Source of the DNA: Clostridia bacterium
GTDB lineage: Bacteria > Bacillota > Clostridia > TANB77 > CAG-508
Length of the DNA stretch: 64,000 nt
Assembly: GCA_017409455.1 (NCBI GenBank)
Contig: JAFQSS010000021.1
Span: forward strand, 45,673-109,672
Direction: 5' to 3'
The first letter of the stretch is position 1, and each line of letters starts with the position of its first letter. Both the position numbers and the translations under genes were made by a program. The notes beneath the pieces are model-generated. The model did no database searches, was not told the DNA's origin, and worked only from the letters and a program-made list of their open reading frames with translations. Shown here one piece after another: positions 1 through 64,000 of the stretch.

Positions 1-315
1 TGGATTATTCATAGACTCAAACCATGGTGAAGTAGCAATTGTTACAAATTTTATTGAATAAATGTCACAATAAACTAAATTGTTACTTTCTACAGAACGT
101 AATAAAATATAACTTGCTCCAACATCTTCTAAAATTCCTATTCTATCTGTAAGATTATTAGTTCCTATTAAAAATTCGACTCTCATAAGTTTTCCTATTT
201 GTTCTCTTAGAAATGCTGGTGTATAAATATTATTTGTTAATATCTCTGGAGAATTTGGATTAATTTGAACATTTCTATCCTCTCTTTTGTCTTGCTTTTC
301 TTCTACATTTGCCAT
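1..315 (-). CDS. gerQ: GerQ/YwdL-like spore coat protein. N-terminal 105 aa only, the C-terminus runs off the left window edge
   Basis: Minus-strand ORF with ATG at 315-313 (MANVEEKQDKREDRNVQINPNSPEIL...KLMRVEFLIGTNNLTDRIGILEDVGASYILLRS...) is absent from the ORF track because it has no in-window stop. The C-terminal motif resembles the GerQ family. It lies immediately downstream of the cwlJ-like gene, as in the B. subtilis cwlJ-gerQ operon. Confidence 0.5.
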   Translation of the reverse strand, partial: MANVEEKQDKREDRNVQINPNSPEILTNNIYTPAFLREQIGKLMRVEFLIGTNNLTDRIGILEDVGASYILLRSVESNNLVYCDIYSIKFVTIATSPWFESMNNP

Positions 316-336
316 TAGGCTATCACTTTCCTTTCT

Positions 337-783
337 TTAGGTTTGTGCATATAAAGATGTAGGTCTATAAAAGCAATGTTCTCCAAGTCTAGTGTGTAGA
401 GTTCCTGAACCATTTGATGGGAATGTTGAACCACAAGTTGGTCTAAATGGATTTAAATACCATAAACATTCTCCAATTTCATTTAACCTGTTTCCTGCAA
501 TCGCCCAGTCCGCTATTTGATAATGTACATCTGTTGGGGTCATATTATAGATGTTTTGCGGATTATATCGCCCTCTTATTGTTTCTCTTGCACAGTCAAA
601 TTGACCTTCTTGGAATATAATGTTTCTTATACTTCCTCCTTGTGATACTCTTGCGTATTCACCGTTTGGTACATTTACTCTGTTCATTGTTACTGATGCA
701 ACTGCTCTCATTCCATTATCTCCTTCGCCACCTGCCTCACATTGGATTATTCTTGCTAATAGTTCCATTTCTGAATATGCCAC
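337..783 (-). CDS. cwlJ: Spore cortex-lytic cell wall hydrolase (CwlJ/SleB Hydrolase_2 family)
   Basis: ORF 337..792 with motifs LARIIQCEAGGEG and MRAVASVTMNRV typical of CwlJ/SleB. The size (about 148 aa) fits CwlJ. The likely start is GTG at 783, preceded by AGAGGTGA. Confidence 0.75.
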   Translation of the reverse strand: MAYSEMELLARIIQCEAGGEGDNGMRAVASVTMNRVNVPNGEYARVSQGGSIRNIIFQEGQFDCARETIRGRYNPQNIYNMTPTDVHYQIADWAIAGNRLNEIGECLWYLNPFRPTCGSTFPSNGSGTLHTRLGEHCFYRPTSLYAQT

Positions 784-899
784 TTTTTTCACCTCTATTT
801 TTATTGTATGTTTGGTAGAAAAAAGTGTGCATAAATAATTAGAAAACGGAGACTCTTATTCAAGAATCTCCGTCTTTAATGCTGTTGTTATTTTGGTTC

Positions 900-1565
900 T
901 TATACATCCATTATTAACCAGCCGACACTGCAAGTGCAGTATAAACTAGGGCATCTAACGGGATGCATTGAAGCCAATGGATGGACAGTACTGTCTCCAC
1001 AATAATAGCCACCTGCACTCAAGAATCCTTTGCCATTGTCTTTTCTAATAATCTTGTAGGTGTTGCCCAGATCATAAAAACTACTTACTTTTCTGCTTCC
1101 TGTAGGTTCAAAATCTTCTTGTGCATCTTCAGAATTGTGATAATGTCCCAATTCACGACTGTCGTCACAAACGGCTTTCCAAGCATCATTTACATCATAC
1201 CCTTGTTCATTCACAAGGTGCTTGATAATTACTCCAAGGAAAGCGCAATAGTGCCTTTCAAAACCAATTCTTGAATTTTTTTCAGCCATAAACATTTTCG
1301 CAATCTTATCCCATTGCTTAGCAGAATAATTGTCTACAGGTTGGTTGCCAAATTCAAAAACGATGTTTCCGTCTTCATCTTTAGATGGATCCATTATAGG
1401 TCGCCGAAAATCAGACATTCCAGGGTTTATGATTTTTACAAGAGATGCAAAAACTTTTTTCTGATTATCTGTGTTAGGCTTATGTTTCATGAATTTGTCA
1501 TCCAGCGAAAGTTTGCTTGCCCATACGATAGGGAATATTTTGTCGAACTCGTTGACATTTTCCAA
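900..1565 (-). CDS. Hypothetical protein with a Cys-rich C-terminus
   Basis: 221-aa ORF with a TTG start and an AAGGGGG RBS about 10 nt upstream. No family recognised. Confidence 0.5.
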   Translation of the reverse strand: MENVNEFDKIFPIVWASKLSLDDKFMKHKPNTDNQKKVFASLVKIINPGMSDFRRPIMDPSKDEDGNIVFEFGNQPVDNYSAKQWDKIAKMFMAEKNSRIGFERHYCAFLGVIIKHLVNEQGYDVNDAWKAVCDDSRELGHYHNSEDAQEDFEPTGSRKVSSFYDLGNTYKIIRKDNGKGFLSAGGYYCGDSTVHPLASMHPVRCPSLYCTCSVGWLIMDV

Positions 1566-1669
1566 GATGTCTTTACCCCCTTAAGTTTTATACAGCATTA
1601 GATATCTAAAATTTATCTAACTTTGCTATTATAACATTATTCACTATATTTTGCAAGTAGCTGGATTCT

Positions 1670-2329
1670 TTATTTATCATTAGTTACATCTCCACTTCCA
1701 TTAACAGGAATTGTTTCACCCAAATAAGTTGGTTCAGGTTTAAAAATACATTTTATAAAATCTTTATCTCTAGCAACAATTTCTCTTAATTCTCTATAAG
1801 CTTGACCTACATATTGCCTTGGATCAGCTCCAACCCCATATGCTTCGATGCCTAATTGATTTGCAATATACAATGCCCTATATAAATGATATTTTTGAGT
1901 AACTATAACTATTTTTTTAGCTTTAAAAATTTCTTTTGCTCTATAAATACTTTCATATGTTGAGAATCCTGCATGATCCATAAATATATTTTCTGAAGGA
2001 ACACCTTTTTCTATTGCAAAATCTTTCATTATATTTACTTCGTCATATTCTTCTCTTCCATGATCTCCACTCATAATTATTTTAGTAGAAACATTTTCTT
2101 CGTATAATGAAATTGCTTGTAATAGCCTGTCTTCTAACATATGGCTTGGTCTATTTCCCCATATTCCTGCTCCTAAAACTAGAATACAATCTATATCTTC
2201 TAACTTACTAGCTTCTTCTTCAGTCAAAATTTGCTTTTTAGTTGATGATTTTACAAGATGATTTATAACAAATACTATTGCTATTAAAGCCATAAAAACT
2301 ATTAACAATATTTTTATCATTTTTTTCAC
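1670..2329 (-). CDS. SanA/YdcF (DUF218) family membrane-anchored protein
   Basis: N-terminal TM helix followed by ...ILVLGAGIWGNRPS... and ...KIVIVTQKYHLYRALYIA..., typical of DUF218/ElyC/SanA. GTG start with an AGGTGGG RBS. Confidence 0.7.
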   Translation of the reverse strand: MKKMIKILLIVFMALIAIVFVINHLVKSSTKKQILTEEEASKLEDIDCILVLGAGIWGNRPSHMLEDRLLQAISLYEENVSTKIIMSGDHGREEYDEVNIMKDFAIEKGVPSENIFMDHAGFSTYESIYRAKEIFKAKKIVIVTQKYHLYRALYIANQLGIEAYGVGADPRQYVGQAYRELREIVARDKDFIKCIFKPEPTYLGETIPVNGSGDVTNDK

Positions 2330-2331
2330 AC

Positions 2332-3000
2332 TTATCCCACCTTTATCTTGGCAATTAAAGCTTTAATTTTTATTCCTTGCTCACTAAACATTTTCTCGTG
2401 TTCTGTTTCAATATTATTATCCCATATTGGCTCTGCATGTAAATCATATGTTTTAGCTATTATTTCAAAACCAGATTCTTCAAAATATCCTAAACTTCCT
2501 TGGAATAATTCATCATCATCTGTTTTGAAATAAATTTCTCCTCCATTAGCTAAAAATGTTTTATATTTTTCCAATTGTCTTGTATGTGTTAATCTCTTTT
2601 TTCTATGTTGTCCTTTTGGCCATGGGTTACAGAAATTTATGTATATTCTTTTTATATTGTCTTGTTGTCCTAAAATTAGCATTATTCTTTCTATATCAAA
2701 TCTAGTTAAAAGTACATTATCTGGTTCTTTGTTTTGTTCTTGATATGTTTCTTCGATTTTTCTTTTTGCTAGTCCTAACATAGCATCAACTAAATCTATT
2801 GCTATATAGTTAATTGATGGATTTTGAACTGCTAATTGTGATATAAAATTTCCTTTTCCACATCCTAATTCAAGATGAATAGGATTTTCTTTATTTTTAA
2901 ATTCTTGTGTCCATTTATCTTTTAATTCTTCTGGATTATCTCTATAAAATTTGCTTGCTTCTAATTCAGGTCTCGCCCAAGGTTTAAATCTAATTCTCAT
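2332..3000 (-). CDS. trmB: tRNA (guanine46-N7)-methyltransferase
   Basis: 222 aa with [13 protein letters not shown]...[15 protein letters not shown]...INYIAIDL, matching TrmB. GGAG RBS. Confidence 0.9.
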
Positions 3001-3553
3001 CTAAATTCTCCATTCTAATACAATATTTTTCATATAATTTTTTTATATTTTGTTTTGTTAAAGTTTTGTCTATCCCTTTTTTACTAACTTCAGTAAAAGC
3101 TGCTATCATAAATTTATCTACTTGTGGGTGAATAAGTGATTTTTCTCTTTCTTTTAAATAATAACTAATTTGCCAATCTTGTGTCCATTTGTCTCCTAAA
3201 TACACCATTCCAGCTGCCATTTTATCACATATCATTTCAGCAGCATATTTATATGGCATTATTACTGTTTTTTCAGGTAATGAGTAGTCAATCCAATATT
3301 CTGGATGATGTTTATTTCTTCCTTTATGGTGTAACCAAGAATTTGAATATCCTTTATCCGCCTTACAAATTGTAATTGGACTATGTTGTCCGTTATAATA
3401 TTTTATGCTTTCAAAAAATTCTGTTGGTGAAAATTTAGACCAATCATGCCATAGTCCTCTCCATGGCATTCCTATTTTGCAACATAATTTAAATACTACC
3501 CATTTGTGTTTTAGCACTAATTTTGTGTGTTTAAATATATTTATTAATTTCAT
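2990..3553 (-). CDS. Hypothetical protein, first gene of the trmB operon
   Basis: 187-aa ORF with a TAGGAGGA RBS that overlaps the trmB start. Motifs [14 protein letters not shown] and [13 protein letters not shown]. No function assigned. Confidence 0.6.
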
Positions 3554-3634
3554 TTATTCCTCCTAGAACTTGACTATTCGACAATAAAATTGTATAATTT
3601 TTTCATTAAATTGTCAATGTTTAGAGGGAGTTTT

Positions 3635-4519
3635 ATGACTTTAGAATATATTGTGAAAGATAATAAATATCAAAGTATTAATCAAATTTTAAAACAAGAA
3701 TTTCATATTTCTACAAGATTACAGAATAAGCTAATTAAGAATTCACATGTTTTCCAAAATGATATTTCTGTAGATACTAGAAATAATGTGAATATTAATG
3801 ATGTAATTAAGGTAAATTTAGATTTTGAAGAAGAAAGTGAAAATATTGTTTCAACTCAAATAAATCTTGATATCGTTTTTGAAGATAATTGTTTATTAAT
3901 TTTAAATAAACCTGCAGGAATTGCTGTTCATCCGTCAATTTTACATTATGAAGATAGCCTTTCTAATGGCGTTAAGTTTTATTTTGAAAGTATTGGTTTG
4001 AAGCGAAAAATTCGTCCAGTTAACAGACTTGATTTAAATACTTCTGGATTAATTATTTTTGCAAAAAATGAATATGTACAAGAAAGTTTAATTCAACAAA
4101 TGCAGTCAGGAACTTTTAAAAAGGAATATATAGCAATTATTTCTGGACATTTGGATGAACCTTTTGGCACAATTAATTTGCCTATTGCACGTAAAGAAAA
4201 CAGTATTATCGAAAGATGTATTTCGCCTGATGGCCAAGAGGCTATTACTGATTATGTTGTTTTAAAAGAATATGATAATATATCTGTTGTTAAATGTTCT
4301 CTTAAAACTGGTCGTACACATCAAATTCGTGTTCATATGGCCGCAATTGGGCATCCACTGTTAGGAGATACCTTATATGGTAGTTCTTGTAATTTAATCG
4401 ATAGACAAGCCCTTCATAGTTGCAAAATTTGTTTTGTTCATCCTATTTCTCGCAAAAATTTGGAGTTTGTTTGTGATTTACCAGATGATATGAAAAACGT
4501 AAAAAGGGACCGGGTCTAA
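3635..4519 (+). CDS. RluA-family pseudouridine synthase with an S4-like N-terminal domain (RluD/RluC-like)
   Basis: ORF 3590..4519. ATG at 3635 is preceded by GAGGGAG. Motifs HPSILHYEDSLSNG...RPVNRLDLNTSGLIIFAK and ...TGRTHQIRVHMAAIGHPLLGD. Confidence 0.85.
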   Translation: MTLEYIVKDNKYQSINQILKQEFHISTRLQNKLIKNSHVFQNDISVDTRNNVNINDVIKVNLDFEEESENIVSTQINLDIVFEDNCLLILNKPAGIAVHPSILHYEDSLSNGVKFYFESIGLKRKIRPVNRLDLNTSGLIIFAKNEYVQESLIQQMQSGTFKKEYIAIISGHLDEPFGTINLPIARKENSIIERCISPDGQEAITDYVVLKEYDNISVVKCSLKTGRTHQIRVHMAAIGHPLLGDTLYGSSCNLIDRQALHSCKICFVHPISRKNLEFVCDLPDDMKNVKRDRV

Positions 4520-4550
4520 ATTTACGTAAAAAGAGACCTGGTCCCTTTTT
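4506..4550. terminator. Bidirectional intrinsic terminator (rluA-family gene on plus, rnpB on minus)
   Basis: GGGACCGGGTC ... GACCTGGTCCC stem at 4506-4516/4535-4545 with TTTTT on the plus side and an A-run (U-run on minus) on the other side. Confidence 0.7.
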
Positions 4551-4565
4551 ACGCAAAAGGGGACT

Positions 4566-4920
4566 AGGTCTCTGTTAGTAAATCTGTAAGCCGGGTTCTG
4601 TCATTTAAAATAGTCATTTATCTAGGACATATATCACTATATGCCTCAAGCCACGCAATTTAGAAGCGCCGAGCAGGCGTATTCTTCTATTTAGGTGTTG
4701 CTCCAGATGGGGTTTACACTGACCCAGTATGTCACCATACCAGCGGTGAGCTCTTACCTCGCCTTTTCATCCTTACCTCATAAGAGGCGGTTATTTTCTG
4801 TTGCACTTTCCTTAAGGTTTCCCTCACTAGACGTTATCTAGCATCTTTGCTCTTTGGAGCCCGGACTTTCCTCTCGTAGTTCCTTTCGAAATTTACCAGC
4901 GACTATTCAATTTACTAAAT
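4566..4920 (-). ncRNA. rnpB: RNase P RNA (type B, Firmicutes)
   Basis: The reverse complement contains the universally conserved P4 sequence AGGAAAGTCCGGGCTCCAAAG (plus 4848-4872 as CTTTGGAGCCCGGACTTTCCTC). The P1 pairing aatttactaaa/ttagtaaatct brackets a roughly 355-nt GC-enriched non-coding block. Confidence 0.85.
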
Positions 4921-4963
4921 TTTATTATAACATTTTTTTGTATACTTGTAAAGCACATTTTTA

Positions 4964-5776
4964 CTACATTTCTTGAATTGGTCCTTCATTAAATGGTTCT
5001 TCTTTAACTTGGTCCTCTTCATTGTTCTTAGGTTGTGCTAATCTTTCATAGAAACATATTTCTGCAATTACCATATATGGAAATAACCATAAATAGCCTA
5101 TTCCAAATGTGAATATACCTAAAATTGCCCATCCAACAAATGATAATTCTAACAGAATGATTTTCCATCTGTTTCCTTTCATCAGCTTAACACTTTCATT
5201 AACTACTTCTAATGCTGTTTTTTCTTTGTTATCATATGCGATATAAGTTGTTAATGAATATAGTAATAATACAGATACCATATAAATAATTGCTGCAATA
5301 TATAGTACAAAATATATTACTATTGAAATTTGAACCGCGAATTCTACTTCTGTTAATGTTAAAGATAAGTCTCCAGCAATTACTCCTCCAAAAACATAAA
5401 TATTTGTTAAAACATATATTAGACAAACTACTACTAATACAATTATTGGTAATATCATCTTTAAAAGAGTCCTTCCAGCAATTTTCCAAGCTTTTGAAAA
5501 ATTATCAACAGCTAAGTCAATAAACCCAAAAGCTTTGATATCTTCATTTCTTTTTAATTTTAAAAATGCTAATGCAAAGCCAAAACTTAATGGTACTGTT
5601 ATTATAAGCTCTACTATTGATAATATTGTTCCAACTACTGACTCTTCACCAAAAAGTCCTGTTATAAATCCTATAGAAAATGCTATTACAAGATAAGCTA
5701 AAACTATGCATACTCCTTTACCCCATTTTCCTGTTAACGCTCCTCTTGCTTCTTTCCTTATTTCAGATAGTTTCAT
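4964..5776 (-). CDS. DUF975-family integral membrane protein
   Basis: 270 aa with multiple TM segments. The N-terminus MKLSEIRKEARGALTGKWGKG is typical of DUF975. AGGGGGAAAA RBS. Confidence 0.65.
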   Translation of the reverse strand: MKLSEIRKEARGALTGKWGKGVCIVLAYLVIAFSIGFITGLFGEESVVGTILSIVELIITVPLSFGFALAFLKLKRNEDIKAFGFIDLAVDNFSKAWKIAGRTLLKMILPIIVLVVVCLIYVLTNIYVFGGVIAGDLSLTLTEVEFAVQISIVIYFVLYIAAIIYMVSVLLLYSLTTYIAYDNKEKTALEVVNESVKLMKGNRWKIILLELSFVGWAILGIFTFGIGYLWLFPYMVIAEICFYERLAQPKNNEEDQVKEEPFNEGPIQEM

Positions 5777-5874
5777 TTTATTTTCCCCCTTCGTCTGTAA
5801 TAATTATATTCTATCATAATGAAAAATAAAATCAATATTTTTTGTTCAAAAATGTTTTCTATACCAATTACACT

Positions 5875-5903
5875 TTGACAAATTATGTAAATTGTAGTAT
5901 AAT
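5875..5903 (+). promoter_or_regulatory. Consensus sigma-A promoter (TTGACA-17-TATAAT) for small protein gene P1
   Basis: TTGACA at 5875-5880 and TATAAT at 5898-5903. 30 of 32 nt are identical to the promoter at 8784-8812. Confidence 0.7.
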
Positions 5904-5974
5904 GTTTGTATGCAGTTATTTGCATGTAAAACGCGATTTCATCGTACATTAAAAACTAAAAGGAGTCAAAAATC

Positions 5975-6328
5975 ATGTCAAAAATCATCATTGAGGCCAA
6001 TACCTCCTACCTTGCTCAGGATGCAGTTGTTTTCTTGTTGAAAGGTGGTTTTTCTGCCAAAACAGCTCGGATTTCCTACGCTGTACGTAAAGCATTGCCC
6101 CCAGTCGAACAGGTTGAGAACTATCCTCTGATTTTGGAAGGATTTATTGGAAATTCTCCTGTAAGCATTTATGTGTACTCTGTTACTGCCGGATATGGCG
6201 GAACAGGGCCTCATGCTATGGTGGATATCCTTAAGGCTGCTGGATTTACTTTTGATGAATCCGACATTCTCACTGATAGAATGAAAGTTGGTCCTTCTGA
6301 GCAAATCACTTTGACCTACGAGCGTTGA
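5975..6328 (+). CDS. Small GC-rich hypothetical protein P1, paralog of 8861..9220
   Basis: 117 aa with an AAAAGGAG RBS. GC content is much higher than the flanks. Shares the YPLILEG motif and overall colinearity with the 119-aa protein at 8861..9220. Confidence 0.7.
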   Translation: MSKIIIEANTSYLAQDAVVFLLKGGFSAKTARISYAVRKALPPVEQVENYPLILEGFIGNSPVSIYVYSVTAGYGGTGPHAMVDILKAAGFTFDESDILTDRMKVGPSEQITLTYER

Positions 6329-6361
6329 TATCGCAAAAGCCCCAGACTGAATTGTCTGGGG

Positions 6362-7166
6362 TTATTTTATTTTCCTTGCAACAACAGCTAATCTTCCATC
6401 TTCTTGGGAAAATTCACATGTAGAAAGTGTCATAAGTTGATCTCCATATGTTGCTGTTGCTTCTATATCATATAAACTTGCTTTTTTACTGTTTTCAACA
6501 TATTCATTAAATTCTTGCTCATTTTCAGCATTTATAAAATAATAATATCTAAATACATTTTTTTCTGATTTATAGTAAACTCTTGATAAAAATACTGATA
6601 TAATTTCATATTCAGCATCTTCTTGATTTGTAGTAAATCTTATAGTCGGATGTGTTTTATAATATTGTTCATTTTTGTAATCCATAAGACCGGCAAAACA
6701 TTTCGTTTGTCCCTCTATTATTATGTCCATGTATTAATAAATTTGTACTTGGCAAACTCCAGTCATAATCTTTATCTAAAAATAATGAGCCATTTTTTGA
6801 ATATTCTTTTTTATAATTGCGTTTTACATAGAATTCGTTGTCTTTTCCTTGTAAAACTGGATAACTTATATTGCTGTTTGGTATTTCTAGCCAGCCTATT
6901 ATGTCTGAATTTTCTTTTTGCAATTCCTCTAGCATTATCATTCTTTCAGTTTTAGTTTCTTCTTGTGGTTGAGTTTCTGTTTCGGTATTTTGCGCTTGAG
7001 AATTATCGTTTAAAATGCCTTGAAGTTCTTTATCATTTTTAATTGATTTATGATAATATAAGTTTACACCTATCATAATAATACTTATTACTAAAATTAT
7101 AGTTAATATTATAATTCTGGTTTTATTGTTTTTTTTCTTTTCTTTAAAGCGTTTTCCTTTTTCCAT
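6362..7166 (-). pseudogene. srtB: Class B sortase (SrtB), interrupted by a frameshift
   Basis: ORF 6669..7166 is the SrtB N-terminal part (TM anchor, IGWLEIPNSNISYPVLQGKDNEFYVKRNYKKEYSKNGSLFLDKDY...LLIHGHN). ORF 6362..6730 is the C-terminal part (...LSTCEFSQEDGRLAVVARKIK) in another frame. The two overlap at 6669-6730. Confidence 0.65.
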
Positions 7167-7229
7167 AAAATCACCTATAATGTTTAGAGCAGAAATACCA
7201 ATATTTCTGCTCCATTTATTTATCTATTT

Positions 7230-8666
7230 TTATTTGCTGTGTTTAGATACTTTTTTTGTTGTTGCTATACCAACTAATGCTATAGCTGCTAATGCAACCC
7301 AAACATATGATACATTTATTGCTCCCATTTTTGGAGTTTCGTCTTTTTGTTCTGGTTTTACTTCTGGTTTTGAATCAGTTGCTACTGATGCTTCTTCAAA
7401 TTCTGCTGTAACAATTACTCCCATATTTGGCATTACAAATTTATCATCTGTTACTGTAACTTTGCTATCAGCTGCTGTGATTACAGTTAAAGATTTTAGT
7501 TTATATCCATCTTTTGGTGTTACTGTTAATGCAACTGTTTGACCTTTTACAGCTTCTGATAAAGATGCTGTTACTTTACCATTTGCAGAATCTTCAATTT
7601 TAATTGAATGTTTTTCTCCGATAAGAGTTTCTCCATTTTCTCCTTTTACTGTTGTAACTGTTCCAGCTATATATTCTTCAGTTACTCCTTTGTTAAATGT
7701 TCCCCCTGTTATGAATTCTTCTTTATCTTTACTATAAACAGCGTTTGTTCCACCATTTATCGCTTCAAAATTTCCACCTTCAACTTTTAGAGATACTTTA
7801 GATGTATCTGCAGTTGTTTCTGTTGTTTCTTGATATAAAGCTGTATGACCTTTTATAGTTCCACCTGTTACAAGTATACTTGTATTTAATGCTGTTGTAT
7901 GTTGTACAAGAGCTATTCCTGCACCTTTAGATGCAGAACCATTACCATTAGATTCAGCGCTTGATGGTATTGCTGTACCTTCGATAGTTCCTCCATTTAC
8001 CACTAATTCACCTGCACGCATTTCAATTCCTGTAGTACCTTTAATAGTTCCTCCATTTACTGTTAATTTACCTGCTTGTGGATGGTAAATTGCTAAATCA
8101 TTGTCACTATGTATTACACTTGCTCCTTCATATATATTTATTACAGTTTTTCCAGATTCAGCATTACCATTTCCTTGTATTGTTGCTAATCCTTCTACTG
8201 TTGATGTTAGTTTTCCATATACATCAGCTTTTGCTCCATTTCCTTTGATATATATACAACATTCTCCAGAAGTTACTGTGACACCAGCGCCAATTACAAG
8301 TTCAGATTTTATTGATGTTGTTTCGTAAGTAGTTTTGTCATAATTTCCATATACATCAAAAACATCTTTAGTTCCATTAATTGTTCCTGTTCCTTCAACT
8401 TTTAAAGAACCTCCTTTAATTTCAAATAATGGATTAGGATCACCTTTAATGTTAACTCCATCAATGTTAATTGTAATGTCTTTATTTACTTGGATAGTTT
8501 TCAATATTACTATCTCTTCTCCATTTGCTTTTGCAGCTTCAAGTGCTTCTTCAAATGTTTCAAATGTTTCTGTTCCTACTTGTGCAACATCCTCTGCTGC
8601 AAATACCATAGTAGGTACTAGTAAAAGTATTACCAAAAATATAATACTTAAAATTGTTTTTTTCAT
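7230..8666 (-). CDS. Secreted, cell-surface anchored protein with parallel beta-helix-like repeats, a putative sortase substrate
   Basis: ORF 7230..8702. The likely start is at 8666 (AGAGAGG RBS), giving the signal peptide MKKTILSIIFLVILLLVPTMVFA. Repeated GGTIKG/GGTIEG/NGGT segments are present. The C-terminus has a hydrophobic helix plus a KKVSKHSK tail, like a sorting signal, but no canonical NPQTN/LPXTG motif. It is adjacent to srtB. Confidence 0.6.
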   Translation of the reverse strand: MKKTILSIIFLVILLLVPTMVFAAEDVAQVGTETFETFEEALEAAKANGEEIVILKTIQVNKDITINIDGVNIKGDPNPLFEIKGGSLKVEGTGTINGTKDVFDVYGNYDKTTYETTSIKSELVIGAGVTVTSGECCIYIKGNGAKADVYGKLTSTVEGLATIQGNGNAESGKTVINIYEGASVIHSDNDLAIYHPQAGKLTVNGGTIKGTTGIEMRAGELVVNGGTIEGTAIPSSAESNGNGSASKGAGIALVQHTTALNTSILVTGGTIKGHTALYQETTETTADTSKVSLKVEGGNFEAINGGTNAVYSKDKEEFITGGTFNKGVTEEYIAGTVTTVKGENGETLIGEKHSIKIEDSANGKVTASLSEAVKGQTVALTVTPKDGYKLKSLTVITAADSKVTVTDDKFVMPNMGVIVTAEFEEASVATDSKPEVKPEQKDETPKMGAINVSYVWVALAAIALVGIATTKKVSKHSK

Positions 8667-8783
8667 TTTCTTACCTCTCTTTCGTTTATTGTATTTATTC
8701 ATACAATATAACTATATACTATTAATATACATTTTGCAAGTATTTTTGAAAAATGTAATATAATTGTAATAATCGAAACATCT

Positions 8784-8812
8784 TTGACAAATTATGTTAA
8801 TTGTGTTATAAT
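8784..8812 (+). promoter_or_regulatory. Consensus sigma-A promoter for small protein gene P2
   Basis: TTGACA at 8784-8789, a 17-nt spacer and TATAAT at 8807-8812. Nearly identical to the promoter at 5875-5903. Confidence 0.7.
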
Positions 8813-8860
8813 ACTTAAAGCGTTTATTTATTAAAAATACTACCTAATTAGGAGGCTTTT

Positions 8861-9220
8861 ATGAAAGAAATTATTCTGAAAATGGATTCGCCCCAAGAAG
8901 CAGCACAAATGGTTTTGGTACTTTTCCAAAACGGATTTAAGCCCCGCAAAGCCATTATCAACTACAACATCCGAAAACCACCCACAATGAGAATCAAAAA
9001 ATTGGCTGATTACCCTCTGATTCTCGAAGGATCTCTTAATGGTCATGAAATGAGAGTTGCAGTAACCCCTTTAGCAATCGGTCGTTACTGTCCTGGTTCT
9101 GATGCCCTTAGAAGAATTTTAAAAACAGCACATTTTTATATTGAGGACATGGACCTTTTTACATTAAGGAAATTCAACCAAGAAACAGGTTGCGCCCACT
9201 TTACACTTACCCTAGGATAA
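8861..9220 (+). CDS. Small GC-rich hypothetical protein P2, paralog of 5975..6328
   Basis: 119 aa with a TTAGGAGG RBS, YPLILEG motif and GC-rich coding sequence. Confidence 0.7.
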   Translation: MKEIILKMDSPQEAAQMVLVLFQNGFKPRKAIINYNIRKPPTMRIKKLADYPLILEGSLNGHEMRVAVTPLAIGRYCPGSDALRRILKTAHFYIEDMDLFTLRKFNQETGCAHFTLTLG

Positions 9221-9255
9221 TTTCACCCCGAGTGTTTCTTACACTCGGGGCTTTT

Positions 9256-12200
9256 TTATATTATACAATTATCTTTTCCAATAATTTCTTCAAATACTTT
9301 CAAAATCTCATCAGTTAAATAAATTGCACCACAAGACTTTAAGTCTTCTCCTATTTTTATACAAACACTTATATTATTTTGCTCACCATTAAAATACTTA
9401 ATTGCTCCTCTAAGTTTTGATTTTTGTTCCTCTGTAGCATTTGTAATATTTAAAGTAAGCATTTTAGGTTTTGCTTCTCCAAAATTTTTAATTTCTTTTG
9501 CAACAATTTTAGTTGCATCATCATCTCTAATGCTAAGCCTACCGTCAATCATTACTATATTTTCTTCAACTAACACATCTTGCGCTTTTAAATAAGTTGG
9601 TTCAAATACTATGATTTCTACTGGTCCATATAAGTCTTCAATTGTAAGAAATACCATAATCTTATTATTTTTAGTATATTTCTTTTTAACAGAAGTAATA
9701 ACTCCTGCGATTTTTACATCTTGCCCATCCACAATGTGTGGTCTTTCTATGTTTTCTTCTTGTTCTGAATTTTGATTATCTATTTCATGCATTTGAAGTG
9801 AAGAAATATTTGTAGTTGCAATTATTTGTTCTTTTATTTTTTCAAGAGGATGTCCTGAAATATAAATTCCAAGCATTTCTTTTTCCATTGAAAGTAGTTC
9901 TCTTTCATTTAATTCTGGCAATTCTGTGAAATTATATTTTATTTCATTTAAATTGTTTTCTTCATTATCTCCACCCAAATCAAACATTGAAACTTGTCCG
10001 TTCATTCCTTTTTTATTATAAGATTGAATGGTATCAATTATTGTTTCAAATGAAGCTATTAATGTTGCCCTTGTTTCTGGGAATTCTGTAAATGTTCCTG
10101 ATTTTATTAAACTTTCTACACATTTCTTATTTACAGATTCTCCTGCCATTCTTTCACAAAAATCCGTAAAACTTGTAAATGCTCCATTTGCTTCTCTATC
10201 TTTTATTATATTTTCAACAGGTTGTAGTCCTACATTTTTTATGCTTCCTAATCCAAAACGAATTTTTCCATCCTCTACTGTAAATTTACTATAACTTCTA
10301 TTTATATCTGGTTTTAATATTTCAATTCCAAGTCTTTTACATTCATCTATATATTCAGGCACTTTATCTAAATTCCCCAAGAAACTATTTAACATAGATG
10401 CCATAAATTCTGCTGGGTAATATGCTTTTAAATAAGCTGTTCTATATGCAACTACAGCATAACACGCTGCATGTGATTTGTTAAATGCATATTTTGCAAA
10501 TTCAGCCATTTCATCAAAGATTTTATCTGCTGATTTAGCATCTATTCCATTTCTTACACATCCCGGAATTACTACATTCCCATTTTCATCAACTTGACCA
10601 TTTATAAATACTTCTCTTTCTTTTGCCATTACATCAAGTTTTTTCTTACCCATAGCTCTACGAACTAAGTCAGCTCTACCAAGAGAGTAGCCCGCTAAAT
10701 CTCTTACAATTTGCATTACTTGTTCTTGGTATACCATACATCCATACGTTACATTTAATATTGGCTCTAATGCTGGATGTGTATATTCATTATGACCTGG
10801 ATTAAGTTTTCCTTTAATATATCTTGGAATTTGATCCATTGGTCCTGGACGATATAGTGAAACTCCTGCTATTATATCTTCTAAACAATCAGGTTTTAAT
10901 TCTTTCATGAAATTTGTCATACCCTGAGATTCAAATTGAAATATTCCGGAAGATTTGCCATCTTGCCATAATTTATACACTTTAGGATCTGCCATTTCTT
11001 CATCAAATTTCACATCAATTCCTCTTGTTTGTTTCACTAAGTTAATTGTATCTTGAATTACTGTTAATGTTCTTAATCCCAAAAAATCCATCTTTAAAAG
11101 TCCAAGTTCTTCAAGTGTTGTCATTATATATTGTGTTGAAATCTGGTCATCCCTTACATATAGTGGCACATATGTATCAACTGGTTCTTTTGTTATTACA
11201 ACTCCACAAGCATGTGTTGATGCTTGTCTTGGCATACCTTCTAATGCCATTGCTATATCTAATAATTTATGTATTTGTTCATTATTTTCATATAAAACTT
11301 TTAATTCTTTGTTTTGTTCTATTGATTTTGGAATACTAATATGTAATTCGTTTGGAATCATTTTCGCGAGTTTGTCTGCTTCTGCATATGGAAAATCCAA
11401 AACTCTTGCAACATCTCTTATTACCATTTTTGCAGCCATTGTGCCAAATGTTATAATTTGTGATACATGGTCATGTCCATATTTATTTGAAACATAATCA
11501 ATTACATCTTGTCTATGTTCATAACAGAAGTCTACGTCAAAATCAGGCATACTTATTCTTTCTGGGTTTAAGAATCTTTCAAAAAGTAGGCCATATTTCA
11601 TCGGGTCAATGTCTGTTATTTCAATCGCATATGCAAGTATAGAACCTGCTCCAGAACCTCTTCCTGGACCAACTGGTATTCCATGACTTTTAGCATAATG
11701 AATAAAATCCCAAACTATCAAGAAATAATCTACATATCCCATTTTTTTGATTACACCAATTTCATATTCTGCCCTTTCGATTATCTCATCTGATAAATTT
11801 TCACCATATCTATTTTTTAATCCATCATCACACAATTTTTTCAAGAAATCATAATGTGTTTCAAATTCAGGTGGCACATCATAATTAGGTAATATTGTAT
11901 GTCCAAATTCAAATTCAACATTACATTTATCTGCTATTTTTACTGTGTTTTCTATTGCATCTGGAAAAGCCGCAAAATATTCGCTCATTTCTTCTGGTGA
12001 TTTTACATATAATTCTTCTGTTTCAAATCTCATTCTGTCTTCATCACTCATACGTTTTCCAGTTTGGATACATAATAATATTTCGTGATTATAAGCATCT
12101 TCTCTTTTTAAATAATGAGCATCATTTGTTGCAACTAATGGAATGTCTAATTTTCTTGCAAGTTGTACTAATTTTTGATTGGCAAGAACTTGTTCTTTAA

Positions 12201-12735
12201 TTCCATTATTTTGTATTTCTATATAATAATCTTCTCCAAAAACTTTTTTGTGCCATAATGCAATTTCTTCTGCCTTTTCAGTTTGTCCATTTAATAATGC
12301 TTGGTTTACTGCTCCAGCCAAACATGCGCTTAAGCAAATTAACCCTTCACTGTACTGTTCCAAAACTTCTAAATCAATTCTTGGCTTGTAATAATAGCCT
12401 TCAGTAAAACCAATAGAAACTAACTTGCTTAAATTTTGATATCCTTTATTGTCTTTAGCTAATAATATTAAGTGATTGTATTTGTTATCGACATTAGGTT
12501 CTTTGTCGTATCTTGAACGGGGCGCAACATAAACTTCACATCCAATTATAGGTTTAACACCTTCTTTTTTACACGCTTTATAAAAGTCAATCGCTCCATA
12601 CATGACTCCGTGGTCAGTTATTGCTATCGCCTTCATTCCTAGTTCTTTTGCCCTTACTGGCAAATCTTTTATTCTATTTGCTCCATCTAATAAACTAAAT
12701 TCACTATGTATATGTAAGTGTACAAAATCTGGCAT
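9256..12735 (-). CDS. dnaE: DNA polymerase III alpha subunit (DnaE type, N-terminal PHP domain)
   Basis: ORF 9256..12777. Motifs MPDFVHLHIHSEFSLLDGA (PHP), ...GPGRGSGAGS..., ...FDVDFC... and ...YKACKKEG... are typical of DnaE. The preferred start is ATG at 12735, 7 nt after AGGAGG. Confidence 0.95.
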   Translation of the reverse strand: MPDFVHLHIHSEFSLLDGANRIKDLPVRAKELGMKAIAITDHGVMYGAIDFYKACKKEGVKPIIGCEVYVAPRSRYDKEPNVDNKYNHLILLAKDNKGYQNLSKLVSIGFTEGYYYKPRIDLEVLEQYSEGLICLSACLAGAVNQALLNGQTEKAEEIALWHKKVFGEDYYIEIQNNGIKEQVLANQKLVQLARKLDIPLVATNDAHYLKREDAYNHEILLCIQTGKRMSDEDRMRFETEELYVKSPEEMSEYFAAFPDAIENTVKIADKCNVEFEFGHTILPNYDVPPEFETHYDFLKKLCDDGLKNRYGENLSDEIIERAEYEIGVIKKMGYVDYFLIVWDFIHYAKSHGIPVGPGRGSGAGSILAYAIEITDIDPMKYGLLFERFLNPERISMPDFDVDFCYEHRQDVIDYVSNKYGHDHVSQIITFGTMAAKMVIRDVARVLDFPYAEADKLAKMIPNELHISIPKSIEQNKELKVLYENNEQIHKLLDIAMALEGMPRQASTHACGVVITKEPVDTYVPLYVRDDQISTQYIMTTLEELGLLKMDFLGLRTLTVIQDTINLVKQTRGIDVKFDEEMADPKVYKLWQDGKSSGIFQFESQGMTNFMKELKPDCLEDIIAGVSLYRPGPMDQIPRYIKGKLNPGHNEYTHPALEPILNVTYGCMVYQEQVMQIVRDLAGYSLGRADLVRRAMGKKKLDVMAKEREVFINGQVDENGNVVIPGCVRNGIDAKSADKIFDEMAEFAKYAFNKSHAACYAVVAYRTAYLKAYYPAEFMASMLNSFLGNLDKVPEYIDECKRLGIEILKPDINRSYSKFTVEDGKIRFGLGSIKNVGLQPVENIIKDREANGAFTSFTDFCERMAGESVNKKCVESLIKSGTFTEFPETRATLIASFETIIDTIQSYNKKGMNGQVSMFDLGGDNEENNLNEIKYNFTELPELNERELLSMEKEMLGIYISGHPLEKIKEQIIATTNISSLQMHEIDNQNSEQEENIERPHIVDGQDVKIAGVITSVKKKYTKNNKIMVFLTIEDLYGPVEIIVFEPTYLKAQDVLVEENIVMIDGRLSIRDDDATKIVAKEIKNFGEAKPKMLTLNITNATEEQKSKLRGAIKYFNGEQNNISVCIKIGEDLKSCGAIYLTDEILKVFEEIIGKDNCII

Positions 12736-12750
12736 ATCTTCCTCCTGCAT

Positions 12751-12831
12751 CTGGGGCCGTGCTCGCCATGCTAGCAACTGGGGACATGTTCACCGTGCTA
12801 GCATTTGGGGACAGGCTCGTTTTTCGCCTTT
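12751..12831 (-). repeat. 27-nt GC-rich tandem repeat (about 2.5 copies) in the dnaE 5' leader
   Basis: CTGGGG recurs at 12751, 12778 and 12805 with an exact 27-nt period. Units 1 and 2 each end in the 8-bp palindrome TGCTAGCA (12769-76 and 12796-803). GC is about 55% in a roughly 28% GC genome. Confidence 0.6.
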
Positions 12832-12927
12832 ATTCTATCACACTTTCCTCTATTTTTAAATCATTTTGTTGATTTTTTTCTAAAAAATGATATAATAATT
12901 CAAAAACATTTAACATTGGAGGAAAAT

Positions 12928-13335
12928 ATGCATATTTTTGAAAGAAAAATAAATTATTATGAAACTGATAAAATGGGAATTGTTCACCATTCAAATTATA
13001 TTAGATTTTTTGAAGAGGCTCGTTGCGCACTTTTGGAAGAGGCAGAATTACCTTATGATTTGATGGAATCTAAGGGCATAATGTCACCAGTATTAGGGGT
13101 AAGTTGTAAATATAAGCAACATGTTACTTTTGGAGATACTATCCGAGTTCATGCTTATATTAAAGAATTTACTGGTGTTAAATTTACTGTAGCTTATGAA
13201 ATTTATAATAAAAATACAGGAATACTTTGTGTAACTGGCGAGTCTAACCATTGCTTTACTGATTCTAATTTAAAACCTTTAAACGTAAAAAAACATCATA
13301 ATGATGTTTACGAAAAATTTATAAATCTTGGGTAA
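12928..13335 (+). CDS. Acyl-CoA thioesterase (4HBT/YbgC family)
   Basis: ATG at 12928 follows TTGGAGGAAAAT. MHIFERKINYYETDKMGIVHHSNYIRFFEEAR is a hotdog-fold thioesterase signature. The longer ORF-track N-terminus is unlikely to be translated. Confidence 0.8.
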   Translation: MHIFERKINYYETDKMGIVHHSNYIRFFEEARCALLEEAELPYDLMESKGIMSPVLGVSCKYKQHVTFGDTIRVHAYIKEFTGVKFTVAYEIYNKNTGILCVTGESNHCFTDSNLKPLNVKKHHNDVYEKFINLG

Positions 13336-13340
13336 AAAAA

Positions 13341-13534
13341 GCAACCCCGCCTTAGCCGTAAGATGTCTGAATTTTTAAGGACCTGTCTTGGACAGGTGGG
13401 TGCCTACTTAAATACTCATGGGCTTCTTACTACTATAAAGTGTAAGCATGCACGCCATATCTAAAGAATTTGGCCCCTCTTATAACTTGTAGGTTCTAAA
13501 AATTCTGCGCTACACGCACTATGCAGGGAATTGC
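13341..13534 (+). ncRNA. Candidate structured small RNA (6S-like long interrupted helix). Identity and strand uncertain
   Basis: A roughly 190-nt block is markedly GC-richer than its surroundings, has no ORF on either strand and sits between convergent genes. Its ends can pair (GCAA.CCC with GGGAATTGC, and GAATTTTTA at 13369-77 with TAAAAATTC at 13497-505), giving a long closing helix with internal bubbles. Confidence 0.3.
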
Positions 13535-13685
13535 TATTCGATTTTGTTAATATAATATTAGCATATTTTTTTATTAATTGCAACTAATCAACAGTTCAAA
13601 TTTTTTTAAAATCATATGCTATTTATATTATATCTCTCTTTTTTTTATTTATACTCTCTCTATTTACTTTTTTGTCATTTGACTT

Positions 13686-14297
13686 TTATTTTTTGATTTG
13701 TGCAAGTAATTGTGAAAAGGCCTTGTCTCTATGATTGTGAGCATTTTCATATTCTTCTGCACTAAGTTCTGACATTGGTACTGTATATCCATCTGGAATA
13801 AATACAGGAGAATATGTTAAACCACCTAATTTTTTTATTTCTTTGGCAATTTTACCAGTACATTCTCCTTTTGAAACAATTTTTGTATCATCTTTTAAAA
13901 AGCTTGTTAGTACACAAATAAATTTCCCTCTTCTTTCTATGTCTCCAGTTTTTTCTATATTTGATAATAGTTTTTTCAAACAATCTTCTTGTGTTGCATT
14001 TTCTCCTGCATATCTAGCAGAATATACTCCTGGTTCACCATTTAAACAGTCAACGCATAAACCTGCATCATCTGTTGTTATTATGTCATATTCTATGTTA
14101 TTTTTATCGCAGAATTGTTTTACTGCAATAGCCTTAATTTCTGAATTTTCTTCAAATGTTGTCCCGTTTTCTTCTATGTCTCCGAAAAATCCAATATCTT
14201 TTAGTGATACTACTTCTAGATCAGCTCCATGAGCTGCAATTATTGCTTTTATGTCTTTTACCTTATTTGCATTAGATGTTCCATATATCATTTTCAT
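13686..14297 (-). CDS. rdgB: Non-canonical purine NTP pyrophosphatase (Ham1/RdgB family)
   Basis: 203 aa with MKMIYGTSNANKVKDIKAI...ITTDDAGLCVDCLNGEPGVYSARY, which is Ham1-like. AAGGAGAT RBS. Confidence 0.8.
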   Translation of the reverse strand: MKMIYGTSNANKVKDIKAIIAAHGADLEVVSLKDIGFFGDIEENGTTFEENSEIKAIAVKQFCDKNNIEYDIITTDDAGLCVDCLNGEPGVYSARYAGENATQEDCLKKLLSNIEKTGDIERRGKFICVLTSFLKDDTKIVSKGECTGKIAKEIKKLGGLTYSPVFIPDGYTVPMSELSAEEYENAHNHRDKAFSQLLAQIKK

Positions 14298-14312
14298 ATT
14301 TATAGTATCTCC

Positions 14313-14756
14313 TTATAACCCCATTATTTCTTTTGCTACTTCATTTATTGTTTTTCCATCTGCTGAAGCTCCCATTTCTGCTTTTGCTTCTTTCATGATT
14401 GCTCCCATATCTTTCATTGTTGTGGCCCCGATTTCAGCTATTATTTTTTCTAATTCAGCTTTTATCTCTTCTCTGCTTAATTGTTTTGGTAAATATTCTT
14501 GTAATACTGTAATTTCTTGATTTGTTTGATTTATTAAATCTTCTCTTCCTGCTTTTTCAAAATCTTTTAAAGCATCTTTTTTTGATTTTACTTCTTTTGC
14601 AATTATTTCTAATATTTTATCATCTTCTACTTGTATTCCTTTATCTTTTTCTATTTGTAATATTGCAGCTCTTACCATTTGAACTGTGTTTTTTCTTATT
14701 TCATCTTTATTTCTCATTGAAACTTTTAAATCTTCCATTAATTTTTCTTTAAACAT
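14313..14756 (-). CDS. yqeY: GatB/YqeY domain protein
   Basis: 147 aa whose N-terminus MFKEKLMEDLKVSMRNKDEIRKNTVQMVRAAI is typical of YqeY. AAGGAGG RBS. Confidence 0.75.
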   Translation of the reverse strand: MFKEKLMEDLKVSMRNKDEIRKNTVQMVRAAILQIEKDKGIQVEDDKILEIIAKEVKSKKDALKDFEKAGREDLINQTNQEITVLQEYLPKQLSREEIKAELEKIIAEIGATTMKDMGAIMKEAKAEMGASADGKTINEVAKEIMGL

Positions 14757-14797
14757 TATAATTTCCTCCTTGTTTTTTATATTATATCATAATTTTC

Positions 14798-15748
14798 CTA
14801 AATTGTATCACCCGCATCTAACTTTCTTATTTTTTTATAGAACTCTCCATCTTTCTTAGAAAATGTTTTTTCTTCTAATCCGTTTGGGGTGCATAGTTTA
14901 ACTTTTACATATCCAGAATTTATTTGCGGATGTCTTAATATTCTTGCCGGTTCAACAGCTACTGGTGTTTTTGAAAATGCTATATATGAAAATTTTTCAT
15001 CTTCATAACCTAGTTCGCCTTTTTTAGCTTGCCTTTGTATTCCGCTTCTTGCCACTCTTACATAAAAGCTACACCAATCTTCTTGAGTATTTATTGGGCA
15101 TTTCCCATTGTGTGAACATGGTACTACAACATTAGCATTTTTAGATAACAATAACTCTCTTGCTTCATTGATGTGTTTAAATCCTTCAGGAGTACCTGGC
15201 TCTATTATTACTAACAATCCATTAGTTGCTTCCCACATTTTTTCTATTGCTTTTCTTCTATTTTCTTCAGATAGTTCATTAATTACATAAGATGTAACAA
15301 CCAAATCTGCTTTTTCATTTAAATTATCTGATATTAAGTCAAATTCGTTCCACTCCACATTTCCAAAATTATTATACATCAATTGTTTTCCAATATCTCT
15401 CATTGCTTGTTCTCGTTCTAGGCACATTATTTTCTGAGGTTTCAGAAATTCTTGAAGTGCCCATGTAGCAGCACCTGTTCCTGCACCTACATCTAATACT
15501 GTTTTAATTTCTTTATTATAATTTCTGAAAATTTTCGAAAACACTGTATAAACTACACAATAAGTTGCTGGCATTCGTGAAATGGAATAAGCTACTGCTT
15601 CTGATTGTTTAGTAACTATTTTTTTCCCTTTACCATCATTTTCTCTATATTTTTTACTTATTGACTGTGATTCTTCAATAATATTTTTATGTTTTGTTCC
15701 AATAATTATTTTTTCAATTGCTTCTTTCAACTCCTGCGTTATGTCCAT
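14798..15748 (-). CDS. Rsm22-like SAM-dependent methyltransferase with a C-terminal Cys cluster
   Basis: LDVGAGTGAATWAL SAM motif and ...VVPCSHNGKCPI...WCSF... cysteine motif. AAAAGGAG RBS. Confidence 0.65.
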   Translation of the reverse strand: MDITQELKEAIEKIIIGTKHKNIIEESQSISKKYRENDGKGKKIVTKQSEAVAYSISRMPATYCVVYTVFSKIFRNYNKEIKTVLDVGAGTGAATWALQEFLKPQKIMCLEREQAMRDIGKQLMYNNFGNVEWNEFDLISDNLNEKADLVVTSYVINELSEENRRKAIEKMWEATNGLLVIIEPGTPEGFKHINEARELLLSKNANVVVPCSHNGKCPINTQEDWCSFYVRVARSGIQRQAKKGELGYEDEKFSYIAFSKTPVAVEPARILRHPQINSGYVKVKLCTPNGLEEKTFSKKDGEFYKKIRKLDAGDTI

Positions 15749-15760
15749 ATTTTCTCCTTT

Positions 15761-16498
15761 TTAAAACATTATTATTTTTCCGTTTTTCTTAAGCCATTTA
15801 TCTATTTCTTTATAATTGGGGATATATTTTGCAACCAAATCATAAAACTCTTTATTATGATTCTTATATTTCATATGACATAATTCATGAACAATTATTG
15901 CATCAATTATATTATCTGGTAGCATTACAAGTCTAGATGAAAAATACAAGTTTTTCTTTGTTGGCATACAACTACCATATCTAGTTGTTGCATCCATTAC
16001 TTTTACTTGATTATATTCAAACCCTGTAATCTTACTCCAATATGGCAATCTGCTTTTAATCATTATTTCTGTATTTCTTTTTAACAGTCTCTTTATTGTT
16101 TTATCTACATTGATTTTTATAATTTCTTGTTCCATGTTTTCTGGTACAATTATCTCTATTTGTTTAGATTCTAATTGTATATCTATTTTTATTTGTTTTT
16201 TGGGTGTAGTTTTCCTTATTATTGTAAATTCTTCGCCTTTGTAATATAGCTTCTCTCCTGTTTTCCATTGCTTAATTGTACTAATTTCAGAGGATTCTAT
16301 TTTTTTGTATTTATTATATATATCATCTTCATTTTGTTTTAGTGTTTGTAATAATTTTTTCATTGATAATCTTGTTGGTTTTGTTATTGTTAATATATTC
16401 CCTTTGAAATATATTTTTATTGATTTTGAATTTTTGTAACTTTTGATGGAAATTGGTATTTCTATATCTTTTATTTTTAAAAATTTTGCATCATTCAT
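15761..16498 (-). CDS. YgjP-like metal-dependent hydrolase (DUF45, M48 HExxH fold)
   Basis: The C-terminal IIVHELCHMKYKNHNKEF motif. Confidence 0.7.
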   Translation of the reverse strand: MNDAKFLKIKDIEIPISIKSYKNSKSIKIYFKGNILTITKPTRLSMKKLLQTLKQNEDDIYNKYKKIESSEISTIKQWKTGEKLYYKGEEFTIIRKTTPKKQIKIDIQLESKQIEIIVPENMEQEIIKINVDKTIKRLLKRNTEIMIKSRLPYWSKITGFEYNQVKVMDATTRYGSCMPTKKNLYFSSRLVMLPDNIIDAIIVHELCHMKYKNHNKEFYDLVAKYIPNYKEIDKWLKKNGKIIMF

Positions 16499-16510
16499 AT
16501 TAGTTCCTTT

Positions 16511-17248
16511 CTATAGTTCTACTATTCCACCATAATCTATCACATCTAAATTTTTAAATTCTATTATGTTTATATTTTTATTTGTGATAAAGTTTCTAAT
16601 TTTATTATCTTGATCAATTTTGTTTAAATCACCAAATACCATTATTCTATTACCAATTCTTGAAATCGCACCACCAATAAATCCTTTTTTATGGCTATAT
16701 TGGTTGTCATTTAAAAGCTTTATGTCTGGGTCATAATCTAAATACAATACATCTAAATTGTGTTTTTGTAATATTTTATATAGTCCTTTGTCTGTCACAA
16801 TTGCACTATTTTCATCTATTACAGCTATTGAACAATTAGTATATCCTTGTGTTGTATTTATAAATTCATATTCTTGCTTTGTTAGTTCTTCTTTTATTTG
16901 CAAGTCTGTGTGTTGAAAACTATGAATTGCTTTTTTACCTATTATGCAAACATTATATTTTATGTCTTGTGGGTATCTTGAGCTTATGGTTTCTAATCCT
17001 GATTTTACCTTGTATTCTGATGGCAAATGCAATTTTATTTGTTCATACTGACTTGGCTCTACAATAAGGACATCTTCTATTTTGCAAGTAAATATGTCTA
17101 CATGTGATGATATTTCTGGATATACATTTTCACTTTTCTTGATTTCTATTAAATCATAACTAAGTTCTTTTAATTTCTGTTTTTCAATTTGTCTCATTCG
17201 TTCATCTATTATTACTTTATTTTTCATCTTTAAATACCTTTGTTTCAT
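16511..17248 (-). CDS. Hypothetical protein
   Basis: 245-aa ORF. The ATG at 17248 lacks an RBS, and an alternative start MKNKVIID at about 17227 follows AAAGG. No family recognised. Confidence 0.5.
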   Translation of the reverse strand: MKQRYLKMKNKVIIDERMRQIEKQKLKELSYDLIEIKKSENVYPEISSHVDIFTCKIEDVLIVEPSQYEQIKLHLPSEYKVKSGLETISSRYPQDIKYNVCIIGKKAIHSFQHTDLQIKEELTKQEYEFINTTQGYTNCSIAVIDENSAIVTDKGLYKILQKHNLDVLYLDYDPDIKLLNDNQYSHKKGFIGGAISRIGNRIMVFGDLNKIDQDNKIRNFITNKNINIIEFKNLDVIDYGGIVEL

Positions 17249-17717
17249 AATATTTTTTTAAGAAATTCCACGATCCTGTTTTGTCTGTAATACCATCGAA
17301 ATTATTATTAATTCTTTCTAATATTTCTTGTTTTGAAAACCATTTTATTTCTTCCACTTCTTCTTTTTGTAACTTAATTTCACTTATTTCTACTTGTTTT
17401 GTAATTATATAACACTCATTAAAATGATTGTTTATAATATTTTCTTTTATTTGTATTCCTAATTCTTCTTTTACTTCTCTTATTAGAGCTTGTTCTCCAA
17501 ATTCTCCTGCTAATACGTGACCTCCAGCAGTTATGTCCCATAATCCAGGCCATAGTTTTTTAGTTTTGCTTCTTTTTTGCAGCAAAACTTCACCTTTCTC
17601 ATTAAATATAAATCCATATATTGCTCTGTGCCATAAACCTTTTTCGTGACACTTTTCTCTTGTTTCTATTTCACCTGTAAATTCTCCGTTTTCATTTAAC
17701 ACGTCAAAATATTCCAT
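17217..17717 (-). CDS. NUDIX hydrolase
   Basis: Nudix box GGHVLAGEFGEQALIREVKEELGI. AAGGAGGAAC RBS. Confidence 0.8.
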   Translation of the reverse strand: MEYFDVLNENGEFTGEIETREKCHEKGLWHRAIYGFIFNEKGEVLLQKRSKTKKLWPGLWDITAGGHVLAGEFGEQALIREVKEELGIQIKENIINNHFNECYIITKQVEISEIKLQKEEVEEIKWFSKQEILERINNNFDGITDKTGSWNFLKKYYETKVFKDEK

Positions 17718-17805
17718 AGTTCCTCCTTATTTGGAATATGCATTTTTTGCATTTTCGTTGCAAAAATTCATTTAAAGTTGTCGCAAATTTTGCGACAACT
17801 TTTAT

Positions 17806-18651
17806 CTAAATACTCGTCCAATAATAATATAATATATTTTTATCAATGTCATATACCCCAACTTCATATCCTGTTGCTTCTTCTTCAGTAAAATTATATT
17901 TCTTATTCTCGTCACTTGTTCTGCACACTAACTCATAATGATAATATCCATTTTCTATTGAAAGTACCTCTTCATTATGCTCAAAACTATCTAATATATC
18001 ATTTTCTAATCTATTTTTACTCCATATTTGACTTTTACTTAAAGTTTCTTGTATTTCTTTTCTATTTTCTTCTGTAAGTTCATACACATAGTAATCTAAT
18101 CCATCATTTTGAGGCCCACCCCTTACACTATATATTTCTCTTGTAATATAATTACTTGTGTCTACTCCTAAAATTTCATTATAATCTTTATGATAATTAA
18201 AAAGTCCATTTTTAAAATAATATAGTTTTGCATTTTTTATGTCAAAAATCGCATATATTCCGTTTTTATCGTAATAATATAAATCTTCTCTATCAATTTC
18301 AATTTCTTCATCTTCTTTAATTTCATAAAACTCTTTCATTATGTATTCATAAAATTTATTTTTACTCCATAAGTTACTATTTTCTAATTGACTTTTCAAT
18401 TCCTTCATACTGCTACTATAATAATTTTTAATTTTATAAACTTTATATGTACAAAATTCATCATAACCATATGTTGTTATATACTCTATACTATAATATT
18501 CAATTTTCAAACCTAACTTTTTGTAATCATTGTCTACATTTGCAAAAAGTTTTAATATAAATATGTATATACTTAAACAAAATATAATAATTATAGAGAT
18601 TATTAAGCCTATAGTTTTAATAGTTTCACTTTTTCTCAATATGAACACCAC
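17806..18651 (-). CDS. Membrane-anchored hypothetical protein with internal Tyr-rich repeats
   Basis: N-terminal TM helix. Duplicated segments (LWSKNKFYEYIMKEFYEI / IWSKNRLENDILDSFEHN and GIYAIFDIKNAKLYYF / GVYDIDKNILYYYW). GTG start per the ORF track. Confidence 0.5.
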   Translation of the reverse strand: MVFILRKSETIKTIGLIISIIIIFCLSIYIFILKLFANVDNDYKKLGLKIEYYSIEYITTYGYDEFCTYKVYKIKNYYSSSMKELKSQLENSNLWSKNKFYEYIMKEFYEIKEDEEIEIDREDLYYYDKNGIYAIFDIKNAKLYYFKNGLFNYHKDYNEILGVDTSNYITREIYSVRGGPQNDGLDYYVYELTEENRKEIQETLSKSQIWSKNRLENDILDSFEHNEEVLSIENGYYHYELVCRTSDENKKYNFTEEEATGYEVGVYDIDKNILYYYWTSI

Positions 18652-18662
18652 CTAATTAAATT

Positions 18663-19408
18663 TTAAAAATCTCCTTCTTTTGTTTTAAATTTTATTTTAA
18701 GATCAAATATCTTTATAACCCCATATTCGCTTGATACAACTCCAAAATTATTTAATAAGGTTGAAAATATATCAGATTTTATATCTTTGCCATCAGCATA
18801 TTCCTTTAGGCTTTTAAAATCAGTAAAATCGTATGTATCAATTAGTTCAATTTCAAAATTCCATTTATCTTCTTTATCTTTACTTGCTTTCACAAACATC
18901 GTTGCATCATGCAATGCATAAAGCAAATCACTGTTTTCAAATCTGATTAAAGTATCCTCTGTTGGTGCACCATCATCTACAATAAATTCCTTTTTGCCTT
19001 CTCCATATTTTTGTATTAATTGATTTATCTGTTCTTGAATGACTTACTATCAAGTATTAGGTTGGCTGTTTCCTTATCTTCTATAACCAAATCATTTGGT
19101 TCTTTTCCAAATGGAGCTAATGAATTAAGTAATAATTTTGCAGAAAGCTCTTTATTTGTTAATATTCCTCCTACAACAACAACTTGCCAAAATAGATTTT
19201 GCATTGAATAAAATACAGCATAAGAAATTGGATTTGATTTTTTGGTTACATCAAATATAAAGCTCATACTTTTTATATATTTTTCAGCAATTTCTTCATC
19301 TACTTTTTCCCAATTTATCTCTTTAATTTCTTTTAATAGTTCTTCGAATTTTTGTGAATAATTAAATAATTTATATATATCATTTAATGAAAAAGAAATT
19401 GTCTCCAT
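18663..19408 (-). pseudogene. Hypothetical gene split by an apparent frameshift (ORFs 19025..19408 and 18663..18926)
   Basis: The downstream ORF has no Met start (the track uses TTG). Its reading frame stays open upstream through ...QEQINQLIQKYGEGKKEFIVDDGAPTEDTLIRFENSDL... up to within about 10 nt of the TAA that ends the 127-aa ORF at 19025. A single-nt indel near 19025-19035 would fuse them into one roughly 245-aa protein. Confidence 0.4.
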
Positions 19409-19728
19409 TATACTTTTAGAAAACGCTGAAATATTTTTATATCTTCTGAAATATTTGTTTTTAGCTCCTCTAAAAAAACATAATTCATTTTATTCAAATA
19501 TTTTAGTGCTATATATTTTTGTGCTAAAGCATATTTTTTCTTTTTACTAAGAAAGAATTTATGGTTCTTCCAGGCAATTTTATTACACAAATATAATTCT
19601 TTATTCCATATTATACGTGGCCTTGAAAAGCCTAATAATTCATATAAATTTTCTAAACATCCTCTACCAAATAACACATAATGATGTTCATATGGTTTAT
19701 TGCACAATTTACATCTTTTTTCACTCAT
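19408..19728 (-). CDS. Small Cys/His-containing hypothetical protein (possible zinc ribbon)
   Basis: 106 aa with CKLCNKPYEHH...GRGC at the N-terminus. Its stop overlaps the start of the next ORF (ATGA), implying translational coupling. Confidence 0.5.
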   Translation of the reverse strand: MSEKRCKLCNKPYEHHYVLFGRGCLENLYELLGFSRPRIIWNKELYLCNKIAWKNHKFFLSKKKKYALAQKYIALKYLNKMNYVFLEELKTNISEDIKIFQRFLKV

Positions 19729-19776
19729 AAATTTTCTCCTTTTATTACTCTCATTTTTTCGACATAAAATTACCTC

Positions 19777-21059
19777 TTATGGTTTTAGTGCTGTAATTGG
19801 TACAACATATACTCCATCAGGTCTTCTATATATAGCATTTGAAAGTCCGCATATTACACAAAGTACAGAAGGAGCTTTACCGTTTTCCTTTTCGATTTCC
19901 TGTTTTAAATTTAATAAATTTTTAGCTGCTTCTTCAATTTTATTAGCTCCAAGTTTTATTTCAAAAGCGCACCATTCTCCATTTTCTAGTTCTATAACAC
20001 TATCTATTTCTCTGTTTTGGTAATCTTGGTAATGATAACATTTAGCATTAAAGCTATCTGCATATATTTTTAAATCTCTTTCTACCATTGCCTCAAATAA
20101 AAAACCAAATGTTTCTAAGTCATTAATCAACTTTTCTTCTTCTGCTATGTTTAATAAAGCACATGCAATAGATGGGTCAGCAAAATGCCTTTTTTCTGAT
20201 TGTTTTACTCTTATAGAAGAACGAATACTAGATGAAAATGGTTCATCATTATCTAATAAGTATAACCTGTCTAATGCATTTAGATATGATGCTAGTGTAT
20301 CTATATCAATATCTTCATTATCAATTTCATTTATATCTTTTTTTAGTGTCATATTAGAAACTGTTGTGCTTTCATTTCTTGCAAGAGATTTTAATAACAA
20401 TTTTACTTTGTGCTTATCTCTATTTATTCCATCTAATCTATATAAATCATCATCTATTATTAAATCTATATATTCCTTTATTACCTCACTTGAATCTTTA
20501 GCAGTATAGTTTAAGTTTCCTGGCCATCCACCTCTAATTATTAGACTTGCAAGGTATCTTAAATCAACTTCCCCTGTTAATTTTTGTTTTATATTATTAT
20601 TGCACAATTCTTTCAAAGATACGTCTCCTGTTGAATCTCCAGATTCAAATAAGCTCATTGTTCTTAAATAAATTTTTCCATATCTTCCTGCCCCACTATG
20701 AGATATTCCTTTTCTATTCGGTGTTGAAGATCCCGTTAAAATATACTGACCTTTTAATCCGGTTTTATCAACATCTGTTCTTATTTCATCCCATAGATTT
20801 GTAGCTTCTTGCCATTCGTCAATTAATTTGGGTTTTTTTCCCTCCAAAATCAATGAAGGAGATATTTTTGCAAGTTCTACGTTATTTGATGCTTCTCCAG
20901 TTGTTTTATGCAAAAGCACCTCACTATTAGAATGATAGCGTCCTGCCCACGTTTTCCCACAATATTTAGGACCTTCTATACAAACAGCTCCAAATAATTT
21001 TAAATAATGTTCTATTTTTTCATCTGCAATTCTTCTCTTATAGTTTTTTATTTCCATAT
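19777..21059 (-). CDS. AAA+ ATPase (AAA_14 plus DUF4143 architecture)
   Basis: Walker A GPKYCGKTW. The preferred start is MEIKNYKRR at 21059 after GAGGAGG, and the ORF-track N-terminal extension is unlikely to be translated. Confidence 0.75.
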
Positions 21060-21311
21060 TTTCCTCCTCAAATTTATTTTTTTCTTCTATACTTATTTTA
21101 TACCATTCCGTGACTTTTGTCAAATTTATTCCGTGATATTTTTTATATTTATTCCGTCTCATTTTAAAAATATCTTCAACTTAGAAGAAATACTTTCAAG
21201 TTCATTGTGCATTGACTTTTCAATAAAAAAGTTATATAATATTGTTGCTTTTTAGTACAAGATTATTTTGTAGTCTATTCTAAAATAAAATTTATTTAAG
21301 GAGTGTTAGTT

Positions 21312-21743
21312 ATGCTTAGTAGAGATCAAAGACAAAGCATTCGGCGCATATATCTTTTTGAGTATGCGTGAAGAGAAAAAAACGGGAAACCTATTTCCTT
21401 AAATGGAAACAACTTTGTTGTTCCTTCTCTCACTGAAGTCAAAGAATCTGTTTTTCAAGAAATTTTAAATCTCGGTTTTACTAGCATTGAGCTAGTTGAA
21501 CCCAGTAAGGCAAACTGTATAATCAGAGTTTTTCAGAAGCTGCATTATCATTATGATGTTGATTTGACCTACAATGTTTATGGTGCTACTTGTTACACCT
21601 TAAATAATGTAGGTCAATGGGTTACTTCCATAGCAGATTTTAAAATTGATTATTCTAAGTATATACTCAGACATTGGTTATGCCAAGATGAGTACATCGA
21701 TTTTGACCTTGACTTCTTTGATTGCTATGTCAAAGTAAGCTAA
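21312..21743 (+). pseudogene. GC-rich orphan ORF interrupted by an in-frame TGA at 21369-21371
   Basis: Strong promoter (TTGACT-18-TATAAT, about 21212-21245) and an AAGGAGTG RBS, then ATG at 21312. The frame is open for 143 codons except for a single TGA at codon 20. The downstream 123 codons contain no Met, which explains why the gene is absent from the ORF track. TGA is a genuine stop elsewhere in the window. Confidence 0.45.
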
Positions 21744-21785
21744 CTAAAAACAGAGGAATTTTCAAAATGAAAATTCCTCTTTCTC

Positions 21786-23378
21786 TTATTCTTCTAGCAC
21801 TTTAATAGCACATTTAATTCCATCAACAGCTGCAGTCATAATACCGCCAGCATATCCAGCACCTTCTCCACAAGGGTATAAGCCTTGTACATTAATAGAA
21901 TTTAATGACTCCTTTTCTCTTGTAATTTGAACAGGTGAAGAACTTCTTGTTTCTACTCCTGTTAATATTGCATCATTATCTGCAAATCCGTGCAATTTTC
22001 TGTCTAATCCTACAATCCCTTCTTTAAGCGTTTCGGAAACAAAATCTGGTAATATATCATTTAAATTTGCCATTGTAACACCTGGCATATATGTAGGTTT
22101 AACTTTACCAAATTCAGCACTCACTTTATTTTGCAAGAAATCTCCTACTCTTTGGACAGGTGCATTATAGTTACTTCCACCTAATTCAAATGCTTTTATT
22201 TCTAAATCTTCTTGAAAATACATTCCATCTAATGGGCTGTTTTTATAAAAATCATCAACTGTTACATTTACTAATACAGCACTATTTGCATTTACTCCAT
22301 CTCTTGCAAAATTGCTCATTCCGTTTGTTACTATAGAATTTTCTTCTGAATTTGACGCCATAACCTGTCCACCTGGACACATACAAAATGTATAACACGT
22401 TCTTCCATTTTGTGCATGATAAACAAGTTTATAATCTGCTACCGGCAATTTTAAAGCAGTTTTATCTCCATATTGTGCTTTATTTATATCGTCTTGTAAA
22501 TGTTCTATTCTTACTCCTACCGCAAAATTCTTTGGTTGTATATCTACACCTAATTCATATAATTTTTTAAATGTATCCCTTGCACTATGTCCTATTGCAA
22601 GAATAACACTATCTGTTTCTATTCGTTTAGAACATATTACAGCTTTAATTTTTCCATTTTCTATTTCAAAATCTGTCACTTGTTCATTAAACAAGACTTG
22701 TCCACCATTTTGAATTATATATTCTCTTATATTTTTTACTATTTTTCTTAAATTATCTGTTCCTATGTGTGGTTTAGCTGTATATAAAATCTCTGCAGGA
22801 GCTCCAAATTTCACAAATTCTTCTAATACTTTTCTTGAATATATATTAGGTGAATTTCCTGTGTTTAATTTTCCATCTGAAAATGTACCTGCTCCGCCTT
22901 CTCCAAATTGTATATTTGATGATGGACAAAATTTCTTATTTTGTATAAACTCTTCTACATCTTTTATTCTTTCTTCTACTTTTTTGCCTCTTTCTAATAT
23001 AATTGGCTTAATTCCATTTTGTACTAATATTAGAGCTGCAAATAATCCTGCTGGTCCTGCACCTATTATTACGGGAGCATATTTACTTTTCCTTGAAACT
23101 TTAATTTTTGGAAATTCATATTCTTCAACTTGCTCATATCTCGCTTCTTTTATTTTGTTTTTTAATTCTAAATCTATTGTATAATTATAATAAATATCTT
23201 CTTTTTTTCTTGCATCAATTGATTTTCTGTAAATATGCCATCTTTCTACTTCTTCTGGTTTTATTTTATTTTTAAAAATAGCTTTTTGAAATACTTGCTC
23301 TTCTGTTAAATTTTCTCTAATTTTTATATCTCTTATTCTTATCATATTACCACACTCTTTCGAATAAAATTTTACCAT
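21786..23378 (-). CDS. FAD-dependent oxidoreductase (uncharacterised FAD-dependent dehydrogenase family)
   Basis: VIIGAGPAGLFAALILVQNG dinucleotide-binding motif in a roughly 520-aa protein. The start is ambiguous between 23378 and 23348. Confidence 0.7.
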   Translation of the reverse strand: MVKFYSKECGNMIRIRDIKIRENLTEEQVFQKAIFKNKIKPEEVERWHIYRKSIDARKKEDIYYNYTIDLELKNKIKEARYEQVEEYEFPKIKVSRKSKYAPVIIGAGPAGLFAALILVQNGIKPIILERGKKVEERIKDVEEFIQNKKFCPSSNIQFGEGGAGTFSDGKLNTGNSPNIYSRKVLEEFVKFGAPAEILYTAKPHIGTDNLRKIVKNIREYIIQNGGQVLFNEQVTDFEIENGKIKAVICSKRIETDSVILAIGHSARDTFKKLYELGVDIQPKNFAVGVRIEHLQDDINKAQYGDKTALKLPVADYKLVYHAQNGRTCYTFCMCPGGQVMASNSEENSIVTNGMSNFARDGVNANSAVLVNVTVDDFYKNSPLDGMYFQEDLEIKAFELGGSNYNAPVQRVGDFLQNKVSAEFGKVKPTYMPGVTMANLNDILPDFVSETLKEGIVGLDRKLHGFADNDAILTGVETRSSSPVQITREKESLNSINVQGLYPCGEGAGYAGGIMTAAVDGIKCAIKVLEE

Positions 23379-23441
23379 ATTTTATTGCAAAAATAAAGTA
23401 TTGTGATATAATTTATCATATATCTTAATAAGGAGGTCATT

Positions 23442-24134
23442 ATGGAATATATTTTAAATTTCTTTGATTCATTTTGGGTTGAAGCTGTTTTTAGATTAGT
23501 CTTAGGCTTTATGTTAGCTGGATTTATTGGGTTAGAAAGATCTTCATGGAGTAAGCCTGCAGGCTTTAGAACACATGCTTTAGTTGGCTTAAGTGCTGTT
23601 TTGGTTATGTTATGTGGAGAATATTTAGCTAAGAACTATAATATGGATCCATCAAGAATTCCTGCTCAACTATTATCTGGTATAGGTTTTATAGGTGCTG
23701 GTACAATATTAAGAGATGGATTTAATGTTAAAGGACTTACAACTGCTGCAGGACTTTTAGCTGTTACTTGTGTTGGATTAAGTATCGGTGCAGGTTTTTA
23801 TCTTGGTGGTATAGTTACAACACTTATTGTTTACATTATATTATCTCGTTCTTATAGAGTATCTGATAAATTAGACCATTTTGGTATATTAGATTTACAA
23901 ATATCAATAGATAAAGAGCCTGAAGAAACTTTAACTCAAGTTGAAAAAGTTTTAAGTTATTATAATATAGAAATTAAACAAATGAAAAAGGTTGGCGAAG
24001 ATGACGAGAGTAATGAACCTACACTCTTTAATATTGTAAGTCAATATAATAGAAAAAGTACTAACAAAAATGAGTTACTAAAAAAACTTTCTTTAATTAA
24101 AAATGTTCGTGGAATTTCTGAAGCAGAAACATAA
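23442..24134 (+). CDS. mgtC: MgtC/SapB family membrane protein
   Basis: N-terminal ...LVLGFMLAGFIGLERSSWSKPAGFRTHALVGLSAVLVM... signature, followed by a C-terminal soluble domain. Confidence 0.75.
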   Translation: MEYILNFFDSFWVEAVFRLVLGFMLAGFIGLERSSWSKPAGFRTHALVGLSAVLVMLCGEYLAKNYNMDPSRIPAQLLSGIGFIGAGTILRDGFNVKGLTTAAGLLAVTCVGLSIGAGFYLGGIVTTLIVYIILSRSYRVSDKLDHFGILDLQISIDKEPEETLTQVEKVLSYYNIEIKQMKKVGEDDESNEPTLFNIVSQYNRKSTNKNELLKKLSLIKNVRGISEAET

Positions 24135-24160
24135 AAACTGACTTTTAAAGTCAGTTTTTC
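24135..24160. terminator. Bidirectional intrinsic terminator
   Basis: AAAAACTGACTTTAAAGTCAGTTTTTC is a perfect hairpin flanked by A and T runs. Confidence 0.75.
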
Positions 24161-24516
24161 TATTTTATAAAATTTAATATTAATTCTATTATTATGCTTA
24201 CTTGTGCTATGCCAGCTAAATTACCCGTTATAAATCTTCTTAAATTTGTGGATTCTCTTATTTTTTTATATTGAATAAACCAGTCTAAAAACATTATTAA
24301 TAAAAATAATAATCCAATATAAATAGATATTCTTATTCTTGCTAAATATAATATAATTCCTATTATTTGACCAGTTAATATCCCTGTACATCTACTACAT
24401 ACAGGAAATTGCCATCCTTTTATCGAAAAACTTCTATCTTCTCTTTGATGACATCCAGCTCTATTTCCCAACCTCATAAAAAAGGCCCATGTTTTTATTT
24501 TTGTACTTTTTTTCAT
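24160..24516 (-). CDS. DUF2085-like membrane protein
   Basis: ...AGCHQREDRSFSIKGWQFPVCSRCTGI... Cys motif plus TM helices. Confidence 0.55.
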   Translation of the reverse strand: MKKSTKIKTWAFFMRLGNRAGCHQREDRSFSIKGWQFPVCSRCTGILTGQIIGIILYLARIRISIYIGLLFLLIMFLDWFIQYKKIRESTNLRRFITGNLAGIAQVSIIIELILNFIK

Positions 24517-24719
24517 TAAAATCTATACCCACAATCGTTACATATGTTTGTTGTTTTTGTAAATGTTGTACTTCCTGTGTTGCATAATCCACAAAGTATT
24601 CCTGGCCATCCGAATAGCAGATATCCACAACACGCATCTCCACCATCAAATCCTTTTGTATGAGTTTTGGTATCTATTATACTTGATATACTTTCACTTC
24701 CACATCTTGGACATCTCAT
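24516..24719 (-). CDS. Small zinc-ribbon protein
   Basis: CPRCG ... CNDCGYRF pairs of CxxC. Overlaps the downstream gene start. Confidence 0.55.
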   Translation of the reverse strand: MRCPRCGSESISSIIDTKTHTKGFDGGDACCGYLLFGWPGILCGLCNTGSTTFTKTTNICNDCGYRF

Positions 24720-24779
24720 ATTATTACCTCCATTATTTTATTTACGAATTCATTATTATTATAAACATTAATTTATCTT

Positions 24780-26351
24780 TTATTTCAAATGATACAAATC
24801 ACAGGCATTTAGTCTTTCTAAATATGTCCAAGTTTCTAATCCTGTTGCTTTTCTTAATTTTTCTAAAATTTCATCATTTTCTTGTCCTTCGTTAATAAAA
24901 ACAATTATTCCTTTTGAAATGTCTTTATTATTAAAAATTGTTTTTATGTTTTGTTCTGTATATTCCATATCTCTAGCAATATATGATTCATTTAATATTG
25001 AAAATAATAGTATATCATCTAGAAATCTATTATTTTCTGAATTAAAGCAATAAATAGTTGGAAGGTTTAATTCTTCTCCTAATTTAGCAACAATTTCTTT
25101 TTTGTTTGAATATGCAACTTCTGACTCAATTTTGAATACAATTGGAGAAATTAATATTGCTACTAGAAATACTATCATTATTATATTTGATGCTTTTTCT
25201 TTAAAAATATTGAATAATAATTCACTTAAATAATATATCATTATTATAAAAATTGGTGTACATACTGGCATTACATATCTTAATTCTATCCAAGGAGATG
25301 CTACTGCTACTAATGTAAAATAAAATAATGTTGGGAATAATATATATTTTGCATATGAATTGCTATTTTCTATTAATTTTTGTTTTTTAATTAATTTATA
25401 TATTGCAAGTATAATTAATGCTACAGCTATTACATACATCAAATTATTAAATACATATAAATTTATTTTTTTCAAATATTCTTTTATACTTTCAGCAAAT
25501 TGTGGAATATTAATTAATTTACTTATTACGCCTTGACCTCTATATCCAAAAAACATATGTTGTATTGAATATGGAAATATTAATAAAGATAATATACCTG
25601 CAATTCCCATTGTTACAGTATAATATATTAATTCTTTATGTCTTTTTTCTTTTAAATATTTTATTGCAAACATTAAATATAGCATTGCTAAATAGAATAA
25701 ATAATAGTAATGTGTAAGTGAACCTATGAATGCTGATATTCCTATTAGAACTAATAATTTAGGTTTTATTTCTTTACTATCATATAATTTTATATGTAAA
25801 AATGCTGTTATTAATATATTTAATGCTGATAATGCATACATTCTTATATATATTACATTTGTTAATGATGACATTGTTATTGAAGAAATTAGTGCTAATA
25901 TAATTGATTTTTCTTTACATAATTGTTTTCCTTCAAGCAGTTTTTGTAATATTAAATATGTAAATATTGTTATAAAAATATATATTATTATATTTATTAT
26001 TATCCCTGGCCATTTTGAAAATGAATTTATGCTAAATCCCATAGCTATTCTTAGTAATATATAATATATTGGTGGATGTACATCATTTTTTTGATTTTCA
26101 TATACTTGGCTATATTCACCTATTTCATCATCATTTACTACTAAATAATCTTTATAATATTCTTTATTATGCCAATTACCATAAAAATCCTCATTGTCTT
26201 GGATTTCTACTTTATCGTAACTTGCTAATCCTAATGAATATGCTTCATCCATATGTATATATTCTTTGTTTGCTCCAACTATTATAAATATTATTGTTTG
26301 TATTATTAAAACAATTCCAATTATTAATATTTCTCTTTTTTTGTTTGACAT
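24780..26351 (-). CDS. GT-C fold membrane glycosyltransferase (PMT_2/ArnT-like)
   Basis: About 11 predicted TM segments. A DE motif in the first loop (YIHMDEAYSL) and an HPPIYY motif are typical of the PMT/ArnT family. C-terminal soluble domain. Confidence 0.55.
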   Translation of the reverse strand: MSNKKREILIIGIVLIIQTIIFIIVGANKEYIHMDEAYSLGLASYDKVEIQDNEDFYGNWHNKEYYKDYLVVNDDEIGEYSQVYENQKNDVHPPIYYILLRIAMGFSINSFSKWPGIIINIIIYIFITIFTYLILQKLLEGKQLCKEKSIILALISSITMSSLTNVIYIRMYALSALNILITAFLHIKLYDSKEIKPKLLVLIGISAFIGSLTHYYYLFYLAMLYLMFAIKYLKEKRHKELIYYTVTMGIAGILSLLIFPYSIQHMFFGYRGQGVISKLINIPQFAESIKEYLKKINLYVFNNLMYVIAVALIILAIYKLIKKQKLIENSNSYAKYILFPTLFYFTLVAVASPWIELRYVMPVCTPIFIIMIYYLSELLFNIFKEKASNIIMIVFLVAILISPIVFKIESEVAYSNKKEIVAKLGEELNLPTIYCFNSENNRFLDDILLFSILNESYIARDMEYTEQNIKTIFNNKDISKGIIVFINEGQENDEILEKLRKATGLETWTYLERLNACDLYHLK

Positions 26352-26361
26352 TTGTTTTCTC

Positions 26362-27444
26362 CTATTTAAAAATATTTTGATTTAATACAACCGTACTATA
26401 TAAGAATAACACATCTTGGTCTTCAAATTCAATAAATTGACCTAATAGTTTACTTGACATATATCTTATATCAATTAAAGTAATTTTACTGTAATTTTCA
26501 ACTAATAAAGGTGCTAAACTACTTCCAAACGAATCTCTAAACAATAATAATTCTTTTGCTGTTTTTGCATTTGGATTTTCTATAGTAATTAAAGTAGTTG
26601 CTCCTGATACAAAGATATCATATCTATCTGCAGAATTTGTTTCTGTATATATTGGTGCTGTTTTTTTCTTCTCAACATTATAAGTTGTACATTTTTTTAT
26701 TGTTTCATTTGTAAGTATGTATAAATTGTCTGGTTCAAGTTCTATTCCAAGTTGTCCATAATATGTTCCATAAAATTCGCCTTTATCTTGTTTTTCATAT
26801 TCTGTTTTTATTTTTTCAAGTCCCATATTATTTTGAATTATTTCCACTACTTGTTGTAAATTTTCTTGTTTCCAGTGTAAATCTGTTTTATAGTAATCTT
26901 CTAATTTTAGTCCTTCTGTTACATCAATATATTTTAAGCCTTGTAGTTCTGTTTCTACAATGTTTTGTAGTTTGTTATAATCAATTTTTAAATGGTCATC
27001 ATTTTCCAAATAATAATTTTTATCTGGTATTATTGAATAATACACATTCATATCTTTCAAATAATTATCATATACATTTTTAATTTTTTGAGCTGATTTT
27101 TCTACATTGGCTTCTTTTAATGGATATTCCATTTTGTAAATTGCTCCATCTATTTCAAATAAATTATTATTATCTTTTTGCCTAAATATATTTCCACTCC
27201 AAAGTGATTTTATAGTTCTAAAAAAATCTCTGCTGATAAATTGATCTTCTGCATATTTTTCTAGTTTGTCCATAAAATCTCCGTTTAATATTCTTTTAAT
27301 TGTTATTTCTGGAAATTGTGCTAATTTTCTTCTTTCTGTTATAGAAATTTGTTCATCTTTTGCTATTAGATTAATTAAAAATATTGCAATTATTATTACA
27401 ACGAACCCTATTGTAATTATTATATTTTTTGTTTTATTTTCCAT
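26362..27444 (-). CDS. DHHW-family protein (SGNH/AlgX-like partner of the MBOAT acyltransferase)
   Basis: N-terminal TM anchor and a D-L-H-W motif (YKTDLHWKQ). Immediately downstream of an MBOAT gene, as is typical for DHHW proteins. Confidence 0.6.
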   Translation of the reverse strand: MENKTKNIIITIGFVVIIIAIFLINLIAKDEQISITERRKLAQFPEITIKRILNGDFMDKLEKYAEDQFISRDFFRTIKSLWSGNIFRQKDNNNLFEIDGAIYKMEYPLKEANVEKSAQKIKNVYDNYLKDMNVYYSIIPDKNYYLENDDHLKIDYNKLQNIVETELQGLKYIDVTEGLKLEDYYKTDLHWKQENLQQVVEIIQNNMGLEKIKTEYEKQDKGEFYGTYYGQLGIELEPDNLYILTNETIKKCTTYNVEKKKTAPIYTETNSADRYDIFVSGATTLITIENPNAKTAKELLLFRDSFGSSLAPLLVENYSKITLIDIRYMSSKLLGQFIEFEDQDVLFLYSTVVLNQNIFK

Positions 27445-27453
27445 TTTTGCCTC

Positions 27454-28839
27454 CTAAAATCTAAAATATAAAAATGGATTAAATGACCCATCTATTATAT
27501 AACTTGTACATATTACTAATATTAATAATAAGTATATTGGTTCTAATATATTTGTAAATTTACTTAATTTTTCTTTATTTGCAATATTTTTAAAAATTGG
27601 TGTAGCTCCAATTATTCCTATTAATAGAACTACAAAATAGCTTTTAAAATAATATAAACTTTCTGCTGAAACTATATTTTTAGTTGATATACCTACAAGT
27701 CCACCTATATTTTGTAATATTTGTGATATTCCATCTCCACTAAATATTATAAAACTTATAGCTACAATTACTAATACATAGATTCTAGATAAAATTTTAG
27801 GAAGTTTTTCTAAATATTTACCTAAAATTACTTTTTCTATAATTAGTAAAATTCCAAAATATAGTCCCCAGAATATAAAGTTCCATGCAGCACCATGCCA
27901 TAAACCTGTTAATAGCCATACTATCATTATATTTCTAAGCCATTTTACTTTACTTACTCTATTCCCTCCAAGAGGTATATATATATAATCTCTAAACCAT
28001 GTACTTAAAGATATGTGCCATCTTCTCCAAAAGTCTGTTACACTTGTTGCTATATATGGATAATTGAAGTTTTCTAAAAATTCAAATCCAAACAATTTTC
28101 CTAATCCTATTGCCATATCTGAATATCCTGAAAAGTCAAAATAAATTTGTAACATATTTGATAATGCATACATCCAGTAAAATAGCACACTTGAGTCATT
28201 TGTTGTTAGAAATATATTTGTTAATTCACCTAGAACGTTTGCTATTAAGACTTTTTTACCTAATCCTATAACAAATCTTCTAACTCCTAATGCAAATTTT
28301 TCAAAACTATATTCTCTGTTTTCTATTTCTTCTTCAATTGTTGTATATCTTACTATTGGTCCAGCTATTAATTGTGGAAATAGCGAAATGTACATTGCTA
28401 ATTTAAAAATATTTTTTTGAACTTTTGCTTGGCCTCTATATACATCTATTGTGTAACTTATCAATTGGAATGTATAAAAAGAAATTCCTATTGGTAGCAC
28501 AACATATATAAAATCTATTTTGTTTGTTAGCCAAAGATTTATATTTTGAATTAAAAAATTCATATATTTAAAATATATTAATATTCCTGCTGATACACAT
28601 ATTGATAATATTAAAAATAATTTTGAATGTTTTTTATATTTGTCCATCAAAATTCCAAAAATGTATGTAGATATAATTGATGCTATCATTACTAATACAT
28701 ATTTAGGTTCGCCCCAAAAATAGAAAATTAATGATGCTAATAGTAATATCATATTTTTCCATTTATTTGGAACTATATAATATATTCCTAATACTATTGG
28801 TAAAAAATAGAATAGGAAAGTTATACTTGAAAATACCAT
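27454..28839 (-). CDS. MBOAT family membrane-bound O-acyltransferase (DltB/AlgI-like)
   Basis: Multi-TM protein with the conserved ...YIPLGGNRVS...LWHGAAWNF... histidine motif. Confidence 0.85.
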   Translation of the reverse strand: MVFSSITFLFYFLPIVLGIYYIVPNKWKNMILLLASLIFYFWGEPKYVLVMIASIISTYIFGILMDKYKKHSKLFLILSICVSAGILIYFKYMNFLIQNINLWLTNKIDFIYVVLPIGISFYTFQLISYTIDVYRGQAKVQKNIFKLAMYISLFPQLIAGPIVRYTTIEEEIENREYSFEKFALGVRRFVIGLGKKVLIANVLGELTNIFLTTNDSSVLFYWMYALSNMLQIYFDFSGYSDMAIGLGKLFGFEFLENFNYPYIATSVTDFWRRWHISLSTWFRDYIYIPLGGNRVSKVKWLRNIMIVWLLTGLWHGAAWNFIFWGLYFGILLIIEKVILGKYLEKLPKILSRIYVLVIVAISFIIFSGDGISQILQNIGGLVGISTKNIVSAESLYYFKSYFVVLLIGIIGATPIFKNIANKEKLSKFTNILEPIYLLLILVICTSYIIDGSFNPFLYFRF

Positions 28840-28910
28840 GTTTTATACTCCTTATAAAACAATATCGCCGTATTTTTCACCGGCGATATCTTTATTGCTT
28901 TTTTATTTTA

Positions 28911-29528
28911 TTACATTGCTGCAGGCATGTCTCCATCTTCTGCTGGCAACATATCCATTCCTGGTAACATATCTTCTGGCATTTCTGGTTCTTCAGCAGA
29001 TCTTTCAAATTCTTGTCCTACTGAACCGGCTAATGTTTTGAAACTGTCATAAACTGTTTTTGCAGTTTGTTCATTTGACATTACAAGACAAACTACATCA
29101 CCACTTGCTACACTATAAATTTTTTCAGCTGTAACACAAATCCATTTTCTTTCATCAACGTTTTCATTCATTGATTTAGCAATAGCATCTGCATCTACAC
29201 CATCTTTTACTTTTACAAGCATTAATGAATATGCTTGTGATGTCATCATTGGTTCTGATGCTACTACATATTCTATATCATTAATGTTTTCAAGACCTGT
29301 AAAATATTTTACTGTTTCAGCATCAGTCATATCTAATTCTTGTGTCATTAGCATTGGCATTTCTATTGATACACCTTCATATATTTGATCAACTAATGCT
29401 GTTAAATCTTCAGCACTGTTAACACTTAAATTTGAAGCTGGTTTTGAATTCATCATAAGAATTACTCCAACTAATGCTACAACAGCTACTGCTACTACTG
29501 CAAGTATAATTTTTGTTGTTTTGCTCAT
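28911..29528 (-). CDS. DUF4358-like secreted/membrane-anchored hypothetical protein
   Basis: ORF 28911..29570. The likely start is MSKTTK at 29528 after AAAGGAG. One TM helix and an acidic C-terminal tail (PEDMLPGMDMLPAEDGDMP). Confidence 0.55.
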   Translation of the reverse strand: MSKTTKIILAVVAVAVVALVGVILMMNSKPASNLSVNSAEDLTALVDQIYEGVSIEMPMLMTQELDMTDAETVKYFTGLENINDIEYVVASEPMMTSQAYSLMLVKVKDGVDADAIAKSMNENVDERKWICVTAEKIYSVASGDVVCLVMSNEQTAKTVYDSFKTLAGSVGQEFERSAEEPEMPEDMLPGMDMLPAEDGDMPAAM

Positions 29529-29923
29529 GTTATTTCTCCTTTCATTTGTTAATATGGGGGCATACCCCATTTCACAAACTCATTATACTATAACCTCAAA
29601 AAATATGCAACTATTTTTATATTTGTTTTATAGTTTTGCCACACATTCCTGAAACTCAATTATATATTTTTTTAATTTCGTGATTGGTGTGAATTTTCCG
29701 TTTTTATTTTTACTATTTTATGGTTAAAAAAAACACCATATTCTATTATTTTTAACAACAAAACTCTTAATTTCAGAAGAATTTTGGCCCATTTAGTTGT
29801 TATTTTTGACAATTTATGGTGTTAAAATACACCATAAATTATTGAATTTAAAAACTTAAATCTAAAAAATTGCTTAACTTCCCAAAATTTATATTTACCT
29901 TCATACAATTTTATAACAAAAAA

Positions 29924-29955
29924 CAACCAACAAAGTTTAACAATTGGTTGTTTTT
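29924..29955. terminator. Intrinsic terminator downstream of cysS
   Basis: CAACCAA ... TTGGTTG stem with T and A runs on both sides. Confidence 0.65.
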
Positions 29956-29970
29956 CTCGAAGCTTGTCAA

Positions 29971-31434
29971 TTAATACAACTCTTTGATATCCCATGTTGT
30001 TCCATTTACTGTATCATTAAGAATTATTCCTTTTGAATCAAGGTCTGCTCTAATTTTGTCGGCTAGTTCGAAGTTCTTTTCTTTTTTAGCTGCTGCTCTC
30101 CTATTTATTTCATCAGTAATATAATTTGCTTCAAGTCCTATTTTGTTTAGATATTTTTCACGCATTTCTTGTACAAACTTTTCTGGTTCTTGTTTGAAAA
30201 ATCCTAATACGCTAAATACTTCTCTTATTTCATCTAAAATGCTTGCTAATGTATTTGCAATTTGTTGTCTATTGCTTTTATTAGCAAATTTAATTAAATT
30301 ATTTATATATTTAAAATCTACATGTAATTGTGCAATTGCAGCAGATGTATTAAAATCATCATCCATAACTTCTATGAATTTTTCCCTGATTTGGTCAGAA
30401 ATATCATCTTGAACTTTTTCACCATCTTTGTTTCCATTATATAAATTTATGAATTCTTTAATCTTAATTATAGTGTTATAAAAATAGTACATATGACTTT
30501 CTGCTAATTGATAGTCTTTGTCTAAAATATCTACATCTGATGCATAATGTTTTGAAAACATTACATATTTCAAAACTTCATAATTATACATTTTTAAAGC
30601 ATCTCTTATTGTTAATGAGTTCCCTAATGATTTACTCATTTTTTCTCCATTAATTTTAATTAAACCACAGTGTGACCAATATTTAGCAAATGGCTTTCCT
30701 GTAAATGCTTCACTTTGTGCAATTTCATTTTCATGATGTGGAAATACTAAGTCTCTTCCACCACCGTGAATATCAATTGTTTCTCCTAAGGTATTTAGTG
30801 CCATTACAGAACATTCTATATGCCATCCTGGTCTTCCTTTTCCCCAAGGAGATTCCCAATAAACTTCTCCAGGTTTTGCTGATTTCCAAAGTGCGAAATC
30901 AAGTGGATCTTCTTTGCTTTCTTCAAGTTCTACTCTTACACCATTTAATAAATCATCTACATTCCTATGTGAAAGCTTTCCATATTCATCAAATTTTCTA
31001 ACTTTATAATATACATCTCCATTTGGAGTTGAATATGCACTTCCTTTTTCAATAAGAGTTTGTACAAATTTGATTATTTCATCTATATATTCAGATGCTT
31101 TTGTTTTTATGTCAGCATCTGTAATATGTAAATCTGCCATATCTTTTTCTGTTTCAGCTATTTGCTCTTTTGAAAAGTCTAATGCATTTTTACCTAAGTC
31201 ATTAGCTCTTTTTATTATTTTATCATCTACATCTGTATAGTTTCTTACATATTTTACATTATATCCTCTAAACCTTAAGTAATCTGCAATCATTGCATAT
31301 ACTATCGCTTGACGTGCATGACCTATATGACTCAAATCATATACTGTTACTCCACATGCGTACATTTTTACATTGTTTCCATCTATCGGAACAAATTCTT
31401 CTTTTTTCCCTGTCATTGAATTATATATCTTCAT
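29971..31434 (-). CDS. cysS: Cysteine--tRNA ligase
   Basis: 487 aa with HIGH-type motif (SHIGHARQAIVYA) and KMSKSLGN. AGGAGGG RBS. Confidence 0.95.
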   Translation of the reverse strand: MKIYNSMTGKKEEFVPIDGNNVKMYACGVTVYDLSHIGHARQAIVYAMIADYLRFRGYNVKYVRNYTDVDDKIIKRANDLGKNALDFSKEQIAETEKDMADLHITDADIKTKASEYIDEIIKFVQTLIEKGSAYSTPNGDVYYKVRKFDEYGKLSHRNVDDLLNGVRVELEESKEDPLDFALWKSAKPGEVYWESPWGKGRPGWHIECSVMALNTLGETIDIHGGGRDLVFPHHENEIAQSEAFTGKPFAKYWSHCGLIKINGEKMSKSLGNSLTIRDALKMYNYEVLKYVMFSKHYASDVDILDKDYQLAESHMYYFYNTIIKIKEFINLYNGNKDGEKVQDDISDQIREKFIEVMDDDFNTSAAIAQLHVDFKYINNLIKFANKSNRQQIANTLASILDEIREVFSVLGFFKQEPEKFVQEMREKYLNKIGLEANYITDEINRRAAAKKEKNFELADKIRADLDSKGIILNDTVNGTTWDIKELY

Positions 31435-31454
31435 AGTTTTCCCTCCTTATATTC

Positions 31455-31492
31455 AAAAAGAACTATGTGTTCTTTTTTCGCCCACATAGTTC
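31455..31492 (-). terminator. Intrinsic terminator (attenuator) in the cysS leader
   Basis: On the minus strand, GAACTATGTG (31492-31483) pairs with CACATAGTTC (31469-31460) around a 13-nt loop and is followed by UUUUU (31459-31455). It lies 20 nt upstream of the cysS RBS. Confidence 0.7.
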
Positions 31493-31563
31493 TTATAATC
31501 AAAAATATAATCTCTATTGTAGGCATGATTATTAATACTCATATCTGCAATAGATAGAGTATT

Positions 31564-31605
31564 TTACCTACAACAACAATTAGCGATTATATTTCTTAAA
31601 TTCAT
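31564..31605 (-). CDS. cysS leader peptide MNLRNIIANCCCR (13 aa, three consecutive Cys codons)
   Basis: ATG at 31605 is preceded by GAGAGGAAG and lies about 25 nt downstream of a TTGACA-18-TATAAT promoter (-35 at 31666-61, -10 at 31642-37 on minus). Codons TGT TGT TGT AGG TAA at 31578-31564. Confidence 0.55.
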   Translation of the reverse strand: MNLRNIIANCCCR

Positions 31606-31646
31606 ATTAATCTTCCTCTCATTTTTGATATAGTATATTATATAAC

Positions 31647-31973
31647 TTATGTTGTGTTTTTGTCAATATTTTTTACAATTTTATACTTTTCACATTCTAT
31701 TTTTTCTGCCAAATATTTATCTAATACATGATTTTTTATCAAATCTTCTTTTTGAGCTTTAGTTAAAGTTTTTATTCTATATTCTAACTTTGAAGCTAAT
31801 ATTTTATTTTCTGATTCCCATACACATTCTAATTTTTGCGCTTTATGGCTCTTTGTATATTTTGCGCATTTGGAATCTTTGCCAAAATGTTCTTCCATTC
31901 GTCTTTTTACATCTGTTGTTATTCCTGTGTATATTGAATTATTTTCACATCTTAACATATAAGTGTAATACAT
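31647..31973 (-). CDS. GIY-YIG nuclease-superfamily small protein (UPF0213-like)
   Basis: MYYTYMLRCENNSIYTGITTDVKRRMEEH is a GIY-YIG motif. Start at 31973 after AAAGGGGA. Confidence 0.7.
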   Translation of the reverse strand: MYYTYMLRCENNSIYTGITTDVKRRMEEHFGKDSKCAKYTKSHKAQKLECVWESENKILASKLEYRIKTLTKAQKEDLIKNHVLDKYLAEKIECEKYKIVKNIDKNTT

Positions 31974-31986
31974 AAATTCCCCTTTT

Positions 31987-33132
31987 CTACTCATGTATTA
32001 TATCTTCTTCTTTTGGCATAGTTTCATTCTGGTTTGTGCTTCCTTGTGGTTTTAATTCAGCTAGACATTCATCTAAAAATTGCACTTCATTTTCATTTAG
32101 ACAAATATGCCTTTGAAATTCATCCCCTATAATTTTTCTTGTTTCTAAAATACTATATAGAGCTTCTCCCCATTCTTCAGATATTCCATTTCGTTTTGCA
32201 TTTTTTCGTAATATACGCACTTCTAAATCCTCTTCTAAGGATATCTGTTTACTCATTAAATTATGTACTATTGCAGTTGTATGAATAGCTGTTATTCCTA
32301 GTCTATCAAATTCTGGATTATACTTATAATAAACCCAACTTGCTGGTATTGTTTGTTGCCCCTCTTTAAAAGCCGTTGTAGCTTCTTTTATGGTTTTTCC
32401 ATATGTATTAATTGCTCTGTACATAAAAGTAAAATTTAGCTTATTTTTTACACAATATTCCAATAATGTTTCTCTATTTGGCAATTTAATATTTTCTCCT
32501 GCATTTTCACAAGGATACATTTCTTTAATTTGACTAATTGTAATTGCTTGATTTAACAAATTATTTAAAACACTATATTTTACACCGATTAATAATGACA
32601 AATCATATAAATCTAATGTAGCACCAGCTACATGTACTGTTTGGCTTTTTCTCATTTTATGCTTTGCCATAAATATTGCTTTATATATATGTTTTGTACT
32701 GTCAAAACATCTCCTTAAGTTGCCTGCATCTAATCCTTCAATTTTTGCGATTTCTCTTAATTCTAATCTCTGATTTTTGTATTCTATTTTTTTGCCTTCC
32801 TTTTGTTTCGTTCTCTCTTTTCTAGATTCTGCTCTTTCTTTACAGCTTTTAACAGCTTCGTATATATTTCCAATCTTTTTATAAGAATTTGTTAATGTCT
32901 CTATTCCTATATTTTCTTTTTGAGCAATTACACTTATTGCTAAGAGCTCTCCTTTATATTCTATTTTTTCTACTTTTCCTCTTGAATTTTGTCTACACAT
33001 CTTTACAGCTATATATATGTCTCCCGTTCGTTTGTAATATCTAGCTAATGTGATATCTATTAGTCCTTCTTTTTTAGCTATTGTTGCTAATGGTAATTGT
33101 TCTCCATTGTATTCTATTTTTTCAATTGACAT
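31987..33132 (-). CDS. Hypothetical protein with three N-terminal roughly 45-aa helix-turn-helix-like repeats
   Basis: Repeats KIEYNGEQLPLATIAKKEGLIDITLARYYKRTGDIYIAVKMC / KIEYKGELLAISVIAQKENIGIETLTNSYKKIGNIYEAVKSC / KIEYKNQRLELREIAKIEGLDAGNLRRCFDSTKHIYKAIFMA. Confidence 0.55.
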   Translation of the reverse strand: MSIEKIEYNGEQLPLATIAKKEGLIDITLARYYKRTGDIYIAVKMCRQNSRGKVEKIEYKGELLAISVIAQKENIGIETLTNSYKKIGNIYEAVKSCKERAESRKERTKQKEGKKIEYKNQRLELREIAKIEGLDAGNLRRCFDSTKHIYKAIFMAKHKMRKSQTVHVAGATLDLYDLSLLIGVKYSVLNNLLNQAITISQIKEMYPCENAGENIKLPNRETLLEYCVKNKLNFTFMYRAINTYGKTIKEATTAFKEGQQTIPASWVYYKYNPEFDRLGITAIHTTAIVHNLMSKQISLEEDLEVRILRKNAKRNGISEEWGEALYSILETRKIIGDEFQRHICLNENEVQFLDECLAELKPQGSTNQNETMPKEEDIIHE

Positions 33133-33188
33133 ATTAATGCCTCCTCTTTTTACGCTTCTCTTGTGGATTTGATTTATCTATATAATTT

Positions 33189-33440
33189 TTAAAGTTCAAA
33201 TATATTGGCTTTTAACATCATCTGAGATATTTTACTTTTTTCTTCAAATGGAATTTCCCAACAGCTTCCGATTATAGCATTGCCTCTAATATCTTCTCTT
33301 TTAGGCTTACCCAACACTTTTTTTAGCTGTTTTTGTAATTCAATTTTGTTTGAATATACTGATATTATTTTTTCATTATATAATACATTTATTGTTGTTT
33401 CTGTTTCTTCTTTATTTATTTCTTTATATGCTCTTTTCAT
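33189..33440 (-). CDS. Small hypothetical protein
   Basis: 83-aa ORF between tcdA and the repeat protein. Confidence 0.4.
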   Translation of the reverse strand: MKRAYKEINKEETETTINVLYNEKIISVYSNKIELQKQLKKVLGKPKREDIRGNAIIGSCWEIPFEEKSKISQMMLKANIFEL

Positions 33441-33444
33441 TTCT

Positions 33445-34137
33445 CTACATCCTTATTATATCTTTTACAACTTCTCCTGCAACTATTAATCCAGCAACTG
33501 ATGGCACAAATGATATGCTTCCTAATGTTCTTTCACCATTTGTTTCAGGCTTGATTGAAAGTTCTTTAGAATATACAACTTTTAGTTCTTTTATATTTCT
33601 ATTTTTTAATTCTTTTCTTAGAATTTTACAAACCGGACATACACTTGTTTTATAAATATCTGCTACTTCAAATTTAGTTGGGTCTAATTTATTTCCTGCT
33701 CCAGTTGCAGTTATAATTTTTACATCTTTTTCTTTACATTTTTCTATTAACTTTAGTTTGTTTGTCATTGTGTCTATTGCATCTACCACATAAGTAATGT
33801 CTGAAGTTATTATAGATGTTTCTCCACCTTCTATTTCATCTGTTCTATATGCTTCAACTATAGCATTAGTATTGATATCTAATATTCTTTCTTTCATTAC
33901 ATCTACTTTATATCTTCCTATTGTTGAGTGCATTGCTCCTAATTGTCTGTTTATATTAGTTACATCATATGAATCATAATCTACTATAATCAGATGACCT
34001 ATTCCTGCTCTTGCTAAAGCTTCAACTGCATATGAACCTACTCCACCTATTCCAAATACTGCAACTTTAGCTTTTTGTAGTTTTTCTACTCCTTCTTTTC
34101 CTATTAATAATTCTGTTCTAGAAAATTGATTTGACAT
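33445..34137 (-). CDS. tcdA: tRNA threonylcarbamoyladenosine dehydratase (ThiF/MoeB-like E1 fold)
   Basis: VAVFGIGGVGSYAVEALARAGIGHLIIVDYD Rossmann motif. Operon with tsaC and mnmA. Confidence 0.7.
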   Translation of the reverse strand: MSNQFSRTELLIGKEGVEKLQKAKVAVFGIGGVGSYAVEALARAGIGHLIIVDYDSYDVTNINRQLGAMHSTIGRYKVDVMKERILDINTNAIVEAYRTDEIEGGETSIITSDITYVVDAIDTMTNKLKLIEKCKEKDVKIITATGAGNKLDPTKFEVADIYKTSVCPVCKILRKELKNRNIKELKVVYSKELSIKPETNGERTLGSISFVPSVAGLIVAGEVVKDIIRM

Positions 34138-34147
34138 ATTTTTCTCC

Positions 34148-34732
34148 TTACAAAATTTTATTTATTTGTTCTAAAGTAATACTTCCTTGTCTTAAAATTA
34201 CTGGTTTCTCATCTATTACTTTTACAATTGTAGATGCAAGACCTATTTCATTAATTCCACCATCTATAAAGAAATCTGCTTTTCCTCCAAAATTTTTCTT
34301 TATTTGTTGTATGTTTGTTCCACTTGGCTCTCCTGATATGTTTGCACTTGGAGCAGCTATTGGCGTTCCTGCTGTTTCTACAAGTTTTTTTGCAATTTCT
34401 CCACTTGGCATTCTAACTCCTACTGTATCTCTACCTGCTGTAACTATATCAGGTACAATGTCTTTCTTTTTTAATATAATTGTTAATGGGCCTGGAAAGA
34501 ATTTTTCCATTATTTTATATTCTATATCTGTTATATCTCTTGCTATTTCATTTACCATTTCCATATTTGATACTAATAAACTAATTGGTTTATTTAATGG
34601 TCTTTGTTTTACTTCATATAGTCTTTCTACTGCTTGTTTATCTAGCCCGTTAGTTCCAATTCCATATACTGTTTCAGTTGGAAATACTACTATTTTTCCT
34701 TGTTTTATTAATTCTGCTGCTTTTTCTAACAT
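34148..34732 (-). CDS. tsaC: L-threonylcarbamoyladenylate synthase (YrdC/Sua5 domain)
   Basis: 194 aa with KIVVFPTETVYGIGTNGLD. Confidence 0.8.
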   Translation of the reverse strand: MLEKAAELIKQGKIVVFPTETVYGIGTNGLDKQAVERLYEVKQRPLNKPISLLVSNMEMVNEIARDITDIEYKIMEKFFPGPLTIILKKKDIVPDIVTAGRDTVGVRMPSGEIAKKLVETAGTPIAAPSANISGEPSGTNIQQIKKNFGGKADFFIDGGINEIGLASTIVKVIDEKPVILRQGSITLEQINKIL

Positions 34733-35781
34733 TTTATCTTTCCTCCGCCTAGTACAATGTCACCTATATAGAAAACTGCTGATTGACCTGGAGTTATTGC
34801 TCTTTGAGATTCTTCAAATATAACTTTTATTTCATTTCCATTTTGCATTATTTGTGCCTTTGCTGCTTTAGCAGAATAACGTGTTTTTACTTCTACTTCT
34901 ATTGGTTCTAAAATTTCATCCATCAACAATAAATTGATATCTGTTACAACAATTTCTTTTTTGTATAATTCATTTTCTTCTCCAACTATTACTTCATTTT
35001 TAGCTGAATTAAATCCTAATACAAATAATGGTGTAGTATGTGATATTCCAAGACCTTTTCTTTGTCCTATTGTATAATTGTATAATCCTATATGTTTTCC
35101 TAAAACTTCACCTTTTGAATTTACTATATTTCCTTGTTTTGGTCTTATATCTGAATTATTTTCTAAGAATTTTTTGTAATTCCTATCTGGTATAAAACAT
35201 ATATCTTCACTGTCTGGCTTGTTTGCAACTTTCAAATTATTCTCTCTTGCAATTTCTCTTATTTGTTCTTTTTCTTCAAATTCAGCAAGTGGAAATAAGA
35301 TATGTTCTATTATATCTTTTGGAATATTCCATAATACATAACTTTGGTCTTTTTTACCTGAATTTGATTTTTTTAATACCCATCTACCATATTTTTCACT
35401 ATATTCTGTTTTTGCATAATGACCTGTTGCTATATAATTACATCCTAGCTCTTTTGCTTTTTCCCACATTACTCCAAATTTCATATATCTATTACATTCG
35501 ATACATGGGTTTGGTGTTTTACAGTTTGCATAACAATGTATGAAATCTTCTATTACTTTATTTTTAAATTCTTCTTTACAATCATATATGTAGTGTGGAA
35601 TTTGTAATGAATCACACATATTTCGTGCATCTTCACTTGTGTTTTTGTCTGCACAGCTACTACCAGAAAACATTTCTAATGTTGTTCCTATTACTTCATA
35701 TCCTTTTTGTTGTAATAATAGTGCTGATACACTACTATCTACCCCTCCACTCATTCCTAATAATACTTTTTTGTTTTCCAT
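34726..35781 (-). CDS. mnmA: tRNA-specific 2-thiouridylase
   Basis: Start MENKKVLLGMSGGVDSSVSA (PP-loop SGGxDS) at 35781 after AGAGGA. C-terminus typical of MnmA. Confidence 0.9.
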   Translation of the reverse strand: MENKKVLLGMSGGVDSSVSALLLQQKGYEVIGTTLEMFSGSSCADKNTSEDARNMCDSLQIPHYIYDCKEEFKNKVIEDFIHCYANCKTPNPCIECNRYMKFGVMWEKAKELGCNYIATGHYAKTEYSEKYGRWVLKKSNSGKKDQSYVLWNIPKDIIEHILFPLAEFEEKEQIREIARENNLKVANKPDSEDICFIPDRNYKKFLENNSDIRPKQGNIVNSKGEVLGKHIGLYNYTIGQRKGLGISHTTPLFVLGFNSAKNEVIVGEENELYKKEIVVTDINLLLMDEILEPIEVEVKTRYSAKAAKAQIMQNGNEIKVIFEESQRAITPGQSAVFYIGDIVLGGGKIKC

Positions 35782-35810
35782 TTTTATTCCTCTTTTTCTT
35801 TTTAAATAAA

Positions 35811-35850
35811 ACGGCCCACTGAACCGCATTTTAACGATTCAGTGGGTGAA
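35811..35850. terminator. Hairpin between the hypothetical gene and mnmA
   Basis: CCCACTGAA ... TTCAGTGGG inverted repeat. Confidence 0.5.
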
Positions 35851-35855
35851 AGAGA

Positions 35856-36281
35856 TTACTTGTCAGAAATGCTGTACGAAATCAACAATGTGCTATGGCC
35901 CTCACCAATTGTTCCATAGACAATCAGCCCTCGAACTCCTGTTACCCAGGTTCCTACATTCATTTTTCCATCATGCCATTTCAAAATGTCAAGAAACTCA
36001 TTGTGGCTACATAGTAAAACCGCTTTGATATCTTGTAAGCTGTCATAAATTCTATTAATGCATCCAAGTACATCCTGACTTATTTTGCCTTCAATTTCCA
36101 CATATTCGCCACCTTCAAAGAAAATAGGGATTTCGCCAATGCAGTAGTCTGTCATTTCAAAATCCAACATTTTCTTATCCTGATGATAAATGCACGCCAT
36201 CTGCTTCGATAGGTCATATGCATCAATTGTCTTGTTTGATTTCAAACAAAATTCTAGTTTCATGCTGTCATTCTCCTTCAA
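35856..36281 (-). CDS. GC-rich hypothetical protein
   Basis: 141-aa ORF, about 40% GC against a roughly 28% background. No family recognised. Confidence 0.45.
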   Translation of the reverse strand: MKENDSMKLEFCLKSNKTIDAYDLSKQMACIYHQDKKMLDFEMTDYCIGEIPIFFEGGEYVEIEGKISQDVLGCINRIYDSLQDIKAVLLCSHNEFLDILKWHDGKMNVGTWVTGVRGLIVYGTIGEGHSTLLISYSISDK

Positions 36282-36456
36282 GTTTATTTGCGGTATTACC
36301 GCTTTTGTACGATTATTATACCACTGTTACAAGCATTATGTCAAGCGTTAAAGTGTGTACTCTCTTTCACTCATTTATATCTATTTATTTGATTTTAATT
36401 GACAATTAAAAAAAACTATGTTAATATAATAATATAAAAGATAAGAGCGTGAGCCC

Positions 36457-36624
36457 TTATCTCTGGTTTGTTTGGTGAGATTTGTCCAGTGCTGGATAAA
36501 TCTCTATTTTTCTTTTTTGTGAGCAATAGCTTAATGCATATCCATACTTTGAGCAAATATGTATTAAAAAACCTATTCCCAAAAAGAAAGCTACTAATAT
36601 TAATAAAATACTTATTAATTTCAT
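36457..36624 (-). CDS. Small hydrophobic protein (55 aa), not in the ORF track
   Basis: ATG at 36624-22 follows AAGAAGGAGGTTAAGTT. MKLISILLILVAFFLGIGFLIHICSKYGY... forms one TM helix. Followed by the terminator hairpin GATAAG..CTTATC at 36441-36464. Confidence 0.45.
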   Translation of the reverse strand: MKLISILLILVAFFLGIGFLIHICSKYGYALSYCSQKRKIEIYPALDKSHQTNQR

Positions 36625-36805
36625 AACTTAACCTCCTTCTTACGTATTACATTTAAGCTGAAATAGCATAAATGCATAGATTAGTAAGCATATTGCATAG
36701 CTTACCATTCTATGCACTTATGCCTGAAGGAGATTAGTCCAACTAACCGTATGTGATAATATCACGATTCTGAAAATATGTCAATATTTTTCGAACATTT
36801 TTTTG

Positions 36806-37726
36806 TTATTTCAAAAATCCATTTATAATTGCTTCTTCAGCTTCTTTTTCCGTTAAACCTAAAGTCATTAATTTAGTTAATTGTTCACCTGCAATTTTTC
36901 CAATAGCTGCTTCGTGAATCAAATTTGCTTCAACATTATTAGCAACAATTTCAGGTATAGCAATAACTTTTGCTGAATCTTTAATTATTGCATCACATTC
37001 AACATGTCCAAAACATTTTTTATTACCAGTTACTTTTGAACAAAATTCTTGTTTTGAATCTTCTGTTGCAACAGATCTTGAAGTTACTTTTGTGCTTGCA
37101 TTTTCTCCATTTAATTCTACTTCAAAAACTGTTTTTGCAAATTGTGTGCCGTGTGTCATTATTTTTTCAGTTACAACAAAACTTGCATTTTCTTCTATTA
37201 CACCTTTTGTTATTCTTTCAGTTGAATCTACACCTTTTATTTGAACAGAATCCATCTCTAAAGTTGCTCCGTCTTTTAAATACACTTCAGTTATTGGATT
37301 TAAAACTCTTTTTCCTGTTCCATCACCTTGTCCATAATGTTTTTCTATATATTTTACTTTTGCTCCTTTTTCTAAAAAGAAACGATGTATTCCATCATGT
37401 TGTGAGTCTTTATGATGGTCATTATGAATTCCACATCCTGCTATTATTGTAACTTTTGCATTTTCTCCTATATAGAAATCATTATATACAACATCTTTTA
37501 TTCCGCTTTGTGTAATAATTACTGGAATATGAACAATTTCAAATTTTGTATTTTCTTTTACATATATATCAATTCCAGATACATCTTTTTTTGTTACAAT
37601 ATTTATATTTTCAGTAATTTGTCTTTCTACTCCTTGTCCATCTTTCCTGATATTATATGCACCTTTAAGTTCTCCGTTTTCAATTCCTGTTATTTCTTTT
37701 AATAAATCTATTTCTACATTATTCAT
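36806..37726 (-). CDS. sufD: SufB/SufD-family Fe-S cluster assembly protein
   Basis: 306 aa resembling SufB/D. Last gene of the DtxR-sufC-sufBD operon. Confidence 0.65.
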   Translation of the reverse strand: MNNVEIDLLKEITGIENGELKGAYNIRKDGQGVERQITENINIVTKKDVSGIDIYVKENTKFEIVHIPVIITQSGIKDVVYNDFYIGENAKVTIIAGCGIHNDHHKDSQHDGIHRFFLEKGAKVKYIEKHYGQGDGTGKRVLNPITEVYLKDGATLEMDSVQIKGVDSTERITKGVIEENASFVVTEKIMTHGTQFAKTVFEVELNGENASTKVTSRSVATEDSKQEFCSKVTGNKKCFGHVECDAIIKDSAKVIAIPEIVANNVEANLIHEAAIGKIAGEQLTKLMTLGLTEKEAEEAIINGFLK

Positions 37727-37729
37727 TTA

Positions 37730-38437
37730 TTAGTTCACTCCTAATTTACAGCATAGAGGCTTTTCTTTAACATCTCCCAATAATTCCTCTTTGCTTCCTC
37801 TTTTTTCTACTTTTCCTTGTTTTAATAGAATTACTTCATCTGCTATATTTAAAATTCTTTCTTGATGTGAAATAATTAAAGTTGTACCTTTTACTATTTT
37901 TCTCATATCTTCAAAAACTTTAATTAAGCTTTGGAAGCTCCACAAATCAATACCAGCTTCTGGTTCATCAAAAATTGTGAATTTTGAATTTCTAACAGCA
38001 ACACTTGCTATTTCTATTCTTTTAAGCTCTCCTCCTGATAATGAACTATTTATTTCTCTATCTACATATTCTTTTGCACATAATCCTACTTTTGATAGAA
38101 TTTCACAAGCTGTTGCTTTGTTTATTTCTTTTTCTGATGATAATCTAAGCAAATCGAATACAGTAATTCCTTTAAATCTGATTGGTTGTTGAAATGCAAA
38201 CGCTACTCCTAATTTTGCTCTTTCATTGATTTGTAAATTTGTAATATCTTGTCCTTCTAATAAGATTTGTCCTGAATCAGGTCTTTCAATTCCCATAATT
38301 ATTTTTGCTAATGTTGATTTTCCTGAACCATTTGGTCCTGTAATCACTACAAATTTATCTGTATCTATTGTTAGACTTATATTGTCTAGTATTTTTTTAT
38401 TATCTCTTTCAAAACATATATTTTTTAATTCTAACAT
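37730..38437 (-). CDS. sufC: Fe-S cluster assembly ATPase SufC (ABC ATPase)
   Basis: Walker A GPNGSGKST, signature LSGGELKR and a DEPEAGID motif. Confidence 0.8.
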   Translation of the reverse strand: MLELKNICFERDNKKILDNISLTIDTDKFVVITGPNGSGKSTLAKIIMGIERPDSGQILLEGQDITNLQINERAKLGVAFAFQQPIRFKGITVFDLLRLSSEKEINKATACEILSKVGLCAKEYVDREINSSLSGGELKRIEIASVAVRNSKFTIFDEPEAGIDLWSFQSLIKVFEDMRKIVKGTTLIISHQERILNIADEVILLKQGKVEKRGSKEELLGDVKEKPLCCKLGVN

Positions 38438-38892
38438 ATTTTTTCCTTTCTTTTTGCTGTCCTTTTTATACAGTTTCTACATTTTTCTTGATTTATATCA
38501 TAATTACAATTTAAATTGCTTAATCCTAAAACCTCATGTACATATTTTGCTAATTTGTTTATTGTCTCATCACTTATTGATGATTTTATTTTTTCTGCTT
38601 CTCTTTTAGCTTTTTCTTCATCTAAATTTAACACTTCTTTTAGAAATACATAAATTATGTCATAGGCTTCTAATATTTTTTTGGCTAAACTTTCTCCTTG
38701 CTCTGTTAATTCTATTATTCCATATGTTTCATAATTTACTAGTTTTTCTTCTTTTAAATTATTTAATGCTTTATTTACACTTGGCTTTGTACATTCCATT
38801 TTATTTGCAATGTCTGTTACTCTTATGTTTCCATTTTGTTTTTTTAATACATACATTGTTTTTAAATATTCTTCTAATGCTTTTGAAATCAT
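38431..38892 (-). CDS. DtxR/MntR-family metal-dependent repressor with a Cys-rich C-terminal extension
   Basis: ORF 38431..38961. The start MISKALEEYLKTMY at 38892 follows AAGGAGAA. HTH signature ...RVTDIANKMECTKPSVNKALNNL.... The C-terminus contains CNYDINQEKCRNC. Its stop overlaps the sufC start. Confidence 0.7.
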   Translation of the reverse strand: MISKALEEYLKTMYVLKKQNGNIRVTDIANKMECTKPSVNKALNNLKEEKLVNYETYGIIELTEQGESLAKKILEAYDIIYVFLKEVLNLDEEKAKREAEKIKSSISDETINKLAKYVHEVLGLSNLNCNYDINQEKCRNCIKRTAKRKEKIC

Positions 38893-38907
38893 AGTTTTCT
38901 CCTTATT

Positions 38908-38959
38908 GTTAACTTCAGTTAACATTATAATATATATGGAAAAGTTTGTCAAGGTTAAC
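38908..38959 (-). promoter_or_regulatory. Promoter of the DtxR-suf operon with palindromic operator candidates
   Basis: On the minus strand, TTGACA (38952-47), a 17-nt spacer and TATAAT (38929-24). GTTAACTGAAGTTAAC palindrome at 38923-38908 directly downstream of the -10, and GTTAACCTTGACAAAC overlapping the -35. Confidence 0.55.
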
Positions 38960-38990
38960 ACACAAAAAAAGGGACCAAGTCCCTTTTTGG

Positions 38991-39869
38991 CTATTTCTTA
39001 ATTCTTGCAACAAAAAAACCTTCATATAAATCAGTTGGAGCTACACACATTACACCATCTATTGATGTATGTAAGACCGGGACCCCCTCTATATTTTCAA
39101 TTGGTATAATTTCTGCACCAAATTTGTGTAAAACTTTTCTTAGTACACCCTCATTCTCTTGCTCTAGTATCGAACAAGTTGAATAAACCATTTCTCCGCC
39201 TGGCTTTAATATCTTTAAAGCTTTACTTAGTAATTCTTCTTGTGTTTTTGAAGATCTATAAATTAATTCTTTACTAAACCCGTTATCAAATACACTCATT
39301 GTTCCACTTCCACTACAAGGAGCATCTAATAAAACTTTATCAAATGAAAAGAAATCACTTAATTTTCTTGCATCTTCTAACATTACATTTACACAACCAA
39401 CACCTTGTTTTTGTAAATTATATTTTAATCTTTCTGCTCTAATTTTATTTTTCTCGCAAGCTGTTATATATGCCTTATTCTGTGTTATTGCTGCCATTTG
39501 TGTTGTTTTGCCTCCAGGTGCAGCTGCCATATCAAGTATATTTTCTCCTGCTTTTGGCTCTAATATAATTGGTGGCAACATTGAAGATAAGCTTTGTAAA
39601 TAAATCTCACCATTTTCATAAATATCTAATTTTTTAATTTCATCTTCTCTAACATTTTTTATTATTAAAGCATCATCATACCATAATATATCTTCATATT
39701 GAATCTCCGCTTCTTGTAGTTTATTTTTTATTTTCTCTTTGTCTGCTTTTATTGTGTTTATTCTTAATGTTACTAATCTTTGTTTTGAATATCCTTCGAT
39801 TATTTTATTAGTTGTATTTTCTCCATATTGTGTTAGTAGCATTTGTTTAAAAAATTCTGGAATTTGCAT
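38991..39869 (-). CDS. NOL1/NOP2/Sun-family rRNA m5C methyltransferase (RsmB/RsmF-like)
   Basis: LDMAAAPGGKTTQ SAM motif and DAPCSGSG active site. Start at 39869 after AAGGGGGAT. Confidence 0.8.
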   Translation of the reverse strand: MQIPEFFKQMLLTQYGENTTNKIIEGYSKQRLVTLRINTIKADKEKIKNKLQEAEIQYEDILWYDDALIIKNVREDEIKKLDIYENGEIYLQSLSSMLPPIILEPKAGENILDMAAAPGGKTTQMAAITQNKAYITACEKNKIRAERLKYNLQKQGVGCVNVMLEDARKLSDFFSFDKVLLDAPCSGSGTMSVFDNGFSKELIYRSSKTQEELLSKALKILKPGGEMVYSTCSILEQENEGVLRKVLHKFGAEIIPIENIEGVPVLHTSIDGVMCVAPTDLYEGFFVARIKK

Positions 39870-39879
39870 TATATCCCCC

Positions 39880-40707
39880 TTATATTTCATCTACATTAAT
39901 TCCAAGTTTTCTGAAATTGTCGTTTACTTTTGTCATATTTCTGTACATTCCATTCTTTAATTCATGTGTATAATTTTCAATCTCTATATTATTTTTGTTT
40001 TCTAATTCTTTATCTATATCATAGCAAACTTTTACAAAGTTAAAAGATATGTTGCTTCCATATTGATTAGTATCATCACCTTCAATTATTAGATAATTTG
40101 CTTTTGTTGTTTCTTGTGTATTACTATCTTTGTGTGGCTTTCTTATTGTATTAAATGCATTTCCAACACTTCCTACATTTATTAATGTTTTGTTATATAA
40201 AACATCCATATATTGATGATGTATGTGTCCGTATATTATAACATCGGCATTTTGCTGAGATATAGTTTTTTCAGAAGGAAGAAACATTTCATATTTTGTT
40301 TTTATACCATCTTGGTTTACAACAGTTATATTATCTTTTTCTGGTGTTGCATGAAACATTCTTACTAAACTTCCACTTAAATATAATTCATAACAATATG
40401 GCAAGTTTCTTAAATATTCTTTGCTCTCTTCAGATAACACTTTTTTGTTCCATTCAATTCTTGTTTTTTCTATTCCATTAAATTCTTCTATATTATGCTC
40501 AGTAGAAAAATGTCTGTCACAATTTCCTCTAAGCACAACATCACAATGTTTTTTTACTATTTCTACACATTCATTTGGATATGCGCCTTTTCCTATTATA
40601 TCTCCTAAACATATTATTTTATCTACATTTCTTTTTTCTATGTCTTTTATTGTTTCTGTTAGTGCTTGTAAATTACCATGTATATCAGAAATTATTGCTA
40701 TTTTCAT
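39880..40707 (-). CDS. Calcineurin-like metallophosphoesterase
   Basis: MKIAIISDIHGN...CLGDIIG...GHIHHQ motifs. Start at 40707. Confidence 0.75.
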   Translation of the reverse strand: MKIAIISDIHGNLQALTETIKDIEKRNVDKIICLGDIIGKGAYPNECVEIVKKHCDVVLRGNCDRHFSTEHNIEEFNGIEKTRIEWNKKVLSEESKEYLRNLPYCYELYLSGSLVRMFHATPEKDNITVVNQDGIKTKYEMFLPSEKTISQQNADVIIYGHIHHQYMDVLYNKTLINVGSVGNAFNTIRKPHKDSNTQETTKANYLIIEGDDTNQYGSNISFNFVKVCYDIDKELENKNNIEIENYTHELKNGMYRNMTKVNDNFRKLGINVDEI

Positions 40708-41222
40708 TATTTTATCCCCTTTTGCTTTTTCAACCATTTATTTAAATCTCTTTGTTTTTTGAATATTAATAATTTACTTTCATCTATTCCTTCTAAATTA
40801 TCTACTATAACTTTTCTTTTCTCTTTATTGTATTTTAATACATATGTAAAAAACTCTTTAGACATTCGCTCTTTGCATCCTGGTATTTCTTCTCTTTCTT
40901 TACCGCCAAGCTTAATCCTTCTCATTATTACACCTTTTATTTGAGTCCATGTAGGATAATCTAACCATATAACTAAATCTGCTTTTTCTAACCTTACTTT
41001 TAATGTTGCTTTATATGTTCCATCAATTATCCATTTTTCTTGTTTCACTATGTCTAAAATCATTTTATCTCTTTCATCTTTATCTCTTATCTTCCAATTT
41101 TCTAAGTGATGTATACCATCTATATGTATTGCTGGTATATTGTATAATTTTGACAATTCATTTGATAGTGTTGTTTTGCCTGTTCCTGGTCCTCCAATTA
41201 TAGAAATTCGATTCCAACTCAT
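40707..41222 (-). CDS. P-loop NTPase (topology modulation protein/adenylate-kinase-like)
   Basis: ISIIGGPGTGKTTL Walker A. 171 aa. Confidence 0.6.
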   Translation of the reverse strand: MSWNRISIIGGPGTGKTTLSNELSKLYNIPAIHIDGIHHLENWKIRDKDERDKMILDIVKQEKWIIDGTYKATLKVRLEKADLVIWLDYPTWTQIKGVIMRRIKLGGKEREEIPGCKERMSKEFFTYVLKYNKEKRKVIVDNLEGIDESKLLIFKKQRDLNKWLKKQKGIK

Positions 41223-41249
41223 TAATTCTATCCCCCTTATAAATTAATT

Positions 41250-41843
41250 TTAAACTAAGCTTTTTACTATAAAATCAATAACATCATCTTCATTATTAAT
41301 GTTTTTATTTTTCTCTTCTTGTGTTAAGTCGACAAAATATTTGTTGTACTCTGGCATAATAGATATGGAATCTAATGGATATCCTAGATTTCTTTTTTCA
41401 GAAGGTTTGTCTACAAAATAAAAGTGGTCTTTTGACCAAGTATATTCTTTTGATTCTGTTCCATTATATATTACCATTCCATATACCCATTTTGCTGTTA
41501 ATCTTCCGCCATTTTCTTTTACTAAATTTGTGTAATATTGTATCATTTCTTCATCTGTTAGCTCTTTTCCATTAACTCTTCTGACATTTGTTCCTGGTTG
41601 TTTTTCTTCTGGTAATTCTTCAATAAATAAGTTATCATCTATTCCTATTGTTACAATTCCTGTCTCTTCAAAATATGCTTTTGCTTTTAAATAAGCATTT
41701 TCTATAGCATTTTTACCAGTTTCTTGTACATTTAATTTTAAGTCTATATCTTTTAGTGTTAAAACATCTATTCCTTTATTTTGTAATCTAGTAACATATC
41801 TTTTTACTTTTGCTGGATTTTTTGTTGCAAATAGTACTTTCAT
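41250..41843 (-). CDS. Divergent Ham1/Maf-like NTP pyrophosphatase paralog
   Basis: MKVLFATKNPAKVKRY...VTIGIDDNLFIEEL resembles the Ham1 family but lacks the canonical GxPGxxSARY. Confidence 0.5.
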   Translation of the reverse strand: MKVLFATKNPAKVKRYVTRLQNKGIDVLTLKDIDLKLNVQETGKNAIENAYLKAKAYFEETGIVTIGIDDNLFIEELPEEKQPGTNVRRVNGKELTDEEMIQYYTNLVKENGGRLTAKWVYGMVIYNGTESKEYTWSKDHFYFVDKPSEKRNLGYPLDSISIMPEYNKYFVDLTQEEKNKNINNEDDVIDFIVKSLV

Positions 41844-41916
41844 TTTTATCTCCTTCTTTCGCCACTAATTTTAACACATATATAAAAAAATCACAAGATT
41901 AAAACTTGTGATTTTC

Positions 41917-42678
41917 CTATTTTCCTATAAACATCTGTACATAGATTTTTCCGTACTTAGGACTATTTACTACACCAATTCCTGTATAGTTGTAATTACC
42001 ACTTAAAATATTGGCTTTATGTCCAGAAGAATTCATCCACGCATTTACAGCACCACTATTACTTGAATTTGCAGCAATGTTTTCTCCCGCAGTTTTATAC
42101 GAAACATTAAAACTTTTCAACATTTGAAATGGTGAACCATATGTTGGAGATTCGTGTGCAAAATAATTGTTATCTACCATGTCTTGTGCTTTTATTCTTG
42201 CAACTCTTTGTACTTCACTATCTATTTTTAGTGCAGAAAGGCCATTGTTTGTTCTTTGTTTGTTTATTAAATCAAATACTTCTTTTTCATCAGCAGTCAA
42301 AGAGGCTGTAGTTGTATTTTGATTCCCTGATGTACTACCACCAGTATTGGTTCCTGATGAACTCGGATAAATAGGTTTTACATATTTTTTACTTACTGCG
42401 CCAATATAATCTCCTTCAACTTGAACAATATACCATGTTCCAACTCCTGCAAATACTCTTATATATTCATTCTTTTTAACTGTTGCTACAATTTTATATT
42501 GTGTTCCAGGCCCACTCCTTACATTTAATTCTGTAGCAGTTACTAATCCTGTTGAAAAATCTACATTATAATAATGTTGCATTCCAAATGTTGTTGTATA
42601 TTTACATATCATTAATGCAAATATACTAATAACTATGGTTTTTAAAATGTTTTTCTTTTTTATGGTTACGACTTTCAT
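41917..42678 (-). CDS. Secreted SH3b plus CAP (SCP/YkwD-like) domain protein
   Basis: Signal/TM at the N-terminus, then an SH3-like segment (GLVTATELNVRSGPGTQYKIVATV) and a C-terminal CAP domain (FAHESPTYGSPFQM...GENIAAN...GHKANIL). Confidence 0.7.
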   Translation of the reverse strand: MKVVTIKKKNILKTIVISIFALMICKYTTTFGMQHYYNVDFSTGLVTATELNVRSGPGTQYKIVATVKKNEYIRVFAGVGTWYIVQVEGDYIGAVSKKYVKPIYPSSSGTNTGGSTSGNQNTTTASLTADEKEVFDLINKQRTNNGLSALKIDSEVQRVARIKAQDMVDNNYFAHESPTYGSPFQMLKSFNVSYKTAGENIAANSSNSGAVNAWMNSSGHKANILSGNYNYTGIGVVNSPKYGKIYVQMFIGK

Positions 42679-42793
42679 AAAATCCCCCTTATATTAAAGG
42701 ATATTACTTTATGAATGTCCAATATGCTAAAATTTCTAATAAAATTGGGATATACTCATTCGAGTATATCCCCCTGTTTTGGATTTTGTCTTC

Positions 42794-43441
42794 TTACTCT
42801 TTCTTAATCACAACCAACGGAACCGTCTCTTCAAAAACCATATCCGAATCGTATTCCATATCGTGAATCTCAGATGCCGGAATGCTACAGTTGAAACTCT
42901 GCGAAGCACCAACAAGTTGTACTCCTCCATTCTCTGCCACAATTGCTCGATAGCAACTGGCACTCTCCCCCATGTTGCAAATTGCAAACCATGTTTCTCC
43001 ATTGCTAATACGCTGCGCCCATTCAAGTGCCTGCTCGACCCAATCTGCCATTAGACCACCTAACTCGATTGCATACGCCTTAAGCTCTGCAACACTTTTA
43101 CGTCCGTACCAATTTTTAACCGGAATCAACGTATAAAATTCGGAAGCATATTTTTCAGGATGTTTCTCAACTTCAGTAAATGCCTTCTGAATTAGCCGAC
43201 GTGTTTTCTCCTGTTCTTCGATGCTTCTCTCCTTTTGGAAAAGACTCCTGTCAATCTCCTGAGGTTTTACTTCAAACAATTCGCCTTCTGTAGGAGTCCG
43301 TGTTACCTTAGATGCATGACCTTCTTTGTTTGCAATTTGTTCCTCTGTCACTTTGAAATTCTCAACACTGTCGAAAGTCTCTTTTCTTCCGTCTTTGAAA
43401 ACAATTTCCAATTTCATGTCCGTGTCCTCCTGTAACTTCAA
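42794..43441 (-). CDS. GC-rich hypothetical protein downstream of feoB
   Basis: 215-aa ORF at about 45% GC, a sharp compositional outlier. No family recognised. Confidence 0.5.
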   Translation of the reverse strand: MKLQEDTDMKLEIVFKDGRKETFDSVENFKVTEEQIANKEGHASKVTRTPTEGELFEVKPQEIDRSLFQKERSIEEQEKTRRLIQKAFTEVEKHPEKYASEFYTLIPVKNWYGRKSVAELKAYAIELGGLMADWVEQALEWAQRISNGETWFAICNMGESASCYRAIVAENGGVQLVGASQSFNCSIPASEIHDMEYDSDMVFEETVPLVVIKKE

Positions 43442-43509
43442 AATTTGTAGCAGACTGCTAACATAATAAATTTTATCATAGTTTTACATAATTTACAAGT
43501 ATAATCCAA

Positions 43510-45618
43510 CTATTTCTTACATGAACTGCAATAAGGGCAGTCTTTGCATTCATCCACATTTTCTTTTTTATTTCCTTTTAAAATAACAACTACAATTGCT
43601 GCAATTATTACAATAACTAGCAAATTAGCCCAATTAAATGTTCCATTTTCAATTCTGCTTCCAATTTGATATACAGCAGTTGCTAATAACCATGCAAAAC
43701 CTGTTTGAAATCCAATTGCTTTTAACATTTTCTTTATGCCACCAAGTTCTCTTTTCATTGCTCCTATTGCTCCAAAACATGGTGCACTAAATAAATTAAA
43801 TACCATAAATGCATAAGCTGATGAAGCTGTGAAGAAACCAAATATTCCGCTTCCAAAAATTTGACTACCTTGTTCTACATCTTCTGCCAACCCTGCAATT
43901 ACTGACATTGAAGATATTACCTGTTCTTTGGCTACTAATCCTTGAATTGCTGATACTGTAGCTCCCCAACTATTTGTTCCTAACATTGGATAAAATATCC
44001 AAGAAATTGTTTTACCAATCCATGCTAATATACTATTATCGACATCTACACCATATTCTAGTTCATACGAAAATGATAATAAAAACCAAATTGCTATTGA
44101 ACAAATAAATATTACACTTCCTGCTCTTTTTATAAATGCAACAACCTTATCAAACACATCTTTAGCAACATATTTTATACTTGGTAATTTGTATTCAGGA
44201 AGTTCTGATATATATGTACTACTTGTATTTTTATATATAAATTTCTTCATAAGTATCGCACTTACTATTATTATTGCTATTGCAAAAAAGTATAATGATG
44301 CCGAAACTAGTCCAGCTTTTTCGTCAAAAAAATAACCAGAAAATAATGCTATTATTGGCAGTTTAGCGCTACATGGTATAAAAGGTGTTAAAATTGTTGT
44401 CATTTCTCTTTCGTCATGATTTTCTATTATTCTTGTTCCCATTATTCCAGGTACACTACAGCCTGAGCCAACTATAAATGGTATCAGACTTTTTCCACTT
44501 AATCCTATTTTTCTAAATATCTTGTCTAATAATAATGCAATTCTTGACATATATCCTGTTGTTTCTAAAATAGATATGCATATAAATAATATTATAAGTT
44601 GTGGTACAAATCCTAGAACAGCTCCAACCCCAGCTATTATTCCATCCACAACCAAACTATTTACCCATTCTGAAGTTCCTATATTTTTTAATAATACTGC
44701 TACATTCTCTCCAAACGTTTGTACAATTCCAGCTACCCTATCTACTGTAAAGCTCCCTACTACTCCAACAGACAAATAATAAACCAAAAACATTATTAAA
44801 ATAAATATTGGAAAAGCAATCCATTTGTTTAAGAATATCTTATCTAATTTATCAGATATACTTTCTTGTACTGGCATTTTCGCTACTGTTTGTTTTTTTG
44901 TTTGTTCTATAAAATTATATCTTTGTATTGCTATTGTTTCTTCTAAATCTGTATCATAATTTGAAGATAATTCTTGTACCATATTTTTTATTTTGTAACA
45001 ATTTAATTCTTCGAACCTTTCATCATTTTCTAATAGTTTTACTGATACAAACTTTTTATGAATTAATTCTCGTGGCAAGTAATTTCCCACCTGTTTTATC
45101 ATTTGCTCTATTCTTCCATCATAAATATATGAGCTAATTCCGGTTGATGGCTTTTCTAATTCTTTAATTAATTCATCTATTCCAGTTTCTTTTAACGCAG
45201 ATATTTTTACAACTTTTGCTCCTAATATTTGTTCTAACCTATTTTCATTTATAATTAATCCTTTTTTCTCTAAAATATCTGCCATATTTAGGGCAACAAT
45301 AACTTTGCAATCTAATTCTAGAAGCTGTGTTGTTAAATATAAACTTCTTTCAAGTGATGTGCTATCAACTATATTTATTATAACATCAGGATTTTCATCA
45401 AAGATAAATTTTCTTGATACCTCTTCTTCTGTACTATATGGACTTAATGAATAAATTCCTGGTAAATCTGTTATTTCATGTTTTGTATTTCTAATCATCC
45501 CTGTTTTCTTTTCTATTGTAACTCCTGGCCAATTGCCAATTTTAGCATTCATTCCTGTTAATACATTAAATAAAGTGGTTTTCCCACTATTTTGATTTCC
45601 AACTAAAGCAATTTTCAT
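43510..45618 (-). CDS. feoB: Ferrous iron transporter FeoB
   Basis: N-terminal G domain MKIALVGNQNSGKTTLFN and a large polytopic membrane domain. 702 aa. Confidence 0.95.
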   Translation of the reverse strand: MKIALVGNQNSGKTTLFNVLTGMNAKIGNWPGVTIEKKTGMIRNTKHEITDLPGIYSLSPYSTEEEVSRKFIFDENPDVIINIVDSTSLERSLYLTTQLLELDCKVIVALNMADILEKKGLIINENRLEQILGAKVVKISALKETGIDELIKELEKPSTGISSYIYDGRIEQMIKQVGNYLPRELIHKKFVSVKLLENDERFEELNCYKIKNMVQELSSNYDTDLEETIAIQRYNFIEQTKKQTVAKMPVQESISDKLDKIFLNKWIAFPIFILIMFLVYYLSVGVVGSFTVDRVAGIVQTFGENVAVLLKNIGTSEWVNSLVVDGIIAGVGAVLGFVPQLIILFICISILETTGYMSRIALLLDKIFRKIGLSGKSLIPFIVGSGCSVPGIMGTRIIENHDEREMTTILTPFIPCSAKLPIIALFSGYFFDEKAGLVSASLYFFAIAIIIVSAILMKKFIYKNTSSTYISELPEYKLPSIKYVAKDVFDKVVAFIKRAGSVIFICSIAIWFLLSFSYELEYGVDVDNSILAWIGKTISWIFYPMLGTNSWGATVSAIQGLVAKEQVISSMSVIAGLAEDVEQGSQIFGSGIFGFFTASSAYAFMVFNLFSAPCFGAIGAMKRELGGIKKMLKAIGFQTGFAWLLATAVYQIGSRIENGTFNWANLLVIVIIAAIVVVILKGNKKENVDECKDCPYCSSCKK

Positions 45619-45619
45619 T

Positions 45620-45868
45620 TCAAATTACCTCCACTTCGATTTTAGATAAGTCTTCTTTGCGTAAGCACAATTCATAGTCTCGTAATTCAATGTCTATTGG
45701 ATCTCCCATTGGGGCAACTTTTTTAATTGTTATTTCAACTCCTCTAGTAATTCCCATATCTAGTAGATGTCGTCTAATTGCTTTATTTTCTTCATTTAAT
45801 TTTAAAACTTTCGCTCTTTGTCCAACTTCTAATTCTGACAAATTACATTTTTCACCTGTTCTTTTCAT
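45620..45868 (-). CDS. feoA: FeoA
   Basis: 82-aa SH3-like FeoA directly upstream of feoB with a 1-nt gap. Confidence 0.85.
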   Translation of the reverse strand: MKRTGEKCNLSELEVGQRAKVLKLNEENKAIRRHLLDMGITRGVEITIKKVAPMGDPIDIELRDYELCLRKEDLSKIEVEVI

Positions 45869-45935
45869 ATTCTGCCTCCCTTTTGTACATTTTTATAATA
45901 CTCTTAAATTTTTGAAAAAGCAAGGGAATCTTGGC

Positions 45936-45963
45936 ACAAAAAATACAACTTTTTACAGTTGTA
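45936..45963 (-). terminator. Intrinsic terminator of the upstream gene, just upstream of the feoAB promoter
   Basis: ATACAACT ... AGTTGTAT is a perfect 8-bp inverted repeat with a 6-nt loop, followed by a T run on the minus strand. Confidence 0.6.
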
Positions 45964-45969
45964 TTTAAT

Positions 45970-46632
45970 TTATTGATATTTTCCTTTTATATATTTAAAT
46001 ATTGTTCCCTCTGTCGCTTGTTCCATTAGATCTTCCGGAAAATCAATTTCTTCAAAGCAATCACAATTATTAGCACTTATATCAATTAAAAAAACTCTAT
46101 CTCCTAAATTTTCAACAACTTCATATGAGTGACCTTCTATACGATATGCGTTTAATTGTTGTGTTTGTTCTTCTAATAATTGGTCAGCAATTTGGGTCAA
46201 TTGTTCCAACACTTCTTCTGTTGCTTCTTTATCTAAAACATATTTCCCATTTTCTTCTCTCAAAACACTAGCTACTCCTGCTCCTTTTGGTAATTGATTT
46301 TCTTTAACAGTATTAATTTCGTGACTTTTTCCTTCTTCACATATGCATAAATTATATATGTCATCTTTTTTAGAGTTTTTGCTATATACATAATACATTG
46401 TTCCTTTATCTGAAGTTTTTTTGGCGTAGCTATTTAAAATCTTGTTTCTTTCAATATTAAATTTATCTCTATACTCTGTTGTTAATTTTCTTTCATCCTG
46501 TATTTTTTGTACTATTGAAACTGGAGCTTTTTTAGTATTTTCTAGAAATTCACCTAGCTCTTTAATGAAACTTTGAATAACATTATCTTCTTTTGTATTA
46601 TTAATTAAGTTATTGAATAAGTCTAAATTCAA
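45970..46632 (-). CDS. Acidic cytoplasmic hypothetical protein (candidate inhibitor of the adjacent nuclease)
   Basis: 220 aa with no signal peptide, 22 nt downstream of the NucA-like nuclease gene. Confidence 0.5.
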   Translation of the reverse strand: MNLDLFNNLINNTKEDNVIQSFIKELGEFLENTKKAPVSIVQKIQDERKLTTEYRDKFNIERNKILNSYAKKTSDKGTMYYVYSKNSKKDDIYNLCICEEGKSHEINTVKENQLPKGAGVASVLREENGKYVLDKEATEEVLEQLTQIADQLLEEQTQQLNAYRIEGHSYEVVENLGDRVFLIDISANNCDCFEEIDFPEDLMEQATEGTIFKYIKGKYQ

Positions 46633-46653
46633 TAAATTTCACTCTCCTTTAAA

Positions 46654-47409
46654 TTATTTCTCTATCCAACTTCTTCCTGTTTCATAGTCAATATTAACTC
46701 CTGGTTGTACATTATATACATATACATTAAAACATACACCCTCTCCATTATCTTCCATAGAATAAGCTTCCATTTGCACTCCACTTGCAATTAGATTATC
46801 CCCTTCAAAAATTGGTGTTACTCTATATAGAACATGCCTATTTTCATCCTCTTTTTCATTTATATATTCTGCAACTTGATTTTCAAATGGCAACATTCCT
46901 TCAACATTCATATATCGTGTTCCTGTAATTAAATTCAATTCATTAGCATTTTCACTAGACAATTGATATCCAATTAAATGACATCTATTATATAAATATT
47001 CTCCATTATATCTTTTCTGTCTCCACCCACTTGGATGTATAAAACTAATGTTTTCTCTTTCTTGTCCATCAGGTGGCATAGTTGCTCTACTAATATTTGC
47101 ATAAGCTACCCCACATCTCCCTAAAATATCTAATTGCGAATATTGTTCAAAGCTTTCTGTAGCATAATCCTTTGGATTAAAACTTGGAATGTTATTGTTT
47201 ATAATTACATATGGCTCATTTGTAAAATCTGGTATGTCACTTAAGTCAATTGTAATTCCAAATTTATTTTGATTAATGTCTTGCGTATTTTCTTTTTTTC
47301 TACTTTCTTGTAATTCTAAATTGATGTATTCACATATACTTATTAATATTATAATTGCTACTCCAATAATCACTTTTTTTATTTTGTTTTTTACTCTTCT
47401 TCTACTCAT
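46654..47409 (-). CDS. DNA/RNA non-specific endonuclease (NucA/EndA family), membrane anchored
   Basis: N-terminal TM anchor and an active-site region ...NRCHLIGYQLS...N... like the DRGH-motif nucleases. Confidence 0.7.
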   Translation of the reverse strand: MSRRRVKNKIKKVIIGVAIIILISICEYINLELQESRKKENTQDINQNKFGITIDLSDIPDFTNEPYVIINNNIPSFNPKDYATESFEQYSQLDILGRCGVAYANISRATMPPDGQERENISFIHPSGWRQKRYNGEYLYNRCHLIGYQLSSENANELNLITGTRYMNVEGMLPFENQVAEYINEKEDENRHVLYRVTPIFEGDNLIASGVQMEAYSMEDNGEGVCFNVYVYNVQPGVNIDYETGRSWIEK

Positions 47410-47410
47410 A

Positions 47411-48337
47411 TTACCCCTTTGTTGGTTTTATATATTCCTCATATCCATATTCTGCAGATGTACCTTCTAATTCTTTTATAGATAAACTTATTTTCAATTT
47501 TTCTCTATCTATATTTATAATTTTTGCATTAACTGTTTGTCCTAATTGTAGTTCATCTTCAGCTTTTATTACTCTTTTTAAGCCCGTTATTTCTGAATTA
47601 TGAACTAAACCTTCTAATCCTTTTTCTATTTCTAAAAATGCTCCAAAAGATGCGAATTTTGCAACCTTACAAGTTACAATATCAGTTATTTTGTATTTAT
47701 CTGCAAGCGCAAACCAAGGATTTTCTCCTTTTAAAGGATATTCTAAACTTATTCTTTTTTCTTCTTTATCGAAATCTTTTATTTTTACTTCTATTTCATC
47801 ATTTATATTAAATTTGTTTTCAAGTTTTTCATTTTTATCCCATAGTAATTCTGATTTATGGGCTAATCCTTTAGCTAATCCTAAATCAACAAATATTCCA
47901 TAATCTGCAATTTTAGAAATAGTTCCTGTATATGTTTTTCCTATTTTTATATTGTTCCAAAAGTCTTGGATATTTTTTGCTCTTTCTTTTTTTTGTGCTT
48001 CAATTTCTTTTGCTTGTTTGATTTTTAAAGCTTTTTCTTTTTCAGCTTCTTCTCTTTTTTTATAATTTTTATAAGATAAAAGTACATTCCCTAATCCATC
48101 ATTCCATTTTAAAACATCTGCTCTAATTGTATCTCCTGGTTTGAATTCATCTCTAGGATTTTTGTTTTCATCATCTGAATATTCACGTATTGGAATAATT
48201 CCATCAGCTTTATATTTAAAGTCAACAAATATTTCACCTTTTCTAGATATTTGTATTACAGTTCCTGTAACTGTCTTATTGAATTTTTTTGTGTTTAATG
48301 ATTCATTATATAATTCTTCAAAATTTTTTTCTGCCAT
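47411..48337 (-). CDS. S1 RNA-binding domain protein (three S1 repeats)
   Basis: Repeated G.V.G.V..I...G.FV....G..GL.H.SE segments. Confidence 0.7.
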   Translation of the reverse strand: MAEKNFEELYNESLNTKKFNKTVTGTVIQISRKGEIFVDFKYKADGIIPIREYSDDENKNPRDEFKPGDTIRADVLKWNDGLGNVLLSYKNYKKREEAEKEKALKIKQAKEIEAQKKERAKNIQDFWNNIKIGKTYTGTISKIADYGIFVDLGLAKGLAHKSELLWDKNEKLENKFNINDEIEVKIKDFDKEEKRISLEYPLKGENPWFALADKYKITDIVTCKVAKFASFGAFLEIEKGLEGLVHNSEITGLKRVIKAEDELQLGQTVNAKIINIDREKLKISLSIKELEGTSAEYGYEEYIKPTKG

Positions 48338-48402
48338 ATTTTAGCCATCCTTTCACTTTTTAAAACTATTGTTGTTATACCATTTTTTATTTAAAAAGTA
48401 AA

Positions 48403-48669
48403 TTAAATTTTTTTATTTTTATCGCTTTCTATTACTTTTTTTGCATAAGAACATTCCGCTGTAAGTTCTTTATTATATTTTTTTGCATTTTCTATGATGC
48501 ATTCTACCAGTTTTTTTGCAATCCCTTGACCTTGATATGATTTATCAACTTCTGTATGCATTATATTCCAATCTTTTTGTGATTCTATATAATCACATTC
48601 CCCAATTTGAATATTATTGTCATACGCAATTGATTTATTATTATTTTTGTCAAATTTTATTTCAATCAT
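48403..48669 (-). CDS. Small GNAT-family N-acetyltransferase
   Basis: 88 aa containing QGQGIAKKLVECII, an acetyl-CoA binding motif. Confidence 0.6.
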   Translation of the reverse strand: MIEIKFDKNNNKSIAYDNNIQIGECDYIESQKDWNIMHTEVDKSYQGQGIAKKLVECIIENAKKYNKELTAECSYAKKVIESDKNKKI

Positions 48670-48694
48670 AAGTTTCCTCCTTACAAATACAATG

Positions 48695-49489
48695 TTAAAA
48701 TTTTAATTCTCTGATGTTTAGAATATCAATTCCCATCTTTTTATAAACATCATCTACTGTACAAGATACTGTGTCTTTTATAGAATAACCTAGTAAATTT
48801 AAAATTCCATTTATATCTTCTTCCCCTTCTCCTTCTATTTCCATATAAGTAGGAATGCCTGGCCATGTATCTATATCTATCACGTGATTTTTCAATATAT
48901 ACGATATTCTCTTTTTCTCTTGATAACTTTTATATGAAAAACCAAGCGCTTTCAAAAACTCTCTTGCTGCTTCCATAGACGGAACCACCATTTCTGTTTC
49001 TAACATTTGCTGAATATTACTTCCATCATCTGCTAATATATGTTTTACTGTTAGTGTTGTTTTTTTGTTTGTTTTTCTTAATCTAATCCATTTCTTTGAG
49101 TTGTTATGAAACTTTTGAAGAAAATCTTTCAATTCTTTTTTATTTAATGTTTTTAACACTACTTGTTTTTCTAATTCTAATAAATTTGTTAAATTATCTA
49201 CATTTATTATTTCTTTTAATTGTTCTTTTTCTTCTTTTGTTAATAAATTATCTATTTCCCAAAATAATAATTCTAATTTAGAGAATGCAACATCTTGTTT
49301 AATTTCACTTTCAGGATTTTTTAGTTGAATTAATATGTCTAGATATCTTCCATATATTGTTGGTAAATCATATGTATATAAATATTGTGTACTTTTTTCT
49401 ACAAATGTCCCACCTAATTCTTCTATTTTTTGTATAATATTATTTTCATTTATATTTAATACTTTAACTTCTAATTCCATTCTTGACAT
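48695..49489 (-). CDS. CYTH-like domain protein
   Basis: N-terminus MELEVKVLNI... resembles the ExExK start of CYTH triphosphate tunnel enzymes. Confidence 0.45.
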   Translation of the reverse strand: MSRMELEVKVLNINENNIIQKIEELGGTFVEKSTQYLYTYDLPTIYGRYLDILIQLKNPESEIKQDVAFSKLELLFWEIDNLLTKEEKEQLKEIINVDNLTNLLELEKQVVLKTLNKKELKDFLQKFHNNSKKWIRLRKTNKKTTLTVKHILADDGSNIQQMLETEMVVPSMEAAREFLKALGFSYKSYQEKKRISYILKNHVIDIDTWPGIPTYMEIEGEGEEDINGILNLLGYSIKDTVSCTVDDVYKKMGIDILNIRELKF

Positions 49490-49518
49490 ATTAGATTCCT
49501 CCTTTTACAGTTACATGT

Positions 49519-50082
49519 TCATTTTAACAATAATTTCGCCGCTTCATATTGTTGGTTAACTAATGTTTTTCCTTTTAGAGATAATTTATTATAACTTCTA
49601 TTTAATTTTTCCATAACAAATTCTGCACCTTCATCTATTGACAATTTCTTTTCTTTATATACCATACTTAAAAGTGATGGTATACTATAAAAGTGTGCCA
49701 TTGCATCTGAATCAGCAATGCATATTTCTTCAGGAGAATTTTTATCCATTAATTTACTTCCTCTATGGTTTAAAATACATTTTTTTATTAAATCAATTTT
49801 GCCTTTTGGATAATTTTCTTTTATAAGTAATTGTTCAGCAATTTTAGCTCCAATAATATGATGTTCTTCTGTATAATCTTTATTTGTAACACTTGCTATA
49901 TCGTGCAGTAAGGCTGCAATTGCTACTACTTCTTCATCAGCGCCATAATTCTGCGCATTGTCTTTAGCCAATTCATATACAAGTTTTATGTGATGGTCCC
50001 ATGCTCCTATCCCATAACTATTGTTTGGACTTAAACATCTATTTTTTACTTCTTCATATATCTTGCTTTCAATTGAATTCAT
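49519..50082 (-). CDS. HD-domain phosphohydrolase
   Basis: H..AALLHDIAS HD motif. Confidence 0.75.
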   Translation of the reverse strand: MNSIESKIYEEVKNRCLSPNNSYGIGAWDHHIKLVYELAKDNAQNYGADEEVVAIAALLHDIASVTNKDYTEEHHIIGAKIAEQLLIKENYPKGKIDLIKKCILNHRGSKLMDKNSPEEICIADSDAMAHFYSIPSLLSMVYKEKKLSIDEGAEFVMEKLNRSYNKLSLKGKTLVNQQYEAAKLLLK

Positions 50083-50124
50083 AATTTATCTCCTAATTCT
50101 TTTAAAAAGTGTCTTAATTCTTCT

Positions 50125-50238
50125 TCATTTAAAAATATTTTTTCGAATATTATATTCATCAAATATATCACATATTTTTAATATATTGTCTTTATTTCTT
50201 GTTCTCCCTGCTATAAAAAATTCATAAATATTATTCAT
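50125..50238 (-). CDS. Possible small ORF (37 aa) with a strong RBS, not in the ORF track
   Basis: GAGGAGGAAAATTT followed by ATG at 50238. MNNIYEFFIAGRTRNKDNILKICDIFDEYNIRKNIFK. Could be a remnant of a larger gene. Confidence 0.25.
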   Translation of the reverse strand: MNNIYEFFIAGRTRNKDNILKICDIFDEYNIRKNIFK

Positions 50239-50254
50239 AAATTTTCCTCCTCTT

Positions 50255-50345
50255 CGTTTATATTTTTGAGCAACTTTACTTAAGTTCTAGCACCGATACA
50301 CACTCCACGTGCTAAGAAGCCCCATCGATGACAGGTAGTTTTTAC
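50255..50345 (-). other. Leader element A, homologous to the element at 51520..51650
   Basis: Shares TAGCAC..ACACTCCAC.TG...CCA..TGA.AGGT.TTTTT and the downstream ...GCTCAAAAATATAAACGAA... with the second copy. Both lie 30-90 nt upstream of an RBS on the minus strand. Confidence 0.35.
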
Positions 50346-50420
50346 CTAGAGTGTTTATTGTTGACATGTGTTTTTATTTAAAAATTTATGAACTAAATTT
50401 TCTCCTCTTTTGTAATTTCA

Positions 50421-51452
50421 TTATTTAATTTTATTATAAACTTCTTCAATTACTTTTGTATTAATTCCCAATATTACAGAATACACTAAATATTCTTCCC
50501 ATAGTATTAATTGTTCTTTCGTTTTTTCTTCAATTTTACTAAAATCAACTAGGTATTTTCTTAAACCTTCTAATTTCAAATTTATCATTTTGCCCTCATC
50601 ATTTCGAATATAAGGGTCCAATGTGTTTAGCATTTTATAATGACTGATATATACAATTGTAGAATATGGCATAAATACTAAAAATGCAAAAAGTATCATT
50701 AATAAAATAAAGCCTAAAATCATTGTAGCACTATCGCTAGCTATTACCAAAAAGTTTGGTATCATCGAAAAAACTATCAAAACAAACAAATATATTATTA
50801 TGTTTATAATTATTCTCCTTTTTATGTTTTTCTTTACTCCTTGTTTTTCTTGTAATAATCCTTTTTTTAATGCATCGTTTCTTACAATACTTGCATATTC
50901 TAATATATTTATATCTTTTAAATTGTTTTCTTTTACTTTATTTAATATATATATTTCATTTTCTTCCAAATTCTCTATTGTGTCATCTAACAATACAATG
51001 CTATCATCTTTTATCTTTATTTTACCTTTTAGCTCTAACATCAAAAGCGTAGCAACTATATCTTCCTTATTTATTTTAAAGTCATCTACATAGCTTAAAA
51101 CTGCTGGTGAATATTTAGGAAGTATATCTCTATAATAATTATCATTTTTTAAGTCTACTTTTTCAATTCTTTCTTTGTTGTATTTTTTATTTGCTATTTT
51201 TATTCCAAAATATATAATAGTTAAATAAAAAACTCTAAACATGCTAAAAATTGCACTTACTAAAATAACAAAAAATATAGATAATACAATTGTTATATAT
51301 TGTGGTGCTGTTATCTCTTGAAAGTTTATAATTTGAAAGTCTGATATGTTGATGTTTTTTAAACCACCATTATATAGCTCTATAAACGTCATAATAATTA
51401 TTATAGACCAAAATACTAAGTCTAATATTTGATTAAATTTTATTTTTTTCAT
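50421..51452 (-). CDS. Polytopic membrane hypothetical protein
   Basis: 343 aa with N- and C-terminal TM clusters around a soluble domain. Confidence 0.55.
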   Translation of the reverse strand: MKKIKFNQILDLVFWSIIIIMTFIELYNGGLKNINISDFQIINFQEITAPQYITIVLSIFFVILVSAIFSMFRVFYLTIIYFGIKIANKKYNKERIEKVDLKNDNYYRDILPKYSPAVLSYVDDFKINKEDIVATLLMLELKGKIKIKDDSIVLLDDTIENLEENEIYILNKVKENNLKDINILEYASIVRNDALKKGLLQEKQGVKKNIKRRIIINIIIYLFVLIVFSMIPNFLVIASDSATMILGFILLMILFAFLVFMPYSTIVYISHYKMLNTLDPYIRNDEGKMINLKLEGLRKYLVDFSKIEEKTKEQLILWEEYLVYSVILGINTKVIEEVYNKIK

Positions 51453-51519
51453 AAATTTTACTCCTATTAATGTAAAAAATTATAATATTTCATTTGCTTT
51501 TTGATTAGTTGAAACTCTC

Positions 51520-51650
51520 TATGTCAATTTTCGCTTATATTTGAGTGTTTTGCTTCAATCTTAGCACGGAGCAACACTCCACATGACCTACATATCCACT
51601 GTTGATAGGTTTTTGGTAGCTGGTATAGTCACTATTGATTGGTCGCATTG
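51520..51650 (-). other. Leader element B, homologous to the element at 50255..50345
   Basis: See element A. It contains CTTAGCACGGAGCAACACTCCACATGACC. Confidence 0.35.
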
Positions 51651-51656
51651 ACTGTT

Positions 51657-52448
51657 CTATTTCCCACGATATTCTTTTTCAATAAAAACTATAAAAGATG
51701 GAACACTTCCTAATAAATACATTAAATCATGTATTACTAAAAAAGCCTCTTCTTCACTTCCATATGAATAATAATCACTCATTTGTCCTTTTAAAAATTC
51801 TCCATTTTCGTTTAATAGAAAATCTAATATAAACTCATTTTGTTCTTCTGTCTTCTTTAGGTATTGTTTTGCCTTTTTATAATCTCCTTTTTTAAAATAC
51901 ATAATTGCCATTGGAAATAACATAAAGGCAGAATCCTCATTATATTTTTTATATAGTTTTTCACATTGTTCAAATTTTTCTAATGCGCAATATAAGCCTA
52001 TTAAAATATATCGAATTCCTGTATTATCACTATTACATAATTGTAATAACTCTTCACATTCCTTTATTGCTTCTGAATATCTTCCTAACTCCAATAAAGT
52101 TATTGTTTTATTATGTCTTGCTCTCATATATGGTCTTGTTTCAAGAATCAACCAAAAATCTCCTATATTTTCTTTATTAAACATATTTTGCTCTTCTAAA
52201 AGTTTAGTCGCTCTCTCTATAATGCTATCATATTTTTTTAATTTTTTAATTGGATTTTCTTCATATTCTGCAATTAAATTTTCCGCGTCAATATTATCAG
52301 AATAAATATCTAATGCCTGTTTTGCTAATTTTAATGCTTTGTTTTTAGAAGTTGCTTCTAATGCTTCTTCTAACAATTCGTCAGATTTAAATTTTGGACT
52401 ATTAAAATATTTATATTCATCTAAATCAATTACTTTATTTTTACTCAT
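51657..52448 (-). CDS. TPR-like helical repeat hypothetical protein
   Basis: 263 aa with predicted helical repeats (AIKECEELLQLCNSDNTGIRYILIGLY..., YKKAKQYLKK). Confidence 0.5.
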   Translation of the reverse strand: MSKNKVIDLDEYKYFNSPKFKSDELLEEALEATSKNKALKLAKQALDIYSDNIDAENLIAEYEENPIKKLKKYDSIIERATKLLEEQNMFNKENIGDFWLILETRPYMRARHNKTITLLELGRYSEAIKECEELLQLCNSDNTGIRYILIGLYCALEKFEQCEKLYKKYNEDSAFMLFPMAIMYFKKGDYKKAKQYLKKTEEQNEFILDFLLNENGEFLKGQMSDYYSYGSEEEAFLVIHDLMYLLGSVPSFIVFIEKEYRGK

Positions 52449-52481
52449 ACAAACTCTCCTATCACTTATTACCTTCTTTAG

Positions 52482-53492
52482 TTAATTCTTTTTTACATAG
52501 TTTTCTAAATTTAATTCTTTCTTAAATTCTTCTTCTGTTGGTAAATATAATTTGTATTTTGAAGCAAATATTTGATTATTATCTTCTGGCAAAGTATATT
52601 TTACAACTTGGTCACTTTTATCTGCACAAAGTACAATTCCAATTGGTGGATTATCTCCTTCATTCATCATTTCTCTTGTATAGTAATTAACATGCATTTG
52701 CATTTGACCTATATCTTGGTGTGTTAAATCTCCTAATTTTAAGTCTATTATTACAAAACATTTTAATATATAGTTATAAAATACTAAATCTATAAAGAAA
52801 TGTCTTCCATCAAATGTTATTTTTTGTTGTCTTGCTACAAAAGAAAATCCTCTTCCTAATTCTAATAAAAACTTTTGTAAGTGGTCTATTATTGCTTGTT
52901 CCAAATCTTTTTCATAGAAACTTGTTTTTCCTTCTAATCCTAAAAATTCTAGCACATAAGGATCTCTTATTATATTCTTAGGTTCTACTTTTTCTGGTAA
53001 TCCATTTTCATTTGCTACCGCTTCCTTATCTTGACTTGCTAATAATCTTTCATAATAGAATGTTCCTATTTGTCTTTCTAATTGCCTTACACTCCATCCA
53101 GATTTAACACATTCTTCTACATAAAAACTTCTTATTTTTTCATTTTCCACTCTCATTAACAATCTGTAATGTGACCAACTTAATTCGTCACACAGTGTGT
53201 GGCGATTTGGAAAAGCACGATAAAATTGTCTCATATACTTTAAATTTGTAACTGTAAAACCTTTTCCAAATTCATTAGTTAATTGCTCTGATAAATATTC
53301 TAATAGTTTCTTACCGTATTCCGCTCTATCATTTTCTCCACATGCTTTATGTATTTCTTGTCCTATTTCCCAATATGCTTGTACCATTGCTGAATTTACT
53401 ACTGTATATACTTTTGCTTGTGCTGTTAGTACACTATTTCTAATTATTTTGTATGATTCTTCTGGTTGTATTGTTATTTGATTATCTTCCAT
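52482..53492 (-). CDS. YhcG-like PD-(D/E)XK nuclease (DUF1016)
   Basis: N-terminal DUF1016-like region and a C-terminal ...IDLVFYN..L.CFVIIDLKLG... PD-(D/E)XK core. Confidence 0.65.
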   Translation of the reverse strand: MEDNQITIQPEESYKIIRNSVLTAQAKVYTVVNSAMVQAYWEIGQEIHKACGENDRAEYGKKLLEYLSEQLTNEFGKGFTVTNLKYMRQFYRAFPNRHTLCDELSWSHYRLLMRVENEKIRSFYVEECVKSGWSVRQLERQIGTFYYERLLASQDKEAVANENGLPEKVEPKNIIRDPYVLEFLGLEGKTSFYEKDLEQAIIDHLQKFLLELGRGFSFVARQQKITFDGRHFFIDLVFYNYILKCFVIIDLKLGDLTHQDIGQMQMHVNYYTREMMNEGDNPPIGIVLCADKSDQVVKYTLPEDNNQIFASKYKLYLPTEEEFKKELNLENYVKKN

Positions 53493-53503
53493 AGATATCC
53501 TCC

Positions 53504-54199
53504 TTATTTTACCAATTCTTTAAATTCTTCAAATTGTTTAATTATATTTATAGGAATAGCATAACCTATACCTAAATTCAAATTATTTTGCATTTCCTTA
53601 ATTAGTTGTTGCATCGTTTTTATTGGGTCTATACCTCCAATTGAAACCATAACTCCTCCGGACTTTGCATTCTGTACTTGCTTTAAAAAATTTGAAAGTG
53701 AACCATGTTTTGCATTAATCACTCCAACTAATTCTCCTTTTGCATTAAATAGTGGTCCACCTGAATTTCCATGATTTACAGAACAATCTATTCTTATTAG
53801 TTCTATGTTACCTTCATTTTCAAATCCTGCTATGTTAGCAGATAATGCCGTAATTTTATCTATATTATTAGGGAATCCAACTACAAAAGCCTCATTTCCT
53901 ATTTTAACCGTATTAGAATCTTTTAATCCAACAGGTGGACCTATCTTCTGTGGAAATTCTATAATAGCTATGTCTATATCTCTATTAATCATTTTAACTT
54001 GACCTATAAAACCATTGTTTTCTCCTGAAAATCTCGCTACAATTTTCGTATTATCCACTATACAATGTCCACATGTTATTACTATATTTCCATCTCCAAT
54101 TATTGTTCCTGTTCCAGATGATATTGGAGTAGTATCTACGCATGCTAATACATTAACTACAGAATCCTTTACTTTTTCATAACTACTAGAAAAATCCAT
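53504..54199 (-). CDS. Trypsin-like serine protease (S1 family)
   Basis: TCGHC (His region), DIAIIEF (Asp) and GNSGGPLF (Ser) catalytic motifs. Confidence 0.8.
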   Translation of the reverse strand: MDFSSSYEKVKDSVVNVLACVDTTPISSGTGTIIGDGNIVITCGHCIVDNTKIVARFSGENNGFIGQVKMINRDIDIAIIEFPQKIGPPVGLKDSNTVKIGNEAFVVGFPNNIDKITALSANIAGFENEGNIELIRIDCSVNHGNSGGPLFNAKGELVGVINAKHGSLSNFLKQVQNAKSGGVMVSIGGIDPIKTMQQLIKEMQNNLNLGIGYAIPINIIKQFEEFKELVK

Positions 54200-54529
54200 A
54201 TATTAACATCTCCTTTTATTGTGAATTTTTACATATCTTATCACAAAAAACTAAAAAAAGAAAGCCTTTTGACAAAGACTTCCAATTTAAGTTTTACCTC
54301 TAAACATTTTTTAATTTATAGTGCTTCATTATTATATTAAACACAATCTAATATAGGTATTTTAGGTTAGGGTAAATACCAGTTTTTTATTATTTTTTTG
54401 ACCCATCAACCATTTACCAGGTTGTGTTTTTTATCTACAATTTTTGTTAATTTAGAGCTTATTTTTAATATATTTATAGGTTATTTTTTAATATAGTTGA
54501 CATGTCTTGAAACGTTGATATTTATGGAT

Positions 54530-55894
54530 TTATATAAGTTTTAGAACCGCAACGCACTCAACATGGCTCGTAAACGGAAACATATCAACCGGAATAATAT
54601 CTTTAATCTCATATTGTTGCTCGAATTCTGCTAAATCTCTAACTAGGGTAGCTGGATTACAACTAATATAAACAATCTTTTTAGGCTTAATCTTTAAAAT
54701 ATTATTTATACTGTTTTTATCTAATCCTTTACGAGGAGGATCAAACATAACAATATCAGCTTTTACACCATTTTTATTTATAAGTTCATCTAATACAACT
54801 TCAACATCCCCTGCATAAAATTCTGTATTGGTAACTCCATTTAATTTAGCATTTTCATTTGCCGCATCAACAGCTTCTTTAACAATTTCAATTCCATATA
54901 CTTTTTTCGCACATTTTGCCATAAATAAGGAAATTGTACCAATCCCACAATACAAATCAAATACTGTATCTTCTTTTGAAATTTGAGCGATTTCAACGCC
55001 AATATTATATAATTTTTCTGCTTGCAGTGGATTTACTTGGTAGAAAGATAATGGTGATATTTTAAATAAAAATTCTCCTAACTTATCTTCTATATACCCA
55101 TCTCCATAAATATTAATATTCTCTAGTCCTAATATAACATTTGTGTTTTTCATGTTGATATTTTTTACAACAGTTTTTATTTGTGGAAATTTCGTAACCA
55201 ATTTTTGTAGTAATTCTGCTTCTTTTGGTATTGATTTACCGTTTACAACTAACACACACATTATTTGATTTGTTTTTATTCCAACTTTAATTACAATATG
55301 TCTAAATAAGCCTTTTCCTGTTTTTTCGTTATATATACTTATATTATTTTGTTTTATAAATTCTAATATATATTTTGCAATTTCTTCAGATTGTGGATTT
55401 TGAATCAAACATTTTTCCATTTGAATTACTTCATGTGTTCTATTTGCAAATACGCCTATTACTGGTTTTCCTTCTTTGTTTATTCCTAATGGATATTGTG
55501 CTTTATTTCTATAATGAAATGGATTTTCCATTCCAACTGTTTCTTTTACTTGTATCTTATTTTTCAATGTTTTATTTACTAAACTTTGAACTGCATTTTG
55601 CTTCATTTTTAATGTTTCTTTATATTGAATATGTCTTAAACTACATCCTCCACATCTTTTATATGTAGTACAATCTGCATCTTGTCTAGTTTCTGCAATA
55701 TCGATAATTTCTAATATCTTTCCAAATGCATGGGATGATAGTACTTTTACAATTAAAATTTTTACTTTTTCTCCTTTAATTGCTCCTGGAATAAATATTG
55801 TAAAATTATCTATTTTTGCAATTCCTTCTCCTTCATACCCATTATCTATTATTTCTACTATATACTCATGATTTTTTTGAATTATGTTTTCCAT
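54530..55894 (-). CDS. rlmD: 23S rRNA (uracil-5-)-methyltransferase RlmD/RumA with TRAM domain and Fe-S cluster cysteines
   Basis: Start MENIIQKNHEY at 55894 after AAGGAGAA. TRAM domain, CGGCSLRH cysteine cluster and a C-terminal methyltransferase with CNPATL. Confidence 0.85.
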   Translation of the reverse strand: MENIIQKNHEYIVEIIDNGYEGEGIAKIDNFTIFIPGAIKGEKVKILIVKVLSSHAFGKILEIIDIAETRQDADCTTYKRCGGCSLRHIQYKETLKMKQNAVQSLVNKTLKNKIQVKETVGMENPFHYRNKAQYPLGINKEGKPVIGVFANRTHEVIQMEKCLIQNPQSEEIAKYILEFIKQNNISIYNEKTGKGLFRHIVIKVGIKTNQIMCVLVVNGKSIPKEAELLQKLVTKFPQIKTVVKNINMKNTNVILGLENINIYGDGYIEDKLGEFLFKISPLSFYQVNPLQAEKLYNIGVEIAQISKEDTVFDLYCGIGTISLFMAKCAKKVYGIEIVKEAVDAANENAKLNGVTNTEFYAGDVEVVLDELINKNGVKADIVMFDPPRKGLDKNSINNILKIKPKKIVYISCNPATLVRDLAEFEQQYEIKDIIPVDMFPFTSHVECVAVLKLI

Positions 55895-56061
55895 TAAATT
55901 TATTCTCCTTCGCATCTATTTTATCACGAATGTTGCATATTTTCAACAAATTTTGAACTGTTAATTTGATTGAATTAACAGTAAATTTTTTAATATTTTT
56001 TTATCAAAAACATTGACTTTATATTTTAAATATGTTAATATATACATTGTCTATTAAATAT

Positions 56062-56145
56062 GCGGATGTGGCGGAACTGGCAGACGCGCTGGTCTTAGGA
56101 ACCAGTACCAACGGTGTGGAGGTTCAAGTCCTCTCATCCGCACCA
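56062..56145 (+). tRNA. tRNA-Leu (anticodon UAG), type II with a long variable arm and encoded CCA
   Basis: GCGGATG acceptor stem, anticodon stem-loop CTGGT-CTTAGGA-ACCAG, long variable arm, T-arm GGTTCAAGTCC and 3' CATCCGC-A-CCA. Confidence 0.9.
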
Positions 56146-56218
56146 AAAGATTAAATCGTCGCACCAGACGATAACCAAGAAATCAACTGTAAAAGGTTGA
56201 TTTTTTTGTTACCTTTTA

Positions 56219-56524
56219 TTGAAAAAGAAGGGATGGTGTGATATGATAAGTATCGTAAAGAAGAAAAACAAGATAAGCAGAGATTTACTCTCTAAGATTG
56301 AATGGGCTTGCCGTTTGAATTCTATAAAATTTGAACACCAAATGATATTAGAAGGTTGTTTGAGAGTTATAGAACACACAAACTTGGCGTATGTAGAGCC
56401 ACATAGAGTAATTATTAAGAATAATTTATATTTATTCTTTAATGAACATGATTACTTTTATGTGGGAGATTTAAGGACTAAATATCCTTTATCTAAACTA
56501 CAAGAATACATAGCAAGGCATTAA
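56219..56524 (+). CDS. Hypothetical protein (first gene of the island)
   Basis: 101-aa ORF with a TTG start after AAAGG. Confidence 0.4.
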   Translation: MKKKGWCDMISIVKKKNKISRDLLSKIEWACRLNSIKFEHQMILEGCLRVIEHTNLAYVEPHRVIIKNNLYLFFNEHDYFYVGDLRTKYPLSKLQEYIARH

Positions 56525-56596
56525 TTTTAGAGTTTTTAGAATTGCTTTTAATATAGAATATAAAACTTTAAAAAGTGCCAATAGTTATGTGATTAG

Positions 56597-58460
<1,864 letters not shown>

Positions 58461-58606
58461 AAAATAATAGGAAAAATTTATGCTTAAAATGATTTTCATA
58501 CTCCTACTGGAATCCTAACAAGCACTGAATTTTTCCTCCCTAGTCAAAATTCGAATTATGGGACTTAGTCCCAAACCCTATATAAAAAATGAAAGGAAGA
58601 TGAACT

Positions 58607-58939
58607 ATGATATTAAAAAATAATAGTGAAAAAGTAAAAATTTTAGTAAGATATTTTGAAACTTTAAGTATAGAAAATCAATTAAAATTATTTATAATTG
58701 TTTTAGAAAGTGACATGATAAAATTAAAAATTGACAAAGAAAATTTGATTGAACTTTTAAAAAATTTCTTATGTATTTTTGATAAGAACTATAACAAAAA
58801 TAGAATGGTAACTTTAGAATTTAATATGGATGTTTTTATATTATCCAAAGTTATGGAGATGAATGAAACAGAAAAAGAAAGTTTTGTTTTTGAATTATTT
58901 TATAATATTTATTGTATCATTTTACAAAAAAATAAATAA
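58607..58939 (+). CDS. Hypothetical protein
   Basis: 110-aa ORF with an AAAGGAAG RBS. Confidence 0.45.
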   Translation: MILKNNSEKVKILVRYFETLSIENQLKLFIIVLESDMIKLKIDKENLIELLKNFLCIFDKNYNKNRMVTLEFNMDVFILSKVMEMNETEKESFVFELFYNIYCIILQKNK

Positions 58940-59046
58940 AAAATATATAAATAATAGAAAATAAAAAATATATAAATAATAGAAAATACTTGACAATAAC
59001 AAACAAATGTTTTAAACTATATGTAGTTATAAAAGGATGTGAAATT

Positions 59047-59952
59047 ATGGAAAATGAAATAAATAGTTTGGTAGTTCAAGATAACATATCAAATGAAGAA
59101 ATAAAGAATTTAATATATACTATAAGAGGAAAACAAGTAATGTTAGATAGTGATGTTGCAATGTTATATCATTACACAACTAAAAATATAAATAAAGCAG
59201 TAAAGAGAAATATAGATAGATTTCCTGAAGATTTTTGTTTTCAATTAACTGAAAGCGAATTTCAAGATTTAAGGTTCCAATTTGGAACCTTAAATAGAAA
59301 AGTTAATAATGGAGATGTAACAAGAAAATATCTACCATATGTGTTTACTGAGCAAGGAATATCAATGTTGTCTGGAGTTTTGAAAAATGAAATTGCTGTA
59401 AAAGTTAGTATTAGTATCATAAGAGCCTTTGTAGAAATGAGAAAGTTTATATCTTCAAATGGACAATTATTTGAAAGATTAACTAATGTAGAATATAAAT
59501 TATTAGAACACGATAAGAAATTCGATAAAGTATTTGACCAGTTACAAAATGAAGAAAATATTAAACAAAAAATATTCTTTGAAGGTCAAATATATGATGC
59601 ATACAGTTTAATAATTGATATTATAAAAAAAACAACTAAAAAGATTTTAATAATAGATAATTATATAGATGATAGTGTTTTAAAAATGCTTACTAAAAAG
59701 AACAAGAATGTAGAGGTTGTAATATTAACTTCTGATAAAAGCAATATACAAAAACTTGATATTCAAAAATTTAATAAAGAATATCCTCTCTTAAAAGTTG
59801 CTAAAACAAATAAATTTCATGATAGATTTATAGTAATAGATAATAAAGAAATGTATCATCTAGGTGCTTCCATTAAAGATTTAGGAAAAAAGTGTTTTGG
59901 TATTAACAAAATTGAAGATATAGAAATTATAAACAAGATTATAAATTTATAA
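59047..59952 (+). CDS. ORF6N/ORF6C domain protein (phage antirepressor-like)
   Basis: N-terminal ...IYTIRGKQVMLDSDVAMLYHYTTKNINKAVKRNIDRFPEDFCFQLT... ORF6N signature. Start at 59047. Confidence 0.7.
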   Translation: MENEINSLVVQDNISNEEIKNLIYTIRGKQVMLDSDVAMLYHYTTKNINKAVKRNIDRFPEDFCFQLTESEFQDLRFQFGTLNRKVNNGDVTRKYLPYVFTEQGISMLSGVLKNEIAVKVSISIIRAFVEMRKFISSNGQLFERLTNVEYKLLEHDKKFDKVFDQLQNEENIKQKIFFEGQIYDAYSLIIDIIKKTTKKILIIDNYIDDSVLKMLTKKNKNVEVVILTSDKSNIQKLDIQKFNKEYPLLKVAKTNKFHDRFIVIDNKEMYHLGASIKDLGKKCFGINKIEDIEIINKIINL

Positions 59953-60046
59953 AATTAAACCAAATTGAAATATTGCGAAAAATAAGAAAAAATGCTATAA
60001 TAGACATAATTACTTGCAAAAGTAAAATTTAATGGAGGTGTTTATT

Positions 60047-60400
60047 GTGAGCGAACAATGGAAAGTTTGTGCAGATTTTTGTCACGAGAACCGGAATTGT
60101 CACTATGCAAAAATTGTAGAAGAAAATGGAGAATATCCAGTTATTACTTTCCAAGCGAAAGAAAAAAATGGAAGTCCAGATTTAACAACAATGCATAATG
60201 TCAAGACAAGAGTTGATACAACATGTTTGTGTGTTTATTGCACACATCCAAGCTATCCAGAAGAGAAATTTATTGGAAGTGTTGAACCTTATTTTCCGTG
60301 CCCTGTGCCAAGCGATTGTCCTTTGCAGAAACAATGCGAATCTGCTACAGACAAAAAGCCGACTCTTTTAGAAAGAGTAAAAAGTTTTTTTATTAAGTAG
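60047..60400 (+). CDS. Cys-rich small hypothetical protein (GC-rich)
   Basis: ORF 60032..60400. A GTG at 60047 follows GGAGGTG. 12 Cys in about 117 aa (CADFCHENRNC..., CLCVYC, PCPVPSDCPLQKQC). Followed by the terminator GCGATGTGAA...TTCACATCGC plus a T run at about 60408-60455. Confidence 0.5.
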   Translation: MSEQWKVCADFCHENRNCHYAKIVEENGEYPVITFQAKEKNGSPDLTTMHNVKTRVDTTCLCVYCTHPSYPEEKFIGSVEPYFPCPVPSDCPLQKQCESATDKKPTLLERVKSFFIK

Positions 60401-60842
60401 CAAAACACCAGCGATGTGAATAAATTCTGAATTGAATTGTTCACATCGCATTTTTTTATAAATTAAGTATCTTTTTAGTATACATTTTATAAAACTTGTG
60501 CTAAAATATATTTACAGTTGATGAACGGAAATTTTTTTTGTGCTAAATGTGGGAGGATATGCAGAAAAAATGTGCTATTTTTTCGCAAATAAGTACCGCT
60601 AACGCACCAATAACGAATCTGTTCGAACTACAGATACAAAAATCAATCAGTAACCTGGTTGATTTTTTTGTTTGTGAAAATTTCATACTAAAAGAAATGA
60701 TTAATAGAATTTTAAAAACGGCAAATGCGCAGTTATCAAAGGCTTAGAACTAGTATAGACATTGACAAATCACCTCAATTTTGTTATAATAAAAAAATCA
60801 TAGCCAAGCCTGTGAAATAAATATGTAAAAGAGGAAAAAAAT

Positions 60843-61922
60843 ATGCGGAAAAGAAATTGCTGGCTACAAATTGTGGCCCTCTTACTGTGTGGAATATTGC
60901 TAACAGCATGTCACTCTACACCAACACCCCAATATAGTAAACCCGAAGAAAACAATTATGGGAATCAAGCTGTATATGAATGTAAGCTAGAGTTCTCATC
61001 AAGAACGGTAATGTCAAACGCAACCGCAGGTAACACTTATTATTGCACAGCAGTAGATAGTCTTACAAACGTCCAATACATAGTGACGGGTTCTTCACAA
61101 ATTGATGGTGGAATGTCTATAACACCACGTATTGACTCTGATGGAAATCCTTTAATTGGAGAGCAAGAATGTGAGCTGAAATTCTCACAAAAAACAGTAA
61201 TATCAAAGGCGACTGTAGGCAGCACTTATTATTGTACAGCAGTAGACACTCTTACAAATGTCCAATACTTAGTGATTACATCTTCGCAAATTGATGGCGG
61301 AATATCTATAACACCACGTGTTAATTCTGATGGAAGTCCTTTAATTGGAGAGCAAGAATGTAAGCTGAAATTCTCACAAAGAACAGTAATGTCAAAAGCT
61401 ACTGTAGGCAGCACTTATTATTGCACAGCAGTAGATAGTCTTACTGATGTCCAGTATATAATGATGAGCTCTTCTCAAATTAGTGGAGGAATGTCTATAA
61501 CACCACGTATCGCTTCTGATGGAAAGCCTTTGACTGAAGAACAAGAATGTGAATTGGAATTCTCGCCCAAAACGGTAATGGCAAAGGCGAGAGTTGGTAG
61601 CACCTATTATTGTATAGCCGTAGACACTTTTACCAATGTCCAATACTTAGTGATGACATCTTCACAAATTGATAGTGGTATGTCTATAACACCACGTATG
61701 GACTCTGAAGGAAATCATTTGATTGGAGAACAAGAATGTGAGTTGGAATTCTCACAAAAAACGGTAATAGCAAAGGCAAGAGTGGGTGGTACTTATTATT
61801 GTACAGCAGTAGATGCTTTTACCAATGTCCAATACTTAGTGATGACATCTTCACAAATTGATGGTGGAATGTCTATAATATTACTTATTGATTCTAGTGG
61901 GAGTCATTTATTAGCAAACTAA
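60843..61922 (+). CDS. Lipoprotein with five tandem 62-aa Cys-containing repeats
   Basis: Signal peptide with lipobox LLTAC, then 5 copies of ECxLxFSxxTVxxKAxVGxTYYCTAVDxLTNVQYxVxxSSQIDGGMSITPRxxSDGxPLIGEQ. Confidence 0.8.
   Translation: MRKRNCWLQIVALLLCGILLTACHSTPTPQYSKPEENNYGNQAVYECKLEFSSRTVMSNATAGNTYYCTAVDSLTNVQYIVTGSSQIDGGMSITPRIDSDGNPLIGEQECELKFSQKTVISKATVGSTYYCTAVDTLTNVQYLVITSSQIDGGISITPRVNSDGSPLIGEQECKLKFSQRTVMSKATVGSTYYCTAVDSLTDVQYIMMSSSQISGGMSITPRIASDGKPLTEEQECELEFSPKTVMAKARVGSTYYCIAVDTFTNVQYLVMTSSQIDSGMSITPRMDSEGNHLIGEQECELEFSQKTVIAKARVGGTYYCTAVDAFTNVQYLVMTSSQIDGGMSIILLIDSSGSHLLAN
60975..61920 (+). repeat. About 186-bp tandem DNA repeat x5 inside the lipoprotein gene
   Basis: The period is visible as repeated GAATG(T/C)GAG(C/T)TG(A/G)AATTCTC(A/G)CAAA...ACTTATTATTG(T/C)ACAGCAGTAGA... 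The same repeat generates the spurious antisense ORFs 61040..61225 and 61229..61414. Confidence 0.8.
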
Positions 61923-62022
61923 AATTTCATAAAAAAAGAGGCCATTTTTTAATCAAACAAAACATGGTCTCTTTTTCATTTAATATAATATCTACCCCAA
62001 ACAGGATATTCAAAAATTTTAT

Positions 62023-62051
62023 TTGACATTTCCTAATTATCTGTGTATAAT
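62023..62051 (+). promoter_or_regulatory. Consensus sigma-A promoter driving a short terminator-ended transcript (candidate antitoxin sRNA)
   Basis: TTGACA 62023-28, a 17-nt spacer and TATAAT 62046-51. Confidence 0.6.
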
Positions 62052-62057
62052 TAATAT

Positions 62058-62147
62058 AGGAAATGACAATTCCACAAACGTGGTTTTGCCAGATAAATTG
62101 AGAAAACTCACATCTACCTTGCAATGTACAGATGTGAGCTTTTTTTA
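62058..62147 (+). ncRNA. Candidate roughly 90-nt sRNA (type I antitoxin-like), ending in a bidirectional terminator
   Basis: Predicted TSS about 62058. Terminator stem CTCACATCT (62107-15) / AGATGTGAG (62130-38) followed by TTTTTTT (62140-46). The 3' 40 nt overlap the stop codon and 3' end of the convergent peptide gene. Confidence 0.45.
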
Positions 62148-62258
62148 TTTATGTAGTTGCTTATCAACCCAGTTCTTATACAGAACTGCTGTCAAGGCAA
62201 CGTTTAATGTTAAAGATAACATAAAGGATATTATAAAAAATAGTATCACTTTAACCAT
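62145..62258 (-). CDS. Small hydrophobic peptide (37 aa, or 39 aa from ATG 62264), type I toxin-like
   Basis: AGAGAGGTGG RBS, then M(FM)VKVILFFIISFMLSLTLNVALTAVLYKNWVDKQLHK, one TM helix plus a basic/polar tail. Own promoter TTGATT-17-TGcTATACT (about 62368-62340, minus strand) and a roughly 75-nt 5' UTR. Confidence 0.45.
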   Translation of the reverse strand: MVKVILFFIISFMLSLTLNVALTAVLYKNWVDKQLHK

Positions 62259-62684
62259 AAACATCACCACCTCTCTTACGATATTTCGTATAATTGGTGG
62301 CAAAACCACATCTGCTTATCATCATTTCCTATGTCAGCTAGTATAGCATACAATTTACAACAAATCAAGATAAAAGAAACAAATTTTCGTAAAGTTTTTT
62401 TAAAAAAATTTCTTGATTTTTATTAAAATATTTGTTAATCTATATATAAATTGATTGATATTTGTATCAATCGTTATGAGAGCCAAAAAAGTTGTAGATA
62501 ACTACTTCGATGGCAACAGATAAAGGCTAATAAAGTTAGTCTTTTTTTGTTATGTTGTGAAACGAGTTGAAAAATAAAGAAATTTGTGGTATCATAATAA
62601 AGTATCTAAAATTTGATATAATTTCAAACTAAAACTTTTAAATAGGAAGACAATAATCTCATCAACTAAAAGGAGGTAAAATTT

Positions 62685-62915
62685 GTGCGTGCAGGTGCAA
62701 GTGGATTGGCCCTTAAAGTAAACCCTCATAATTTAAGAGTAGGTATAATAAAAGACTGGGACTCTCACTGGAATTTTGATTCTCATATACCAATAACTTT
62801 TCCAGAGTCTGAAAAATCTAGTACACCATGTGTAGTTGGAAAAGTTAAAGATTGGAATACTCGAGGCGATAATGGAATGAAGAACGTGCCTCGAAAGAAG
62901 CCTCATCATAAGTAA
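62685..62915 (+). CDS. GC-rich small hypothetical protein
   Basis: GTG start after AAAGGAGGTAAAATTT. 76 aa at about 42% GC. Confidence 0.45.
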   Translation: MRAGASGLALKVNPHNLRVGIIKDWDSHWNFDSHIPITFPESEKSSTPCVVGKVKDWNTRGDNGMKNVPRKKPHHK

Positions 62916-62988
62916 AAATATATCCTATTTAAGAAACAAAAAGAGGAGTTTGACAAATGTCATTCTCCTCTTTTAATTTATTCATTGT

Positions 62989-63177
62989 TTAAGAAAAATA
63001 AATAATAGCAGCACCAATAATACTAAGCAATACTCCCAAAATTTTAAATCCTGCAGTCGCCTCATTTTGGTCACCAAAGCCAAACATTTTCTTAGTAATA
63101 ATACGTGCATCATAAATCAATATAATACCAGCTAATAAAATTAATGCTCCAATTAATCTCAAAATAATTTGTCCCAT
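62989..63177 (-). CDS. Small membrane protein
   Basis: 62 aa with two hydrophobic helices. Immediately downstream of recG. Confidence 0.4.
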   Translation of the reverse strand: MGQIILRLIGALILLAGIILIYDARIITKKMFGFGDQNEATAGFKILGVLLSIIGAAIIYFS

Positions 63178-63192
63178 AATATCTACATCCTT

Positions 63193-64000
63193 TTAAATCT
63201 CTATTCTTGAACTAAATTTTTCTTTAACCAGTTCATTCAGTTTTTGGTTTTTCTCTTTTTCAAGTAATGGGTCATCTTCCATTATTTTTAAAGAGATTGC
63301 TTGAACTTTTTTCAAAGTTCCTATATCTTCAAACAAATTAGCAATTTTAAATTCTGGAAGTCCATGTTGTTCTGTTCCAAAGAAATCTCCAGCGCCTCTT
63401 AACTCTAAGTCTTTTTCAGAAATTATAAATCCATCATTTGTATCACACATTACTTTCATACGTTGTCTTACAGTTTCACCATTTCCTTCATATTTTAATA
63501 TACAATATGATTGGTATTCCCCTCTTCCAACTCTTCCACGTAATTGGTGTAATTGTGCTAATCCAAATCTTTCTGCATTTTCCACAACCATTATACTTGC
63601 ATTTGGAACATTAACTCCAACCTCTATAACTGTTGTTGCAATCAAGATTTGAATTTCTCCATCTTTGAATTTTTGCATAATTTCATCTTTTTCTTTTGCT
63701 TTCATTTTTCCGTGTAAATATGCCACTTTATAATTACTAAATGTTTCATTTTGATATTTTTCTGCAAGTTCAATAACAGATTTTAAGCCCATATCTTCAT
63801 TTTCTTCTACTAATGGACACACAATATATGCTTGTCTACCCTCATCAATCTGTTTTGCAATAAAAGCATTTACTCTTTCTTCCATATTTTTTCTTACTGC
63901 AAATGTTTCTATTTTCTTTCTGTTTGGAGGTAATTCATCTATTATTGATATATCTAAATCTCCATATAATATTAATGCTAATGTTCTTGGAATTGGTGTT
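63193..64000 (-). CDS. recG: ATP-dependent DNA helicase RecG. C-terminal helicase domain only, the N-terminus lies beyond the right window edge
   Basis: ...QAYIVCPLVEE...KVAYLHGKM...ILIATTVIEVGVNVPNASIMVVENAERFGLAQLHQLRGRVGRG... is the RecG helicase C-terminal motif set. The ORF is open to position 64000. Confidence 0.8.
   Translation of the reverse strand, partial: TPIPRTLALILYGDLDISIIDELPPNRKKIETFAVRKNMEERVNAFIAKQIDEGRQAYIVCPLVEENEDMGLKSVIELAEKYQNETFSNYKVAYLHGKMKAKEKDEIMQKFKDGEIQILIATTVIEVGVNVPNASIMVVENAERFGLAQLHQLRGRVGRGEYQSYCILKYEGNGETVRQRMKVMCDTNDGFIISEKDLELRGAGDFFGTEQHGLPEFKIANLFEDIGTLKKVQAISLKIMEDDPLLEKEKNQKLNELVKEKFSSRIEI

Follow-up and report, generated by a model that had tools for sequence, protein, structure and literature searches.

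Sequence and folding analysis point to a probable leader-peptide attenuator with three cysteine codons ahead of cysS in an uncultured gut Clostridia bacterium

The cysS gene of an uncultured gut Clostridia bacterium was found to be preceded by a 13-codon ORF with three Cys codons, followed by a terminator. The window, i.e. the whole stretch of DNA that was analysed, is 64 kb long, and the parts of the locus lie on its minus strand in the order promoter, SD, leader ORF, terminator, cysS SD and cysS, with none missing. A first-pass annotation of the same window had read a promoter, an SD, an ORF, a hairpin with a U tract and cysS at this place, and every one of these was recovered on the minus strand at the position it had given:

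31637-31666, minus strand: sigma-70-type promoter (TTGACA at 31666-31661, 18-nt spacer, TATAAT at 31642-31637)
31612-31620, minus strand: leader SD, GAGAGGAAG, 6 nt 5' of the ATG
31564-31605, minus strand: leader ORF, MNLRNIIANCCCR, 13 codons and a stop
31570-31578, minus strand: UGU UGU UGU, the proposed sensing codons (codons 10-12), invariant in six relatives
31455-31492, minus strand: terminator, GAACUAUGUG-13 nt-CACAUAGUUC-UUUUU, with a 12-bp extended stem, -17.2 kcal/mol
31441-31448, minus strand: cysS SD, AAGGAGGG, -12.2 kcal/mol, 3' of the terminator
29971-31434, minus strand: cysS, cysteine--tRNA ligase of 487 aa (TIGR00435), ATG at 31434

The promoter hexamers match the consensus at 12/12 positions, the sole 12/12 match within 29.5-33.5 kb, and the -35 hexamer overlaps the final codons of the upstream GIY-YIG gene. 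From the sequence we infer a transcription start at about 31631; the 5' UTR of the leader ORF is 26 nt long, SD included. The leader SD forms a duplex of -10.5 kcal/mol with the anti-SD, whereas 77% of the long ORFs in the window have a weaker one, and this SD is unpaired in the predicted folds. Because Cys codons are rare in the window's long ORFs (1.4% of codons), the Cys run is unlikely to be due to chance; for a Cys triplet run at a given position p is about 1e-5 or less. Among about 175 cysS upstream regions, short ORFs with at least three consecutive Cys occurred in this clade only. Besides this run the window has 10 further TGYTGYTGY matches; two of them, which share the sequence TGTTGTTGT (19173-19181 and 42589-42597), were inspected and rejected as leaders, as they lie within or antisense to long ORFs. 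The CysS protein scored 529 bits against TIGR00435 (cut-off 340). Its SD is not sequestered and was unpaired in all folds. Some gene calls extend the cysS start by 18 codons into the terminator; in practical terms, the leader causes mis-annotation of the cysS start. The 13-codon ORF is absent from the gene calls of L081, the sole leader-bearing locus whose listing covers that ORF.

The terminator has a stem of 10-12 bp and a long loop of 13 nt, and its U tract lies 21-25 nt 5' of the cysS ATG. It was passed over by a consensus terminator scanner because the loop limit of that scanner is 8 nt. On reading the sequence by eye, no room was noted for a separate promoter between the terminator and cysS. 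As cysS lies close behind the terminator with no visible promoter of its own, readthrough would be required for its transcription. That the hairpin is the terminator of the upstream GIY-YIG operon was considered and rejected, since the promoter intervenes and leaderless relatives have no terminator there.

In Firmicutes, aminoacyl-tRNA synthetase genes are usually controlled by a T-box (RF00230). With the RF00230 gathering score of 93 bits as threshold, no T-box was found anywhere in the window, and cmscan of 31350-31750 returned no Rfam family, T-box included, even at E<=10. As a positive control, the same search found T-boxes of 93-113 bits 5' of cysS in L048, L050, L126 and L013. Stem I, a specifier loop and the T-box sequence are all absent from the leader, and the predicted antiterminator described below carries a single-nucleotide bulge in place of the 7-nt UGGN bulge of a T-box. 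The first-pass annotation, which had failed to see a T-box consensus here, is borne out by these searches of both the window and the leader.

Folding of the 206-nt leader gave a z-score of -5.4 relative to dinucleotide shuffles. Within it, four segments and a central hairpin were delineated:

31565-31576, minus strand: segment 1, UUGUUGUAGGUA, 5' arm of the anti-antiterminator, pairs with segment 2
31534-31563, minus strand: central hairpin, index 69-98, -9.3 kcal/mol
31514-31525, minus strand: segment 2, UGCCUACAAUAG, partner of segment 1 or segment 3
31480-31494, minus strand: segment 3, AAGAACUAUGUGGGC, containing the antiterminator 3' arm (31489-31480) and the terminator 5' arm (31494-31483)
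31455-31469, minus strand: segment 4, CACAUAGUUCUU, terminator 3' arm and U tract (UUUUU at 31459-31455)

Segment 1 runs from the last base of Cys1 through Cys2, Cys3 and Arg into the stop codon, of which it takes in the first two bases. In the MFE fold it forms a 12-bp helix with segment 2; the duplex of the two 12-nt arms amounts to -13.7 kcal/mol, and the best duplex of a wider 15-nt segment 1 window (31578-31564) to -14.9 kcal/mol. The alternative partner of segment 2 is the CUAUGUGGGC portion of segment 3, with which it forms a 10-bp helix with a 1-nt bulge (hairpin -13.4 kcal/mol). The predicted terminator and antiterminator are thus mutually exclusive, as the first-pass annotation had suggested that folding might reveal, and the anti-antiterminator overlaps the Cys codons. 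That annotation had seen the alternative pairing in CUCUAUCUAUUG/CAAUAGAG. This hairpin, which spans index 79-118, does exist (-8.5 kcal/mol), is mutually exclusive with the central hairpin and formed in some constrained folds, but the main switch was found to be UUGUUGUAGGUA/UGCCUACAAUAG/CUAUGUGGGC.

Constrained folding was used to represent the ribosome. With the ribosome absent, 1:2 formed and segment 3 remained available (P of upstream pairing 0.15). When a 28-nt mask was centred on an A site holding Cys1, Cys2 or Cys3, the MFE structure became the 2:3 antiterminator with P 0.69-0.9, and when segment 1 was masked and the transcript ended before segment 4, the 2:3 helix had P(paired) of about 0.9. 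Among 3000 dinucleotide-preserving shuffles of the 69-nt spacer, 41 reached the 2:3 energy and one reached the 1:2 energy (15-nt window), while none of the 3000 attained both on one segment. A mask at the stop codon (index 66-68) also hides segment 1 and yields the antiterminator in equilibrium folds, so that equilibrium folding gives the same outcome for a ribosome stalled at Cys and for a ribosome at the stop codon.

The leader is present in six related metagenomic strains. These relatives, which were obtained by protein search and exact-protein look-ups, make up a narrow clade, and their sequences are phylogenetically non-independent. In pairs of strains whose cysS third codon positions (compared on ungapped CDS) are 71-85% identical, the leaders are 91-99% identical (p<=2e-5 per pair). 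Averaged over pairs, the leader is 96.6% identical, as against 74% in the adjoining promoter spacer and 77% between terminator and ATG; both promoter hexamers are kept. Judged by these alignments, strong purifying selection with sharp boundaries acts on the leader. It is hardly credible, then, that the leader is a non-functional recent insertion, such as a MITE-like palindromic element with a terminator and a chance ORF. The region is indeed insertion-prone, with unrelated palindromic insertions adjoining the leader in L162 and L174, and the whole leader folds as a long imperfect hairpin. However, it is far more conserved than synonymous sites and its immediate flanks, a neutral terminator ahead of an essential gene would be deleterious, and blastn-short detected no second copy in the 64-kb window or at the 176 loci searched. 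A 24-nt match at 58578-58601 was rejected as a second copy; it is merely a similar SD region preceding a 110-aa ORF.

Conservation is unevenly spread within the leader. Variable columns number 2/51 in the four switch segments vs 23/130 in the rest (Fisher p=0.01), and the two changes in the segments are a substitution that preserves a G-U pair and a single-base deletion in the U run. The lone substitution in the terminator stem among relatives preserves a G-U pair, and segment 2 is invariant in 7/7 relatives, including L176, which is discussed below. The leader ORF occurs in the six relatives as four peptide variants, all in frame and with 0 indels. Its SD, its ATG, the CCC run and the C-terminal IIANCCCR are invariant in all six leaders; the stop codon is kept throughout, as UAG instead of UAA in L177, whereas residues 2-5 vary freely (N/K, L/F/I, N/S). 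The 110 noncoding nt 3' of the ORF are conserved as well as the ORF itself. The first-pass annotation had proposed to look for the CCC peptide and for covariation in homologous leaders. The peptide was kept in 6/6 leader-bearing relatives, but in the seven sequences there is no covariation, for or against, in the key helices 1:2, 2:3 and 3:4; the sole covarying helix is the central hairpin, with one A-U to G-C change and two G-U changes. Orthologous leaders devoid of Cys codons, which that annotation had named as evidence against its reading, were not encountered: distant orthologues lack the whole leader and every ORF-bearing leader keeps CCC.

As Cys2 and Cys3 sit inside segment 1, their conservation could reflect RNA pairing alone. 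It might accordingly be argued that another factor (an unknown ligand, a protein or uncharged tRNA) is sensed by the leader as a structured RNA switch and that the short ORF is incidental to the pairing. The conservation of about 97% over the entire leader, beyond the ORF, and the confinement of covariation to the central hairpin would fit such a switch. We nevertheless regard it as unlikely. No Rfam family matched at E<=10 in a search that does detect T-boxes at other Firmicutes cysS genes, and the 1-nt antiterminator bulge is unlike that of a T-box. Moreover, an RNA switch leaves unexplained why a strong SD is invariant and unpaired, why the ATG and the frame are kept and why the stop is preserved even where UAA has become UAG, and it makes three cognate codons ahead of the cognate synthetase a coincidence of about 1e-5. 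It is very improbable that the function lies in the 13-residue peptide as such (a micro-protein that is, e.g., thiol-rich, metal-binding or modified), with the hairpin simply ending the peptide's own transcript. Such a product would account for the invariant IIANCCCR; it would not account for the free variation of residues 2-5 or for the equal conservation of the noncoding 110 nt downstream. No modification or export genes adjoin the leader, and the unit of ORF and terminator blocks the sole promoter of an essential gene.

A seventh strain, L176, lacks the ORF and segment 1 and retains segments 2-4; its full-length fold is predicted to be the antiterminator. L176 is a natural deletion variant and has the sole truncation that the model predicts to be viable.

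The leader is confined to a clade with CysS identity of at least about 92% and is missing in the two nearest sister lineages. In these lineages (CysS <=91% identity; e.g. L163-L165) the same promoter directly abuts the cysS RBS, and the closest leaderless relatives have neither T-box nor leader. Because of this arrangement in the sister lineages, the putative attenuator is a recent gain on a simple promoter and not a T-box replacement. The wording 'instead of a T-box' in the first-pass annotation is correct in so far as a T-box is absent, but it is misleading as regards origin. Scans with CysS gave at best 72% identity on a genome contig and 49% on a metagenome contig; the two closest matches, L001 and L002, have no leader. 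A more distant relative contains an 11-codon uORF at the equivalent place. Measured from the -10 box, the leader start codon lies only a few nt beyond the place at which cysS starts in the leaderless sister strains, where the start codon is an unusual TTG. The leader of L177 begins with MKI like CysS, and the RBS regions are similar, as if the leader start were a duplicate of the cysS start; this is speculation, as at 28% genomic GC such a likeness could equally be due to chance.

Tentatively, the clade may show how an attenuator is born. Some 170 nt with an SD-led CCC mini-ORF and a four-segment switch would have been placed as a block between an existing consensus promoter and the RBS of cysS while the latter diverged by no more than about 10% in nucleotides. 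The block would then have been strongly selected, with at least one strain partly dismantling it in the sole way that keeps cysS on. We regard this account as somewhat less likely than not. The block-wise insertion relative to the sister lineages, together with a consensus promoter and a strong terminator that flank a highly conserved unit of 175 nt, would also suit a unit whose main role is that of an independent sRNA (about 175 nt) or of a gene for a dual-function sRNA/mini-protein, with cysS expressed only by constitutive leaky readthrough. This seems rather improbable to us. In every strain the unit separates the only visible cysS promoter from the cysS RBS, and the antiterminator, whose overlap is specifically with the terminator arm, is governed by the segment with the Cys codons, a combination found in 0/3000 shuffles. 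Furthermore, L176 retains exactly the part that readthrough requires, and neither a second copy nor a target-like sequence was found in the window.

Since an SD-led short ORF, tandem cognate codons, an intrinsic terminator and mutually exclusive pairings are all present, the leader is probably a classical leader-peptide (ribosome-mediated) transcription attenuator that couples cysS transcription to the supply of Cys-tRNA(Cys). This is the reading that the first-pass annotation had put forward, and every computational test performed here (folding, conservation and T-box search) agrees with it. We infer that the leader ORF is translated, that ribosomes stall at the Cys codons, that the hairpin terminates transcription and that the whole responds to cysteine. 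Transcription would be started by the consensus promoter, and a ribosome would load on the strong SD and translate MNLRNIIANCCCR. When Cys-tRNA(Cys) is scarce, the ribosome would stall with a UGU in its A site and cover segment 1 (UUGUUGUAGGUA). Segment 2 (UGCCUACAAUAG), being free, would capture segment 3 (CUAUGUGGGC) once this is transcribed, and the resulting 2:3 antiterminator would take up the 5' arm of the terminator and allow RNA polymerase to enter cysS. When Cys-tRNA(Cys) is plentiful, the ribosome would complete the 13 codons and leave; 1:2 would pair, the 3:4 terminator would form and the transcript would end at the U tract upstream of the cysS ATG. An untranslated leader would have the same outcome as plentiful Cys-tRNA(Cys), i.e. 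termination. Segment 1 would be hidden by a ribosome at the stop codon as well, and termination in replete cells would therefore need either fast ribosome release or a kinetic trap, e.g. the index 79-118 hairpin.

Hence, on the evidence of sequence and modelling, the leader most likely turns cysS on when charged tRNA-Cys runs short. To our knowledge, ribosome-mediated attenuation in Firmicutes is limited to a few cases, so far for histidine, and a cysteine-sensing leader-peptide attenuator would, if true, enlarge this small group. The main value of the locus is evolutionary: leaderless relatives with the same promoter and a partial deletion are ready comparison alleles for studying the origin of the switch and its worth to the cell. 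Should the account of its birth be true, the clade would supply natural 'before', 'after' and 'broken' alleles for the study of a de novo aminoacyl-tRNA synthetase attenuator.

The classical leader-peptide attenuators are those of E. coli trpL, hisL and pheM-pheST. The cysS leader resembles them in its SD-led ORF, in the run of cognate codons inside segment 1, in the 1:2, 2:3 and 3:4 pairings and in its intrinsic terminator, and it shares with pheST that the regulated gene is the cognate aminoacyl-tRNA synthetase. It differs from them in that cysteine would be sensed and in that the element is very young and lineage-restricted. In trp the ribosome at the stop codon occludes segment 2, whereas here the stop codon lies 39 nt 5' of segment 2 (index 107-118) with an extra hairpin between; such occlusion, which is absent here, is a feature of the trp paradigm and not of the class as a whole. 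With the T-box the leader has in common its position 5' of an aminoacyl-tRNA synthetase gene, its terminator/antiterminator output and, as predicted here, tRNA charging as the signal. The T-box, however, binds tRNA directly, whereas the proposed sensor here is the translating ribosome. Leader-peptide attenuators for His do occur in Firmicutes (PMC2965389, PMC9413887); a Cys leader-peptide attenuator on cysS in Firmicutes was not found reported in the literature searched.

The polycysteine leaderless sORFs of mycobacteria, too, report cysteine supply through ribosomes that stall on consecutive Cys codons of a short uORF, as is predicted here, and their cysteine response was shown experimentally (Canestrari et al., bioRxiv 10.1101/834739; Seliverstov et al. 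2005, PMC1262725). The mycobacterial sORFs are leaderless, precede cysteine metabolism operons and act translationally by RBS unmasking without an intrinsic terminator, while in the present case the ORF is SD-led, the cysS RBS lies outside the structure and the terminator is the predicted effector. The first-pass annotation had called this type of control unusual for a Cys aminoacyl-tRNA synthetase. It is less so than it had supposed, since Cys leaders on cysS have been predicted in Deinococcus deserti (PMC4007540) and in Rhodobacterales (PMC8632094). In D. deserti the cysS 5' leader encodes a 10-aa peptide with two Cys, for which a role in attenuation was proposed (de Groot et al. 2014, PMC4007540). 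This short Cys peptide in a 5' leader is similar to that described here, but the D. deserti ORF is leaderless (transcription starts at the AUG) and has two Cys, as against a 26-nt 5' UTR with an SD and three Cys. The uORFC-8-2 motif ahead of cysS, which is restricted to Rhodobacterales, was compared by its published description (Brewer et al. 2021, PMC8632094) and consists of a predicted, conserved uORF that carries Cys codons and precedes an intrinsic terminator. In both predictions tandem Cys codons lie inside the first stem, a terminator follows and stalling is proposed to cause readthrough into cysS. In uORFC-8-2 there are two Cys codons, mostly UGC, at about positions 14-15, whereas here there are three UGU codons at positions 10-12; the former belongs to Alphaproteobacteria and the latter to Clostridia, and no sequence relationship was detected. 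Because the nearest sister lineages lack the leader, the Clostridia cysS leader must have originated independently of the Rhodobacterales uORF. If the attenuator is real, a Cys-codon leader would have arisen on cysS independently for the third time, after Rhodobacterales and Deinococcus.

All elements that the first-pass annotation had named upstream of cysS (promoter, SD, ORF, hairpin and cysS SD) were found on the minus strand between 31666 and 31455:

31666-31661 and 31642-31637, minus strand: promoter, TTGACA, 18-nt spacer and TATAAT, 12/12 match to consensus
31620-31612, minus strand: leader SD GAGAGGAAG, read from the sequence
31605-31564, minus strand: leader ORF, ATG AAT TTA AGA AAT ATA ATC GCT AAT TGT TGT TGT AGG TAA (MNLRNIIANCCCR)
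31492-31455, minus strand: terminator hairpin, GAACUAUGUG-13 nt-CACAUAGUUC-UUUUU
31434, minus strand: cysS ATG, with SD AAGGAGGG

The promoter is the sole 12/12 consensus match within 29.5-33.5 kb; the window, a section of a 282-kb scaffold in an ENA metagenome assembly annotated as a Clostridia bacterium MAG, has a GC content of about 28%. The ORF 3' of the leader encodes cysteine--tRNA ligase (TIGR00435, 529 bits; cut-off 340), and the ORF 5' of it a small GIY-YIG protein, whose final codons contain the -35 hexamer. Three other ORFs near cysS gave no family match:

31987-33132, minus strand: ORF of 381 aa, no Pfam or NCBIfam match
28911-29570, minus strand: ORF of 219 aa, no Pfam or NCBIfam match
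24780-26351, minus strand: ORF of 523 aa, no Pfam match

Counterparts of the 381-aa and 219-aa ORFs occur at the same positions in several relatives. At about 56000-57300 the genes switch from nearly all minus (about 3.5-56 kb) to the plus strand and the GC skew flips from about -0.27 to +0.10, the pattern expected of a replication origin, or possibly of a terminus.

Cys codons make up 1.4% of all codons in long ORFs of the window, and the chance of three in a row at a given position is about 1e-5 or lower. Two further TGTTGTTGT sites in the window were ruled out as leaders, lying within or antisense to long ORFs. The SD:anti-SD duplex of the leader (-10.5 kcal/mol) beats that of 77% of the window's long ORFs, and the folding energy of the 206-nt leader is -49.8 kcal/mol, compared with -29.2 +/- 3.8 in dinucleotide shuffles (z = -5.4). 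On the plus strand at 58578-58601, 24 nt show 92% identity to the leader 5' UTR and SD (CTATATAAAAAATGAAAGGAAGAT) directly before a 110-aa ORF (58607-58939), with neither Cys run nor terminator there; this likeness is probably merely a shared SD context.

Rfam search of the 64-kb window revealed neither a T-box nor a riboswitch, and the leader gave no meaningful match even at E<=10, in agreement with the first-pass annotation, which had not found the T-box consensus. As a positive control, Rfam detected T-boxes upstream of cysS in distant Firmicutes (L048 of Caloramator, L050 of Caryophanon, and the loci L013 and L126). The leader is not a T-box, either by model score or by the architecture of its antiterminator. 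The sole Rfam or ARAGORN matches in the 64-kb window were:

4571-4918, minus strand: RNase P RNA class A (Rfam, 287 bits)
13340-13532, minus strand: 6S RNA (Rfam, 83 bits)
56062-56145, plus strand: tRNA-Leu gene (Rfam/ARAGORN)

The folding of the leader was studied with index 1 placed at the inferred transcription start, 31631:

Index 56-67: segment 1, UUGUUGUAGGUA, running from the third base of the Cys1 codon through Cys2, Cys3 and Arg to the second base of the stop
Index 107-118: segment 2, UGCCUACAAUAG
Index 143-152: segment 3, CUAUGUGGGC

In the unconstrained fold, i.e. in the absence of a ribosome, segments 1 and 2 form a 12-bp helix around a hairpin at index 69-98, and the terminator is made by index 138-149 and 163-174. 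The ribosome was mimicked by a 28-nt mask with the A site at Cys1, Cys2 or Cys3, on transcripts ending before segment 4, the 3' partner of segment 3 in the terminator. With the mask, the minimum free energy structure shifted to pairing of segment 2 (108-118) with segment 3 (143-152), a 10-bp antiterminator with one bulged A that takes up the terminator 5' arm, and the upstream-pairing probability of segment 3 rose from 0.15 to about 0.7-0.9. The folds contained the two mutually exclusive structures, antiterminator and terminator, for which the first-pass annotation had proposed a test. Calculated energies were -17.2 kcal/mol for the terminator hairpin, -13.4 for the antiterminator hairpin and -13.7 for the 1:2 duplex. 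The terminator loop is long (13 nt) because the antiterminator arm (GGGC) extends into it. The alternative pairing noted earlier, CUCUAUCUAUUG/CAAUAGAG, is real and forms a hairpin of -8.5 kcal/mol at index 79-118, mutually exclusive with that at index 69-98 (-9.3 kcal/mol), but it is a secondary alternative and not the core of the switch. Among 3000 dinucleotide-preserving shuffles of the 69-nt spacer, equal pairing with the terminator arm arose in 41 and with the Cys-codon segment in one, and both on one overlapping segment in none.

A classical ribosome-mediated transcription attenuator, as first proposed for this leader, is the best-supported reading and a likely one, favoured in silico by folding, shuffles and conservation. 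When Cys-tRNA(Cys) is scarce, a ribosome stalled on UGU UGU UGU would cover segment 1, the 2:3 antiterminator would form and RNA polymerase would continue into cysS. When it is plentiful, or when the leader is untranslated, segment 1 would be free to pair with segment 2, so that the 3:4 terminator would form and transcription would end 21-25 nt short of the cysS ATG. The leader stop is situated 39 nt upstream of segment 2 and therefore a ribosome at the stop also masks segment 1; a stop-codon mask indeed gave the antiterminator in equilibrium folds. Termination in replete cells would consequently need kinetic help, for which the hairpin at index 79-118 might serve, or ribosome release before segment 3, which would have to precede its synthesis (about 75 nt of transcription). 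An independent sRNA unit, with cysS reached by leaky readthrough, is quite unlikely, as control of an antiterminator by the Cys-codon segment would be unexplained.

A CysS scan of genome and metagenome contigs gave nothing nearer than 72% identity. A large protein collection held many CysS at 78-96% identity, and contigs were obtained for fifteen. Six strains from four samples have the leader ahead of cysS (window/L081, L172, L162, L173, L174 and L177; CysS identity 92-100%), with the peptide variants MNLRNIIANCCCR, MNLRSIIANCCCR, MKFRNIIANCCCR and MKIRNIIANCCCR. In all six, SD, ATG and frame are unchanged and the CCC run, on which the original proposal was built, is kept; the stop is UAG instead of UAA in L177. 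A switch of RNA only, with an incidental ORF, would leave the conservation of SD, start, frame and stop unexplained, as well as the run of cognate codons, and is unlikely. From transcription start to U tract the leader shows 91-99% identity among the strains that have it, compared with 71-85% at cysS third codon positions (p<=2e-5 in every strain pair). Averaged over strain pairs, identity is 96.6% in the leader but 74% in the promoter spacer (18 nt) directly upstream of it and 77% in the 22-nt stretch from the U tract to the cysS ATG. Conservation is sharply bounded and, at the level of these alignments, shows purifying selection on the leader. A functional micro-peptide is improbable, since equal conservation of 110 non-coding nucleotides would be unexplained; least probable of all is a neutral MITE-like insertion, which the conservation data contradict and of which no other copies were found in the window or in about 175 other loci. 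Variable columns number 2/51 in the four switch segments versus 23/130 in the other leader positions (Fisher p=0.01), the two being a substitution retaining a G-U pair and a single-base deletion in the U run. With so little variation in the segments, covariation speaks neither for nor against the key helices; the central hairpin is the sole site of compensatory change (A-U to G-C), plus two G-U changes.

Two of the leader-bearing loci carry insertions. That of L162 (95%; about 115 nt, 1366-1480), in or just past the terminator U tract and ahead of the cysS RBS, has a 17-bp inverted repeat (1428-1444/1449-1465), no Rfam match and CTTTTTGA-like sequence on either side, perhaps a target-site duplication; the insertion resembles a small mobile palindromic element. 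In L174 a long palindromic insertion (about 1020-1270) between the GIY-YIG gene and the cysS promoter, with outer arms CTCTGAGCTGGAGTATATAT... / ...ATATATACTCCAGCTCAGAG and inner 25-nt arms 92% complementary, would be a second MITE-like element at this intergenic hotspot. For the relatives' CysS records P0002 and P0003 the gene calls give 505 aa. The P0002 call (L172, 1501-1554) starts at an in-frame ATG within the terminator 5' arm (CUAUGUGGGC), with 18 spurious N-terminal residues running through the attenuator; its extension is an annotation artefact from the leader, and that of P0003 probably likewise.

Neighbour-joining analysis of cysS placed the leader-bearing sequences in a single clade. 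Next to it branch L163 (91%) and then L164/L165 (88%), sister lineages in which the promoter is the same but the leader is missing; L163 shares the GIY-YIG neighbour as well. In both lineages cysS starts at a TTG within about 25 nt of the promoter (1501 in L163 and L164). L166 (84%; 1440-1500) has an 11-codon uORF without Cys, TTG AAA TTT ... TGG AGG TAA (MKFLIHRKEWR), the stop codon of which overlaps the cysS SD. This uORF and the TTG starts suggest that the junction between promoter and start codon has been remodelled repeatedly, with sequence deleted or duplicated between (A/T)TGAAA repeats. In L168-L171 (80%) and L001/L002 (72%) the cysS 5' UTRs are unrelated to the leader, and the Rfam search found no T-box in any of these relatives. 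As the leader clade is nested beside leaderless sisters with the same promoter, parsimony indicates that the attenuator was gained once, recently, upon a formerly simple promoter. In a seventh strain, L176 (92%; 1336-1503), the upstream region is rearranged, with a different 601-aa gene upstream of cysS and without promoter, leader ORF or segment 1. Its segments 2-4 and terminator show 100% identity with the window across 90 nt, and its full-length leader is predicted to adopt the antiterminator fold; such truncation is the sole kind that the model predicts would keep cysS expressed. The clade supplies 'before', 'after' and 'partly dismantled' alleles, and this youth is the particular interest of the element. 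In L128, a human-gut contig (CysS 45%), a 29-codon ORF (MTEVADYCYDNKIINEGCGGCGGCCGPQK) about 69-159 nt upstream of cysS contains six Cys codons with one CC pair, and Rfam found no T-box in the locus; it could be a Cys-sensing leader of unrelated origin, or else a chance ORF.

By its predicted structure the leader falls in the class of leader-peptide attenuators, although it differs from the trp paradigm in the distance between stop codon and segment 2. Such attenuators are known in Firmicutes for histidine (PMC2965389, PMC9413887); no report of a Cys leader for a Firmicute cysS was found in the literature searched, coverage of which was incomplete. Cys-codon runs in short upstream ORFs of mycobacteria, predicted earlier (PMC1262725), are experimentally cysteine-responsive; these ORFs are leaderless and regulate operons of cysteine metabolism at the translational level (bioRxiv 10.1101/834739). 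A peptide of 10 residues, two of them Cys, is likewise predicted on the cysS mRNA of Deinococcus deserti (PMC4007540); it is leaderless, whereas the present one is SD-led. The uORFC-8-2 motif, predicted only, has 145 representatives before cysS in Rhodobacterales, with tandem Cys codons in the first stem (two, versus three here) and, as here, a terminator (PMC8632094). The element described here is independently evolved, and the idea of a Cys leader for cysS had already been predicted twice elsewhere.

Follow-up and report, generated by a model that had tools for sequence, protein, structure and literature searches.

A probable type I toxin-antitoxin family of uncultured gut Bacillota whose convergent RNAs share a terminator and 5' sequences

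Introduction

In the par system (Fst/RNA I-RNA II of Enterococcus faecalis pAD1 and its chromosomal relatives), convergent promoters drive two RNAs that end at a bidirectional intrinsic terminator with complementary stem-loops, the toxin ORF lies outside the overlap, and a 5' stem-loop in the toxin mRNA sequesters the Shine-Dalgarno (SD) sequence. [quoted passage not shown] These modules are often found on mobile elements (PMC7472228). In Fst/RNAII and in SprA1/SprA1as (peptide PepA1) of Staphylococcus aureus the overlap excludes the ORF, and the separate 5' domain of SprA1as acts in trans on the ribosome-binding site (RBS), whereas in Bacillus subtilis the antisense RNAs of txpA/RatA and bsrG/SR4 extend into the ORF (PMC8594479). 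In the two Bacillus pairs, located in prophage-like or island DNA, the antisense RNA covers the 3' part of the ORF, the convergent RNAs pair at their 3' ends, and the duplex triggers mRNA decay. Clostridioides difficile modules (CD0977.1-RCd11 etc.) combine small hydrophobic toxins with antisense antitoxins in integrated elements of gut Bacillota, and they are reported to help maintain their prophages or other mobile elements (PMC7699646).

The locus described here lies in a stretch of 64,000 nucleotides (hereafter the window) of contig JAFQSS010000021.1, from a Clostridia bacterium (assembly GCA_017409455.1). The very small size and fast evolution of both genes make type I toxin-antitoxin systems difficult to detect, and to our knowledge nearly all families described so far derive from model organisms in culture. 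Such modules are used as counter-selection tools in anaerobes that are hard to manipulate. Our analyses indicate that the locus is probably a type I toxin-antitoxin module and that it belongs to a family not described before, well delimited, widespread and restricted to uncultured gut Bacillota. As the overlap between its two RNAs excludes the ORF, its organization is closest to those of par/Fst-RNAII and SprA1/SprA1as. An earlier note on this DNA had likened it to txpA/RatA and bsrG/SR4, with which it shares convergent RNAs pairing at their 3' ends, an island location and, putatively, duplex-triggered mRNA decay; that arrangement does not apply, however, since the antisense RNA stops at the stop codon here. 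Unlike in par, no direct repeats connect the 5' regions of the two RNAs, which are homologous and inverted rather than complementary; the extreme 5' end of the toxin mRNA may be free, judging from leader-only folds, and the sRNA is longer, with a 5' hairpin of its own.

Results and discussion

Organization of the locus

All the features proposed in the earlier note were recovered at their positions. The module consists of the following elements, listed by increasing coordinate:

62023-62051, plus strand: promoter of the sRNA (putative antitoxin), TTGACA-17-TATAAT, with consensus bases at 12/12 positions
62056-62146, plus strand: antisense sRNA of ~90 nt, whose start (+/-2 nt) is deduced from the positions of the -10 element and of the conserved tag
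62056-62066, plus strand: sRNA copy of the shared 5' tag ATAGGAAATGA, predicted to be single-stranded and unpaired in the folds of 8/8 lineages
62064-62091, plus strand: 5' hairpin of the sRNA (UG.CAA..CCAC/GUGG..UUG.CA), whose 3' arm (62075-62091) is the shared box
62095-62146, both strands: region predicted to be transcribed from both strands, giving a perfect sRNA-mRNA duplex of ~50 nt that includes the toxin stop codon
62107-62138, both strands: hairpin of the bidirectional intrinsic terminator, with U7 at 62140-62146 for the sRNA and UUUUCU at 62106-62101 for the putative toxin mRNA
62145-62258, minus strand: ORF of the putative toxin, 37 residues (MVKVILFFIISFMLSLTLNVALTAVLYKNWVDKQLHK) plus stop, with an in-frame AUG upstream at 62264
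62265-62277, minus strand: SD region GAGAGGUGGUG, with its GGUGG core at 62271-62267
62277-62290, minus strand: inner leader hairpin UACGA-AAUA-UCGUA, which still pairs in remote loci despite unrelated sequences
62296-62314, minus strand: shared box of the toxin leader (CAGAUGUGGUUUUGCCACC), the arm in cis against the SD and start codon
62322-62332, minus strand: toxin mRNA copy of the shared 5' tag ATAGGAAATGA, at the putative start of this mRNA
62340-62368, minus strand: promoter of the putative toxin gene, TTGATT-17-TGcTATACT, with a TG upstream of TATACT

The sRNA promoter, rightly described beforehand as perfect, is the top-scoring site in a 3-kb scan. In 71 of 72 non-redundant loci it takes the form TTGAC[A/T]-17/18-TATAAT, while its spacer sequence drifts. 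The toxin promoter, also present as proposed, is weaker and more variable across the 72 loci: the form TTGnTT...TGnTATACT occurs in 44 of them, with other promoter types in the remainder. Approximately 320 bp (62015-62335) are kept in 75-80 of 80 loci, and the sequences beyond the sRNA -35 element are unrelated. The interval first proposed, 62015-62370, has to be extended, as conservation across the 80 loci reaches ~62,517; the module is ~150 bp longer and runs into an att-like arm at the end of an island (see below).

A search of related genomes for the peptide, suggested in the earlier note, yielded 348 loci in species-representative genomes, all of them uncultured gut Bacillota MAGs. Conservation applies to the whole unit of peptide, convergent sRNA, two promoters and common terminator, which gene callers mostly miss. 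Among the best 80 of the 348 loci, at least 9 assemblies harbour two copies, and locus L088 has a second module in tandem. A single match was found in 2.9 million viral contigs and none in phage and plasmid records. Pfam, NCBIfam, PADLOC, Rfam and the searched literature hold no entry for the module. Some divergent copies lie between housekeeping genes, and a role in addiction can therefore not be general.

The putative toxin

The minus-strand ORF at 62145-62309 includes the predicted M(FM)VKVILFFIISFMLSLTLNVALTAVLYKNWVDKQLHK sequence, and its start can be refined to the second AUG (62258), which gives 37 residues and is the sole AUG in remote relatives. Its stop codon (62147-62145) lies within the U-tract of the sRNA, as had been observed. 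The peptide has a GRAVY value of 1.05, a single TM segment (KD 2.3, residues 4-27) and a polar tail with a charge of +2. It has 47 homologues in a set of 5.8 billion proteins, and 25 clusters were found in an exhaustive search of 1.84 billion. The family is under purifying selection: the N-terminal half is variable yet always hydrophobic, LSLTLNVAL..VLYKNWVDKQLHK is near-invariant, and the tail YKNWVDKQLHK, with its conserved Trp and charged residues, is strongly conserved. Synonymous sites of the ORF are largely frozen whereas the promoter spacers drift, which indicates that the mRNA itself is constrained. Upstream 'extensions' of the ORF occupy different reading frames among loci, and the leader must thus be non-coding.

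No known toxin family was found for the peptide in Pfam (E <= 10), NCBIfam or PADLOC, a sub-threshold match of an artificial 54-residue ORF to RdrD being spurious, and a literature search on the tail motif returned no paper. Although the size, the single TM segment, the Trp residue and the charged tail are reminiscent of Fst, the PXXXG(C) motif of the latter is absent from all family members, and the window peptide has no match to the Fst family of Pfam. Both the window peptide and the family consensus are devoid of Pro and Gly; a Pro residue occurs at codon 13 in 1 of 72 loci, and Gly in a few remote relatives. Likewise, Rfam and Pfam gave no match of the sRNA and the peptide, respectively, to TxpA/RatA or BsrG/SR4; PepA1 is unrelated, and the C. 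difficile modules have no sequence relationship to this one. We also considered a leaderless bacteriocin and discarded it, given the plain TM helix, the heavily repressed translation and the absence of recurring transport or immunity genes nearby. More generally, comparison of neighbours across loci revealed no partner gene conserved beside the peptide gene.

The antisense RNA and the shared terminator

The sRNA is organized, in order, as a free 5' tag, a 5' hairpin, an A/U-rich linker, the terminator and U7. Its 91 nt fold at -22.6 kcal/mol (z = -3.4), with none of 200 shuffles as good, and the two-hairpin layout recurs in 62 aligned sequences and 8 divergent lineages. In the 62 sequences the 5' region is almost invariant, and the core stem of the 5' hairpin is compensated in divergent loci (CCGU/ACGG in L082, CCGCA/UGCGG in L090). 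Rfam yielded chance micro-RNA and snoRNA matches and no relevant one at E <= 10. In agreement with the earlier view that this RNA has no convincing ORF, we rejected a coding sRNA or coding leader: mini-ORFs do begin at the AUG of the tag (12 and 24 codons in the window), but their frames and lengths differ among loci, and this AUG is missing in L090.

The terminator that was said to follow after ~90 nt is present, with a 9-bp stem formed by CTCACATCT (62107-62115) and AGATGTGAG (62130-62138), a 14-nt loop, and then C and T7 (62140-62146); a simple terminator scanner misses it solely because its loop exceeds 8 nt. Compensatory double changes affect 6 of 8 pairs. Three unrelated terminator stems occur across the family (CTCACATCT, TAAACCATT and ACGACACAT), all of which still pair. 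A C.A mismatch in 10 of 62 sRNA-strand terminators corresponds to a G.U pair at the same position on the toxin strand.

Because the terminator is common to both RNAs, the last ~50 nt of the sRNA can pair without mismatch with the end of the toxin mRNA, stop codon included. The complementarity anticipated in the earlier note is thus real, and its length should be raised from ~40 nt to about 45-52 nt. The duplex has a predicted energy of -85.8 kcal/mol and is the sole extended sRNA-mRNA complementarity above chance. The overlap reaches the stop codon only and leaves the ORF outside; as it does not include the RBS, the overlap alone cannot explain translational repression by the sRNA.

The toxin leader

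According to the predicted folds, the toxin leader sequesters the SD sequence and the start codons in a helix, which divergent lineages retain although the underlying sequence changes. In the window, UUGCCACC pairs with GGUGGUGA, and AGC/AUG pairs form around the second AUG. The helix between SD and box is found in the consensus fold of 51 sequences and in the minimum free energy folds of 7 of 8 lineages, and the inner hairpin is formed in remote loci by sequences as diverse as UCUCAA/UUGAGA, CACAG/CUGUG, UUCGAUAU/AUAUCGAA and UACUAA/UUAGUA. The first 8-11 nt of the mRNA are unpaired in leader-only folds. In the full-length mRNA, nt 18-36 are predicted to pair with the 3' terminator arm, with no covariation where the terminator is an alternative one; such a hok-like long-distance interaction between the 5' and 3' ends was rejected as a conserved feature, since the 14 loci with alternative terminators keep CAGAUGUGG, which would pair with the terminator arm, unchanged.

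Homologous 5' ends

The two RNAs begin with related sequences in inverted orientation, as proposed: 62056-62066 and 62322-62332 match at 11/11 positions, and 62075-62091 and 62298-62314 at 15/17. The combined pattern was found in none of 100 shuffles of the window. The note had taken it as an imperfect inverted duplication, with the antitoxin perhaps evolved from a copy of the toxin gene; the homology holds, but it is no decaying relic, the copies being kept in concert across lineages. In divergent lineages, similarity between the RNAs of one locus is greater than between non-cognate RNAs (p≈1.5e-4). Boxes are shared within loci: both RNAs have ACGGUUUUGCCAC in L082, GCCU in L087 and GUUACC in L090, and the sRNA tag of L090 changes in parallel with the toxin copy. 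This signal is confined to the divergent lineages: a general site-by-site concerted change of the boxes, sought in the close family, was not seen there, and many variants of one copy are absent from the other copy of the same locus. In every lineage a stretch of 5-7 nt from the anti-SD arm in cis survives in the sRNA box (UUGCCA, UUGCCAC, UUACC), and the 3' CC/UC part, which forms the strongest pairs with the SD, is always missing from it. The tag and box common to both RNAs are maintained by selection.

Proposed mode of action and alternative explanations

The conservation of the locus as one unit, the compensatory changes in its helices and the near-consensus sRNA promoter in 71 of 72 loci support the type I toxin-antitoxin reading, which we consider likely. 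As in type I modules generally, the peptide is hydrophobic and shorter than 60 residues, the antisense gene has its own promoter and terminator, and the toxin mRNA adopts a self-blocking fold. Counting against this reading are the failure to match known toxin or antitoxin families, an overlap that leaves out the RBS, the lack of significant 5' pairing, the copies between housekeeping genes, the near-absence from viral, phage and plasmid sequences and the C.A mismatch in 10 of 62 sRNA-strand terminators. The minus strand would yield an mRNA of ~235 nt for a 37-residue single-pass membrane peptide, the presumed toxin. Its leader would keep the peptide untranslated through pairing of UUGCCACC, preceded by AGCAGAUG, with the SD and both start codons around the inner hairpin. 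From a near-consensus promoter stronger than that of the toxin, the plus strand would give rise to the ~90-nt RNA ending at the same bidirectional terminator. Most likely, the complementary terminator stem-loops would meet and zip into the long duplex, which would lead to cleavage by a double-strand-specific activity and decay of the toxin mRNA, and/or hold it in its SD-sequestered form. Upon loss of the element or arrest of sRNA synthesis, the longer-lived, compactly folded toxin mRNA could be translated and the membrane damaged; retention of the element that bears the module, here a tRNA-linked integrative island, would thereby be favoured. The module is a test case for how antisense pairing restricted to 3' ends controls translation at the 5' end, and for why an antitoxin keeps a faithful copy of the regulatory 5' sequence of its target.

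In a first alternative, the system is of type I but the 3' overlap is a mere tether, and the 5' domain of the sRNA acts, by sequestering the RBS in trans or by strand swapping with the leader helix. The antisense 5' domain would then resemble those of RNAII of par and of SprA1as, which act outside the overlap. The near-invariance of the sRNA 5' region in 62 sequences, the 5-7 nt of the anti-SD arm retained in every lineage and the covariation of the box copies within L082, L087 and L090 all speak for such a role. However, in contrast to SprA1as, no significant complementarity of the 5' domain to the RBS was found: its duplex energies with the leader and translation initiation region are no better than those of dinucleotide shuffles, cofolding contributes only -1 to -3 kcal/mol, and cognate pairs have no advantage over non-cognate ones (p = 0.25). 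A par-type 5' interaction was likewise discarded, as direct repeats, contiguous helices (short and AU-rich ones only), duplex energies and cofolds are all at chance level. In addition, the sRNA copy lacks the 3' CC/UC part, it is locked in a stable hairpin of its own, and the hairpin loop does not stay complementary to the start codon across loci, which makes this alternative decidedly unlikely. Base-pairing models, as computed here, leave the box copy retained by the sRNA unexplained. We raise, with some reserve, the idea that the antitoxin works by mimicry through its maintained copies of the tag and anti-SD box, and not solely by antisense pairing. With the 3' duplex as a tether, the sRNA box could replace the cis box at the RBS, or else the two RNAs could compete for a factor that recognizes the tag and box, such as the 30S subunit or some ribonuclease or RNA-binding protein. 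Mimicry of either kind, which we deem rather doubtful, would represent a mode of type I antitoxin action not described before.

Two other explanations were considered. The peptide might be an ordinary small membrane protein, for instance a transporter modulator or a stress peptide, tuned by a cis-antisense RNA. It has no similarity to known toxins, several copies are in core-genome contexts, and the conserved tail YKNWVDKQLHK could be a protein-interaction motif. Nevertheless, no conserved partner gene adjoins the module, which exists in multiple and also tandem copies and is associated with mobile elements, and its repression is layered, with sequestration of the SD and both AUGs, a weak promoter and an antisense RNA with a consensus promoter; we regard an ordinary function as very unlikely. 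The inverted 5' repeats, for their part, might be DNA sites (operators at +1 to +35 of the two convergent promoters, to which a single regulator would bind, or recombination sites of an invertible or mobile segment), or they might owe their similarity to short-patch gene conversion alone. They are equally placed relative to each promoter, they co-vary within loci, no RNA-RNA pairing accounts for them, and further palindromes abound in the integrative element whose end the module occupies. Yet the box has roles in RNA, as the anti-SD arm of the leader and as an arm of the sRNA hairpin with compensatory changes, and the segment between the repeats is inverted in none of ~85 loci; such an inversion should be lethal, as the ORF would then be transcribed from the strong promoter and have a weakened anti-SD. 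The many unshared single-copy variants argue against frequent gene conversion. Taken together, DNA sites or gene conversion have the least probability of these explanations.

Island context

The decayed mobile island evoked in the earlier note is borne out by three features: the tRNA-Leu gene (56062-56145), a serine recombinase that is split, and a right junction that has degenerated. The corresponding features are as follows:

56062-56145, plus strand: tRNA-Leu(tag) gene (ARAGORN), left border of an island of ~6.4 kb whose right end is the module
62370-62517: conserved right-end arm of the island family, kept in 43-61 of 80 loci
62414-62442: outward promoter-like site in the right-end arm
62450-62474: palindrome ATTGATTGATAtttgTATCAATCgt in the right-end arm
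62491-62505: small hairpin in the right-end arm
62512-62517: terminus GGCAAC resembling a tRNA 3' end; in other loci GGCACCA or CCGCTCCA, followed by the native downstream flank of the tRNA gene
62522-62548, plus strand: hairpin and T-run outside the conserved arm, with a different sequence at each locus

The 3' end of the tRNA-Leu gene and the following ~85 nt are nearly identical to the sequence beyond the conserved block in L075 (score 142), and in at least 13 other loci a tRNA gene lies 100-500 nt past the sRNA promoter. L066 is flanked by direct repeats with a score of 63, reached by 0 of 1000 shuffles; the island of the window has an 11-nt repeat only (p about 0.009). Members of the family are thus bordered by a complete tRNA gene on one side and by a tRNA 3'-end remnant with a repeated flank on the other, the hallmark of islands that target tRNA genes. 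Judging from these border sequences, the module forms the right end in a family of small tRNA-targeting islands, for which it is a convenient marker.

The large serine recombinase of the window island is split over two ORFs, with Resolvase and Recombinase domains. Six other loci harbour such a recombinase gene within 3 kb, and minimal islands such as L011 have none. Neighbouring genes across loci include those for a Mob_Pre relaxase, serine recombinases and a VirB4/TraG-type ATPase.

The conserved promoter-like site of the arm and the terminators downstream initially supported a third, divergent RNA ('RNA3', 62449-62548). We demoted this candidate, as the 'terminators' are native flanks of the targeted tRNA genes and the terminus of the block is a tRNA 3'-end fragment. 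RNA3 has no complementarity to either of the two RNAs, and the G.U patterns in its small hairpins suit the opposite strand. The hairpin beyond the arm is followed by at least 5 T in 14 of 35 loci on this strand, versus 2 of 35 on the other, and the one at 62522-62548 most plausibly represents the terminator of the gene that is targeted.

Architecture and conservation of the convergent module

The module consists of a candidate antitoxin RNA of ~90 nt on the plus strand (sRNA, 62056-62146) and a putative 37-residue toxin encoded on the minus strand (62145-62258). The signals that an earlier note had read in the window were found again. The sRNA promoter, TTGACA-17-TATAAT (62023-62051, plus strand), is the sole 12/12 match in a 3-kb scan, and the terminator is a 9-bp stem formed by CTCACATCT (62107-62115) and AGATGTGAG (62130-62138), with a 14-nt loop, followed by a C and T7 (62140-62146). 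The stem begins ~55 nt past the inferred sRNA start. On the minus strand, the toxin promoter reads TTGATT-17-TATACT preceded by TG (62368-62340), and the ORF ends at 62145, with its stop codon (62147-62145) inside the sRNA U-tract. The 91-nt sRNA is predicted to fold into a 5' hairpin and the terminator at -22.6 kcal/mol (z = -3.4), which none of 200 shuffles equalled.

In an in-register alignment of 72 non-redundant loci, the stretch between the toxin -35 and the sRNA -35 is almost fully conserved, and similarity is lost abruptly just past the sRNA promoter, in agreement with blastn coverage; upstream of the toxin promoter, 43-61 of 80 loci are conserved as far as ~62,517. The sRNA promoter is TTGAC[A/T]-17/18-TATAAT in 71 of the 72 loci, with a freely drifting spacer sequence, and the toxin promoter is weaker and takes several forms. 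Three unrelated terminator stems exist across the family, and compensatory double changes were found at 6 of 8 pairs. Synonymous sites of the toxin ORF are mostly frozen, codons 17-23 and 30-39 being nearly invariant in nucleotides, and therefore the toxin mRNA is constrained as an RNA besides as a coding sequence.

Immediately upstream of the toxin -35 lies a conserved element, AACAAAT(A/T)TT(C/T)G(C/T)AAA (62375-62392), which is a perfect palindrome in many loci (CAAATATTTG or CAAAATTTTG) and could act on the toxin promoter as an operator or an UP-like element. In one related locus (L071:3120-3330), unrelated sequence beginning TGTGTACTGAACCCAAAAAGTTGGAC breaks up the terminator loop and parts the toxin gene from the sRNA; it resembles the end of an insertion sequence.

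Distribution of the peptide family

In a gut metagenome scaffold matching the window, the toxin ORF was missed by gene callers. Relatives of the peptide number 47 among 5.8 billion clustered proteins, all metagenomic, and when 1.84 billion representatives were searched exhaustively with a profile, only 25 peptide clusters emerged. The peptide family is real but narrow. Neither the peptide nor the sRNA matched curated protein and RNA families, and we found no paper on the tail motif in the literature searched.

The alignment shows that the conserved part of the peptide starts at M(FM)VKV; the upstream 'extensions' proposed by gene callers lie in differing frames. Of two in-frame start codons, AUG1 (62264) and AUG2 (62258), AUG2 alone is present in remote members, and therefore the conserved product is 37 residues long. 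Remote members retain the motif S-x3-N-V-A-L-x3-[LI]-Y-x2-W-[VA]-[ND]-K-[QE].

A search of genomes, one for each species, yielded 348 loci, all in uncultured MAGs from the gut of humans, rabbits, ruminants and chickens, the labels being Clostridia, Clostridium sp., Bacilli, 'Tenericutes' or Anaeroplasma. Among the best 80 of the 348 loci, at least 9 assemblies contribute two loci each.

A 5' element maintained in both RNAs

The inverted 5' homology described earlier is present, with 11/11 matches in a 'tag' (62056-62066 / 62322-62332) and 15/17 in a 'box' (62075-62091 / 62298-62314), a combined pattern beyond chance expectation. The earlier note took it for an imperfect inverted duplication; the comparisons below show that it is not a relic in decay. 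We retrieved eight divergent lineages and compared their leaders and sRNAs. In L082, the sRNA hairpin carries CCGU/ACGG in place of CCAC/GUGG, with a parallel change to ACGG in the toxin box; similarly, both RNAs share GUGGUUUGCC in L086 and L088, GCCU in L087, and GUUACC together with an altered tag in L090. The similarity of toxin leaders to their own sRNAs exceeds all but 6 of 40,320 re-pairings of the eight lineages. Paralogues that had diverged independently since a single ancient duplication would lack such within-locus similarity. Frequent gene conversion is unlikely, since in the close family single variants are mostly not common to both copies of the element. We rate the 5' identity between the two RNAs as unusual and selectively maintained.

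According to predicted folds, the tag, 8-11 nt long, is single-stranded in both RNAs, and the box differs in role, serving in the toxin mRNA as an anti-Shine-Dalgarno (SD) arm and in the sRNA as the 3' side of a hairpin closed on itself. When 51 leaders are folded to a consensus, UUGCCACC pairs with GGUGGUGA, a helix that takes in the SD core and the initial base of AUG1; the upstream box also contributes AGC..AUG, which pairs with the bases surrounding AUG2, and a small inner hairpin lies within the two helices. The SD-box pairing is the minimum-energy fold in seven of the eight divergent lineages, where the inner hairpin is formed by unrelated but pairing sequences (UCUCAA/UUGAGA, CACAG/CUGUG, UUCGAUAU/AUAUCGAA, UACUAA/UUAGUA). 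This structure corresponds to the 5'-SL of par, the Fst/RNAII system of Enterococcus faecalis pAD1 (PMC7472228).

Not every copy has the normal leader. In L041:2870-3120 and the homologous proteins P0012 and P0046, upstream coding sequence is fused in frame to the toxin ORF; in L035 and L080, unrelated sequence replaces tag and box, and the cis anti-SD arm is missing. These loci may have lost activity or be under different control.

Proposed interaction of the two RNAs and relation to known systems

The complementarity of the 3' ends is real, extending over ~50 nt rather than the ~40 nt of the earlier estimate. At -85.8 kcal/mol, this overlap is the sole sRNA-mRNA complementarity above chance, and we therefore favour a simple model in which the complementary terminator stem-loops of both RNAs would meet and zip up, the duplex leading to decay or locking of a toxin mRNA translationally closed beforehand. 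The main rival is a mechanism involving the sRNA 5' domain, which we retain because functional pairing lies outside the overlap in Fst/RNAII and SprA1/SprA1as. No significant pairing was found between this domain and the leader or initiation region; cofolds gave -1 to -3 kcal/mol, with cognate pairs no better than non-cognate ones. A hok/mok-like coupling through mini-ORFs may exist but seems unlikely. The tag AUG (AGGAAAUGA) starts a 12-codon mini-ORF in the sRNA (62063-62101, plus strand) and, in the toxin leader, a 24-codon ORF (62251-62325, minus strand) ending 4 nt after AUG2. Their frame and length vary between loci and the AUG is missing in L090, and therefore we treated both as non-coding. 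A long-distance 5'-3' pairing in the mRNA, suggested by its full-length fold, was discarded as it showed no covariation with the alternative terminator.

The earlier assignment to a txpA/RatA- or bsrG/SR4-type arrangement does not hold. In T1TAdb, TxpA/RatA and Bsr antitoxins overlap the toxin ORF, whereas the overlap leaves out the ORF in Fst/RNAII and SprA1/SprA1as (PMC8594479); the window module resembles the latter, its 3' overlap stopping at the toxin stop codon. [quoted passage not shown] We rate the module as a candidate new toxin and antitoxin family within the type I kind, whose expression, toxicity and neutralisation we infer from sequence.

Island context

The module had been placed in a decayed mobile island, and this setting was borne out: the island extends from tRNA-Leu (56062-56145) as far as ~62,517, with a split serine recombinase and a degenerate right junction.

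Features of the island in the window
56062-62517: island of ~6.4 kb beside tRNA-Leu(tag), all genes on the plus strand and flanking genes on the minus strand; GC skew changes sign twice, at 56 and 63 kb
Within the island, plus strand: large serine recombinase, split in two (Resolvase ORF of 165 aa, Recombinase ORF of 372 aa)
Within the island, plus strand: ORF6N protein and several ORFs without family

The block upstream of the toxin promoter (62370-62517) ends in a tRNA 3'-end fragment, which reads GGCACCA or CCGCTCCA in other loci and is followed there by sequence that natively flanks a tRNA gene downstream. The 3' end of the window tRNA-Leu and ~85 nt that follow are nearly identical to the sequence past the block in L075, direct repeats flank the island in L066, and a tRNA gene lies 100-500 nt past the sRNA promoter in at least 13 loci. 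Going by these tRNA-linked termini and flanks, the module forms terminal cargo on the right end of a tRNA-targeting island family, some members of which measure just ~1 kb. We first considered the block as a third, divergent RNA, an idea dropped once its terminus and flank proved to derive from tRNA genes. Other copies lie within conjugative elements or beside Mob_Pre relaxases, and divergent copies between housekeeping genes. No copy was found in phage and plasmid records; IMG/VR holds one.

The island-end arm harbours a conserved outward promoter-like site, TTGATT-17-TGtTAATCT, then a near-perfect palindrome, ATTGATTGATAtttgTATCAATCgt (62414-62474, plus strand); a similar motif, GATACAAAAATCAATCA, is present at the left ends of related islands, right after the tRNA. 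These could be binding sites for the recombinase or an accessory protein, or a promoter reading across the excised-circle junction. Tandem arrangements occur in L088 (2290-2413) and L089, the second toxin promoter and leader of L088 beginning ~110 nt past the sRNA promoter of the first module. The arm of L040 and that of L075 adjoin the left end of a further island belonging to this family.

Neighbouring genes

A 76-aa ORF (62685-62915, plus strand; KVNPHNLRVGIIKDWDSHWNFDSH) is preceded by a promoter-like site, TTGAAA-17-TATCAT (62567-62595), and a strong RBS. Its residues 10-34 match the very N-terminus of uS3 (best E about 1e-3 in a search of solved ribosome structures); the remainder is unrelated, and the ORF has no Pfam match. 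Situated between the island end and recG, it appears to be an orphaned 5' piece of rpsC.

On the other side, 60843-61922 (plus strand) codes for a predicted 359-aa lipoprotein, with a signal peptide then a Cys, and ~5 tandem repeats of ~63 aa (ECELKFS..TV.SKATVGSTYYCTAVD.LTNVQY...SSQIDGGMSITPR). Its Pfam hints are weak or faint, and on the minus strand its repeats give recurring false positives that resemble terminators and promoters. After this gene, an 18-nt inverted repeat, 89% complementary, with A- and T-runs on either side (AAAAAGAGGCCATTTTTT / AAAACATGGTCTCTTTTT; 61925-61976), from which chance Rfam 'Plastid-psbA' matches stem, is probably its bidirectional terminator.
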